DNA from: Octopus vulgaris
Lineage: Eukaryota
Length of the DNA: 64,000 nt
Assembly (NCBI GenBank): GCA_951406725.2
Contig: OX597819.1
Span: forward strand, 29,078,001-29,142,000
Direction: 5' to 3'
Below are positions 1-64,000 of the stretch, one piece after another. Every line of letters starts with the position of its first letter. The first letter of the stretch is position 1. The notes under the pieces were generated by a model. That model saw only the letters and a list, made by a program, of their open reading frames with translations, made no database searches and was not told the DNA's origin. The translations under genes were made by a program, and so were the position numbers.

Positions 1-195
1 AGCATGCTGGGCAAAATGTGTCGCAGCATTGTCTGTCAATAAGTTCTGAGTTCAAGTTCTGCTGAGGTTGGCTTTGCCTTTCATCCTTTTGGGGTCAATA
101 AAATAAGTACCAGTTGAGCTCAGGATTGCTATGATCAACTCATCCCTGCCCCTGAACTTGCTAGCCTTGTGCCAAAAATCAAAACCAATATTAGA
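1..195 (+). mobile_element. tRNA-derived SINE, family B (truncated by window edge)
   Basis: B-box-like GAGTTCAAGTTC followed by the family core GCCTTTCATCCTTTTGGGGTCAATAAAATAAGTACCAG, which recurs more than 12 times in the window. Confidence 0.85.
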
Positions 196-339
196 TTAAC
201 AATTCAGCATTTACCATCCTTATAGTCTTATGTCTAGTGTCCTCTACACTTTCTCTGTCATTACCATCTTCTATTCAACCTTCAGATTATGTTGTATTGA
301 ATGAATGGAGGCAATGAAGAGTAGTGAGGGCTCTCTGGT

Positions 340-600
340 CTTGCAGAGAACAAGGGTATCTTACTGGTGTTAGTGTCACAATAAAATGCACCTAATACCC
401 TCTGTAAAGTGGCTGATGTTCTGAAGGGCTTTTAGTGATGGAAATCAATCCAAAATGGAATGCATGAGCATGATATTGTCCTCTGACCCATCTAGTGGAG
501 AGGGGGAGTAACTTTGAATAACTATAGAGTTGGCTTGAGACAACTCCTGAAACTCATGCTACAATGGAAAGCTGATGTGAAATGGTGAGAAAAATGATGA
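340..600 (+). mobile_element. degenerate RTE-tail element (family C)
   Basis: Diverged match to the GCACCC..CTCTGTAAAGTGGTTGG..GGAAGGGCATCCAG..CATGGAAA..GATGATGA tail seen at 4530-4600 and 15890-16055. Confidence 0.6.
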
Positions 601-1884
601 CCCCCAACTGGTGATCAACAGCTACCCTTGGTTACTAGTTTTCCAACAGCTAATTACTGATTCAATGTATTTCTGACAGTCAGTGCATCAAGTGGGTGTC
701 TGTAACAAGATGTAAAACTAATATCTCAAGTTACTTTGAAAATATGCGCTTTTTTTGGTTTTTCCACTGATATTTATTTTCTTTGTACAACAGTGACAAA
801 TCTTTATATAACAGTGACAAATACACACAGACTCACGTGTGTGTGCGTGCAGTCATAACAATCTTCTGAACAGTTTTTTGGCTATTTTGATTTCACTTCC
901 AAAGTAAAGATCATTCTGAGGCTTTGGTAGAAGACACTTGCTCATGACATTGCATAGTGGATACAAAAGGAACTGCTCAATCACACAGCCCATGTTACAC
1001 TTGCTCCGCAAAAATTCAAATCCAGCAGCTGAGAGATTCAAGAAAAAGCAGGCTGGTATGTGTTTGTCAGTGCATGCATGTGCATGTGTGTGCACATGGG
1101 TTTGCGGGTACTTATGCACATGAGTTTGTTAAAATTAATAACTTCAAAGAAATTTACATTTGTCATTTCTAAAATATCAGTTTATCAGGAAAAATATCTC
1201 ATAAATTTATAGATGTGATAAATGGTGAATTTTCATAATTTTTGTCAAAAATTGGCATAATAGTGACTTGAGGTGAAGATTAATGAAGACTCTTAATGCA
1301 CGCTATTTTGTAAGAGCCGGTTTTGAGATAACAGTGGCTAAAGTAATCTTTGATAATGCAGATATATTAGTCGCTTAGACACTCGAAAACTAATTATGGC
1401 ATCTTCAAATTAACTCTAAACTTTAAAACTCTTTAATAATGAAATTAAAAACTGATTACTTTTATAATAACAAGTCAATAAAATAAAAACAACAACAACA
1501 ACAATTTCATAGTTTGATTTAAGAAATCGTTCAGAAATGATCATTACCATTATCTTCTCTATACCAAATGAAATGGGTTAAAGTTTGTATTTTCATGCGT
1601 AATTACTTGGCAATATTTTCGAACTGAATCTTGAGAAATGTCAAGTAAATTAGCACTGATATTTTTCAACATGAGCAATTGAAATAAAGACTGTGTGTGT
1701 GTCAGAGAGTGAAACAGAGAGGAGAGAGACAGCGAGAGAGGGAGAGAGAGATTATTGTAATTCGTAAATGTAAAACAAAATATATTAGAAAATAACTTAT
1801 TGAATATTTAAAGATTTAAGAATTAAAACAGAAATGTTGTATTTCTAAAACATCTTACTACGCAGTGCAGTCTCTTATTTTTGA

Positions 1885-1885
<1 letters not shown>

Positions 1886-1962
<77 letters not shown>
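1886..1962. repeat. (GA)n microsatellite
   Basis: Perfect GA run of about 38 units. Confidence 0.98.
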
Positions 1963-1965
<3 letters not shown>

Positions 1966-2554
1966 AGAGATTAGATTTTGAAAATGTCATATCAGGAAAA
2001 CCAAACAATCTGTAAAAGTATGAAAGATAAATAGAAAAAGAAAAAAAAAGAAAGAAAATAGAATTGCAGGAAATAAAGATGTTACAGAATATTAGAATAG
2101 TTAAGACAGTGGTGCATTGAAGTAGAACCTGTTTGTGACTAAGATTTTTAACTTCAGTTATGGTCCTAATTTCTTTTGATGTAGCTATGCTAAAATAACT
2201 TGAAAATATCATACTCATTAGTAACTATTAATTAAGATGCATAATAATCCTAAATTAGTTAACAATGAAAAGTTTCTAAAAAAGAAGTTGAGATTTCTTT
2301 CTCTATGCTTGAGAGAAGGGTTAACCTGTCATCTACATTTGGAAGAATAAGGAACATGATCAGAATCACATGGGGTATAAGCTGGCAACTTGAAATTAGG
2401 CTAATACCCTTATTCTCTGAAACACAATCTGCACCCTGAAAACGTATTCCTACAATCTGAAGAAACATAAAGAAACAATCTAAAGGCTAGAGGATTTTGA
2501 AAAACAGGGTTTAAGGTTTATATAGGGATACTGATATGAGACAGCAGAAAAGCT

Positions 2555-3012
2555 AAATGGCAGATGCTCAGTAGCAATAAAGACTGGAAATGTGCAGAGA
2601 ACAACTTATGTCACATTCCAGGGAGAAAAACTAGAAGTAGCTGACAGCTTCCATTACCTAGGTGACCAAGTCAGTAGCAGGGGTGGATGCTCTGAACGTG
2701 TAGCTGCCAGAATAAGAATAGCCTGGGTAAAGCTGAGAGAGGTCCTACCTCTCACTCAGAGCAAAATATAGACAGTATGAAGCATGTGTATGAACAGCCA
2801 TGCTACATGGCAGTGGAACATGGGCCATGAGTGCAGATGACATGCGTAAGCTTGCAAGGAATGAAGCCAGTATACCCTGCTGGATGTGTAATATCAGGGT
2901 GCATACACGACAGTGTGTAAGTGTGTTGAGAGAAACGTTGGACCTAAGAAGCATCAGATGAGGCGTGCAAGAAAGATGACTGCACTGGTATGGTTATGTG
3001 GTATGAATGGAA
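2555..3012 (+). mobile_element. RTE-clade LINE, C-terminal RT/thumb fragment (copy 1)
   Basis: Translates to TFQGEKLEVADSFHYLGDQVSSRGGCSERVAARIRIAWVKLREVL..MLHGSGTW; paralogous to 3530-3890. Confidence 0.85.
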
Positions 3013-4600
3013 GAGGACCCTGGTGAATAAAGCAATTAAGGATATGAAGACAGGGAAAGCACCTGGCCCATCAGGAATCACCATTGAGATGCTTAAAATA
3101 TTGGGCGGGGTGTGTTATGGTCTTGTCACCCACATTGTAAATCATGTAGTCCATGAAGGAGTCATACCCAATGACTGGTGTAGCAGCACCACAGTCAACT
3201 GCTACAAGGGTAAAGGTGATGCTTTAGACAGAAGTAACTATAGGATTATCAAATTATTGGATCAGATGATGAAAATTACAGAGAGGATCATAACCCAACT
3301 AATTAGGGAGTTAGCCTAAATGCGATGCAGTTTGGTTTTGCGCCAGGCAGAAACACCACTGATGTTATATTTCTTGTAAGGCATGGGTAGAAACTCTATA
3401 TGATGTACCTGGTGTAAGCTATGGACATCTAAAAGGTGCAGCAATATCAAAGGAAAGTTAACCGGGAAAATAGCTTTTAGTGAGGCAGATACACAGGAGC
3501 AATAAACATGGAAGATGTACAGAAAACAGATTCCATCACATGCCAGGGGGAGAAACTAGAAGTAGTTAATAGCTTCCGCTACCTAGGCGACTACATCAGT
3601 AGTGGGAGTGGTTGCTCTGAGAGTGTAGTGGTTAGAATAAGAATAGGCTGGGCAAAGTTCAGGGAGCTCCTACCTCTGCTGGAAACTGAGGACCTCTTGC
3701 TCAGAATGAAAGGTAGACTGCTGAGGACGAGTGTAGGCTTGAACGAAATGAAGTTAGTATGATCTGCTGGATGTGTAATGTCAGTGTGCATTCACAACAG
3801 AGTATAAGCACTCTGAGAGAAAAGTTGAGCATAAGAAGCATCAAATATGGTGTGCAAGAGAGACAACTGCACTGGTATGGCCAAGTGTTACATATGGATG
3901 AGGACAGCTGTGTGAGGAAGTGTCACTACTTAAGGAACCTAATAGAAGGGGTAGATGCAGGAAGACATGGGATGAGGTGGTGAAGCATGACCTTCGAACA
4001 TTGGGCTTCACAGAGCCAATGACAGGAGACTGAGACCTTTGGAGATATGCTGTGATTAAGAAGATAAGGCAACTAAAGTGAGATCACAGCCATGCATGTC
4101 TGGCCCAGTTAAGAATACCCTTGATGCATCAGGCGATATATGCTTGAGAAGACCTGTTGAGTCAAGTAAGACCAATATCGTAGTTGTGGCCAGTGACATG
4201 TAACAAACACCATCCGAATGTGGTCAATGCCAGGTTCGCCTGACTGGCTCCCATGCCAGTGTCACATAAAAAAGCACCACCTGAATGTGACTGATGCCAG
4301 TATCCACTGACTGGCTCCCACTGCCATAAAAAGCACCATCTGGACATGGCCAATATAAGTGCCCCCTGGCTGGTTCCTGTGCCAGTGGCACGTAAAAAAC
4401 ACCATCTGAATGTAGCCAATGCCAGTACCTCTTGACTGGCCTTCATACCGGTGACACATAAAAAGCACTATCTGAACGTGATCAATGCCAGGCCTGCCTG
4501 ACTGGCTCCTGTGCTGGTGGCACTTAAAAAGCACCCACTACAGTCTAAAGCCATCCAACCCATGCCAGCATGGAAAGCGGATGTTAAATGACGATGATGA
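3013..4600 (+). mobile_element. RTE-clade LINE, internally deleted, with 3' UTR and (GAT)n tail (copy 2)
   Basis: KAIKDMKTGKAPGPSG..IPNDW..YKGKGDALDRSNYR, MQFGFAPGRNTTDVIF, FRYLGD..RIRIGWAKFREL and LHWYGQVLHMDED, with stops and frameshifts; ends AAATGACGATGATGAT. Confidence 0.92.
4185..4537 (+). repeat. tandem array of ~66-bp hairpin-forming units in the RTE 3' UTR
   Basis: About 5.5 copies of GTGCCAGTGGCACGTAAAAAGCACCATCTGAATGTGGCCAATGCCAGT..ACTGGCTCC. Confidence 0.85.
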
Positions 4601-5630
<1,030 letters not shown>

Positions 5631-5631
5631 A

Positions 5632-6045
5632 TAAGCATGGCTATGTGACTGAGAATTTTTGTTTTCCAATCACATGGCTTTGGGTTCAGTCGTAGAGCAT
5701 GGCACCTTTGGCAAGTGTCTATTGCTTACTACTGAAGCCTAGGGTCAATAGAAGTCTTGGGAGTGGATTTAGTAGAATGAAACTGAAAGGTTTTTGTGTG
5801 TATGCATGTGTGTGAGTGTGTGCATGTGTTCGCACACATTCTTGTCTTGATATTATATGATAGCATTAAATGAGCATCAGCACCGCATGAGTAGTATAAT
5901 TTGTTTCTGATCTTCCATGAAAAGCATGTCTGGAAATAGTAGAGGACTGATAACAAGAAGGGCATCTGGTCACCGAAATTCTGCCTCAAAAAATCCCATC
6001 TGACTTAGGCAAGCAGCAAAAGAAGATGCAAATATGATGATGGTG
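5632..6045 (+). mobile_element. SINE family A 5' part joined to a family-C-type tail
   Basis: CATGGCTATGTG..GGGTTCAGTC..CACCTTTGGCAAGTGTCT head, then AAGAAGGGCATCTGG..ATGATGATG tail. Confidence 0.7.
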
Positions 6046-6360
6046 TACATTACACATGCACATAGAGAAGTGTGAATAGCAGAGTTTATAAAGTACTGTA
6101 GCACAATCAAAAAATTTCTGCTTGTCCTGTCATTGAGATCGTAATGTATCTACTGTCTAAACATTTAGCTCTCAACAACTTACACTACTCAAACAAACGG
6201 TGGTGTAGTAAACTGCTCTATGACTAACAGCATTAGTTCAATTCCAGCCTTGGTAAAAACTGCACACTGTATATTTTAAAAATTCTACTGGAAGAGAAAT
6301 TTAATTTAATTGAATTCAGAAGTACCAGTTATATACTGCTTTAACTGAATCAATAGCAAT

Positions 6361-6669
6361 TTGTTTGTTTGTTCCTTCTTGAGCCATGCCTGGCTCATAA
6401 GGGCCGGTTTCCCGGTTTCATTGGTGTATAGGTTCCCCACCTGGACGGGACGCCAGTCTGTCGCAGGTGAGCTGCTAGATGCAGGAGGAAAAAGTGAGAG
6501 AAAGTTGTGGTGAAAGAGCCGGCAGAAGTTTGTCATTACCTTCTGCCGGAGCCGCGTGGAGCTTAGGTGTTTCACTCATAAACACATACATTGCCCGGTC
6601 TGAGATTCGAACCCACGATCCCTCGACCGCGAGTCCGCTTCTCTAACCACTAGGCCATGTGCCTCCACT
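6361..6669 (-). mobile_element. young full-length tRNA-derived SINE, family D (resembles octopus OR-type SINEs)
   Basis: Minus strand A box TGGCCTAGTGG and B box GGTTCGAATC; CpG-rich; (AAAC)n tail; 13-bp TSD AATCAATAGCAAT at 6348-6360 and 6670-6682. Confidence 0.92.
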
Positions 6670-7299
6670 AATCAATAGCAATATATTACTGTGGATTTTT
6701 TTATTGATTCCAGAGAAACGAAATTTGATATGAGTGGTGTTTTATCAGCTGTTTTATCTCGAGATGACAGTGTTGGTGGTAACGGTGATGGATACAACTA
6801 CCACCAAGAGCATAACAGTAATAATAACAATTAACAACCATGCAATTAGTTTAATTAGCTATTCAAGCAAGGTTTTGTTATACATTTTACTTGTTCAAGT
6901 GAAATCAACAATAAAAATGATATTCAGTGAAACACAAGCTTGTTTTCAAAAAGGGCAAAAGCAACTTTATTAAACAGGTCTGTAATATCGATATTGTAGA
7001 AGGAAACGATATTTGGAATATTGGTCAGACATTTACCATAACTTCATTGATTGAAAAATAAAAAATAAAAAAAAGAAGCTTTAATGTATGTATGACATGG
7101 TCATTATGGCTTATGAGAAAATATGACACCAGCCTACCAGTAGTAAATGTTATAAAGTCATAATATGAATTGTCTGGTTTTTGGTTGGAAATTCACCAAA
7201 TAACTGGTTTAAGACAACAGTTGTTGTAGCCTTTGTGATGTGTTTCTAAAATATATGATGTTGGAAGAACTTGAGTCTTTTGGAGGAAATGTTAAAGGA

Positions 7300-8105
7300 A
7301 GAGGTAGAGAAGACAGTAATCACTGTTTTATCGGTGATGCTAATTCAACAGAGTGTAATGGGGAACCTTGAAATCTAAAGAAAAATAAAATGTCTTGATA
7401 CAAATGTAAGCATTGAAATGGATGAAACTACAAGGAGACATGGAATGGAAATAAGTGCTGTAGAACAGAAAATAATAGCTAGAAAAAAGAAAACAAGTCA
7501 GTCTAATTGAAATAACAGACAAGACGCTTAAACAAATTGATGGATCAAAATATTTGAGAAAAAAAAAAGAAAAGGAAATAATGGAAGATGAGGGATCCAT
7601 AAAAGAAGCAGAATGCCATATTGAAATAGTTACAAAGGCTTTAGCAAAATTAGATTCTATTTGGAACGATAACAAGATTTCAATAGAAACAGATTTATTT
7701 ATTTTTTTTAAAGCAATAGTAATTTCATTTGTACATTCCGGATGTGAATTACGGATTTCTGATATTCAAAATGTGAAAAAAGGATCATGGTTCTTGAAAT
7801 GAAATGTTATACAATGATGTTTTGCATTCAGCATATTGAACTAAGAAATGTTAAGTAAGACATTGTCGGGAAGACTGAACCAGGAAACTGCTTGGTCAGT
7901 TGTTAAAACATGGGAGTGATCTGGCTCATTCGCTATGACATAATACATCTAGCGAAAATCATGGTTATGCATGGACAAACATCAATCAAAGTCGTTTACA
8001 GCTGATGATCACTGGTTGAATAACCAGGAAAGGTAGAAGGTTACCTCTCTAGCTGTGCATCGACAGCCATCTAGGCTATGGAAATTGATTGAATGATAAT
8101 AATGA
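7300..8105 (+). mobile_element. old RTE/BovB-like LINE 3' fragment
   Basis: DEGSIKEAECHIEIVTKALAKLDSIWNDNKISIET..KAIVISFVHSGCE resembles the RTE thumb/C-terminus; ends in (GAT/AAT)n. Confidence 0.6.
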
Positions 8106-8647
8106 TGATGATGATAATAAAACACTAAGTACAAAATCAAATATATGGCACCCTAGGCATAACACCAACATGAATTTCCAACTTGTCTCTTGAGGTCTCT
8201 GGGTGAGACTTGGAGCCAACTTGTACAAATGTATATTGTGCATATATTTTGCACAATAATTTAAAAAGAAATCTGGACATGTTTCTTACTGCTAGCCATT
8301 CAACTTCAAATTACAATTGTAGACTGAGATGTACATATAGTGTTATCGTATACAGTGGAAGTTCAATACAAAATTTTGAACTCATTATCTTGCGGTTAGT
8401 AATTCATTACCTTAAATTTGAAGCCATTAAGTCTTTAGACATTCTTTTACTGGGTTTAGTCCTTCAACTGTCACTATGATGGGGTATCACCTTCAAAAAT
8501 TTAATTGATCATACTGACCTCAATATGTCTTTCAATCTGGCATTTATTTTATAGATCCCTGCTTGATGAACTGCTAATTTTGAAACATAGTGGTGGGACA
8601 CAATATTTGTTTTAACAACAAATGTCAACACACACACACACACATTA

Positions 8648-8800
8648 GGTGCAAGAATGGCTGTGTGGTTGAGAAGTTTGCTTCCCAACCACATGGTTCC
8701 ATGTTCAGTCTCTCTGCATGATACCTTGGGCAAGTGTTTTTTTACTATAGCCCTAGGCCAACCACAGACTTGTAACTGAATTTGGTAGATAGAAACTGCA
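8648..8800 (+). mobile_element. SINE family A, 5' part
   Basis: TGGCTGTGTGG A box, GTTCAGTC B-box-like, CCTTGGGCAAGTGT core. Confidence 0.85.
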
Positions 8801-8970
8801 GCGTTGTTTATCAGAAAATGACCAAAAACCATGTTTATAAAGAAGAGCTGTTTGCTTTGCATTCTGTGTGTCGATTCTGCCCATAAGAAAGGAACAAATA
8901 ATACAATGTGGCTATAGGTCATAACACCCAAGCAATGCTGGGGTGCAGTGCTAGTATATATATATAATAA

Positions 8971-9185
8971 CACTTTCTACTATAGGTGCAAGGATTGAAA
9001 TTTTTGGAGGAAGGGACTAGTTGATTATGTAAAACCCAATGCTTGACTGGTACTTAATTTAGTGACCCTGAAAGGATAGAAGGCAAAGTTAACCTCAGCA
9101 GAATTTGTACTAAAAATGTAAAAACAGATGAAATACTACTAAGCATTTCATCCAGCACGCTAACACTTCTGTCAGCTTGCCATCT
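8971..9185 (-). mobile_element. SINE family B
   Basis: GGTACTTAATTTAGTGACCCTGAAAGGATAGAAGGCAAAG core in reverse. Confidence 0.85.
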
Positions 9186-9742
9186 ATATATTATAATTAT
9201 TATTATTATTATTATTATTGTTATCATCATAATAATAATAATAAAAAACAAATAAATGAAAGAAAATTCAAATAGCTGCAAAATATGAACAAAAAAAAAA
9301 AAAACAGCTTCTGTTTTTCAAAGAAGAAGTCAACAAATATAAAACTGCGGCTAAGGTATTGATAGCTACAAGGAGAATGGAGATAGAGAAAGAATAAAAA
9401 TGACAACCTGCAAAGCTAAGCTGAATGTGGGATTAAAATTTGTCATGGCGAGATAGATGCTGACAAGTAAAACACCTACATGGCCTATACATGACAATTC
9501 TGAACAAAGTAAAATGGATAAAGAATAATCTCTGCACAGGCTGAGAGTTGACAGAACTCAAACCTGAGAATGATCGAATTTTTTTTTCTATGGTAGCACA
9601 AAACTAAAGCCTACCACCAAAAGCATTTATTGAAGGAGAATCCAAAATGTAACTGAAGAATATATGCAAGATGTGAAGGAACACTTAGTGATGCTTCTGG
9701 TTGAGCAGTCTTAATGAAAATAGAATATATGTACAAGTATGA

Positions 9743-10108
9743 ACAACATGGTTCCGGGTTCAGTCCCACTGTGTGGCACCTTGGGAAAGTGTCTTCTACT
9801 ATAGCCTCACGGTGACCAAAGCCTTGTGAGTGGATTTGGTAGACGGAAACTGAAAGAAGCCCGTCGTATATATGTATATATATGTATGTGTGTGTGTGTG
9901 TATACGTTTGTATGTCTGTGTTTTCCCCCCCAACATCGCTTGACAACTGATGCTGGTGTGTTCACATCCCGTAACTTAGCGGTTCAGCAAAAGAGGATGA
10001 TAGAATAAGTACTAGGCTTACAAAGAATAAGTCCTGGAGTTGATTTGCTCGACTAAAGGCAGTGCTCCAGCATGGCAGCAGTCAAGTGACTGAAACAAGT
10101 AAAAGAGT
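9743..10108 (+). mobile_element. SINE family A, 5'-truncated, complete 3' tail
   Basis: Core plus internal (TA/TG)n plus tail GTGCTCCAGCATGG..CAGTCAAGTGACTGAAACAAGTAAAA; 8-bp TSD AAGTATGA at 9735 and 10109. Confidence 0.9.
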
Positions 10109-10119
10109 AAGTATGACAG

Positions 10120-10470
10120 TGCTGGGGATTTCATACAGTGTGAAAAGCACTTTTGCTGGTGCCACATAAGAAGCACCCATGCTGGTTCCATGTAACAAGC
10201 ACCTGTGTCGGTGCCACGTATAAAGCACCCGTACCAGTACCATGTGATAGGCACCCATGCTGGTGCCATGTAACAAGCACCCATGCCAGTGTGATGTGAG
10301 TAGTACCCAGTACACTCTGTAAAATGGTTGGCACTAGGAAAGGTATTCAGCTGTAGAAACCAAACCAAAACAGACGAATGGAGCCTAGTGTAGCTCTCAG
10401 GTTAGCCAGCCTCTGTCAAACTGTCCAACCTATGTCAGTATGGAAAACAGACGTTAAATGATGATGTTGA
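10120..10470 (+). mobile_element. RTE-tail element (family C) with ~26-bp tandem repeats
   Basis: About 6 copies of ATGCTGGTGCCACGTAAAAGCACCC (10150-10310), then family C tail ending AAATGATGATG. Confidence 0.8.
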
Positions 10471-10769
10471 TAAAAAGGTACAGAACAGAAGAGGATGATA
10501 TGAACAAATGAACAATCACAGCAGAGAATAATAAAATGACCATATTATTGAACAGGTATGGACAAGAATAGCAAGGCAAACTATCTACATATTATTATAA
10601 TATAGAAGAATCACATAAAGAGTTGAAAAGGTTTATAAACAAAGATTATCCATGCAGTTCTTTTACAAGAACCTGCTCTGTACTCCCTTTTAATCTCTTG
10701 TCCCTTAGCATAAAGCTGACACTCCCTCCCTTAAGGTTCATCGCTATGAGAGCTGCAGAGCAACCTTAA

Positions 10770-10990
10770 CCCTTTCGTTACCAACCCGGCTGAAACCGGC
10801 TCTGGCTCTTTAGTACAAATGTCTGGTTTTCAAAAGTTCTGAATTAAAATCTTCCACCAAACCTGAGTCATAATTTACATCCGTAACTCTAGCTTAATGA
10901 TAACGATGTTATTTTACTTAATTCTTTGTTATATTTAAAATAATTGGAAGAAACACTGAGCATCTCAAAATAAATTCAGTAACGAAAGGG
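10770..10990. mobile_element. piggyBac-type MITE
   Basis: TTAA TSD at 10766-10769 and 10991-10994; perfect 12-bp TIR CCCTTTCGTTAC / GTAACGAAAGGG; 221 bp. Confidence 0.92.
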
Positions 10991-11511
10991 TTAATAGTGT
11001 TAATGGCATGAAATAATGTGCCCAGTACGCACAGTAAAGTAGTTGGTGTTAGAAAGTATATCCAGCCATTAGAGACCAAGCCAAAGCAGACACTAGAACA
11101 CAATCAGATCCAATCAAACCCATGCATGCCGCCATGAAACATAGATGTTAAATGAGCTATCTATGGACCTACCTATCTACACACACACACATTCTTAACT
11201 AGGCACAGAATATGAGAACAAATTGTTTAAATTTCCAATTTTTTTCTTATGCCCTAATCCTTGACTTCAAATTTTTAATATTTAATAAGACGGACATACA
11301 CAACAAAACTGGTAATACTTTATAAAAGTCACTTAATGTAACAAATATAAAAATACTTAACCTGTATGATGAAAGGAAAAAAAGAGTTAAAAATTCTTTA
11401 AACATAATTCTGTGCAGATGCAACCTTTACTTTCTACCAATAACCTTTGATTTGTATGAACTCTTAACCTCCCTTTTCAACCATATGTGTGTGTGAGTGT
11501 TTAGATACATA

Positions 11512-12378
11512 CAGGGTGCAGTGAATATACTGTTGTCTACACAAAAATGAAAATAACACCAACATCTTATTCTAACAGATATATTTACCAAACTTATATA
11601 AAAATAGCTTGAAATACTAAACAATAAATTTATTCAATAAAATCCCCATTGGCTTCAACCATAGCCTCCAGACGACTTCGGAATCTTCTGCAACGCTTCT
11701 GGATGGTCTCCTTGTTTAAGTTGGTGAATGCTGCTATAATCCTTGCCTTCAGTTCATCTTCAGTGTTACAAGGAGTTTTGTTGGTCTCTCACCCAACTGT
11801 ACCCCACACATGATAATCAAGGGGGTTGCAGTCTGGGGAGTTAGGTGGCCAGATGTTAGGGGTTATGTGGTCGCAGAAATTGTCTGACAGCCGTGACTGT
11901 GTTCTACTGCTTGTATGACATGGTGCAGAGTCATGTTGCCGTACATAGGGTCTTCCAGCAGCCATCCTCATGATCCAGGGCAGCTCTACCTCCTCCAGGC
12001 CCTTGATGTAGGCCTCTGTATTGAGTGTGAGGCTGTGTGGAAAGATGAATGGAGGCATAATGTTGCCATCACTAGGGATCACTCCAAACACCATGATGTT
12101 GACTGAATGTTTAATTTTTATCACTTTCAGCACATGCACAACCTCAGATTGACACTCAAACACTCTGAAATGTTCATACTGGAGCTTCCAGCACAAATGC
12201 CAAGCAGTACAATGTGTCGTTTTCAAATTTCTGGCAGAGCTAGTTGCATCATGGTGCCATTTTTCTCACAGATGATGTCCAACTGACCCTACTATACTGT
12301 GTAGTCAACAAAATTAAAATCCAGCAAAGCACATGTGCAAAAAATACAAAATGGTGACAATTTATCCTTTGCACCCTG
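11512..12378 (-). mobile_element. Tc1/mariner superfamily DD37D (maT) element, internally deleted
   Basis: TA-flanked TIRs CAGGGTGCA / TGCACCCTG; ORF 11789-12226 has QHDSAPCH..WPPNSPDCNPLDY with 37 residues between the 2nd and 3rd catalytic D; the N-terminal part including the 1st D is missing. Confidence 0.92.
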
Positions 12379-12391
12379 TATATGTACATGA

Positions 12392-12452
<61 letters not shown>

Positions 12453-13185
12453 ACACCAGTGAAAGTTCAGACACTGTTTTCCAATATCAATGGAGAAAAA
12501 TTTTGTCTAAGTATGCAGTTGACTGTGACTACATACCACTGATGATGCTTAATGAGGCAGAAAAACACTTCTAGCATTCTCACAAGCTAGTATAGGATCA
12601 TTTTTATTTGCTTCCAATATATATATATATAGTGTTTTGCAACACAGCTTGTCCATAAGAGATATTATCTCTGGTTGAATACTGCAATAGATAATGATGT
12701 ATTTACTTTAAGTATGATACACAGATGGATACTTTAATACTTTTGTTGCATATTAAGAATATATAATACATATATGCAGATATGTACATGCACATATACA
12801 CATGTATTCACATATTTATATACATATTTAATGTTATTGATAACATGAATATGCGATACATAGATATGTTATTGTTAGCATCTAAAAGAAGATGCTTGTT
12901 TTCCATTCAATAAGGTCAAGAGAGCTTTGGTTAGGAGGAATTGATGCCATCAGATGGTATCCAATAATCCCTGGGATTTTGTTTTGACCATGAACTATAA
13001 CACCCTCCCACAGGTGGGTTAGCACAGGTGGCCAAATCAATACTCATCACCACCCTGGCTTCCAGCTTAGTTTCTCTCTCTTGCTTGCATCCACCACACA
13101 AACACACACACAATGAGAGTGAGAGAGAATAAATGAAGTACTAAGTAATATTATTGATATTCATAATCAGATACATTTCCTATAC

Positions 13186-13335
13186 ATGTAAGGTGTTCCT
13201 GAAAAATGTATGCACTCATTGAATGGTTTTAAAGTCAGTGTTTATTAAAATACATTTCATTTTCAAAATTTAATAGAAGCTACAGACAGAATGTAATTGA
13301 ATTTTACAGACACCTGTTTTCAAACTGACGACTGT
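13186..13335. mobile_element. Tc1/mariner terminal fragment
   Basis: AGGTGTTCCTGAAAAATGTATGCAC resembles the TIR at 42191 (CCGAGTGTCCCAAAAAGTGTATACAC). Confidence 0.5.
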
Positions 13336-13387
13336 TCTGATCTAGGCACTGCTTACACAAAGCAATGGAATTGCAAGTATCAAGAAG

Positions 13388-13780
13388 CATGTGCAAGTGT
13401 GGCTGTGTGGTAAGAAGTTTGTTTCCCAACTATATGGATCCAGGTTCAAACCCACTGTGTGGCACCAAGTGCAAGAGTCTTTTACAATAGCCACAGGCTG
13501 ACCAAAACCTTGCGAGTGGATTTGGTAGATGGAAACTGAAATAACCCCATCGTATATATATGCGTGTGTACCTCTGTGTCCATGTTTGTGCCCCAACCAC
13601 CCACCTACCCATTGCTTAACAACTGGTGTTGTGTGTTTATGTCCTTGTAACTTAGCAGTTCAGTAAAATGGACCAATAGGATAAATACCACGACTTTAAA
13701 AAAACAAGAACTAGGGTCAATTCTTCAAGGTGGTGCTCCAGCATGGCTGCAGTGTAATGACTTGAAACAAGTAAAAGCTA
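13388..13780 (+). mobile_element. SINE family A
   Basis: Head, core and 3' tail all match the family. Confidence 0.88.
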
Positions 13781-14104
13781 AAACATTTTGTTGTCTATTT
13801 GTACATGCTCTTGCTGACTTTTGCTGGTTTTGAACTACTGACTTTATGTTTTAAGTATTCCCATAAAAGATAGTTTAGTGTTGGGAAGTTTGAATACAGA
13901 GGGTATTCTACTGAACTTCCATATCCAATCCACCTGGTTGGCAAAATTTCAACACGGTAGAGGCCCTTATATTATTATGGTAGTGTGGAGCTATTCCAGC
14001 TTGCCGGAAATAAGACTTCAATTCCTCAAAGACATTCTGAATGCTTTGTATGACAGATTATCACAGCAAGTTCAAGTAAATAGGACCAGTCACAGAACAA
14101 TCAA

Positions 14105-14462
14105 AACAGGCATGGCTGTATGGTAAGAAGCTTGCTTCCCAACCATATGGTTTTGGGTTCAATATCACTGCGTAGCACCTTGGGTAGGTGTCTTCCACTA
14201 TAGCCTCAAGGCAACCAAAGCCTTGTGAGTGGCTATATGTGTGTGTGTGTGTGTGTGTGTCTGCTTGTCCCACCATCACTGCTTGACAAATGGTGTTGGT
14301 GTGCTTACATCCCTGTAACTTAGCGGTTCAGCAAAAGAGACCAATAGAATAAGTACTAGGCATAAAAAATAAGTTCTGGGGTTGATTCGTTCGACTAAAA
14401 TCCTTCAAGGTGGTGCTTCAGCATGGCTATAGTCAAATGACTAAAACATAAAAGAAAAGAAT
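14105..14462 (+). mobile_element. SINE family A
   Basis: Head, core, (TG)n and tail CAGCATGGCTATAGTCAAATGACTAAAAC. Confidence 0.88.
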
Positions 14463-14839
14463 AAACGAATTGTCCAATTAATCATTTTGATGATAAGGCT
14501 CCTAGTAACCATGCCATTACTCCTACTGGGATTAACACAATATTCCCCTGTACATGTGTTTTTAGGTCCCTAGTAGGTGCAATTCCTCATCATCTTCATC
14601 CAGTGTTTTAAATCCTGGTTTTGTCCTTGTTAATGGGGGGTGGCTAGATCTACCTCAATGCCATAGCAACTGCCCTCAAACTATCTCACCATCTTGCCCT
14701 GTTTTGGGCATCCTCCCTTCTCAAGCCAACCCTCCCAATCTCCTCCTCCATGTTTTCCTCTGTCTACCTCACTTTCTCGGTCCATTTACCTCACATGGTG
14801 GCAATTGTGGTGGTTAATTGAACCATTTAATTCTCATGT

Positions 14840-15110
14840 AGTGTTATCGATAGGCTTAACTCATCGTAAAGTCAATACCACCATGACTGATAGCCAATCT
14901 ACAGTGGAGAAGGCTAGCCACTGGATTTGGTTAAAAAGAGATGATGAGCGATGGCTAGAAGTATATTGAGTTCTTCATAACCAGCTGATCTAGCAAGCGG
15001 GGCCTCATATCAGTGAGGGGGGCCGGTGCGCATTGATGCCGTCGAGAGGTAGGCCCTGAAACGGCGCGCATTCTCTCCTGATGACCCCATACACTTGCTA
15101 GCTTCTGGTA
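14840..15110 (+). mobile_element. HERO-clade (RLE) non-LTR retrotransposon, 5'-truncated 3' end
   Basis: ORF C-terminus LSIGLTHRKVNTTMTDSQSTVEKASHWIWLKRDDERWLEVY* (stop 14967-14969) matches the HERO AExxSxWxWxKR..W terminus; GC/CpG-rich 3' UTR. Confidence 0.8.
15025..15092 (+). ncRNA. candidate non-circularly permuted hammerhead ribozyme
   Basis: GUC at 15041-15043; GAAA at 15058-15061; stem III GCCGU(15038-42)/ACGGC(15061-65); stem I GAGAG(15044-48)/CUCUC(15073-77) immediately before CUGAUGA (15078-84). Confidence 0.72.
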
Positions 15111-15714
15111 TATGGAGCTTTTAACTGGTAGCACTTGCATGTGCAAGTTGTTTGCAAGACACGACATTGTTGGAAAGTGTACATCTTATATACATCTTGC
15201 TAAGTACTATTTGAAAAAGCCCACTTGCTGGCCTTGATCATCTTCATTGAAAGCTTGGAGTATTCTTGTAAAGATTTTATTGAACTTTGGTCATATGTTT
15301 CTAGTACCCTTTCTTGCTTTGTGGTGCTTCATATCTGTGGCCATCTGGAACATTTCTTACAAACATTCTAGGCAGTTTTCTCTGCTTCAAGCTAAGCTCT
15401 AATTCAACTGATGGTAAGTCAGTAGGTGAATATTTGAAATTCCCTCTCATACTGTCTTTACCCTTTGACTGCATTTTCAAACTTACAAAGCACTTTTGGA
15501 TAAATTTCATTTGTTGAAAGCTTAGTCTTGCTTCCTTCATTATTTCTAATGCATAAATATAAAAAGAAAGAAAATTAACTGAGTTATCAGCTTTTAAAAT
15601 GTGTATGCACTTCTTTTTAGTTGGGGAACAAAACACTGACCACTTTGAATCTTGCCAACTAAGTAGAGTACACTCTACTGAGGAAGTCTAATAATATAGA
15701 AACATGTCCAAGAG

Positions 15715-16055
15715 TGATTGTCACCGCATTGCCTTACCAGCACTTGTGCTGGTGGCTTGTGAAATATTCGAGCAAGGTCGTCGCCAGTGCCACTGGACTA
15801 ACTTTTGTGCAGGCGGCACGTAAAAAAGCACCATTTGGGCGTGGCCATTGTCAGTACCACCAAACTGGCCCTCGTGCCGGTGGTATGTAAAAGCACCCAC
15901 TACACTCTCGGAGTGGTTGGTGTTAGGAAGAGCATCCAGCTGTAGAAACTCTGCCAGATCAGATTTGAGTCTGGTTCGCCAGACCTCAGTCAAATCGTCC
16001 AACCCATGCTAGCATGGAAAGCGAACGTTAAATGATGATGATGATGATGATGATG
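15715..16055 (+). mobile_element. RTE-tail element (family C)
   Basis: About 2.5 copies of the 66-bp unit plus conserved tail and (GAT)7. Confidence 0.88.
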
Positions 16056-16354
16056 TTCAGTTCTTTCACCAGTTGGTTTGAAAAACTAAATCCACTCCTG
16101 TATGTTGTATAAACACTTTGTTAAACTGATTTTAGTGACATGGCCCCCTCCCTTTGCTTGTTGTTTTCGAAGGGAGTTTTTTGTCCACTAATTGCTAGGA
16201 TAATCCTAATGGAAAGAGTTATTTTTAACTCACCATGTTACATATGTGAGCCCCTACTCTATCTGTATTTAATGTACAGAACACTCTCCTGAGGTACTTT
16301 CTTTCAGCCATTTCATTATTGCTATAGGCCATCAGTTATAGAAACACCTCATAA

Positions 16355-16580
16355 TGGAAGCAACAATTTCAACAGACAGCAACGAAGCATCTCTAAAAGA
16401 ACTGAGGAAAATCTGAATTTACGAAGAGTTGCAAATAGAGTTATGCAGAATATAGGGGAAACAGAGGGCTATGTCCATAATAATAGGTGCCTTGGGAATG
16501 ATATTAAAAACATAATAAATACAGACAAATACTTGAGCAACAGAATGGGGACACTAGTATGCACTCATACACACATTTCA
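16355..16580 (+). mobile_element. R4/Dong-like LINE, C-terminal RLE fragment
   Basis: SLKELRKI*IYEELQIELCRI*GKQRAMSIIIGALGMI resembles the R4 KExEKxxKYxxLxxExxRxW..PIIxGALG motif. Confidence 0.7.
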
Positions 16581-17132
16581 TAACACATATTTCATAACAC
16601 ACATTCAATACAACAGTAAAGCAAGAATAAAACACAGTACATATCTAATGAACACAGAAATGTGCATGGATAGCTAGTGAAAGAATGGAATAAAAATTAT
16701 AATGTAGGTAATAATAACAATAATAACATTAATGGCTTGCGATTTTAACAAATACTACATACATATTTATAAGTGTATGCATATATATATATATATATAT
16801 ACAAATCTATCTATCTGTATATGTATACATATCTATCTATCTATATAATCTATCTATAACTCTCTCTCTTTACATATATATATATATAGCCATCTAAGTA
16901 TCTATAAGTCAGAGAAAATATGCACTTGTATATTTGTCAATAGAGTGGGTATATAAATCAAAGTGTACAGTATTATATATCCATCCATTATGGCCAATCT
17001 TACCAATTCGGATTTGCACCTAATAGTAAGATCGTCCATAATGGATATACTGTACACTTCACTATACACACACACACACACACATATATATACATACATA
17101 CAGAGAGAGACGGGGGGGAGATAAATATAGAA

Positions 17133-17201
<69 letters not shown>

Positions 17202-17224
17202 GGTATTCAGACATATGTATATAT

Positions 17225-17675
17225 ATTTGTGTGTGATTAAGAAGCTGACTTCACAACCATGTGGTTTCAGGTTCAGTTCCACTTCACACAATGTTAGGCA
17301 AGCATCTTTTTAAGCTTCAGGCCACAGTTGTAGACACTTGTGAGTGGATTTGGTAGATGGAAACTGAAAGAAACCTGCCATGTTTGTGTGTGAGTGTGTG
17401 TGTGTGTGCATGTGTATGTATATATGCATACACACACATACATGTATATTTGTGTGCGTGTCTCTTTGTCTTTACATTGCATGATCATTGCCACACAAAC
17501 AATGCCTTTGAATTCCAGTCTTCCATAGAAACATATCCAGCCACAGGGCAATATCACTTTGCTTGATAACAGGTGAGGGATTGGCAACAAGAAGACAATA
17601 GTAAATTTCTTTCAACAAATTCTGTCTGACTCAAGTAAGCATGGAACAGTGGATGCTAAAATGATGAGGATGCTA
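17225..17675 (+). mobile_element. SINE family A 5' part plus family-C-type tail
   Basis: GTGAGTGGATTTGGTAGATGGAAACTGAAAG core; tail AAGCATGGAACAGTGGATGCTAAAATGATGA. Confidence 0.7.
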
Positions 17676-18538
17676 TTCATATTGCATATGTTTCACAAAA
17701 CTGTTCATCTGAGCTTGTGTTGAGAATAATAACGTGTTTTGAAGGAATTTTCTTTGTCCATAATTTTCTTTTAAATAGAATCAAAAATGATCCTTTGCAA
17801 ACACTATGTTTGTTGATGTATATCTATGCATACTATGTTTGTTATATATGTATAATGCATATATTTGTGTATATATTTGTTAATATGTTCATTTCACACA
17901 CACACACACACACATACATTTGATTTTTTTATGGTTGAAAGAACAAATTGTGTGCAGCGTGCTTCTTTGAAGTTCATCAACAAAATTATGGTAGATATTA
18001 CAGAAGATCATATAAAGGATTAAGATTGCTACTTATTTTGTATTTTGTCTACTAACTTTATAAGGAAATAAAGGACAAGAAGATTACAGCATACATGCTT
18101 TGTTGCTTTTTTTCCTTCTTTCTTTATCATGCCATGATCTAAAATTGTGGTTAAAGTTACTTTATGGAACCATTCCTCATAATCATGTAAAAAGAAAATG
18201 TGATGATATTCAAATTCGAGAACAATACAGAATTTGCTTCTGAATGAATGAGGAATTTGCTATCAAAATAAAATAGTTGGCAACGGAGAAAGGAAAAGTC
18301 TGATATAAGTGGGAAAAGAAAGCAAAGATAAAAGAATTGTATGGCATTCAAGTAGTTTTGGATCAATGGTTTTCCTATTGCCTGATCAGATCTGAATAAA
18401 TATCAGGAATTTAATACAGAAATTATTGAAGAATGAAACTGCATTTGTTCTATCTGCATGTATGGATTCAATATTCAGTTGAGTTTTTGGCTACAATATT
18501 TCCTCTTCTCAGAATTTAACATTTCTCTTACTTCCCAC

Positions 18539-18760
<222 letters not shown>

Positions 18761-19329
18761 TTTGTTTCTTAATATGTAACATCTAAGACATCTTACAAAA
18801 TTTAAAGTGTAAAATGGCATGCAATAAAACAAAAGGTTATATACAAGTTATACTAATGTAGAGTGCATTATGCGATGGGGGTTGGAGCATAAGCTTAAGC
18901 AAATTCTAACATACATATATACATTGTATGCACTACTTAACTAGTTTGATAGGCAAGTAGCATGAAAACAACTAACCTTTATTTCTAATATTATCCTATT
19001 GTGGTCGATCAAGTGGCAATTCTCCTAAGCATACTATGCAGTGTCAACTCTGCTTCATATTCAATTGTCATTGGTTCAATCCTTCTTTGCCTAAAGATTT
19101 CACTTTTCTTTTTTGTTTTTTCACATGGTTTAATCAGGAGGAAGGACACACCCACAACTTCTCTCAGAACCTCTGATACTGGTACTAAGAGGAAAGAAGA
19201 AATTTATTCAGACTAGAAACCCAATTGGCTAAAATCAACTAGGGGTCAGGTGTTGGTACTAAACTAAGTAAAGGATTAAGTATGCTACCCCAAAACAGGA
19301 ATGGCCCCTTGGAGAGCTTCAACACAGTT

Positions 19330-19635
19330 CCCATCAACCAAATTTCACTCAAAGTCTTTGGTCCCTTCCTTACCCAACTGTCATCCTCCCTACACTTCAC
19401 ATGCTACATCTGATTCCTCTTATGCTAAGTTCTTCTCTCAGCTCATTTGAGCTGCCATTCACTCATACATGCTATCATTTACATTTGTGGAAAATGATTA
19501 CTTCTTTTCAACTTTTGTACATCCTCTGTATTCAGTGTGTATGTTTCGCTACCATGCAATGCCACACTTCATACACAAGTATGATACAATATGCCATTCA
19601 CTTCAAGGCAGAAACTGGTGTTACGAGCAGAAGAA
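19330..19635 (-). mobile_element. RTE LINE C-terminal fragment
   Basis: Minus strand LYHTCV*SVALHGSETYTLNTEDVQKL..ELREELSIRGIRC, same family as 3700-3900. Confidence 0.75.
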
Positions 19636-22600
19636 AAAGCTCATTGAACGTTTTCAATAGAATTACATAATGGCAATAAAGGCACTTATTTATTGGCCAA
19701 ATATGGAAGAGAAATAATGTGCACATGTATGAATATGTTATGCGATTCAACAGTAGTATATGGTATCAAATGTGAATATGTGCTGCTTAGTTTGATGTAG
19801 GTTTTGAATAATTTATTTTGCAAGTTCTCAAGAAAATTAAACAGTAAAAGAAAAAAATGTAAGAAGATTCATAATATAGGTACATTGCAACTTTTAAAGT
19901 ATGAAAAAAATGTAAGTTAAATTGATGCTGATAATGGTAACAACAATATTGTGGAAGTTTGTAGTCTTATATTGATTAAGATATAATCAAGAAAATACTT
20001 GATAAGGTGTTTAAGTTGATGCCAAATTGTTATAAATGAGCTAAAAATATGCAGACAATAAAATAGCGTGAACTTTAAAAATGAAGCAAATACAAAGCCA
20101 AAAATATCAGATATCTTAAAATTACTTGGGGTGATAGATATTTAAATATTCTGTTTTTGACCATTTTTTTTTTTTGTCTTCTGTTTTTTTCAATGGAAAA
20201 TGTAAATTTTCTGCACTGATAGAGAATTATAGCCATACTTCAAAAATTATTTCTAAACTGTATTTCAAAATTATGGGCTCTTTGGCCTAAATATTTTCTT
20301 CAATTTATGACATGCATCAAAAATTTTTCTTCACGGCTTGATCAGTTTGAAACCATAAAAGATACCGTCTTAAAGAGCAGAGTGCAAATGATAGAGATGA
20401 AAGCTGATAAATGTTTCATGAAGCATAGTAACCAATCTTGGGAAGTGTATAGCAGTAATGATATTATTTAAAGTGTTGAAAGAAGGAAACCTAATCTAGT
20501 GAAGCAAATAAAAGAGGGTACAAATCAAAGGCAAAGGATTTTTATAAAAAGGTTTTTATAAAAGAATAAAAACATAAAAATGAAGACAAAAGAGGGAAAA
20601 AAATATCGAATTGAACTAAATGTTTTTCCTTCTTTTCTTTACTGTAAACTTTGGAGATCAAGCACTGATTTAAAGAAATTTTGAAGAAGAGCAGAGGGCA
20701 TCGTTCTGAGTTATTTTCTTACTGATGCTGGTGTTCCTGAAATGTAAAGTTCTGAAGGAAGTTCTATTTAGATCAAGCACAAATAGCACTGACACAAATT
20801 ACACAGCTAAGAATTTCTGTAAATTGATCAAATTTCTTTTCCTTTAAAGTTTGTTGTATTAATAGTATCTTCTTTACAGGAGTTACCTTGAGGATTGTAT
20901 TAATACTTATAATGCTGTCATGGGCTCTTTTCTACTTTGATGGAAACAGACTGCATCAAACAAGATGCTTTATATCTATTTTCCATGCCAGCACGGAAAA
21001 CAGATGTAAAAATGATAATGATCAATCAATCGATAGATAGATAGATGCATTCAATCAGATGTACCCATAGACAGGGAGAGACGAATACATATCACTAAAT
21101 ACATTGCTAGACTAATAACTGCATATTGCCAGAGAAAGCAAAATATTTTGCAGTTAAGGAAGCATGAAAAGCTATCTAAATAGTTTTTCAATAATGTTTG
21201 AATATGACTATTTTTTTCGAACTTTGTCTCATAAAATGGAATACCTTTCCTCAAAGACAAATCATACATATCAAATAGAAAAGGCACTAAAATATAAGAA
21301 GAAACTGCTTATTTAATTGCACTGCAACTGAATCTATAAAAGTAGAAATACTTTGTTTCCTCATCAATTCTATTTTCATAATAAATCATAGATATAATTG
21401 CTTTTATCTCTCAGTGAATCAGTGTACAAGAAAAAAAATTATACATATTTTCAAAACTAAGAAACAAAGTAAGGAAAAACACCTACAAAATTTCAATAAT
21501 TGATATATTTTAAGTGAAAAACTTACATAATATCTCAATAACTTTCTCAAAATGATAATACAAGGTCTATTAAGGAATTTGATCAATTTCTGTAATAATT
21601 TGACCTGTTACGAAATTTCTTAATGAAACTAGATATATCAATGTTTTGAAGTAGAAGGTCAAATTTCTATGTGAAATTCTTTGATACATTAACATAGATA
21701 CTTTAATATCATCACAATATCATTTTCCTTTGAAATTGAAATTGACAGCATAATTTTAATAAGGCAAGGAAAAAAATATCAGTACATATAATTAAAATAA
21801 GGAAAACGAAGTGGAGGTAAGTGATATTGCATATCACAGGTATGAAGGAAGAATAAAAGCTTGTTAAAAACAAAATGAATATATGTACAATAGCTAGAAC
21901 TATTCATACAACATGGAATGTTATGGAACTTAATATGTATCACTATTTCTCCAATTAAGGTTCCTTTATGATGTTCTTCCTGTATCTAAGTATAATATTT
22001 TTGAAGCTCACTTTTAATAAACCTACTTGCACAAATTACTAGACATTTTGTCAACAGTTTTATGTATCCTCCAGACAACCCTAACATTTAAAACATTGTA
22101 TAGAAGATTAATTTGTATATTATACAGTATTTCCATTGTTGTGATCAAGAACGTCCCCAGTAGGCAACATGGATTGAACTTTAATCTTACATGAACATCA
22201 GCTAATGAAAATGCAGTCTTTGATAATATCATTTGGCAATCTGTTATTATAAAAAAGCATCTTTGTGAGCAGATCTTTTGCATATTGCATCAATTAGCAC
22301 TAAAAGATACAGCAAGCAATAAAATGCAAGCATTTATTCAGTAGTGTAGCCATTCTATTATTAAACTGGCTAAGTGAAGCAAAATTATATATATTAAGAC
22401 AATAAACAAATTAATGTCATTAGGGTTACGAAAATAATTAGCTGTACATAAAAACCATTCACCTCATGCATATAATGATTAATTGCAGATATAATTAGCT
22501 AGAGAAAAAGCCATAAACTATTTAGGTACTAAATAATTAGGTGTAATAGATATAAAACAATTATCTGCAATGAGAGCCTAAACTAATTAGTCACAATAGA

Positions 22601-22989
22601 CATTAAAAAATTACCAGTGATAGACTTTCAACTTATCAATATATCTAACTAATTATTGTCATAATATAGTCAAGTCAACCAATAGCATTTACTCTTAACT
22701 TTAAGCCAATCAATGGTTCCCAACAAAAAGAAAAAATCTAACTGTTCCTGTAATTAATAACGATTGTTTGTTTAATAAAGATATAGTAATTAACTCAAAC
22801 CAAACAATGTTACCTTGTTTAGTTGAGAAAGTGCTTGTTAAGAACAGGTGTTCCCCAATTTTTTCATCGGGTGTACTACTCCTTCATCATGTCTGGCAAT
22901 ATTGACGTATTGGATGTGAAGAATACAGTGCGACATGGTTGGATAACAAACAACAGAAAATAATCATGAATAATTTGTTATGAATTTAA

Positions 22990-23140
22990 TTCAAAGAGTT
23001 CAAATTCTGCCATGGCCAACTTTGCCTGTCCCCATTCTTGCATCAATAGAATAAAGTGTCAGTCAAGACCAGAGACTGATTTTACCCATTGTTCCCTCAC
23101 CCCAAATTTCTACATTCGTACCTTACCTATGCAAGAAATA
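22990..23140 (+). mobile_element. SINE family B, degenerate
   Basis: GAGTTCAAATTCTGCC..ACTTTGCC. Confidence 0.6.
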
Positions 23141-23235
23141 AATTTCATTTAATTTAATGTTACATCTTTAATGAAACGGTTGAACTTGGTTCTTTTTAAT
23201 AAGTAACTTAATTCCAAGAATTTTCAAAGAGCCAT

Positions 23236-23625
23236 ATCATTTTTATCATTTTATCTAGTTTCAGCTCACGAGCTGTGGCCATGCTGGGGCACTGCCATTC
23301 GGTGTTGCTACATGATTTTACTTCACGAATGCTTTTTAGCAATTGACATTTGGTGCATGAGAGAGTTCGATGCAGCTGCCCTCATCTGCACCTCCTGCCG
23401 TGAAGTTGGTTCATCTGGGACACCTGACAGGAAGAGATCCAGTTTTATTTTAAAGACATCTGCATCACCCCATCAAGGTCTGTCAGGTCCTTCGGGAGGA
23501 TATTGAAGAGCTGTGGACCTCTGAAGCCCAGGCTATCACAGTATCTTGTCCTACATCTTGATGGCAAACTTGGAGTCCTTGGCACTATGCAGTGGCGCCC
23601 AGTTCTAGTATTTGTGTAACCATAC
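23236..23625 (-). mobile_element. CR1-group LINE 3' end
   Basis: Minus strand RTGRHCIVP..SLGFRGPQLFNILPKDL..LDLFLSGVPDEP..RAAASNSL; 3' tail CCAGCATGGCCACAGCTCGTGAGCTGAAAC followed by short ATAAAATG-like repeats. Confidence 0.85.
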
Positions 23626-23832
23626 CTGCACATCATTCTCTTGATTGTCTTGCATGAAATTTGTTTTTGGTTAAAAACACAGATGAATACCTTATTTATG
23701 ATTCTAAGAGGATAGGAACTGCAAAAAGATCCTCCAGATATTTTCTAGACACATGACTTATGGTTAGTTAGTTGTGATGGCACTCTAGCTCTTGGGTAGA
23801 CAATAAAGCAACAGAACAGTAATAAACGCAAT

Positions 23833-24264
23833 CCTTCATTCTATAGGAATAAAGTCTGAAATTTTTGGGGAAGAGTCTAGTTGATTTCATTGACCCCACT
23901 GCTCAACTGGCACTTATTTTCTTAACCCTGAAAGGACAAAAGTCAAAGTTGATATTAGCAGCATTTGAATTCAGAATTTAAAGATGGGTGTAATGCTGCT
24001 AAGCATTTTGTCTAGCGTGCTTATCATTCTGCCAGCTCAAGAATACACCAATATTGATTTCAAATATTGACACAAAGCCAGCAATCTTAGGGGAAGGGAT
24101 AAGTCAACTGTATTAACCCCAGTGTTCAACTGATACTTTACTGACCCCGAAAGGATGAAAGGCAAAGTCAATGCAGGTGGAATTTGAACTCAGAATGTAA
24201 AGACGGATGAAATGCCATTAGGTATTTTGCTTGGTGTGCTAATGATTCTACCAGCTCACAACCT
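23833..24264 (-). mobile_element. two tandem SINE family B copies
   Basis: Cores at ~23925 and ~24145, same orientation. Confidence 0.85.
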
Positions 24265-24289
24265 TAGAATATACTAATATTGGACGGTG

Positions 24290-24605
24290 ACTGGCATAAA
24301 CAAGTACACCTAGACACTTCAGCCTCTGGCCTACAGGCATGCTGTGTCCTCTTTCTGTCTTTTCTACCACCACTACTGTAGGGGCTGAATAGCCCCTAGC
24401 CAACTGTACTAAGATATATTAAACTCACTTAACCCTCCTGTCCTTGTCATCCATATTGTGTCCCCACTTCTCAGGTTCTGCACTAATGACTACATCGATT
24501 CCTTCTTTAGTATGTCATCCCTCTGGAATTCTGCCTTGCCCCTGCAGAAATTGACATTCAACTTTTTAAGAGGAACATTAACCAAACTAACCTCATAGGG
24601 CCAGC
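24290..24605 (+). mobile_element. CR1/Zenon-like LINE 3' fragment
   Basis: PLAYRHAVSSFCLFYHHY..HPYCV..DSFF..SLWNS..QLFKRNIN. Confidence 0.7.
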
Positions 24606-24845
24606 AAAAGCAGTTCCTATCCACTTAGAATCATAAATAAGGTATTCATCTGTGTTTTTAACCAAAAACAAATTTCATGCAAGACAATCAAGAGAATGAT
24701 GTGCAGGTATGGTTACACAAATACTAGAACTGGGCGCCACTGCATAGTGCCAAGGACTCCAAATTTGCCATCAAGATGTAGGACAAGATACTGTGATAGC
24801 CTGGGCTTCAGAGGTCCACAGCTCTTCAGATTAATTCAATAATAA

Positions 24846-25515
24846 TGATTTTTTTGTAATTTAGGCACAAGGCCAGAAAGTTTAGAAGAGAAAGTTGATT
24901 ACATTGACTCCAGTACTTCATTGGTACTTTATTTTATTGCCCCTGTAAAGATGAATGGTAAAGTGACTTCAGCAGGATTTGAACTCAAAAGGTAACAAGT
25001 CAGAAATGCTGCTATGCATTTTATCCAATGTGCTAATGATTTAACCTGCTCACTATCTAATAATAATGCTTTCAAATTCTGGCATAAGGCCAGCAAGTCT
25101 GGGGGAAGGGGTAAGTCGACTTTATTGACCCCAGTGCTCAACTAGCACTTATTTTATTGATCCCAAAAGGCTGAAAGACAAAGTTGGCCTTGGTGGAATT
25201 TGAACTCAGAATGTAAAGACTGACAAGATGCCACTAAGCAATTTCGCCCCATGTACTGACAATTCTGTCAGCTTGCTGCCTTCACTACCTAATAATAATA
25301 ATGGTTCCAAATTTTCCCACAAGGGCAGTAATTTTGGAGGAGGAGATGAGTCAACTACATCAACCCCAGTGTTCAACTGGTACTTATTTTATTGACCCTG
25401 AAAGGATGAAAGGCAAAGTTGACCTTGGCGGAATTTGAACTCAGAACATAGCGACAGGTGAAATACCACTAAACAATTTGTCCAGTGTGCTAACGATTCC
25501 GCCAGCTTGCTGCAT
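24846..25515 (-). mobile_element. three head-to-tail SINE family B copies separated by (AAT)n
   Basis: Copies at ~24846-25055, 25066-25283 and 25301-25515; (AAT)n follows to 25575. Confidence 0.88.
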
Positions 25516-25519
25516 CAAC

Positions 25520-25566
<47 letters not shown>

Positions 25567-25848
25567 TAATAATGATCCACTAACCTGGATCTTTTTCCTC
25601 ATCTACAAATTCATCTTGTTTTTAACATGTATTAACAGTAGAAAAATATGACTAGTAGTTATTCAAGGGTTTTGAAATGATCATTGGAATAGAGAAATGG
25701 TTTATACAGTTTTAGGAAACACTACTATGAAAATAAAAGATAAAAAAAAAAAAATTGATTATTTAGTAATGTATATGCATAGTAATTCTGAGTTGATTGT
25801 AAATCAATGATTAAAATAGTAATACTACATGATTATAAAGCAATACTG

Positions 25849-26272
25849 CAGTAGAATCTCTTTAATCTGATTCTCCATAGTCTAGAAAGTTCCACTTTTA
25901 AAGTATAGTTTTTTTTACTTTCATTTCAGGCTTATGTTTTCATGAAGTTTTAAAATGTTTTTCAGTTTGAAGCTTCAGATTTTGGTAGCTTCAGATCTTG
26001 GTAGCTTCAGATCTCAGTAGCTTCAATGATTTTTCATCTATTGTTTAGCAAGTTTATTGAAGCATGAAGCAATAGAAATATACTTTTGTAATGTTCGTGA
26101 TATGGTATTATTTCTTGTTTTATGTTTTAATCTATATTTAATTACACGGATACCAGTATTTAAAGCTTTTGGACATTTGTAGGAAGTCAGAGGTTATATT
26201 TATTTTGCAATACAATATTTTATGTAATTCAGAATTTGTCCGGTCCCATGGGTATCAGATTAAAGAGTTCCA
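25849..26272. mobile_element. pogo/Tigger-like non-autonomous element
   Basis: CAGTAGAATCTCTTTAATCTGAT ... ATCAGATTAAAGAGTTC imperfect TIRs; internal short tandem repeat of AGCTTCAGAT units at 25971-26025. Confidence 0.6.
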
Positions 26273-26544
26273 AGAATATAATATATTTTGTTACACACAA
26301 TATGAATTTTTTGTTAACAGGAATATCATCATCATTTAATGATGATGATGATAATAATACATATTCTTGTTATATGTGCTACTAAATGTTACTACATAAA
26401 AAAAAACAAAATTATTCAGAAATGAAACTCATTAGGTGCAAATTAAGAATACCAAAGCTACAAAATATTGCTTGCTTTATCAAATTAATCTGAAAAAAAT
26501 TCATCATTTGTAGTTGTATAAAAGAATTTAAAATGGGATGTAGG

Positions 26545-27000
26545 TAGGTGTAACCATGGTAGATATAACCATGTTGTTAAGATGTTCAGTTCCTATTCAC
26601 ATTGTTTTGGGATTCCTTCTTTCACAGCATGACACCTTAGGCAAGTGTCTTCAGCTATAGTCACAAGATGATCAGTGCTTTCTTAGAAACCATTGTATAT
26701 ACATATGTGTGTGTGTGTGTGTGTGTGTGTAGGTATGGGCTGTGTGGTAAGAAGCTTCCTTCCCAACCACATGGTTCTCAGTTCAGTCCCACTGTGTGGA
26801 ACTTTGGATATCTTCTACTAAAGCCCTGTGAGTGGATTTGGTAGATGGAAACTGAAAGAAGCCTGTCATGTGTATGTGTGTATTTATTTGTGCCCCTGCT
26901 CACACACTTGACAACTGGTGTTGGTGTGTTTACGTCACTGTAATTAGAAGTTTGGCAAAAGAAACCAATAGAATAAGTACCAGGCTTTAGAAAAATAAGT
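26545..27000 (+). mobile_element. two adjacent SINE family A pieces
   Basis: Degenerate head at 26545-26730, second copy at 26732-27000. Confidence 0.8.
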
Positions 27001-27023
27001 AAAACAGAACTAAATGATATATA

Positions 27024-27490
27024 TCATCATCATCATTTAACATCTGCTTTCCATGCTAGCCTGGGTTGGACGATTTGACTGAGGACTGGCGAACCAGATG
27101 GCTGCACCAGGCTCCAATCTTATCTGGCAAAGTTTCTACAGCTGGATGCCCTTCCTAATGCCAACCACTCTGAGAGTGTAGTGGGTGCTTTTATGTGCTA
27201 CCGGCACGAGGGCCAGTCTGGTGGTACTGGCAACGGCCATGCTCAAATGGTGTTTTTTATGTGCCACCTGCACAGGAGTCAGTCCAGCAGTACTGGCAAT
27301 GACCTCACTCAAATGTTTTATTCATGAGCCACCGGCACAAATGCCAGTAAGGCGACGCTGGTAACGATCATGCTCAAATGGTGCTTTTTACGTGCCACTA
27401 GCACGGAAGTCAGACAGCTGCTCTGGCAGTGATCCCGATCGGATGGAGCTGTTAGTGCTCCACTGGCACAGGTGCCAGTCATCGAATTTG
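27024..27490 (-). mobile_element. RTE-tail element (family C) with ~66-bp repeats
   Basis: CATCATCATTTAAC tail; repeated GGTGCTTTTTACGTGCCAC units. Confidence 0.9.
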
Positions 27491-27819
27491 GTTCATATAT
27501 ATATATATCTTTTATACACACACACAAGCTGCCATAAATAATAGAACCCCTCTTCTCAACATCCTCTCATATTCTCATTTCGGTCATAGGAGTTCTTTAG
27601 TCATGCAAGTTACAAGGAAGCCACAGAAAAAAAAAAGAGAGGTACCCCCTCATCCACTTCCACCAACACCTTGTACACTTTGTAAAATGTTTAGAGTTGT
27701 TAGGAAGGGTTTCCAGACATAGGAACCAAGCCAAAACTTTCAACTCATTGGATTTTGTCACGTCATCTAATCCCATGCCAGCAAAGAAAACAAAAAATGA
27801 TGATGATGGTGGTGTGTAT

Positions 27820-28070
<251 letters not shown>

Positions 28071-29059
28071 GAAATCAGTTTTTATGTTTACTGATATAGA
28101 CTAGTGTTGTATTCCTTTGTGTATTCTTTTATATCCAATAAATAAAAATCAATACATACTGGTGTCAATATGACCAACTAGAAACCACTGGAAGCAGTGC
28201 CCCAGCATGACCACAGTCCAATGACTGAAACCAGTAATAAAAATACAGAGTATAAACACAAATCTAGAATGGAATCAGCTGAGAAATCTGATTCATATTT
28301 ATTGCTGAAAATAGTATAATTTCTTCAAAAGTAGTTATTGCAAAATGAAAAGAAAAAAAAACAAAACAAATGAAATCATAGAGGCAGTAAGAAAAGGTAA
28401 AATGTATTTGTGTTGGCTAATCTATGTAACATAGGATTGGTAAAGTTGAAGAATTGCTTCTAACAGAAACAATTAATATGATGAAATCATATGGAAAGAA
28501 ATCATGATGAGAAGTGAATGAACAGATGCTGTAAACTACATTTTAGCGGAAACCAGAACAACTAGAGCAAAATTATGCTAAAATGGCATGAAATAATTCT
28601 TGATGAAGGGTGAGTTATAGGATGGAGGATAAAATGAGAGGAAAAGAGAAAGGCTGAGAAAAGTAAATGAATGTAAACTATAATGGCATGGTAAAACTAC
28701 TAGTTTGATTATGGTGCAGTACACTCGTTTGTTTAATGTTTGCTGTAAAGATGAGAAAACAATTTGTTGCAAAAAATATTGGTCCGAGTATTTTCCTTGA
28801 AATGAAATAATTAGAAAAAAAAAAAAATATAGAAAATATACTACCATCATTAATATCTGAGAAGTGTCTTGGTCCATAAAATGAGCAATAATGTAACTGT
28901 AATAATTGGTAATCCCATAACAAAGTAAATTGTAGCCAAGAAGATTAAAGTAAGTTATGATGCATTTATTGAGGAGATTGTTTAAAAAAAGAAAAAAAAT
29001 TCAGTTAAGATGTAAAAAAAAAAAGTTTAAAAAGTATAAAGATGACAAAAAGATATTTT

Positions 29060-29895
29060 TCTATTAAGAGGATGTGAAGCGTCCATGAACTTTATATGTC
29101 ATGGCCAAATTGATATGGTAGATGGTTAGATTAAATGTCCACGGGGAATGCTCACAGGAAAAATGTGAGCGAGAAGAGAATTAGAAAGAATAATAGAGAA
29201 AAGTATTCAATACAAAATTTGGAGGGGAGTGTAGTGACACATTGGATGGGAACAGAGTGATGGATGGTGGGCATATATGGATGGTGTGTGTAGTTTGCTA
29301 GTGAGGAGTAGAAGTTCTTGTGGTAGCCATAGAAATGTGGGGAAAAAAAAGAGTGTTGTAGTGGGCCAATTGCTAGGTGGTGGGTGAATGGAGCAATGGA
29401 TTATGGATGTGAAGTAGAATGTTTGTGTTGCAATACTCTTGTCTCAAATATGTAAGCTCTTCTCCCATGTTTGCGTATGTTGCAGGACAATTGCCTCAGG
29501 AATATAAGTAGTATCTATATTCCAGTGCCACTGTCTCAGATTAGAGGCATGTGGCTTAGTGGTTAGGGTACTGGACTCATGATCGTAAGATTGTGGTTTC
29601 GATTACTGAACCAGGTGACGTATTGTGTTCATGAGCTGGCAAAAATGAGTAAACCTGTGATGAACCAGTGTCCATCCAGGCGCGGAATATATATGCCAGG
29701 AAACCAGGAAACTTGTGAGCTGACATGACTTTTTTTTTTTTCTTTTACTGTCTCAGATAAGTAAGCAGTACCTAAATGCTTGTATTGCAATCCCAATCTC
29801 TCAGCTATGTAAAAAGTACGCAAAACCCTAATATTTGTGCATGTAAGAGCATCACTGTCTCAGGTATGTTTGTGAGTCTCAAGCATGAGAACAGT
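29060..29895 (-). mobile_element. old CR1/Zenon-like LINE fragment interrupted by a SINE
   Basis: Degenerate similarity to 24290-24605 and 59235-59990. Confidence 0.5.
29542..29746 (+). mobile_element. tRNA-derived SINE related to family D
   Basis: A box TGGCTTAGTGG, B box GGTTTCGATT, T-rich tail; 12-bp TSD ACTGTCTCAGAT at 29530-29541 and 29747-29758. Confidence 0.88.
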
Positions 29896-31126
29896 ACAGC
29901 AGTGGATTACACTTGAGCTTTGTAAAAGAACAGTTTTGAAATATTTTGGGGGATTGAAGAAAAGATCCTAAGTCTTTAGGCTGAAGATTTGTGAATGCTA
30001 TATATGTAAGGCCAAACTACACGTCATCAGGCATGTGAAGGCCATATACATTAATTAATGAATGACAAAAGAACAGGAGTTCCATAATCATTCATTATCA
30101 TACAGTAGTTTCTGCTACAAGAAACACTGCACTTAGGGCTGAGTGCCCATGCAACATTTTATTGCTTCAGCAGAGCCATTTAAATGAAGTGACATCATTT
30201 GCATGAAAGTGATTATGTAACTCCTATTCTTTTGTCATACTTTAATTGATATTACACTCTGTACTCACATGATGCTTTTTGGGTTGTTTGTGTAGAGGCA
30301 GACTTTTCCTTGACATATATAGTGATAGTGTCTTAGAGCTGTTGGAGGCAATCATGATATCTTGTCTGCATTGAAGGCTATGCTTGAAGTATCCATCTAT
30401 AGATGCTTGTTATAAGCTATTTGTCTATATTGTGTGTGGATGATGTATGCTGATGGTTAAAAACGAATCAAGGGAAGTGTCATCTATAGAGGAGTTTGTT
30501 TCATTTAATATCTGTTTTTTTCCCACACTAGTATGGCTTAGGAATAAATTTGAAGCATGATTTTTATGAATGGATGAACTTTCTGTGGCCAACTCATAGC
30601 TGTTTTCCAAGTAAATGATTTTTATTCCAGAGGAATTTGAAAGTACAGAGCTAGGGGATGATATTTTTGACAGGAAATGTAATGTCAATACACTTCATTG
30701 GTAGCAGCTCAACTACAAATGATGATGTCACTGTTTGTAGCTGACTTGCATCACTGTCTATACTCATAACTACTCAACATATATTTGAAAACATTTATAT
30801 CTTCAGTCACGTTTTTGATCACTCATAAGTCAGGCTTTACTCATTTTAATCTCAACAAAGTATTTTTTTAAAAATATGTTTAAAAAATAAGTATTGTACT
30901 GAGTATAGATATTCTATTTCTTAGAAAAGAACCAGACATACTCCAACACTCACTGTACTCCCATAGCACCTCCTTGTGAGCTTATAATACTCCCAAGACG
31001 ATGCAACCTTTCATCTTGAGAACTACTGCTGTAAACAATACTATCTCATAGAACCACAGGCTATTCTTTTGGAGTGCCTTTTCTCATCTTAGAATATGTG
31101 CTGTTAACTACAAGGCTGCTAATTAA

Positions 31127-31317
31127 CCCTTTCATTACCAACCCAGCTGAAACTGGCTCTGGCTCTGAATACAAATGTCTTGTTTTCATATTGCTCACAA
31201 TTTATGTTACTAGCACTAGCTGAATGACAACTAAGTTATTTTACTAAATTCTTTGTTATATTTAAAGTAATTGAAAGAAACACTGAGCATCTCAAAATAA
31301 ATACAGTAACGAAAGGG
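31127..31317. mobile_element. piggyBac-type MITE (same family as 10770-10990, ~30-bp internal deletion)
   Basis: TTAA TSDs at 31123-31126 and 31318-31321; TIR CCCTTTCATTAC / GTAACGAAAGGG. Confidence 0.92.
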
Positions 31318-31967
31318 TTAAGCAGCTCATCAATAAAGTGAAAATGCTTATTATAAAACTAGAACCCTTCCTCACCAAAAAAAAAAAAAAGAAGCTGAAT
31401 TGACTTTTTAAAAAAATTTCTTTAATTTCATTAGCATAATGAGTAACTTGGGTATATCTTCAAACAATGAATGAAACTGCATGCTGTAGAGTTGGACACT
31501 TCAATGAAAGTATAGGTATATCTCAAACAGTCTTTGTAAAAATTTTCACAAGGCAAAGTCTAAACTAAGGAAAAATTTGTTTACATTGCTGGAGATGTAA
31601 ATCGATATTTCTTGACTTTACAGTATCAGCAGCTTTTATGAAAATAGACTTCATGACATACAAAAAAAAAAGCCATATAATGAAAAATCAAGTGTATAGA
31701 AAACGAAATATTTGTTTCAATGTTTTTGATAAGACCAGATAACAAGTTCTGTATCATGGCTAAGAAACCTTGTGTGAGACCCAGTTTTCATTATTGTGAA
31801 CGAAAGTTCAACAGTCAGAAGTGTTCTATAGTCAAAATAGCAATTGATAATAGATAAAAGTTTGAATTCAAACCGTGTTAAATACTTTATGACATGCTCT
31901 AGGCACATGAATTGCTAAGACATTTCTGGAATACCTCTTTGTTCGTAAAATGAATGCATATTATAAA

Positions 31968-32200
31968 ACATCATCATCATTCTAATGTCCACTTTTCCAT
32001 GCTGGCATGCATTGGATGGAATTTGTTGAGGTGGATATTTTTATAGCCAAATAACCTTCCTGTTGTCAACTCTCACCTGTCTCCAAGTAAGGTAATATTT
32101 TACCATGACCAGACAAGTTTTCATAGTAGATTCGAAATGAAGGACACTATTTATAAGATGGTAACACTCGTTTTCAACAATCACACAGATCAAGGCAAGG
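31968..32200 (-). mobile_element. family-C-type tail element
   Basis: CATCATCATCATTCTAATGTCCACTTTTCCATGC. Confidence 0.75.
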
Positions 32201-32371
32201 AGCTTGTAACTTCCTGTTATCAGTCACTTGGCCTCCCTTGATGATTATACTAGCTCTTCTGTTTTCCTTTTTCTCTCCTTCCCACTTACATTTTGGTTTT
32301 GATAGAAGTGTGGAATTATAAGGCTTTGAATACCTGTTTTCTGCTTACTATTTCTTTCTATATGCACACAT

Positions 32372-33125
32372 GCAGTTTCAGTCTACAAAATCCACTCACA
32401 AGTCTTTAGTTGGCCTGGAGCCATAGTAGAAGATACTTACCAAGGTGCCACACAGTTGGACTGAACCTGAAGTGATATGGTTGGGAAGCAAGCTTCTTAG
32501 TACACCTATATATATATGTGTGTGTGTATATATATATATATCACTGTGATCGACCAGGCTATCAGATGTTGCTACACATCGCTGGTCACAATGCACTTCG
32601 CATTGTTTTAACCTTCAAATGACGTCACCCCGCTGGCTAAGCGAGCAGGCCAATATATATATATATATATATATTTCTTTATTGCTCACAAGGAGCTAAA
32701 CAGAGGGGACAAACAAGGACAGACGAATGGATTAAGTCGATTACAGCGACCCCAGTGCGTAACTGGTACTTAATTTATCGACCCTGAAAAGATGAAAGGC
32801 AAAGTCGACCTCGGCGGAATTTGAACTCAGAACATAAAGGGCAGACGAAATATGGCTACGCATTTCGCCCGGTGTGCTAACGATTCTGCCAACTTAGTAT
32901 CAAGTTCCATACTTTTGATAATTGTTTTAGGTGTACATATATTGTCTTGGATAGATACAGACTCGTCCACTTGGCTGAGTTAAGCAGGTACTCATTACAG
33001 CTGGATTGACTGGAGTAATGTGACATAAAATGTCTTGCTCGAGGGCACAATACATTGCCCGACACTGAAATTGAACCCACAACCTTATGATCATGAATCC
33101 AACTGCCTAATCACTAGGGTACCTA
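32372..33125 (-). mobile_element. cluster of minus-strand SINEs (A 32372-32510; CpG-rich SINE 3' part 32541-32653; B 32672-32893; D-like head 32960-33125)
   Basis: Family cores recognisable in each piece. Confidence 0.8.
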
Positions 33126-34029
33126 TCTTTATACACACACACACACACATTTTTTTTAAATACTTAAAAGTCTTTATAGTATTCTAGCAAACACATCTAA
33201 AATGTATGAAGCCTAATAACAAAAATCAATATATGTTTATACAATTGTCTACACAGCTATCTATGTATATGTTTCTTTCCTTAAGTGAGAGAGAGAGAGA
33301 GGGAAGGAAAGAGTGAAGGAAAGAGTGAAGAAGAGAATAAAGAAGAAAAAGAAATCGAAATTTACTTGGTATTAGTTTTTGCATGTCCATTAACAAAATT
33401 CTTCCTATCCATTAGCCCCATCAGACTTTCATATCAACAAGATTTTCATATATTTGAAATACAATCACTAAAGAGTATATACCATCTAATTTCTGTATGA
33501 ACTTTTTAGATGACTTATTACTAGTAATAACTAATAACAATTAGTTTAGACTCTTTTCACTCTTAGATGCAATGTGAGAGTACATGAAGGTGGATTAGAA
33601 TTGAACTAAGAATTATCTGAGTATAGAGGGCATCAGACAACTAAAGCATGTTTTTGTAAAACAGAAAAGATGTTGATAGCCTAAATCCTTCTCTGTATCG
33701 TCAATATAAAGTATTTGAGAACTAACTCCCTAAATATTAGAGTGTACAGTTCCTAATGAGTGCCTTAAAAGGTACTGAAACTTGTTGAACGGAACCCATT
33801 TTTTTCTGTCCACAAGGTGATTATATAGATGTTTGTTTATACTTGGTCAGCGTATCTCTTATTATTTATACTGTGTTGGCTAAAACTCCAAGAATTATAA
33901 AGATAAGCCTGATGTAGATTTACTCTATTGTATAATTATAGTCCTTAAAATACTGTTTAGCCTATCACTAATTAAGTAATTAACTCCCTTCAGCCTTGTG
34001 GGAAAATTTGATTATTTAAAAAAGGTCAA

Positions 34030-34925
34030 GAGTAACTCCTCTACAGAAAATTTGGAGAAAGGGACCCTAAAGAAGATATGCTTAACCAATATCTAGCATC
34101 CTGCAGTACCATGGATGCTACTTTATAGCAAATCCATGAGTGGAAATGTGTAAGTGTGCTTGGGTCTAGGTACCTGGTTCAGGAAACAGCCCAGGCACAG
34201 TATAGTTGACCCAAGGTTAAACTACAATGACAAGTATTCAAGAATTACAGCTCCAGACATCTAGCTACAAGGTAGTAAAGAATATTCAGTGATTTCCAGG
34301 GAAATAGCTGCAGACACCAGTGATAATCGCAAAAACTACCCAGAGTTCATCACCAAGAATGGTTCACAACCGGACATCATCTTACGGTCTGAACAGGGTG
34401 CCAGAGTGATTATCATTTGTGCTGTATAGAAGAACAAATGAGCAAATATGGTGAGCTGGCAAAACAACTAGGGACTGAGGGTTACCACTGTACTGTGAAA
34501 CCAGTTGAAGTCAGATTGTGAAGATTCATGGCTGCATCAACCTGTTGGCTACTCAGGCAATTGAGTATCAAACACTGCAGAAGAACTACCACAATTAAAC
34601 ACTTGTCTGATGTTACTGAAAAGAGCTCAATGTGAACATGGGTGAAGAGGAATGACCAATGGACATAGTTATGGATTCCATTGGTTATTTACAGGAATAG
34701 AAGTAAGAAGAGAACTGGTTCCTTTCTCAGTCTGAGTGGCCTGGTGGGCTGACACACAGACTTGGGAAATCCCAATGGAAACAGGATTTTGAAAAGCAGC
34801 AGGAGGATACCTAAGAGTCATGACCTTGGTGGTGCCAGCTCCCACAGAGTATCAAGTATAAGGGCCGAAACACTTGTCAGATGGGAGTTCTTCCTTTGAA
34901 GATCTTCCCTCATCTTGCATTGAGT
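34030..34925 (+). mobile_element. HERO-clade non-LTR retrotransposon 3' fragment (RLE domain plus 3' UTR)
   Basis: YPEFITKNGSQPDIILRSEQGARVIII..KYGELAKQLGTEGYHCTVKPVEV..FMAASTCWLLRQL..VTEKSSM*TWVKRNDQWT* (stop 34666-34668). Confidence 0.85.
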
Positions 34926-35464
34926 TTGTTATCCTTTTTTTTAGTGACAATGGAATGTGAATGACACATTTAAGGGTCAGTGTCCAACACTTTAGCCACA
35001 AAGTCTTCTAGTGAGGCAGAGAGCTGGTAGCAACATTAGAATGTTAGCTAGACTGCATTGAAGTATTTTTTCCTGGCTCTGAGCTCTGAGTTCAAATCTT
35101 GCTGAGCTCAAACTTACCTTTCATCCTTTCAAGGTTCATAAATAAAGTACCAGTACCAGTCCAGTACTGGACTCGATTCTTCTTCCCTACCACTTGGTTC
35201 CTCCTTAGAAGAAATCAGCTGTGTTCAAACCTGAAGTGAGATGGACTCGAAAGAGTACAAAATACTCAAACCATGCTGTATGTCATGATAGCACCTATAC
35301 AACTACATCAGGAGTTGAAGCTCAAGGATGAACTCTACCTAGCAGTTTATACTCCTTGCTTTGCACTGACTTGTCAAATACTACTAGATAGACACCTGTG
35401 TTCCAAAAATTAGACTATCAGGGGAAGAGATACAATCATTTTTTTTATTGTCTTATATGTTTCA

Positions 35465-36325
35465 TATTTCCTTATTGCTCACAAGGGGCTAAACATAGAG
35501 GGGACAAACAAGGACAGACAAAGAGATTAAGCTGATTACATCGGCCCCAGTGTGTAACTGGTACTTAATTTATCAACCCCGAAAGGATGAAAGGCAAAGT
35601 AGACCTTGGCGGAATTTGAACTCAGAACATAATGGCAGACGAAATCCCACTAAGCATTTCGCCTGGCGTGCTAATGTTTCTGCCAGCTTGCCGCCTTGTC
35701 TTATGTGTTTCAGTCATTAGACTGCGGCCATGCTGGAGCACCACATTGAAGAAACTGACCCCAGTGAATGCTTTTTTTTAAAACCTGGTACTTATTCTGT
35801 CAGTCTCTTATTACTGAACCACTAGGTTATGGGGATGTAAACAAACCAACACCAGAGGTTGTTAAGCAGTGATGGGGACAAACACAGACACAAAGAAAGA
35901 CTCACACATATATATACAATGGCCTTCTTTCAGTTTCTTATTTCTTTATTGCCCACAAGGGGCTAAACATAGAGGGGACAAACAAAGGGATTAAGTCGAT
36001 TACATCGATTTCAGTGCGTAACTGGTACTTAATTTACTGACCCCGAAAGGATGAAAGGCAAAGTCGACCTCGGCAGAATTTGAACTCAGAACGTAATGGC
36101 AGACGTAATACCACTAAGCACTTCGCCCAGCATGTTAATGTTTTAGCCAGCCCACCGCCTTTTCAGTTTTCTTTCAGTTTCTGCCTACCAAATCCACTCC
36201 CAAGGCTTTGGTAAGCCTGAAGCTGCAGTAGGTGACACTTGCCCAAGGTGCCATGCAGTGAAACTGAACCCAGAACCATGCGGTTGGGAAGCAAGCTTCT
36301 TACCACACAGCCATTCTTACACCTA
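35465..36325 (-). mobile_element. SINE family A with two nested family B insertions (35465-35697 and 35936-36161)
   Basis: Near-duplicated flanks TTGTCTTAT(A/G)TGTTTCA and TTTCAGTTT around the B copies. Confidence 0.88.
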
Positions 36326-36684
36326 CAATGTAGAGAATGTTCTTTTTTTTCTTTTACTGTTGAATGTTCTTGAGTGAAGCTTTGTCAATCAGTCAGATAG
36401 TAATATGTGTGTGTGCACATGTGTGTTTGTTTATTGCACCATGAGAGAAGTCTGGACAGTTTTCAGTGAGTGGTGGGCATGGGAAGAATAAGAATAAAAA
36501 AAAAAAACATTTTAATCTCCTGAAATATTCAATCTAATTACAGAATTTCCAGAATCTGACAGTGCATTGTATTTTTCTGTTCTTTAGTTCTTTTTAATTT
36601 TTTGGTATATTTTCCTCCAGTATGAATCCATTTTAATTTTGTCTTGGTAATATATTTCAAGAGAATAATATTGTACTTATAAAC

Positions 36685-36836
36685 GCAAACATGGCTGTGT
36701 GGTTAAGAGGTTTGGCTCATGACTACTTGTTTTAGCATTCAGTCTCACTATATGGAACCTTGGGCAATTATTTTCTGATATAACTCCAGGCCTAGTAATT
36801 TGATAGACAATGCAGGAGTTCCTTGTATTTACATGT

Positions 36837-36869
<33 letters not shown>

Positions 36870-37670
36870 ACATGTGTATGTGTGCTGTAGTGTTTGTTTC
36901 TTGCCACTTGACAATCAGTGATGGTTTTATCTTTTTTTCTTTCTTTTTATCTTTTTTACTTGTTTCAGTCATAAGATTGTGGCCATGCATAGGCACTGAA
37001 TTTGAAGAAGTTTTAGTCAAACGAATCAACCTCAGTACTTATTCTGTCAGTCTCTTTTGCTGAACTGCTAATTTACGAGGATGTAAACATACCAACATCG
37101 GTTGTCAAGTGGTGTCGGGGAACAAACACAGACACAAAGACACACACACACATGACAGCTTCTTTCAGTTTCCATCTATCAAATCCACACACAAGGCTTT
37201 GGTTGGCCTGAGGTTATAGCAGAAGACACTTGCCCAAAGTGCCACGCAGTGGGACTGTACCCAGAACCATGCGATTGGGAAGCAAACTTCTTATCATGCA
37301 ACCACATCTGTGCCTAGACAGACAAACAGAATAAGGACTGGAATCAACTTGATCGACTAAAACGGTCAAAGTGGTACCCCAGCATGGCCACAGTCCAATC
37401 ACTGAGACAAGCAAAAGAAAAGGATATCTTTTACCTTTTACTCATTTCAGCTATTGGACTCTGGCCATGCTGGGGTACCACCTTGAAAGGTCTTGTAAAA
37501 CATATCACCCCAGATCTTGTTTTTAAGCCTAGTACAGAAATCCACCCACGAGGTTTTGGTTGGCCTAGGGTGATCATAGGAGACATTTGCTCAAGGTGTC
37601 ATGCAATGTAACTGAACCGGGAACCATGTGGTTTTGAGGCATACTTTTTACCACACAGCTAAGCTTGCAT
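36685..37670. mobile_element. four family A SINE pieces in alternating orientation (+,-,+,-)
   Basis: 36685-36920 (+), 36945-37315 (-), 37330-37420 (+ tail), 37425-37670 (-). Confidence 0.82.
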
Positions 37671-38140
37671 AAATTAATTAGCAGTAAGTTTTCATATTAG
37701 TCTGACTATGAAAAATTATTGTCAGCAATGAAGTTTTCCTATGAATACTTATGAACAAAAATAGCCTCATCAATGTCATTAAATCATTGAACGAATGACA
37801 GGAATACTATTGATTTACTAATAATTAGTGACTCAAATAATTACATGTATTAATTAATAAATTATTTACAGGCTAAATTAAATATTTGCATTAAAATTTA
37901 ATATGCACAAAGGAACACAAAGCAAAAAAACTACATACATACATAAAAATGACAAGTTTAATACAACCCATGATGAACATTATGAGGAAAGCTTAAATTT
38001 ACAATGTATATAAAACACCTTTACCACACACAAACACACCGAATGTATATATGTATGTATTAATTAGTTGTGAATAGATTTACTTAGAGTTAATAAAGAA
38101 CTAATTACTAAATACACACAGATGGGTGTATGCATAAAAA

Positions 38141-38178
<38 letters not shown>

Positions 38179-38226
38179 TAAATAAATGGAGTTGAACACA
38201 GATGTTATCAAAATTCTTTTACTTTC

Positions 38227-38299
38227 GACATATGTTTCGAAGACAACATTGGTTTTATTCCAAAGGAATAAACAGTGTAAAAGGCAATCTTCTCATCAG
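38227..38299 (-). ncRNA. hammerhead-ribozyme core with palindromic short stem III (Penelope-type)
   Basis: Minus strand CUGAUGA-GAAGA-[inner hairpin UUUAUUCC/GGAAUAAA]-UCUUC-GAAA-CAUAUGUC; stem I not evident. Confidence 0.6.
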
Positions 38300-38487
38300 T
38301 TATTTACTTATACTACACAAATTACTGCACATTAACCCGGAGGTTCTACCTTTGAATAGGTCGCTTCATCCGTGTTACTTGCGTGAATTTTGCTACCCTG
38401 GTAACTGTTAATTGAATTTTCCATGTTAATGGTAAACAAAGGATAATTCATTCATCCATTTACATATATATATATATATATATATAT

Positions 38488-38935
38488 CTTTTATCTTTTA
38501 CTTGTTTCAGTCATTAGTCTGCAGCCATGGTGGGACATCACCTTGGAGAATTTTTAGTCAAACAAATTTTTAGTCAAATCCCAGTACTTGCTGTTTGTTT
38601 TGCTTTTTTAAGCCTGTTACTTATTTTATCAGTCTTTGTTGCTGAACTGTTAAGTTACAGTGACATAAACTCAGGAACACAGATTGTCAAGTGGTAGTGA
38701 GGGACAAACACAAACACACACACATTTATACATATATATATATATATTATATTATATATTATATATATATATATATATATGGTGGGCTTTCAGTTTCCAT
38801 CAACCAAATCCACTCATTTTATCAGATTGCCTCTGGCCAACTAGAAGACACTTGCCCAAGGTATCACACAGTGGGACTGAACCTGGAACCATGTGGTTGA
38901 GAAGCAAGCTTCCTACCACACAGACATGCCTGTGC
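38488..38935 (-). mobile_element. SINE family A
   Basis: Full reverse-complement head, core and tail. Confidence 0.88.
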
Positions 38936-38944
38936 ATACATGCA

Positions 38945-39212
38945 TACATATCTGTTAACTCTGCTGCCACCCATATCCTGTTGTTTCTCCACTTATCCAT
39001 TTTATTAGTCTTCAGCATTCTGCTTTCCATGTCTCTTTGTGTTGATCTTAATTTATTTTCAATGCTCTTGTTCGTTGTCCAAGTTTCTGATGCATATGTA
39101 ATGGTAGGCAACACACACTGGTTGAAGACCATTTCTTTTAGACACGTGGACAAATTACTGCTCATAATGTGATTCAATTTACCAAAGGCAACCCATCATA
39201 ATTGTATTCACC
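38945..39212 (-). mobile_element. RTE LINE C-terminal fragment
   Basis: LKEMVFNQCVLPTITYASETWTTNKSIENKLRSTQRDMESRML. Confidence 0.85.
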
Positions 39213-39214
39213 AT

Positions 39215-39577
39215 TTGGATTCAGTCCCACTGCGTGGCACCTTGGGCAAGTGTCTTCTACTATATATAGCCTTGGGTTGACCAAAGCCTTGTGAGTGGAT
39301 TTGGCAGATGGAAACTGAAAGAAGCCTGTCATATATATGTATGCGTGTATATATTTGTATGTGTGCCTTTGTGTCTGTGTTTGCCGCCACATGACTACTT
39401 GACAACCAGTGTTGATGTGCTTACGGTCCCATAACTGAGTGGTTTGGTGAAAGTGACTGTTAGGATAAGTACCAGGCTGAAAAGAGACAAAGTACTGGGG
39501 TCGATACATTCGACTAAACTAATTCTTCGAGGTGGTACCCTAACGTGGCTACAGTCTAATGAGTGAAACAAGTAAAA
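39215..39577 (+). mobile_element. SINE family A, 5'-truncated
   Basis: Core and tail match the family. Confidence 0.88.
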
Positions 39578-39582
39578 TATAT

Positions 39583-39727
39583 TATTTACATTATTTACAT
39601 TTGACAGATATTTGTCCCCATCTTGCTTGTTGTTAACACAACGTTTCAGCTGATATACCCTCCAGCCTTCTTCAAGTGTCTTGGGGAAATTTTGAACCTG
39701 GGTTCTCATTCCTGAGGTATTCTTCAA

Positions 39728-39765
<38 letters not shown>

Positions 39766-39927
39766 TCACTGCTTGGAATTGAACTCAGAATCTTGGGGTT
39801 AGTAGCCCGCGCTCTTAACCACTATGCCATATGCCCACGGGCATATGATGTAGTGGTTAAGATGAGGAGAAATATCCGTCGAATGTAAATAATGTATATA
39901 ATTCCTTATCTCTTAAATATAGAACTG
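39583..39927 (-). mobile_element. tRNA-headed, hammerhead-bearing Penelope-like non-autonomous element with an inverted segment
   Basis: 13-bp TSD AAGTAAAATATAT (39570-39582 and 39928-39940); A/B boxes on minus strand; hammerhead-like motif at 39635-39682; inverted copy of the tail at 39861-39903. Confidence 0.75.
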
Positions 39928-40109
39928 AAGTAAAATATATATATAAAATAATGGTCTAACTCTCCACATAACCTAATGCTTTGAGGCTGCATAAAATGCA
40001 TCCATCCCATCAGACATCAGGAGACACACACAAACATATATACAAACATAAGTAACACTTGTATATACATACGTGTACATACACAGACATACATCAAATA
40101 AAGAATATA

Positions 40110-41400
40110 CTAGGGGCGTTCAATAAGTAATGCTTCTGACCCACTTGCAGTTATTCGATCTAGCTGAAATTTTGCATGTACAATTATTTATATCTTTATA
40201 GATTAAGTGGCAAATTACAGCTCTGGACTAATTGTGGTTTCTGATTTACAAGTGTTTGAACTGAGTCAAGTGTGAAATGGAGCCTGTTGAGTGTCGAGCA
40301 GTGATCCGGTTTTTGTATTTGAAAGAATGCACACCACGGGAGACTTTTGATGAAATGAAAGTAACTTATGGTGATGATGCCCTATCATAAGACCTTGTAA
40401 AACGCTGGCATCGTGAATTCAAACATGGTCAGAACTCTGTGGAAACAGCTCCCAGATCTGGTCGCCCCCTTCTGCCATTGATGAGGCATCTGTTCGTCAT
40501 GTTGAGGCTGCCATTTTGGAAGATCGACGCATAACCATTCGCCAAATAGCCCATGAGGTTAAGATTAGTACAGGGTCTGTGGAAACTATCATTCATGACC
40601 ATTTGCATATGCAAAAGGTGTCTGCCAGATGGATTCCCAGGTTGCTCACATCTTTCCAGAAGCAAGAACGTGTCGATTGCTCGAGGATGAATTTGGAGAT
40701 GCGCCAAGAAGATGAGTCAAAATTTTTCAAAAGACTGATTACACAGGATGAAACCTGGGTCCATCACTATGATCCAGAGACCCAAGCCCAGTCAATGCAG
40801 TGGATACACCGTGACTCACCTCCTCCAAAGAAGGCAAGGGTGCAGCCTTCTGCTGGCAAGGTCATGCTCACAGTCTTCTGGGACCAGGACGGAGTACTGA
40901 TGACAGATTTCCTGGCAAAGGGTGCCACAATTACAGGAGCCTATTATGCTTCACTTTTGAGGAAATTAAGAGAAGCTATCAAAATCAAGAGGCGGGGCAA
41001 GATCAGCAAAGGCATCCTCCTCTTGCAGGACAACGCTCCGGTTCACAACTCGCGTGTCGCCAGATCAGAAGCACAGGCGTGCAGCTATGAACTCATCCCC
41101 CATCCCCCTACTCTCCTGATCTTGCACCCTCTGATTTTCACCTCTTCCCAGCCATGAAGTTGTTTTTGAAAGGAAAGCATTTCCCAGATGATGCAGCCTT
41201 GATTTCTGAAGTCACGTCGTGGTTGGAGGACCAAGCTAGGGTCTTCTACAAAAACGGTCTCCAGAGCTGCATCAAACGATGGTAGAAATGCGTAACTCTG
41301 GGTGGTTCCTATGTAGAAAAAGACTAATAACTGTGCCAAGTTTCGTTGCTCTACTGCTATGGGAAGTGGGTCAGGGGCATTACTTATTGAACGCCCCTCG
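40110..41400 (+). mobile_element. full-length mariner (DD34D) DNA transposon, irritans/Hsmar2-like
   Basis: TA TSDs; 37-bp TIRs C(T/G)AGGGGCGTTCAATAAGTAATGC..GACCCACTT with 3 mismatches; 1291 bp. Confidence 0.96.
40277..41328 (+). pseudogene. mariner transposase pseudogene
   Basis: MEPVECRAVIRFL..WIPRLL..QDETW..QDNAPVH..(Y)SPDLAPSDF with D34D spacing; stops at ~40388 and ~41283; frameshifts at ~40468 and ~41108. Confidence 0.95.
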
Positions 41401-42190
41401 TACATGTACATATATCACTATGTATATATATATAAATATATATATATTTATACATATATATATATATATATACACACATATGAGCACACATACACGTATG
41501 TACATATACACACACACACTGAAACACCTCTGGTTATTTATTCCAGTTATTCAGACGTGGAAAGTATTATTCTTGTGATTGAATTCTGTTACCAAACGTA
41601 TTCACATCAAACATGACAACTGTAATATTTCTATCTAAACAGTATATTTTCCAAATTCCAAAACACGGGTCTTTAGTGTTTAGCCTCAATTAGATTTTGA
41701 CCATTACATGAGGTTGTTTATATTGACTATAACAAAATATGACCCAAAGACTTGTGGTAGAGGAAACTAATGGACAATTTATATATATATATCTAAATTT
41801 TTTTGTTTGTAATCCATGTTATATTACTGGCAAATGGATATCATTTATAATAGCAACCATTTACATGGAACTTGCTCCATTGTCCAAGTCAGAACACATT
41901 ACTTGTATCTTAAATATGCCTGTAGAAATATTTGTATAACACGGACAGAGCAATAAATGAATGCAGTGAATGTAGTTTTTACTTCAGGGAAACTTACCTT
42001 TCAAAATATATGTATGGACATGTATTTTTAAATAAATGTATGTGTGTAGGCATATATTTGTATACTTATGTGTGTAGATATGCACGCACACACACACACA
42101 CACACATAAATATTCATACAGGCACACATACAGCTTTAGATATACACAGAAATGTATGAACACACACACAAATATATATACTGAAACATA

Positions 42191-43225
42191 CCGAGTGTCC
42201 CAAAAAGTGTATACACACTTTAATGATTGAGAACTCAATTTTCGGTTCTTTTGAGATTAAACTCAGAAATAATGAAGTGAGCCAAACTAAGCACTGAATA
42301 AAGGAAATTTATCTAGAAGTGTTACAGAGAGTTTCAAAATGCGGTTAAAATGCAAAGTCAGTTTAGAAACGTCCAGTTGTTCTGTATGCTATGTGCCTAT
42401 CTCTTCCTCCTCCTTTTAATCAACAGCTTCAACAAGTACATCTCTAAATTTCTGACAGTTCAGTGGATCTTTAAGCTTTCATGTCTTTCCTTTCCAGACT
42501 GGTTTGTGTATCTAGGTCCTCAACTCCAAGTCTGAAGTTACTAACTACTTACCTATGTTACCCTATACATTCTTCACCGGAGAAGGACATTGCATTGACA
42601 GCTATTTTTCTATCCTGTTTTCTGATGAGAATTTAGTTAATCTGACTTATGTGTCCTCCAGACTGACAGGTGACCAGGTGTTTGATAGGTTTGTAGTGAT
42701 GCCCTCTTGGAAATCTCCAGCATGCAGTACTCATACGCAGGGTTGGAATCTTCCGGAAGGCCTGCTAGAAGTTCCCTCATGCGCAGGCGCAGAAAGCTAG
42801 CAGCAGTGAAATTCTCTTGCATCACTCTCTTGGACGCTAGCAGCTGAACAAGACAGACGTGTCTGCATCAGCTCTCTCGAGCTGCAGCCTCGTGGTGCAT
42901 CTCCGCTATGCTTGAACGGACAGGATAGACTCAATCCACTTGACTACTGCCGATTTGCCCAGAGGAAGGAAATGTTTATATTGCGAATCAAAGAATAAAT
43001 ATTTATACTGATGAAGTTAACGGAAAATCTTGACTTGTTCTTCAATTAATATTTGATGTAAAGGATGTGAGCTGCACCCCTCCAGTGTGGGAATCTCTCA
43101 TCCTGTTACAGGTTTTTTTAAAGTTATTGTTGCAGATAACCAAGGTATTTGCATCACAGAATTCCAACAACATGGTTCCCTTCTCATTTTGGAACCAAAG
43201 CCATAGACTTCATGCACAACATAGT
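42191..43225 (+). mobile_element. old Tc1/mariner-type element (rosa/maT-like), split by a solo LTR
   Basis: TA plus CCGAGTGTCCC TIR; degenerate FFTGEGHC (cf. FSDEAHF) and FQQHGS (cf. FQQDGA) motifs on either side of the LTR. Confidence 0.6.
42692..43110 (+). mobile_element. solo LTR (Gypsy-like)
   Basis: TGTA...TACA termini; 4-bp TSD GGTT at 42688-42691 and 43111-43114; AATAAA at ~42994; GC/CpG-richer than flanks; 419 bp. Confidence 0.82.
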
Positions 43226-44591
43226 ATAAACTGAAGTTACCAACCATAAAGATAAGGTCAATATCATACATTGTTGAAGTAATCTACAAAAAGTCTTTGT
43301 AAAATCAGTCCCTTTGTTCATATGGCAGCGCCAGTTGAGAAGCATAATCTAACATATGTTGCTGTTGTATTTTTCATGCCTAGTCTACTGTACACTGACT
43401 ATCTTAATCATTTTATCTAGTCATTTCTCTGTCAAAATTATGCCCATACACTCTATGTACACACACATATATAAAATAACATGCAAAAACAATATGATAA
43501 TCAAAGCTTTATAGCATACACGTGTTTTATCAAATTATTGTAATAATTACACAACAGTTGCAAGAGCATTATATAATATTACAACTCATATCATCAAGGT
43601 TCGACAATGAATATAGTGTATCTATTGTGGAACACTGATAAGATAAATTGCAACTTTCTATTAGGGTTTCTACAACTGTCATGTAATTATTAGGGTAGTT
43701 TGTTGAAACATGTGTATGTTTCCTAAGGCACTGAACACTACACTTGTTTTCTGTATATTATTATTTCTATTACTTGTATTCCACATATAAACCTATCCCG
43801 TGGTTGATGTACTTTGTTGCACAATACCAAATACTGAAGTGGAATGTGAAATCACTACTGAGCCTATTGGTTACATGTCATGCTTCACACCACTTTTATT
43901 TGATATATATGTGTGTGTGTGAGTGTGTGTGTGTGTGTGTGTAAGAAACGTGTACATATACACATACAATGTAATATAAATTTTAATCATTTTTGTACTT
44001 TATACCCATACAAAACATTGGAGAACCTTCCAATATTTTGTAATCAATGATGATATTTTCTGCATGAACAATTTGAAGATATGGTATTAAGTGCACATAT
44101 AATTCTTTGATATATATATATACATACATACACACATACTCTCACACACACACGCATATATATATTATACGTGCATGAGTGTGTGGGTGGCTGTATACAA
44201 ACACACATATGCATGCACACACACACACACACACACATACACACTGTGTGTAGCAGTAATATCTATCATATAGTTATGCCGGTTTATTACAGAAGATTTA
44301 AGCAGGCAATATCCAAAACAATAAAATAAAGAAATGCGCTCAAACTTCTGAAAAGACTAATAATAATTATGCAAATGGTACAAAACATCAAAGAGGCAAA
44401 AAAAAAAAAACAATACAAAAATAAAAAAATATATATATATATATAAAAAGATGTTGCCAAAACTGAAATACTGCATACAAAATTAGACTAGTAGTAGTAG
44501 TTGAAGTAGTAGTAATGATGATAATAGTAATAACAACAATTTATTTTGTAATAATAATAATGATAATATTATTAATAATAATAATGATAAT

Positions 44592-44946
44592 ATTCTTTAT
44601 CTTTTATTTGTTTCAGTCATTTGACTGCGGCCATGCTGGAGCACCGCCTTTAGTCAAGCAAATCGATCCCAGGACTTATTCTATCAGTCTCTTTTGCCGA
44701 ACCGCTAAGTTACGGGGACGTAAACACACCAGCATCGGTTGTCAAGCGATGTTGGGAGGGACAAACACAGACACACAAACACACACAGGGCTTCTTTCAG
44801 TTTCCCTCTACCAAATCCACTCACAAGGCTTTGGTCGGTCCAAGGCTACAGTAGAAGACACTTGCCGAAGGTGCCACGCAGTGGGACTGGACCCGGAACC
44901 ATGTGGTTGGTAAGCAAGCTCCATACCACACAGCCACTACTGCGCC
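44592..44946 (-). mobile_element. young SINE family A inside (AAT)n
   Basis: CpG-rich, full head-to-tail match. Confidence 0.92.
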
Positions 44947-45702
44947 TATTAATAATTATAATAATAATAATAATAATAATAATGATAATATTAATAATAA
45001 TAATAATAAAGATAATATTATTATATAATAATGAATTTGAAGACAAAAGATAAAGTAAAGTTAGGTATAGTATGACAGAGTGTGTATTCTAGCGTGTCTC
45101 GCAGGAAATAAAGAATTGTATAGCTGGCTACAGAGATTGACTGAATCCTTTGTACTGCAGGTATTTTTGTATAATTTTTGTAAAATATATTTTCTATAGC
45201 AGTTAATCACAGCTGGTGGTGATAGCACCCTTCCATCTTGATGAAAGCTCACCTATATTTCAAAGAGCTAAATTTTATTCATACAATATCTATTACTAGT
45301 AGCTAGGAATGACATGCAGGAGTCTATTGACTATTGTGATAAACAAGATAATTCCCATTCCAGGCATTGAAGTTTGTGAATGTTTCCAGGAAAAAAAAAC
45401 AAAAAAAAAACATTAAAAGCTAATAGCAGAAAGTTAAAAATCAAGCTTAACTTATTTTTAGATTTAAAAAAAAAATTAAAGTCCAAAACAAAGAAATTTC
45501 CTGAGTTATAACAAGACTATGAGAATTCTAACTTAAATTAGGCAGAATTTATTGAAATTTCTAAAAATGTTTTTGGATTCTTTCTCAGAACAGAAATACA
45601 GTTTATATAAGCCAATGTCTTGATTCCAGTTGAAGAGCGGAAAAGTTTGGACAAAATCATAATGAAGAAAAAGTCTCTATATAACTGTGGAAACAAACTT
45701 TA

Positions 45703-45866
45703 TGGCACAGGAGTGGCTGTGTGGTAAGTAGCTTGCTTACCAACCATATGGTTCTGGGTTCATTCCCACTGCGTGGCACCCTGGGCAAGTGTCTTCTACT
45801 ATAGCCTCGGGCCAACCAAAGCCTTGTGAGTGGATTTGGTAGACGGAAACTGAAGGAAACCTGTCG

Positions 45867-45901
<35 letters not shown>

Positions 45902-46085
45902 TTGTGTGTCTATGTTTGTAGCCCCACCATCGCTTGACGACCGATGGTGGTGTGTTTACATCCCCCGTAACTTAGCGGTTTGACAAATAAGACCGATAGA
46001 ATAAGTATTAGGCTTACAAAGATTTGCTTGACTAAAGGTGGTGCTTCAGCATGGCTGCAGTCAAATGACTGAAACAAGTAAAAGA
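45703..46085 (+). mobile_element. young SINE family A
   Basis: GGCACAGGAGTGGCTGTGTGGTAAG head through CAGTCAAATGACTGAAACAAGTAAAAGAG tail. Confidence 0.92.
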
Positions 46086-47570
46086 GGAAGTTTTTGAATA
46101 TATTATCACCATATTTATGAGAAAGAATATCCTATTGCTTATTGTTGAAAAATTGTTTATCATTTGCAAGAAAAATTTCTTATTAATGTTTATCATTAAT
46201 AAGGAAACTTTCTTTCTTATCTTGAGTAATAAATTATAGGAATAACTTTATAGAAGATGGCCACTTACACAAATTCCGTTTGTATGAAGAGAAAATTTGT
46301 TAGTTACATATTTGAAAAATTATTTGTCAAACTTGATATTTCCCCACATGGTACTAAACTAAGTCATTTCTGCATATAAATAATTGCCATTGTCACCAAT
46401 TTTGGAAATTACTTGACACTTATTCTATTTCCTCTGCTACCAATGATTGCATAATTTAGTACAATTTCATGTCACTGCAACAACTATTTTTTACAACTTG
46501 CTGTTCTTTCTACAGTTAATAATTCTAGCTATTATCAAACAGACAAAGGCGAGCAGAAATGTATACTTTGCATAAATGGCATCATACAATGGTTGCAGTA
46601 AGATTTAATGCTCTGTCTTTTGATAGACCTCTTTGGCTCATTGAGAAAGTGCTTATCGTTGGTGTCCATGGAATTAAGAATGGATAACATCCGGAATCCA
46701 ATGAAACTGGTGAAGATCTGCATCAGCAACTGCTTGTCTCTTTTCTACCACCCCTCCCTCCCTCAACCCTCTTCCTTCACTGCCACACATATTCACTGTG
46801 ATTACATCCTCATCTAGTTCCTGTCTCTAACATTTAACCTATTTGCTCTTTTTTTTTTTTTTTACTCACTTCCACCTACCATTACTTGACCAGTCTCTAT
46901 TGTAGGATTTCAACACAAAATGTCAAATTTTTCACTCCTCATAGCAACTAGCCAGACTGATACCTGTAAACCTTCTTGATTTTATGGCATCAAGCAGATG
47001 CCCATCAAGTAAGATTTCCTAGTGGAGGAATTAAAATGAGCACTGAAAACCAATGCATCATTCATTATTTTTATTTTACAAACACTTCTTACTTTTGAGC
47101 ATTTATAACACAGCCATGTAGCACCAGCTTAGATGATTTAGCCGAGTGGGAACTGTCTTGTTCACAGATACAATGCATCATGACAAGTTATTAAACTAAG
47201 GCTGACAAACATAACCACATCTTCAATAATTCAATACCTTATTCTCACAGCTACTGTATGTGATAATTAATATTAAATTTACAATAATCAAATTAAATGA
47301 CAACAGATATGAAACTGAGAAGAAAATAGAGTACGACTAAATTATAAACATATTGCTCTAATGTAGTTCTTCCTCAATAAAAAAAAAAACATTATTATTA
47401 TCATAAACATAATGGAAGTTTCTGATAGTTTTAGAATTAAAATGATAAAAAATTGTGATAAAGATCATCCTCAACAGTAGCCAATTTCTGGAGTGTGAGT
47501 GGTTCATTCACCAATTCTTCTCTCTGTTTCCAATCCTGTTATTTCTACCACATTATTAAACAGTTTATGA

Positions 47571-47768
47571 AGACGGCAAGCTAGCAGAATTATTAGCACG
47601 CTGGACAGAATGCTTAGTCACTACGTTCTGAGTTCAAATTCCACCGAGGTCGACTTCGCCATTCATCCTTTCAGGATCAATAAAATAAATACTAATTGAA
47701 CCCTGGGGTTGAGATAATTGACTCATCCTCACCTCCCACAAGCAGCCCTTGTGGCAAAAATTTGAAAT
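47571..47768 (+). mobile_element. SINE family B
   Basis: Head GGCAAGCTAGCAGAA, B box GAGTTCAAATTCC, core. Confidence 0.88.
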
Positions 47769-47829
47769 TAAACATTTTTTTTTTAATGTATTCCTCTTTG
47801 CTGTTTTTCAGAGGTTTCTTCAGCTACCA

Positions 47830-48850
47830 ACAATTTTTGCAGACCTTTGGCACTTGATATGCCCCATATACCTAAGTTTTTGCCAATCCAGTTGTTTTAC
47901 AATACTTCACTAAATTACAAAAAACATCCAACATACTTATGTGTCTTTTTTCTATCAAGGTAATTCTTAGCATTTTTTCTATACCACCAAACCTAGAAAA
48001 TTTATCTTTTTTCTATCAGCTATTTCTTTCTTAAAAATTCCACATTCAGATCCAGACATTGTCGTTGGAAATATCAGTGTGCAGCAATTTCGATTTGGCC
48101 TTTTTATTTATTGGAGGATTTTTAACAAATGCAATTTAAAGAGAAAACAGATTTTGCTAATGCAATCCTTTTTATCTTTCTTATGCATCACAATTATTTG
48201 TAATAATACTTCCAAGATAGCAAAACTGATTTACCCTTTTGACAGTTTGATTATCAATTACTGTAAAATAGTCTTGATCATATGTTCCTGAAGTAAGCAT
48301 CAATTCAGGTTTGCTAAAAATAATGGATAAACCATATTGGATCTTTTCGGTTTGGACGGCAGTTTTTAACATAATTTCTAGGTAACTAAAAAATTTTAAA
48401 CTTTGTATACTGGTAGAATGTGTTTATAAAACATCTCTTGGCTTTATTGAGAAAATTCTATAGTTTGTAAGATATTTGTTGTTTTTTTCTTCAATTTCTG
48501 CAATTTCAACCAATCACAGACGTCTGTTTTAGGTGAAAACATTCTGTGCCGTATGAATATGTCCCTCGTTTAAGAAACAGATTGGGTTTATTTACATTTG
48601 TGAAGAAAAAAAGTTACCCTTCCCCCCACCCCTAGCCAACCCTAACCCTAAAACAGATTGAAATGCAATAGATCGATACTAGGGTCATAATTATGGGTGA
48701 CAATTTCATATGACATCGCTAGAAAAAACTGCCGTTCAAATCGAAAAGATCCACCATATCCTCACACTTTTTTTTGCATTCACCTTCAAAATTTTCCATT
48801 CATTTTAAGTTACCCAAAAGTAGAACAGTGTTATCAATAGATCTGACATA
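47830..48850 (-). mobile_element. old RTE LINE RT fragment interrupted by a MITE
   Basis: VRSIDNTVLL (cf. RYADDTVLL) ... YGLSII ... VKRVNQFCYLGSIITNN, collinear across the MITE. Confidence 0.65.
48339..48752. mobile_element. MITE with ~29-bp TIRs
   Basis: GGATCTTTTCGGTTTGGACGGCAGTTTTT / AAAAACTGCCGTTCAAATCGAAAAGATCC; flanks ACCATATT and ACCATATC (TSD); internal CCCTAA repeats. Confidence 0.92.
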
Positions 48851-49015
48851 GTTGACCATTCTTCAAAAACAAAAAAACTTTCTGGATGCATAAATATTAA
48901 ACATATTTTGTTTTACTGATTTTAAATTTGGAATTTATTACATCCCATTTCAAGGGAATTTATTTGAAAGTAGGTATTCTTGAAATATTTGTTTCTAGAT
49001 AGAACTGAGTAAATA

Positions 49016-49378
49016 CTGGTTTCAAATTTTGGCACAAGGTCAGCAATTCCAGGAGTAGCAGTAAGTTGATTACATCGACCCCAGTGTTTAACTGGTACTT
49101 ATTTTATTCTTTTCTACACAAGGCCCAAAATTTTTGCGGAAGGGGCCAGTCAATCACACAACTAGTACTTAATTTATTGACCCTGAAAGGATGAAAGGCA
49201 AAGTCAACCTCGGCGGAATTTGAACAACTAGTACACAACTAGTACTTAATTTATTGACCCTGAAAGGATGAAAGGCAAAGTCAACCTTGGCAGAATTTGA
49301 ACTCATGATATAAAGACATGAAATACCGATAAGCATTTCATCTGGTGTGCTAAAGTTTCTGCCAGCTTGCCACCTTAT
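49016..49378 (-). mobile_element. chimeric SINE family B with an internal tandem duplication
   Basis: 13-bp TSD AACTGAGTAAATA (49003-49015 and 49379-49391); core duplicated at ~49158-49225 and ~49236-49303. Confidence 0.85.
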
Positions 49379-51506
49379 AACTGAGTAAATATTAAAAATG
49401 AAACTCCTCTAATCTTTGCACCTTGACTGACAGTCTTAATTCACCTCATTCCACCCCAATCATACCAAATTAGTAGTCTCTTACTCTCAACTGTTTTGTC
49501 ACTGCTGTCTCTGAAGTGGAGACTAACTTGGAAGTAAAGTTACACATTATAGTTTACTTTTCTGCATATAAATAAATACATTTACATACATGTACCTCAC
49601 ACCGCCTGCTTTCCCTACATATACCCCCACTCAGCAAATACATTTCATACAGATTTCACTTCATTTATATCTTTCACTCCATGCATACCTCACACATTTT
49701 TACACCTGTTTGACTACCTACAACTAACATATACACATACCTCACACACAGTTCTTTTCAAAGGACTACTGCTTGATAGTCACACTTAGTTCCTGTTTAT
49801 CACCCCACTCTGGTATATCTTTTTTACCTTACATTTCTTCTGTCTTTACTCACTCCCTAATACCATACTTGAAGAAAAAGCACTACTGCTACAAGTTTCA
49901 CACAATGACTTATTTTTATTTCTCTTCCTTGACAATATTTAATTAATAAAATGTGCCCCTTTTTGCACCCACTTTTTCTTTATATAACATGTGACCTACA
50001 TCATCACTGTCAGTGTTGATGTCATGATAATAATACTTTCAACTATAAACCTGCTCCTAATTGTTTGGACATGAACTCGCAAGGAAGCATCTGACTGACC
50101 ATACTAAAATGTTTAGACCATACTAAAATACTAAAATGTTTAGTAGGTAGTCAACACCCGTAGCTACATCCAGCCCTTCTCTTTCAGATTATGAAAGCTT
50201 ACCATAATGTTTAATCTAGATACAGTGAAATTTTAAGACTTCATTTTTTTATGGGCATATATGGGTTAACTGGTGTTTATTTCATCAACCCCAGAAGGAT
50301 GAAAAGCAAAGTTGACCTCAGCAGAATTTGAACTCAGAATGTAAAGATGGATACCACAGGGAGTTATTTGGTTGGTTTCTACAGCTGGATGCTCTTCCAA
50401 ATGCCAACCACTTTACAGAGTGTATTGGATACATTTCCTCATGGTTCCAACACTAGGGAATGCTGAATAGTGTTTGATAAGAATGGACTAGAGGGATTTC
50501 ATAATCTTACACATTTTCTGCTTGTTTAGTCAACCACCCTAACAGCTAACAACTGCAAAAGATTAATTCAATTTATTATAATTACATTTCTCATCGACTT
50601 TTATAAGTTCCACTTGGGAAAGGAAGTGAGGGGAGAGAGGGAAGTACTCTTCTTCAGCAAATGTGCCAAAAGGTGACTGACTGGCAAAAAAATGGTTAGG
50701 GTGAATGGAACTACTCTAATCATGTGTCTGTTGATTGGAGAACATATGGGCAAAAGCTTGTGCCTTTATTGGTCAGGGTAATCTCTTCCAGAAATTACAA
50801 GAGATGTGGTTAAAAATTCTTATTTAAGCAACAAAATTTATTTCAACAATTTCTTTCTCTTAAGCATGACACACGTGTCAGGTATGTACAAAATTCAAAT
50901 TGGCATATTAATATTATTGATTACCATCACCATCTATTACTATCATTAATGTTGTTATTGTAACAATGAGTGGGATGTGTTATACTAATTTATTAAAAAT
51001 AATTTTAAGCTAATAAAGTGGTTTGTCATAATCTAAGTTTTCTTCAGTAGTTTTTCATACTAATTTTATCCATGAATTTTCAGAACTAACCATAACAGAA
51101 ATTAATGAGCTGCCACTACAAATAACGCACATACCTTAGATTCTCCCACAAACAATGTCCTGTGTGTTTTAGGTTTCTATTACCTTAAGTAGCTTCCTCT
51201 CTCAGTAGCTTTTGCAGTATTTATTCAAAATACTGATGTATACATTTCTTACTTAGACATACAGCTTTAAATTTATAGAAGAAAGAAATGGGTTTGTGTG
51301 ATGTTGATGCCTTTTCAAAGTTTTACTTCTTCATTATAAGACTTATTTTGATATAGCAAAATGTCTGCCTTTGTTCATTAATAGTTGGCCCACATTTTAT
51401 GCATTTTCTCTTCATTTTAACTGATCTGCTGTTCAGTAAATAGAGCAGAGGAAGTTCAGTGATGCAGTGCAAAGTCATAATTATATAGCAGAGGTTGATA
51501 CCTTAA

Positions 51507-51727
51507 CCCCTTTGTGACAAAATGCCAACTGAAGTACAATGATTTAAAAAAAAATTTATTTTAAAAATTATCAAAAATAACTTCCATCATGAAACTGATG
51601 TTTGGAACATGACAAAAGATTCTTACATAAAATTATGGCTTGCGGTTTAGAGCTAAACACCTTAAAACATGGCTTTTTTTCTTTCGTACAATCAGGGACA
51701 GTCTCAGGTAGGTTGACATTAAAAGAG
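51507..51727. mobile_element. degenerate piggyBac-type MITE
   Basis: TTAA at 51503-51506 and 51728-51731; CCCCTTT / AAAAGAG ends; 221 bp. Confidence 0.65.
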
Positions 51728-52419
51728 TTAAACATGTGAATATTATGATTTCATGTTAGCAATAAATTTGTATTTAAACCTACAGCACTTGTCAAGGCTT
51801 AAAATTTTCTTGGCTTTAAACAGTTCATAGAGATTATGTAGTTTGATGAATATCAAAGTAATTTATCGTTTTTACTTAATAGACAATCACTAAATTGCAG
51901 ATGATATACTCAGCTTTTTAATTCTTTTGGCATAACACTTAATATGGTTGTTGAATCCAAATACTAAATCTAAATGAAAATTAACTTTTCTTTGACTTGA
52001 AATTACTCTAAGCAAGGGCACACAGGTCGCTATTAGGTAAAGGGTTAGAGGAAAGGAGAACTTGTAAACTGGGCAAACTACAGATTTCTCTCATGAACTA
52101 GGTGAGCAGTTTTTCTTGAGACAACAGTTGTAAAACCTAGCTAGAAGTGGAAGTACCTCATGGGATAGGTTTTCAACACAATAACTTAGATTTGATCAGG
52201 ACCAATCTAGCTTTACACAGATTAAGATCATTTATAAGTTTGGAAATATCCTTGATTGACTCTCCAAATTCAGAAACAAAGCAGTTAATTCAAGTTGGAG
52301 AGTTGGAAGCAAAAAATGGTCAGAGTGGAGTTTGATGCAAGGTTCTTGAGCAAGTAACTTAGCTTTTACTGAAGATAAGATTACTTCAAGCCCATTGTGA
52401 GAATAGTATCATTTTAACA

Positions 52420-52635
52420 TCTACTCCCCATAACTCACTTGAACCAAACCTTTCTTGATCAAGTTGTTTTTGACTAGATTCAGAACATCCAGCCTTGGTG
52501 TGCCCTTTAAGAATATATTTCTCATGGGTCATTATTTTAAGAACTACTCCCCATCATTAAGTTGAACCAAACCTTTCTAGATCAAGTTGCTTTTAAACAT
52601 ATTCAGTATAGCCTGTCTTGGTGTGCCTTAATGCT
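52420..52635. repeat. diverged direct repeat, period ~123 bp
   Basis: CTACTCCCC..TTGAACCAAACCTTTCT.GATCAAGTTG..CTTGGTGTGCC at ~52421 and ~52544. Confidence 0.85.
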
Positions 52636-54954
52636 CTTTCTAGCATTGATTACAAGTAGAGCAGAAGGTTGCTACAATAGTGTCATATCCATTTTGGTGG
52701 TAGAGAAGGAAATAGCAGTTGTGATGAGTTGTAGCAGCAGCACATTCCAGAGTAAACCAAGGTTAAGAGTTAAGCTTTAGTTGGTAGTTTTGATATAGGG
52801 AGAAGGAAAAATTATTGAACCCAACCAGGGTCTAGTCAGCCAAGAGGGATGCAATCTTTTATTTTCTTGATCTACAAAAACATTCAAGTTGAGAATCAGT
52901 CAGGAAAGAATGGAATCATTTCTATTATGATTTAGAATGCCTGAATATAGTCTGATGGAATAGCACATCAAAAAATTATTTACCAGATCTAAGAACTTTG
53001 TATTTCACTAATAAAATGATGCTGTGTGACAGAGAGATATACTAGACATATATCCAATACACTAAATTAGAATAGAAAAAGCGATGACGGTAAAAATTAT
53101 GCCCTAATTTTCTAGAAACAAGTTTGATTTATGTTTTACATAAACTAAAAATAAATAAAAAATATTGGAAAAGGGCTTATAATTTCTAGTAAGCCTGACC
53201 TACTCTACAAGTATCAAGCTAAAGTCAATATTGAAAGAAAACTAATATTTGCATATGAATGAAAGAAATAACTGCTAAGGTATTCACATTTGAAACAGAA
53301 AATGTAAACCAGACCACCGATGTGATCTGAACTATTGATCTGTTGCTTATTGAATAACTCTATTGTCAATTACTCTACAGATCACTTTCCAGGTATTTCA
53401 CTGCATCTTTTATGCTAGTTTATTTAAAAATTTTTTAATCAAAACTGTTTTTTCTACTGTTCTATTTATATATCTACAAGATAATTAGTCATTTAGCGAA
53501 GCAGTCACATTTCACAAAAGAGTGACTGATGAAAAGCAAGAACTGCTTGGTATAAAATATTTGTTTTGTAAAATACATGGTGAGGTAAAAAGAAAAAAAA
53601 TCTATCAGCTTCTTGCTAGTATTAAAAGAATTGATATAAAATACATAAAACAAAGACAATTTGTGGTAAACTTTAATAAATCACATCTTTTTAAATTAAA
53701 GCTTTAAGAATACCTCTATAAAAAAAATACTTTACTTAACTTTCTAATTTTTAAAACAGTTTAATTAAGCTATTTAAAAATAGTTTAATTAAAATATATT
53801 GAATAGTAGAAAATATATTAAATTTGTAGAACATTTTAACTTGGCAATATAAAACTTGAACAGAAATTTTTATTTAGTTTCATTTAAATTTTGTAAAAAA
53901 TAAATAACCATATAATGTAATAAAATAGTTGATTGAACTGATTAGAATACAAATTCCATGAGTAGACTTTACTGACAAAATGCCAAGGTTCCTGTGAAAG
54001 TATGAATGTCACGAATGTAAAGTATACCTCTTCTATAAATTTAATACTTCTGGAATGTTTTACAGAATAGAAAACCCCTTTAGCGTATCTTCCATGATAC
54101 ACTGTCATAAGGAGCAACATTCAGAAATGAATGTAAATTATTTATGTGCAGATTGCGACCAGAAGTATCTACCAAGAAGTGATCAATCATACTGATTTCT
54201 GCCAAATATATGGTACTGTCAATTCCAACAATGACCTCAACTGACTGATTGAAGCCTTCAACTATTCTCATTTTGAAGCCATTTTTATTTGTTTCTACTC
54301 AGACACTGGACACCTGGGGTGCAGGTTGTAACTTTATCTTCATGAAACTTCAAGTAATGTAGGGCTATATAACTTGACTTTTTCATACACACACACACAC
54401 ATGCAAAATGGTCAAAGTAGTTGGATTGTTGGCCTCACAATCATAAGGTCATGAGTTCAAATCCTTGAGCAAAGTACTTCATTTTATGTTGCTTCAGCTA
54501 AAAATGAGTACCAGCTCACTGCTGCTGGTGCCACCCTCTCTTCAGCCCCAATGTTCTGCTGGGTTAAAGGAAGGAGGACTGAAAACATATCTATATCCAC
54601 CTGTGAGTACATAGGCATCTAAAACAGTTAGCAAAAGTATATTACAAGGTCATACTTGCTTGTTAATGATTTTTAGATATTCCCCATCCTGATTCACTGT
54701 CTGTATCCTCTCTTGTGCTACTCTTCTTGTACCTTCAGGATTTTCTCTGGTACTCCAGCACTACCATCTTACTTTCCAGCTAATCTCACCCACCCTTATA
54801 AAATGTAGACTAATCATGTATATTCTCCATAGGTAGACACCTACACTTGTTCTTTTAGTATACTTTTGCCTCTCAACACCCAGCATAAAATCACCTCCTT
54901 CTTCTCAAATACTTAGTTGAGGGGATTTTACTTTGTCCTTTTCCTGCTTTTTTC

Positions 54955-55180
54955 CTGTCTTGCAAGTCACTTGGTGACCTTACAAGTGCTAGTAGCATGA
55001 GAAAAAGCACCCAGTACATATTGTAAAATGGCAAGCATTAGGAAGAGCATCTGGCCATAGAAACAATGCTAAGGCTGACAGTGGAGCTTGACACAGACTT
55101 GCAGCTTGCTGGATCTTGTCATACTGTTCAACCCATGCCAGCATGAAAATGGATGTTAACTGATAATGATGATGATGATA
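54955..55180 (+). mobile_element. RTE-tail element (family C)
   Basis: AAAAGCACCCAGTAC..AGGAAGAGCATC..AACCCATGCCAGCATG..GATGATGAT. Confidence 0.8.
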
Positions 55181-55259
55181 ATATCTTACATTACATAAAA
55201 AAAAAAAAGAAATCTATAGACTGGCAAATATTCCAATAATTGAAATGGTTTTTAGTTAC

Positions 55260-55310
55260 CTGGTTATTCATAGCGGGTGACTTGGTAGCAAATATAATCC
55301 AGAGATATAT
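55260..55310 (-). CDS. candidate 51-nt spliced exon of an unidentified host gene
   Basis: Polypyrimidine tract TTTTTTTTCTCTTTGTTCTT plus TATAG acceptor; CAG/GTAACT donor; open phase-0 frame IYLWIIFATKSPAMNNQ; no homology recognised. Confidence 0.3.
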
Positions 55311-55704
55311 CTATACACCAAGAACAAAGAGAAAAAAAATGCATTAAAATTAGTGACGGGAAACAGGAAAAAATAAAAGACATTTTCTGAAAGATTGAGA
55401 TAGATAAAATGTATATACATGTGAATATTTTTCTGAGGTGATTTCCTAAAGGAATATGAAAAAATAATATCAATATGGAGATTTGTATCAATAGTGAAAG
55501 CCTAAAAATAAAATATGAATTCAATAAGTAGGGTAAAAGCTATAGTGAAAAGCTGCTTGAACAATATAGGTAGCAAGACTGATGACAACAACAATTATGA
55601 TGATGATGATGTAGCAGATATACAGATATACACATGAGCTGTTAGTAGTAAGAGCATCCATGAAATGAATCATTTCAGATATTTGGAAGGCTCCCTAGTT
55701 TCAC

Positions 55705-56045
55705 TTCATCATTTTAATGTCCATTTTTCCATGCCTGCGTGGGTCAAGCAAAGTTTACTGAGGCAGATTTTTTACAGCCGGATGCCCTTCTTGTCACCAA
55801 ACCTCACTTGTTTCCAAGCGAGGTAGTATTTCCTTACTTGACCTGACATTGGAAATGACCAGACATTGCTGTACAATATTGGAAACGAATGATACTGGTT
55901 GTATGAAGGTGACACTCATGACTACCACATAATGTCAAGATAAGGCGATAAACACCCACACCCACACATAACAGGATTATTTCTGATTCCATCTACTACA
56001 TCCATTCACAAGGTTTTGGTTGGCGAGGGCTATGATAGAAGACAT
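55705..56045 (-). mobile_element. family-C-type tail joined to a family A piece
   Basis: CATCATTTTAATGTCCATTTTTCCATGC..GGATGCCCTTC. Confidence 0.7.
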
Positions 56046-56089
56046 ATAAGTAATCTAATTAATAGTGGAAATGACTGTTCTGAAAAGTA

Positions 56090-56615
56090 TACTAGCTTGA
56101 GTTCAAGAGATTAATACCTCTGTTGCTAACATAAGGATTCACTCTCTGAATGAGGGGCAGATTGTATGATGCTTGATGCTTGTGTATGAAAGGTGATGTT
56201 GCATGAAACTGAAATATGGGTACTGAATATGGAAGGTGTGTGAAGGCTGAAAAGAAATAAGGTGAGTGTGTTCTGCTGGATATGTAATGCTAGTTTGCAT
56301 GTATGTTGAAGCACAAATGAACTGAGAGAAATGCTGGGTATAAAAAGAAATCCGATATAGTGTACAAGAGCTGGTCTGGATTTATTACATAAGTAATGGA
56401 TGACAATTGAATAAACAAGTGACGAATATCCAAGATGAAAGAACCTATGGAAGAGGATGGCTGATGGAGACATGGCTAGAAGTAGGGAATTCTGATCTCA
56501 AAAGGCTGATCCTCATAAAGGAGATAACAAAAGCCTGCAACACATGATGAGATGTTGCGCTAGAGACAACCTGAACAGCCCATAGCCACACATCCATGCT
56601 TTGATCTCAAAATGA
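56090..56615 (+). mobile_element. RTE LINE C-terminal fragment
   Basis: GRLYDA..VMLHETEIWVLNMEGV*RLKRNKVSVFCWICN..ELREMLGIK. Confidence 0.75.
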
Positions 56616-56639
56616 TGATAAATATAATATAATTATAGT

Positions 56640-57060
56640 AGGCTGCAGGCATGGCTGTCTGGTAAGAAGCGTATAATCCAACCACATGGTTCTGGGTTCA
56701 GTGTCACTGTATGGCACCTTGGGCATGTGTCTTTTACTATAGCTTCAGACCAACCAAAGCCTTATCAGTGGGTTTGGTAGATGGCAACTGAAAGAAGCCT
56801 GTTGTGTACATATATATATATTTATGTATGTGTGTCTGTGTTTGTAACCCCACCATTGCTTGACAATTGACACTGGTGTACTTACATCGCTGTAACTTAG
56901 CAGTTTGGCAAAAGAGACCAATAGAATAAGTACTAGGCTTACAGCAAATAAATCCTGGGGTCGATTTCTTTGGCTAAAACCCTTTAACGTGGTGCTCCAG
57001 CATGGCCACAGTCAAATGACTCAAACATGTAGCAAAAAAAAAGAATAAAAAAAAAGAATA
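56640..57060 (+). mobile_element. SINE family A
   Basis: Full head, core and tail. Confidence 0.9.
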
Positions 57061-57839
57061 ATGATGTTTAATGTGTTAGATTATTAACATATTTATCTTT
57101 ATATGACTTGGTTTAAAAAAAAAATCTGTTATTTTCTAATATGTTAACATTACTCGTTCATGTGTTCCAATAGCTGAGACATATTAAAACTGAAGGATCT
57201 GTGATATTTCTACAAGGCTGATGCCAACTTCAAAATAATTTGAACATATATCAAGCTGAGACTTATTTATGTAACTTAAAAATTATGCAACTACAACAAT
57301 TAAGAATTAATTTTTCAATCTGCTAATATTGCGGTTGGTGACAGAAAGTAAAGTCATCGCCAAAACTTCCACATTTCTGTTGTTACTATGGTTTCAGTTG
57401 TAACTGCGATAAAGTTGTTTAATCTATGATAAAAACAAACAACATAGTAAGAACAGGCGAATAGAAAAGATGACAGTGATCTTATTGTTACTGCTGATGG
57501 TGATAAAGGAAGCAATAATGTAAATGGTATTTGAAAAAAATGTTGACACTCCTGCTGATAGTAATTTCTTGTTGTTAACGATGATGATGATGATTTTGAT
57601 TAGAAATTGAATGACCTTTTGAAAACTGATCTGATAAATAGGAGGAACAGTTTCCATAAATGTTGGAGTGCATTAAGGAGACTTATAACACAGGAAGGAA
57701 ACTTTAGAATTTAATCTATGCTTAGTTGAATGATGTATGTAATCCACCTGCTGTTTGCTGCACAGCCTGGCCTTTTTACTGACATACAAAGAAAAAATCA
57801 CCACTTTTGGATTTGACTGAGTCTGTGACTGATTATGGT

Positions 57840-58000
57840 AGTTGATTGGCAGAATCATTAGAGCATTGTATAAATAACTTGCAGTAATTGTTCTGGCTCT
57901 TTGCATTCTGAGTTCAAATCTTGCTGAAGTCATCTCTGCATTGCATTCTTCAGATTGATAAATGAAGTAGCAGTCAAATACTGGGAGTTGATTTCTTTCA
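57840..58000 (+). mobile_element. SINE family B, degenerate
   Basis: TGGCAGAATCATTAG..TTCTGAGTTCAAATCTTGCTGA. Confidence 0.7.
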
Positions 58001-59234
58001 CTCTCAGAATTGGCTGTACTGAGCTATGAGAGAATCCTGGGAGTGACTACTTCTTCAAAAAGTGGAGAAGACTTGAATAAGGGACTAGTAACTGTCTTTT
58101 CTATAGCATGTAACAAACATCATCTAAATAAACCACCATAGAATATGATGGACAGGAATATGCTATATGGCATGGAATGATTAAGAAAAACAAATCCAAT
58201 TAATTCTGATTTAAGAAAATTGACGACATTATAAATTACAACAATATTGAGCTGTAAGTATCATTAGCTCAGATAATTGCATTTTGATAACAGGTATTAA
58301 AGATATATTTATTACTTCTGATGAAAATCTCTGCAGATATCCAAGTTTCTTTCCTAATCTATCAACTTGTGGTTGTATTAGCAAGTATAACTTTTACTGA
58401 TTCCAGCTAGATATTATCTAACTATAACTAATCCAGTAATCCCTGGTGTAGTATCTAAATTGCATGGCAAGATTATATATCAAAGTTGCTAAGGGGTTAA
58501 GTAGATGGAATATTCATGTGAAGCCCTACGACTGATATGTGCTCTGCTCTTTCACAAGAGATAATTCTCTATTTATTTCAGTTTGTTGCTGAGACTACGC
58601 AATCATTACAATTTCTCAGATGTGTGATTGGTTATTTCAAAAGGTATCTGATGAGACACCTTTAATCCATAAGGTTTACCAACAAAGTTAATGCTGACCT
58701 TTTGGGCTCCATGGTCATATTCAGAGAGTTAATAGACTCTTAAGCAATCTTGTGTGACCAATAATGGCCTTCAGTGTTATTTGTATTATCTATGAATGCT
58801 GTGTTTACAAAGTATGTGAGAAGGTGGTGGTGGTGGTGGTGTAAATAATTATTGACTAAATAAGAAGCCGAAGAAGAAAAATGTAAAAATACATAGCACT
58901 ACAATTTATCTACAAGACCGATACAATTATATGTTAAGACTTATAAACATTAATTTTACATTTTATTACAGAAATTTGTTCTAGAAACAATGAAATAAAC
59001 AGTTTGATACTGTATTATTAAAATAAATAAATATCAGTGCTACATTAGAAGTTGTCAGCATGAGCAGCAATACATGTTTGCCATATTTTTATTGATCTAT
59101 TTATTTCTAATAGTGAGATGGAATGGTAAAGCACCAGATTAAATGCTTGGTAATGATTTCCTATTTTTTACTTGCTGAGTCTGTAGGAAAGGGCAGTGCC
59201 CATGCCTTTTGCATGCTTTCTGACACTAATGGGT

Positions 59235-59990
<756 letters not shown>

Positions 59991-60244
59991 TAAATCCATT
60001 AGATCCTCCTTTACAAGCTTGTTACAGTGTAACATAATTGGAAAACATTTTAAATTCTAACATGGCAGTTTAGGGGCAAATACTAAATTAAGCCATTAGC
60101 AAGTCTTGGCATGTAATGAAAATATATAATGTGTCTAGAATTGTTGTTTTTTTAAACAACTCAGAAAATAAGTTGCCAATCATTTTACCTAGTTATGTCA
60201 CATGTTTGGACATGTTGATAATCAGTGTCAATGCAAGACTAGAA

Positions 60245-60465
60245 CTGGAAGGGGTGGCTGGCTGTTGGTAAAGGGAAGGGATGGGTGACAGAGAATCAAG
60301 GGATGGAGTGGTTGACAAAGGATCTAAGAAAGAAATGACTGACTGAGGATCAAGAAAAGGGGCCGTTGGCAGATGGTCAAAAAGCGGTGAGGTTGGAAGA
60401 TAATTAAGGAACAGGGGTGGTCGACAGAAGAACAAAAAAAGGCTGGCTGACAGGATCAAGAAGTC
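60245..60465. repeat. degenerate 27-bp minisatellite
   Basis: About 8 units of GGAAGGGGTGGTTGACAGAGGATCAAG-like sequence. Confidence 0.75.
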
Positions 60466-62189
60466 TTTGAAGAAGCAACAGAAGAATACTGTTGTTGGAT
60501 CATTAATAAAGCAGATAAATCTCAACTCTGCTGTTGGGGTGCCCAACCTCCTTGTAGCTGGAGATCAAACCCTACACCTAGGTGACCCAACCTCCTTAAA
60601 ATTAGAGGATGTAACCCCTTACAGCTAGGAGATCTAACTCTACCTAAGTAGAAATAATGTATCACACTAATAGTCACAACAGAAGTCTGCCATAGACTTA
60701 GATTTATGATCCATGATTCGATAGTTTAAGATGTTACTAATATATTAATAAGGAATCTCTACTTAGTTGTTTGACCTGGTAGAAATAGCAGTCAAATGCC
60801 CTTCAAATCTTTTCCTACTGCCTTAAAAAATAGTTACATAGAATAATGTAGTCTAAATAAAAAAAGGGGATAGGGAAAGCTTTTGATTATAGTCCTGCTT
60901 GCTCAAGGCTGGGGTTAAACAATAGTCAACAGTAATACATGATCAATTCTACTATTTCAGCACCGTACTTGGTGCTAAAAAACTAATTTCAATAATATGG
61001 GTAGCAATGTCAACATTTGTTGAACCATCTAATCTAAAGTATGGAGGATAAATAGATGCCAAAGCATAAAATGAGAATACACAAGGTTGTGGTATATTCG
61101 ATAGACATTAATGAAAATGAGGTAGCTTATGGTTTTAATATTTCTCATTTCTTACATTAAAGACCATTAATATTATGACAGGCAAGTAGTGAATTTGGAA
61201 GAAGCAATAGAGGATTGGATAAATTTCTGTGTTTAAAAGTCATTTGGAGGTTGGTTTTACATTTCATCCCTTCAGAGATCAATAAACTAAAATATGGAAT
61301 ATTGTTTTGGTACAATGTGATCCACTGTTCTCCACTGCTTCAACATTTGGAATCGAGCATCCTGGAAAGAAGTTCATTTTACAGAAAGACAAAGTAATCA
61401 GTTGATAAGGGAACCCTACTTCTACTTTAGATGCTTTGATATGCAACATTGTCAACATAAACAGCCGACGAGACAGGGTAATAATGTGAAAAGTTGTAGT
61501 AGGTCAACACAAGTGCTCTTGTTGATTACTTAGTTAAGCTCTTTCCTCCCTATGAAGAATGAGCTATTGAGAACTTTTCTTCATTGTTCTCAACTATGTC
61601 GCCTTTTTTCTCGAGCTTTGTTGGTTTTTAATTGTTATTAATGCTCCTATATCTTTGCTTTTATCTAGGAAGGCATGTTGGCACTTTGCAAACCTATATA
61701 TATATTTTTTTAACTTCTGGGAAAAGGCGGGCTATGCTATTTTGGTCTATTGTTTTGACCCCCCCCCCCCCACCTCTCTCATAAACAGTCCTACCAGGAA
61801 CTTGCATTAAACTGGCAGAGCTCTCAGAATTTTTGAGGAATACAAGTCACTGCACAACAAAATAGCAACTACACTATCTACTCTCAGAGAATTCACTCTC
61901 TCATCAAAAAAAACCCAAAAAATCCAACAGCTTTATTATACTTTCTTCAATGATTTTATGTACTTTAAGCAGGTTGTGTTCTTTGATTTCAATATAACAA
62001 GAAAGCAGGACTGTTTCCTAGAGAGTAGTGATGGGCATATCCTCGTTCATGGGTGAAATTTTGCCCATAATAAAATTTCAGATCTTTGCAGGTAGAGTTT
62101 TTAAACACTTCCCCTTGTTCTAGTCATTGGCCTCCAATCATGCAGGGACACTGTCTTGAAAGAATTTTAATCAATATTATCAATATTAT

Positions 62190-62410
62190 CTCATGCGGTG
62201 TCACATAAAAGCACCTGTATGGTGACACAAGAAAGCATCCAGCACACTCAAGTACAGTGGTTGGTGTTAGGAAGGGGCATCCAGCCATAGAAACCATGCC
62301 AAATCAAGCTGGAGTCTTGTGCAGCTCCCTAGCTCGCCAACTGGTCAAACCACCCAACCCATGCCAGCATAGATAAGTGAAGATGATGATGATGATGATG
62401 ATAATGATAC
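62190..62410 (+). mobile_element. RTE-tail element (family C)
   Basis: GGTTGGTGTTAGGAAGGGGCATCCAGCC..AACCCATGCCAGCAT..(GAT)n. Confidence 0.8.
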
Positions 62411-62945
62411 CAACCCCAGTATTTAAAGCCAGGCACTTAACTTAGTGATCACTATATCTCACTGATAGGTTATGAGACAAACACAGAAAGGCACACAAGT
62501 GACAGGCTTCCACACAGTTTTCATCTACCAACTTCACTCACATGACATCATGCAGTCTAAGTTTGCTCAAGATGACACACAGTAGACCAAATCCAAAATC
62601 CTGTGATTACAAAGATGCCTGTAGGTTCTTATGCACCTGTAAGTAACCCCCTGTAATAACAAGTGTGGGTTTCCACACCTGCTCAAGAATGAACAAGAGA
62701 CAACAACTTATCTAATTTATTTAGGCTATTTTGAGAAACTATTTAATAGTTAATTGGTTTCTGAAAATAGTCATACAAATCTATAAGTCTGATAATAAAA
62801 TAAAATTCATTTGTGGATAACCTAGGATTGAACTCTGAATACGTAATTACACTGAGGTGCATGGCTGAGAGCTCAAGAAGTTTGTTTTCTAATCACACAG
62901 TTTCAGGTTCAGCCCAATTGTGTAGCACCTTGGGCAAATGTCTCC

Positions 62946-63800
62946 AAGAGAGGAGAGGTGGGTGGGAGGAAGTAGGAGAGAGGGGGAGATAGGCAAAGGG
63001 AGGAGGTTAGATGAAGAGGGAGGAGAGTTGAATCCATGTGGCGCAAAGGAGTGAAGAGAGAAGATTAATCCCTTTTCATGACGCAAATGGGAGTCTGGAT
63101 GGCCCCTGTGCAAAGACAATCCGAACATGGACAGGCGTTGCAAAGAGTGACCGGTAGAGCAGAAATGGTGTGAGACAGGGATGTCTTGGAGGTGTTCCGC
63201 GAACTGGTCAGCCAAGCAGCGTCCTGTTTATCCGATGTACAAAGAATGGCAGAGAGAGCAGGAGATGCAATAAATGATATTGGTAGAAGTACAGGTGAAG
63301 GAGTCGGTGATGTGATAGGGTCGATGATGGGTTCCGGTGAGGAGGGTGGTGTTGGAGAAGTAAGGGGAAGTGTGGCAGCATGGGAATGAGGGAGGTTGTG
63401 TTGGGGAAGCTGTGGACCAAGAGGTCTCGTAGGTTGTGGGCTCGTTTGAAGGAGGGGAGGGAAGATGTGTGAAGTGGAGGGATCGGACTGGAGACACTGG
63501 AAAGCTCGGAGAATGGTGCGTTGGAGAGGTAGGGTGGTGGGGTGATAGGTGAAGGGAAAAGGGAAGTGGGAGATCGCAGGGCGGGTTTGGGGGAAGAGAG
63601 CAGATGCACGGTCCATGGAACATGCTCTAACAAGGGCAGTGTGGATAGTGGTGCGGGGATACTCACATAGGATGAAATGGCAAGACATGAGTTGAGACTG
63701 AGTCTCAAAGTCATGATCGTCACTACAGAGCCTGCGTAGACAGAGGAATTGGGAATAGGGGATGGAAAGCTTGGTATGTTTAGGGTGGGAGGAGGAGATA
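62946..63800 (-). mobile_element. Penelope-like element fragment (RT thumb plus GIY-YIG endonuclease), frameshifted
   Basis: SSSHPKHTKLSIPYSQFLCLRRLCSD..TYHP..FKRAHNLRDLLVHS..FTCTSTNIIYCISCSLCHSLYIG*TGR..QFAEHLQDI..PVSHHF..EKGLIFSLHSFAPHGFN; abuts a family A SINE head at 62857-62945. Confidence 0.93.
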
Positions 63801-64000
63801 CATATATGTATGTATATAATTCTAAATGAAGTATTAAAATACATATGTGCATGTATACTTATACATATATATGTATATATATGTGTGTGTGTGTGAGTGC
63901 TTGTGGCTCTGTCATATTACATGATAATTCTAAACAAGTATTATATAACAGATCTTATTCATGTATATATATATAAATGTATATGTATATATATATATAT

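Follow-up and report, generated by a model that had tools for sequence, protein, structure and literature searches.

A probable hammerhead ribozyme with a divided stem II in the 3′ untranslated region of HERO-like retrotransposons and its probable role in forming a circular template

Downstream of the stop codon of a retrotransposon copy from Octopus vulgaris lies an RNA motif which combines a conserved hammerhead core, arranged in the order cleavage site, GAAA, CUGANGA (S-G-C), with a stem II that is split across a four-way junction. The motif likely cleaves itself after its GUC triplet, and the unit-length RNA thus cut from head-to-tail transcripts is predicted to re-close into a circle which would act as template for retrotransposition, a reading to which a probability of about 0.6 is assigned. 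That HERO as a whole is an ancient autonomous LINE-type clade, moving via circular RNA made by its own four-way-junction hammerhead and with full-length copies born head-to-tail, is a wider proposal held with a little less assurance, the balance being only slightly on its side.

The motif in the window

The window is a stretch of 64,000 nucleotides (contig OX597819.1, positions 29,078,001 to 29,142,000, forward strand). The features discussed below are the following, with positions counted from the first nucleotide of the window:

14842..15161, plus strand: 5′-truncated copy of a HERO-like non-LTR retrotransposon, 320 bp, belonging to a young family
14842..14969, plus strand: C-terminal remnant of the open reading frame (end of the restriction-like endonuclease region), stop codon TGA at 14967-69
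14990..14997, plus strand: 5′ strand of the outer helix, partner 15094-15101; distal continuation of stem IIa
14999..15002, plus strand: 5′ strand of stem IIa, GGGG, partner 15085-88 directly after CUGAUGA; covariation
15003..15018, plus strand: hairpin P, the fourth arm of the four-way junction
15019..15024, plus strand: 5′ strand of stem IIb, GGGGCC, source of G10.1, partner 15052-57
15026..15031, plus strand: 5′ strand of the stem III extension, partner 15066-71, followed by a 6-nt bulge at 15032-37
15038..15049, plus strand: block S, with the 5′ strand of stem III, the GUC triplet and the 5′ strand of stem I; predicted cut 15043/15044
15052..15071, plus strand: block G, with the 3′ strand of stem IIb, GAAA at 15058-61 and the 3′ strands of stem III and its extension
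15072..15101, plus strand: block C, with the 3′ strand of stem I, CUGAUGA at 15078-84, the 3′ strand of IIa at 15085-88 and the 3′ strand of the outer helix
15155..15161, plus strand: 3′ end of the insertion and putative start site of reverse transcription; it falls on the head-to-tail junction, about 120 nt downstream of the cut
34802..34910, plus strand: decayed motif of a second, old HERO-like family, with an open reading frame remnant at about 34300-34670
12939..13052, minus strand: decayed motif of a third, old HERO-like family

The GUC triplet occupies 15041-43, stem III is formed by 15038-42 with 15061-65, its extension by 15026-31 with 15066-71, and stem I by 15044-49 with 15072-77. 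The motifs and helices named in the initial annotation (stop codon, GUC, GAAA, CUGAUGA, stems and outer helix) were all found in their places, and its description of a pseudoknotted, non-circularly permuted hammerhead in the 3′ untranslated region of a HERO-like element was borne out by clade-wide conservation, by covariation and by insertions which start at the predicted cut. Stem II had been left ambiguous there. The pairing of CCCC after the core with GGGG at 14999-15002 was retained, but the strand preceding GAAA pairs with GGGGCC at 15019-24; pairing of AGGCCC with GGGCCU at 15000-05 was rejected, as homologs keep IIa, P and IIb instead. The motif had also been called pseudoknotted or dimeric, of which only the first is needed, because both stem II helices can coexist, IIa and IIb forming together around a hairpin. 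At position 15057 the window copy has U and 26 of 30 family copies have C; the family therefore has the canonical C11.1 before GAAA, and the window copy a G10.1-U11.1 pair instead of the G-C pair of the family.

The folding energy of the window motif is ordinary (z = -1.38, as compared to -2.2 for L138 and -3.9 for L175), minimum-free-energy folding being unable to represent pseudoknots. A scan of positions 9000-17000 of the window with Rfam, accepting E values up to 10, matched no ribozyme family. A hairpin at 15132-15157, directly 5′ of the insertion 3′ end, is kept in old subfamilies and may help to mark the start site of reverse transcription; its folding is not above that of shuffles. As to the two older families of the window, the column majority of one passes the descriptor, and the other shows CpG-type decay and fails it. 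Apart from the HERO-like relics the window contains an open frame on the minus strand at 11789-12265, which resembles a fragment of a Tc1/mariner transposase.

Conservation and covariation of the fold

Relatives of the element were gathered by protein similarity, yielding 73 metagenome loci, one viral locus and 11 GTDB contigs, 85 loci altogether. Their 3′ untranslated regions recurrently contain GAAA followed 16-33 nt on by CUGANGA. The structure, consisting in order of IIa, P, IIb, the stem III extension, stem III, the cut and stem I, was read from the window and its nearest relatives. A strict descriptor of it matched 20 of 51 untranslated regions anchored at the stop codon, many of the misses arising because IIa begins before the stop; applied to whole loci it matched the sense strand only, and none of 2000 core-fixed shuffles. 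A relaxed descriptor yielded 40 matches on the sense strand versus none on the antisense strand (85 loci, 318,912 nt per strand), with 3 matches in 2280 core-fixed shuffles. In the window, the full descriptor gave a single match across both strands.

Among 3′ ends with at least 300 nt after the stop, the relaxed descriptor found the motif in 30 of 40. L172, which was missed, is a U3-A8 variant recovered by a covariance model at 44.9 bits; the matches of L145 and L146 lie further away, L212 shows part of the fold only, as judged by eye, and with the relaxed descriptor no fold was found in the 3′ ends of L144, L181, L213, L215, L217 and L218. Removal of three near-identical twins from the matches and addition of the window copy gave 38 non-redundant motifs, three of which (L156, L200 and L203) parse weakly. 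Protein identity in the C-terminal region falls to about 30% among the elements which carry the motif, and the motif is spread over their tree, a quick version built without labelled references.

Core and stems are conserved and covary in these homologs, with compensatory changes in every helix of the fold. The first four pairs of stems I, IIb, IIa and P are paired in 36-38 of the 38 motifs and those of stem III in 35-38, and stems I, IIa and P display four to six pair types per position. The first pair of IIb, G10.1-C11.1, is G-C in 36 motifs and G-U in two. Hairpin P is gapless on both sides in 36 of 38, yielding a gapless four-way junction. The strand after CUGANGA and the strand before GAAA, which would form a classical stem II, are paired in none of the 38. 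The stem III extension, which lies outside the descriptor, has a mean length of 7.0 bp as compared to 4.3 bp in shuffles, and stem IIa is one long helix in homologs.

In an alignment made with MAFFT only (22 sequences of a fish-like group) two-sided changes were seen at 25 of 29 pairs, a value equalled by none of 500 shuffles, which ignore relatedness, for a structure that was named from the same sequences. In this alignment, where IIa is misaligned in about nine rows, 86% of cells pair versus 35-42% with slid partners, and stems I and III are paired in 100% and 96% of cells. Older subfamilies of the octopus genome (G000) show conservation but no covariation. A search of the viral_contigs collection with the motif pattern gave no match, and a protein scan of the same collection gave one distant locus without the motif.

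Two side observations concern these loci. Stretches with tRNA-like character (T-loop-like words) occur between the stop and the motif in L156, L199, L201 and L143, and in family B upstream of position 34802 of the window; ARAGORN called no tRNA in them. The GTDB loci (L209-L219) are contigs with LINE-like reading frames from several bacterial and archaeal genome bins, most likely eukaryotic contamination.

Geometry of the core

CUGANGA, GAAA and NUH are present in all 38 motifs, but these words were search criteria, so that the antisense strand and the shuffles serve as controls. Apart from N7 the core words are invariant, and H of NUH is never G, a rule which was part of the descriptor. The core pair C3-G8 has covaried to U3-A8 in L167, which is one of the 38, and in L172, which is not; this swap is known in natural hammerheads from the available text of PMC3088659. 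A15.1-U16.1 is invariant, and stems I and III adjoin the core and covary.

In a three-way junction the 5′ strand of stem II would follow directly after A9; here a four-way junction is found in its place. IIb, carrying G10.1-C11.1 and continuous with G12, would stack under G12-A9 as the true stem II, and IIa, continuous with P, would stack on P, with A9 and the end of P forming the crossing strands, and A9 leading into IIa. This stacking model draws on the established geometry of hammerheads and of four-way junctions. No loop-loop helix between stems I and II was identified in the motifs. A short linker connects stems I and IIb, the distance from H to G12 being 12-18 nt; by analogy with a proposal for type SGC this linker would hold the two stems together. 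The predicted activity is not guaranteed, because the backbone link from A9 to G10.1 of all described hammerheads is missing in this motif.

The element family

In the window relic the reading frame comprises only about 42 codons (14842-14969) of the 320 bp, and the HERO label of the initial annotation draws its support from full-length copies elsewhere in G000. Positions 14900-15160 of the window gave 2,399 first-look candidates in this genome, 40 of which were scored and found 98% identical, the window's own match excluded. The family unit of 3,738 bp is defined by a natural intact copy in L076 and has an open frame of 1,175 codons. The frame is open from nucleotide 16 of the unit, but an AUG does not appear in it until codon 61, about 300 nt past the cut in the head-to-tail context (L076:5490-9029); a non-AUG or cap-independent initiation is possible.

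Sister copies gave a Pfam match to RVT_1 and a weak N-terminal match to zf-C2H2, and the best relatives of the protein in the PDB are R2 proteins. The single reading frame contains N-terminal C2H2, reverse transcriptase, CCHC knuckle and restriction-like endonuclease, as expected for the HERO clade; the CCHC knuckle and the PD..D motifs of the endonuclease were read and assigned by eye. The element is called HERO-like on the basis of reverse transcriptase motifs compared by eye with printed sequences, long motifs being common with HERO-1_BF and HEROTn and few with R4-5_BX (supplement of PMC7650587). Insertion flanks are diverse and many lie in simple repeats, indicating no fixed target and some preference for microsatellites, a trait of the HERO clade. 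The element copies displayed no clear target-site duplications.

Derivatives of about 1.0-1.5 kb which have lost internal sequence occur in G000 (L065, L068, L077, L082) and in contig 2 of run X1. They retain the 5′ region, the motif of the 3′ untranslated region and the head-to-tail junction, and look like non-autonomous, retrozyme-like offspring of the element. On contig C29 of G000, at 18.63-18.65 Mb and 20.70 Mb (L002, L004-L007, L018, L032, L033), 3′ fragments of the family have been amplified in a segmental array which also contains a 278-bp tandem repeat and inversions.

Copies starting at the predicted cut site

If some templates are nicked after C15043, a cDNA started at the 3′ end of the element is expected to run for 121 nt and then stop. 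A pattern with non-family letters just before position +1 gave nine matches in genomic copies, seven of which are insertions starting at +1 (one of them joined to an internal stretch of the reading frame) and two are point mutants. The same type of pattern gave three raw matches when placed 10 nt downstream and one raw match 9 nt upstream. A position-blind pattern for the window from -6 to +7 gave 12 matches, comprising five indel or insertion variants, one internal deletion and six true truncations; five of these six truncations fall at +1 and one at +2 within the 14 positions around the cut (P ~1e-5). The adjacent window of 13 positions had ten matches, judged from the matched text to be one truncation and nine indel variants.

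In all, nine distinct copies start at +1 and all are short (about 121 nt). Every one of them (L220, L222, L223, L225-L228, L231, L235) is preceded by a T (P ~2e-4 for an AT-rich flank), perhaps reflecting a non-templated A added as the reverse transcriptase runs off the RNA end. These insertions are best read as fossil evidence, preserved in the genome, of cleavage in vivo between 15043 and 15044. Exact read-through of the site was found in 426 copies in G000, so that nicked templates would amount to a few percent; the ratio of 426 to nine also fits a poorly cleaving ribozyme. The element of the 3′ untranslated region is very probably catalytic (self-cleaving).

Head-to-tail copies and reading of the template

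Thirty loci were fetched with the 5′ region of the unit, and 22 of them reach nucleotide 1. All 22 run on through one conserved junction into the 3′ end of a preceding unit (21 as seen by BLAST and one by 8-10 nt, with L042 and L051 representing one duplicated locus). The upstream partial unit is about 8 to 1,976 nt long, and 16 copies cross the cut site and none of the 22 starts at it. No copy was found to start within -6 to +7 of unit nucleotide 1, the chance of passing the pattern being about 0.4 per copy. On these grounds a template in the form of a linear unit-length RNA which begins at unit nucleotide 1 was rejected. At the other side, 74 distinct 3′ ends, all of those matched, lie within 10 nt around the head-to-tail junction. 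Priming at the 3′ end of a linear cut-to-cut monomer was likewise rejected, as all 74 matched ends are about 120 nt downstream of the cut; the pattern is blind to ends at the cut itself, but 426 copies nonetheless run through it.

In the 17 loci consisting of two parts, the upstream and downstream parts share 12 doubleton non-CpG variants versus 0.43 expected, and subfamily markers agree in 128 of 129 cases. One template was therefore usually read more than once, or the parts were converted after insertion; jumps on one linear RNA, like gene conversion of the tandem parts, could account for the shared variants too.

In metagenome loci nine motifs are followed by the N-terminal part of a reading frame, and in about 12 contigs the initial sequence recurs at the end or close to it. 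Contigs which are head-to-tail or close on themselves are found in many other families, and the head-to-tail arrangement thus looks clade-wide, collapsed assemblies being unable to separate circles from tandems. In L176:85-7266 two HERO-like units, 68% identical and each with its own motif, stand head-to-tail on one contig, either by a jump between RNAs of two families or by chimeric assembly. This locus counts against a monomer circle, because such a circle does not explain the joining of two families. A contig of 1,283 nt from run X1, which we guess to be RNA, spans the head-to-tail junction and joins up with itself. The junction is bridged as well by contigs of run X17, under another organism label; these were not counted as evidence because DNA copies would look alike. 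A search for ends in the contigs of four runs revealed none.

Proposed mechanism and alternative explanations

The RNA would adopt the fold of stems I, III, IIb, IIa and hairpin P that covariation indicates and would be cut between 15043 and 15044, the position marked by the genomic fossils. Full-length copies always follow a partial unit, so that read-through transcription can yield an RNA with two ribozymes separated by 3,738 nt, and cutting at both would free a unit-length monomer. The ends of the monomer could pair by about 29 bp (outer helix, IIa, IIb, stem III extension and stem III) and so rebuild one ribozyme, a state favouring ligation into a circle, either by the ribozyme or by a host ligase. 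We infer that the cut monomer probably becomes a covalently closed circle, with the same probability as the reading as a whole. The reverse transcriptase would then prime inside the RNA, at a fixed position about 120 nt past the cut, and copy round the circle, for up to 1.5 turns in the copies sampled. Such rolling reverse transcription would generate truncated copies as well as copies exceeding one unit, whose overlaps are identical, and a full-length head-to-tail copy would be ready to make the next circle. On a monomer left unligated the enzyme would run off after 121 nt and leave the short insertions. The initial annotation had attributed the integration of sequence 3′ of the cut to incomplete or conditional cleavage. 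This need not be the only cause; re-ligation into a circle is most likely in a family with head-to-tail copies.

The same ribozyme and the same cut might also operate with the ligation step left out, so that the reverse transcriptase jumps the nick of a circle held together by the 29 bp. Enzymes of the R2 type can jump between RNA ends. Under this explanation 121-nt insertions, head-to-tail copies and shared private variants are accounted for equally well, and co-folding of the two halves gains about 15 kcal/mol over the separate halves, with nested pairs only counted. End-to-end jumps usually add or lose bases, however, and 426 copies cross the site with exact sequence (inexact crossings being outside this count), which makes a nicked template unlikely. 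Slightly less likely again is a role of the motif as a weak brake or as a device for 5′ end formation or translation, the templates being mostly uncleaved, longer-than-unit read-through RNAs from tandem loci. Cleavage would then take the start site of reverse transcription from some RNAs, and gene conversion would homogenise the tandem parts. The large excess of read-through copies over starts at the cut site agrees with it, as do the aid to translation by ribozymes in non-LTR elements and RNA viruses, described in the available text of PMC13725137, and the frame open from nucleotide 16 with its first AUG only at codon 61. A template cut at the 5′ and uncut at the 3′ ribozyme predicts long copies beginning at the upstream cut, yet none was seen among 22, and all nine copies starting at +1 are short; moreover the upstream part should shrink with each generation when no circle is formed, whereas as much as 1,976 nt of it is found in young copies.

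Two further explanations were considered. That the motif is a non-catalytic 3′ element binding protein for the reverse transcriptase, the short insertions reflecting a stall of reverse transcription, would be in line with the failure of Rfam to recognise it and with the broken A9-G10.1 link. It is very improbable, as a whole catalytic core and the C3-G8 to U3-A8 swap would be needless, as would an H which is never G (an item not independent on its own, since the NUH rule came from the descriptor), and the stop falls exactly at the predicted scissile bond. A dimeric hammerhead formed between two tandem units has in its favour that tandem units exist and that dimers are known for the ribozymes of Penelope-like elements (PMC4209133, text seen in part); with every helix closing inside one unit and a stem III which is long and not palindromic it hardly comes into consideration. 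The circular template made by a single-unit ribozyme is kept as the preferred reading.

Comparison with known systems

Non-circularly permuted hammerheads of type SGC were described by Eckert et al. 2023 (PMC10085705), and in the parts of that paper available here they resemble the present motif in the order of cleavage site, GAAA and CUGAnGA, in the presence of all core nucleotides, in the double pseudoknot and in the short linker leading from stem I into a strand of stem II. In type SGC, stem II joins the strand that follows CUGAnGA to the one that precedes GAAA, block C being taken as uninterrupted, whereas in the HERO-like motif this pairing occurs in none of 38 cases and an upstream strand is used to rebuild stem II via the four-way junction. 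The extra helix of type SGC, which binds the outer sides of stems I and II, has no direct counterpart seen in the motif; the stem III extension and IIa may stand in for it. The motif was not filed as type SGC, because neither a three-way junction nor the SGC stem II is found in it. If the present reading is true, this hammerhead architecture breaks the assumed indivisible block of CUGAnGA and stem II and explains why covariance models miss a repeat of which one genome contains 426 or more exact-match copies, and non-circularly permuted hammerheads move from anonymous metatranscriptome contigs to animal genomes with a function attached.

Head-to-tail and more-than-unit insertions are shared with Penelope-like elements and non-LTR retrozymes (passages available from PMC4209133 and bioRxiv 10.64898/2026.07.22.740005). 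For Penelope-like elements Cervera and de la Peña 2014 proposed that the RNA cleaves itself, is ligated into a circle and is reverse-transcribed over more than one unit (PMC4209133), a model which becomes directly testable here since the family has young intact copies and a cut site recorded in genomic sequence. According to the text available, the ribozymes of these elements are minimal, often dimeric, circularly permuted hammerheads and their protein joins a telomerase-like reverse transcriptase to a GIY-YIG nuclease, neither of which was found in the present element; the HERO-like element is a LINE with C2H2, reverse transcriptase, CCHC and restriction-like endonuclease and has a protein of the R2 superfamily.

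The HDV-like 5′ ribozymes of R2 and other non-LTR elements, as cited in the accessible text of PMC13580325, PMC7650587 and PMC13725137, are alike in that self-cleavage frees the element RNA from a read-through transcript, and in belonging to the same superfamily. They represent another ribozyme class located at the 5′ end, and the insertions of that system end at the RNA 3′ end. In the HERO-like element, in contrast, the ribozyme lies 3′ of the reading frame, copies are head-to-tail and none starts at the unit start.

In the usual picture LINEs are primed at a linear 3′ end. If the present reading is true, a LINE with a restriction-like endonuclease can use a circular, internally primed template. 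Ribozyme products clamped by about 29 bp would be of interest for RNA circularisation and for gene insertion tools based on retrotransposons.

With the HERO clade as described in the available part of PMC4640811 the element shares a single reading frame with the expected domains, the lack of a fixed target and matching reverse transcriptase motifs. No HERO ribozyme, head-to-tail structure or circle was found in the literature searched, which covered the accessible text of PMC4640811, PMC13580325, PMC7650587, PMC10294476, PMC13725137 and bioRxiv 10.64898/2026.07.22.740005. Within that frame, the S-G-C order is already published, and the split stem II and the retrotransposon context are new.
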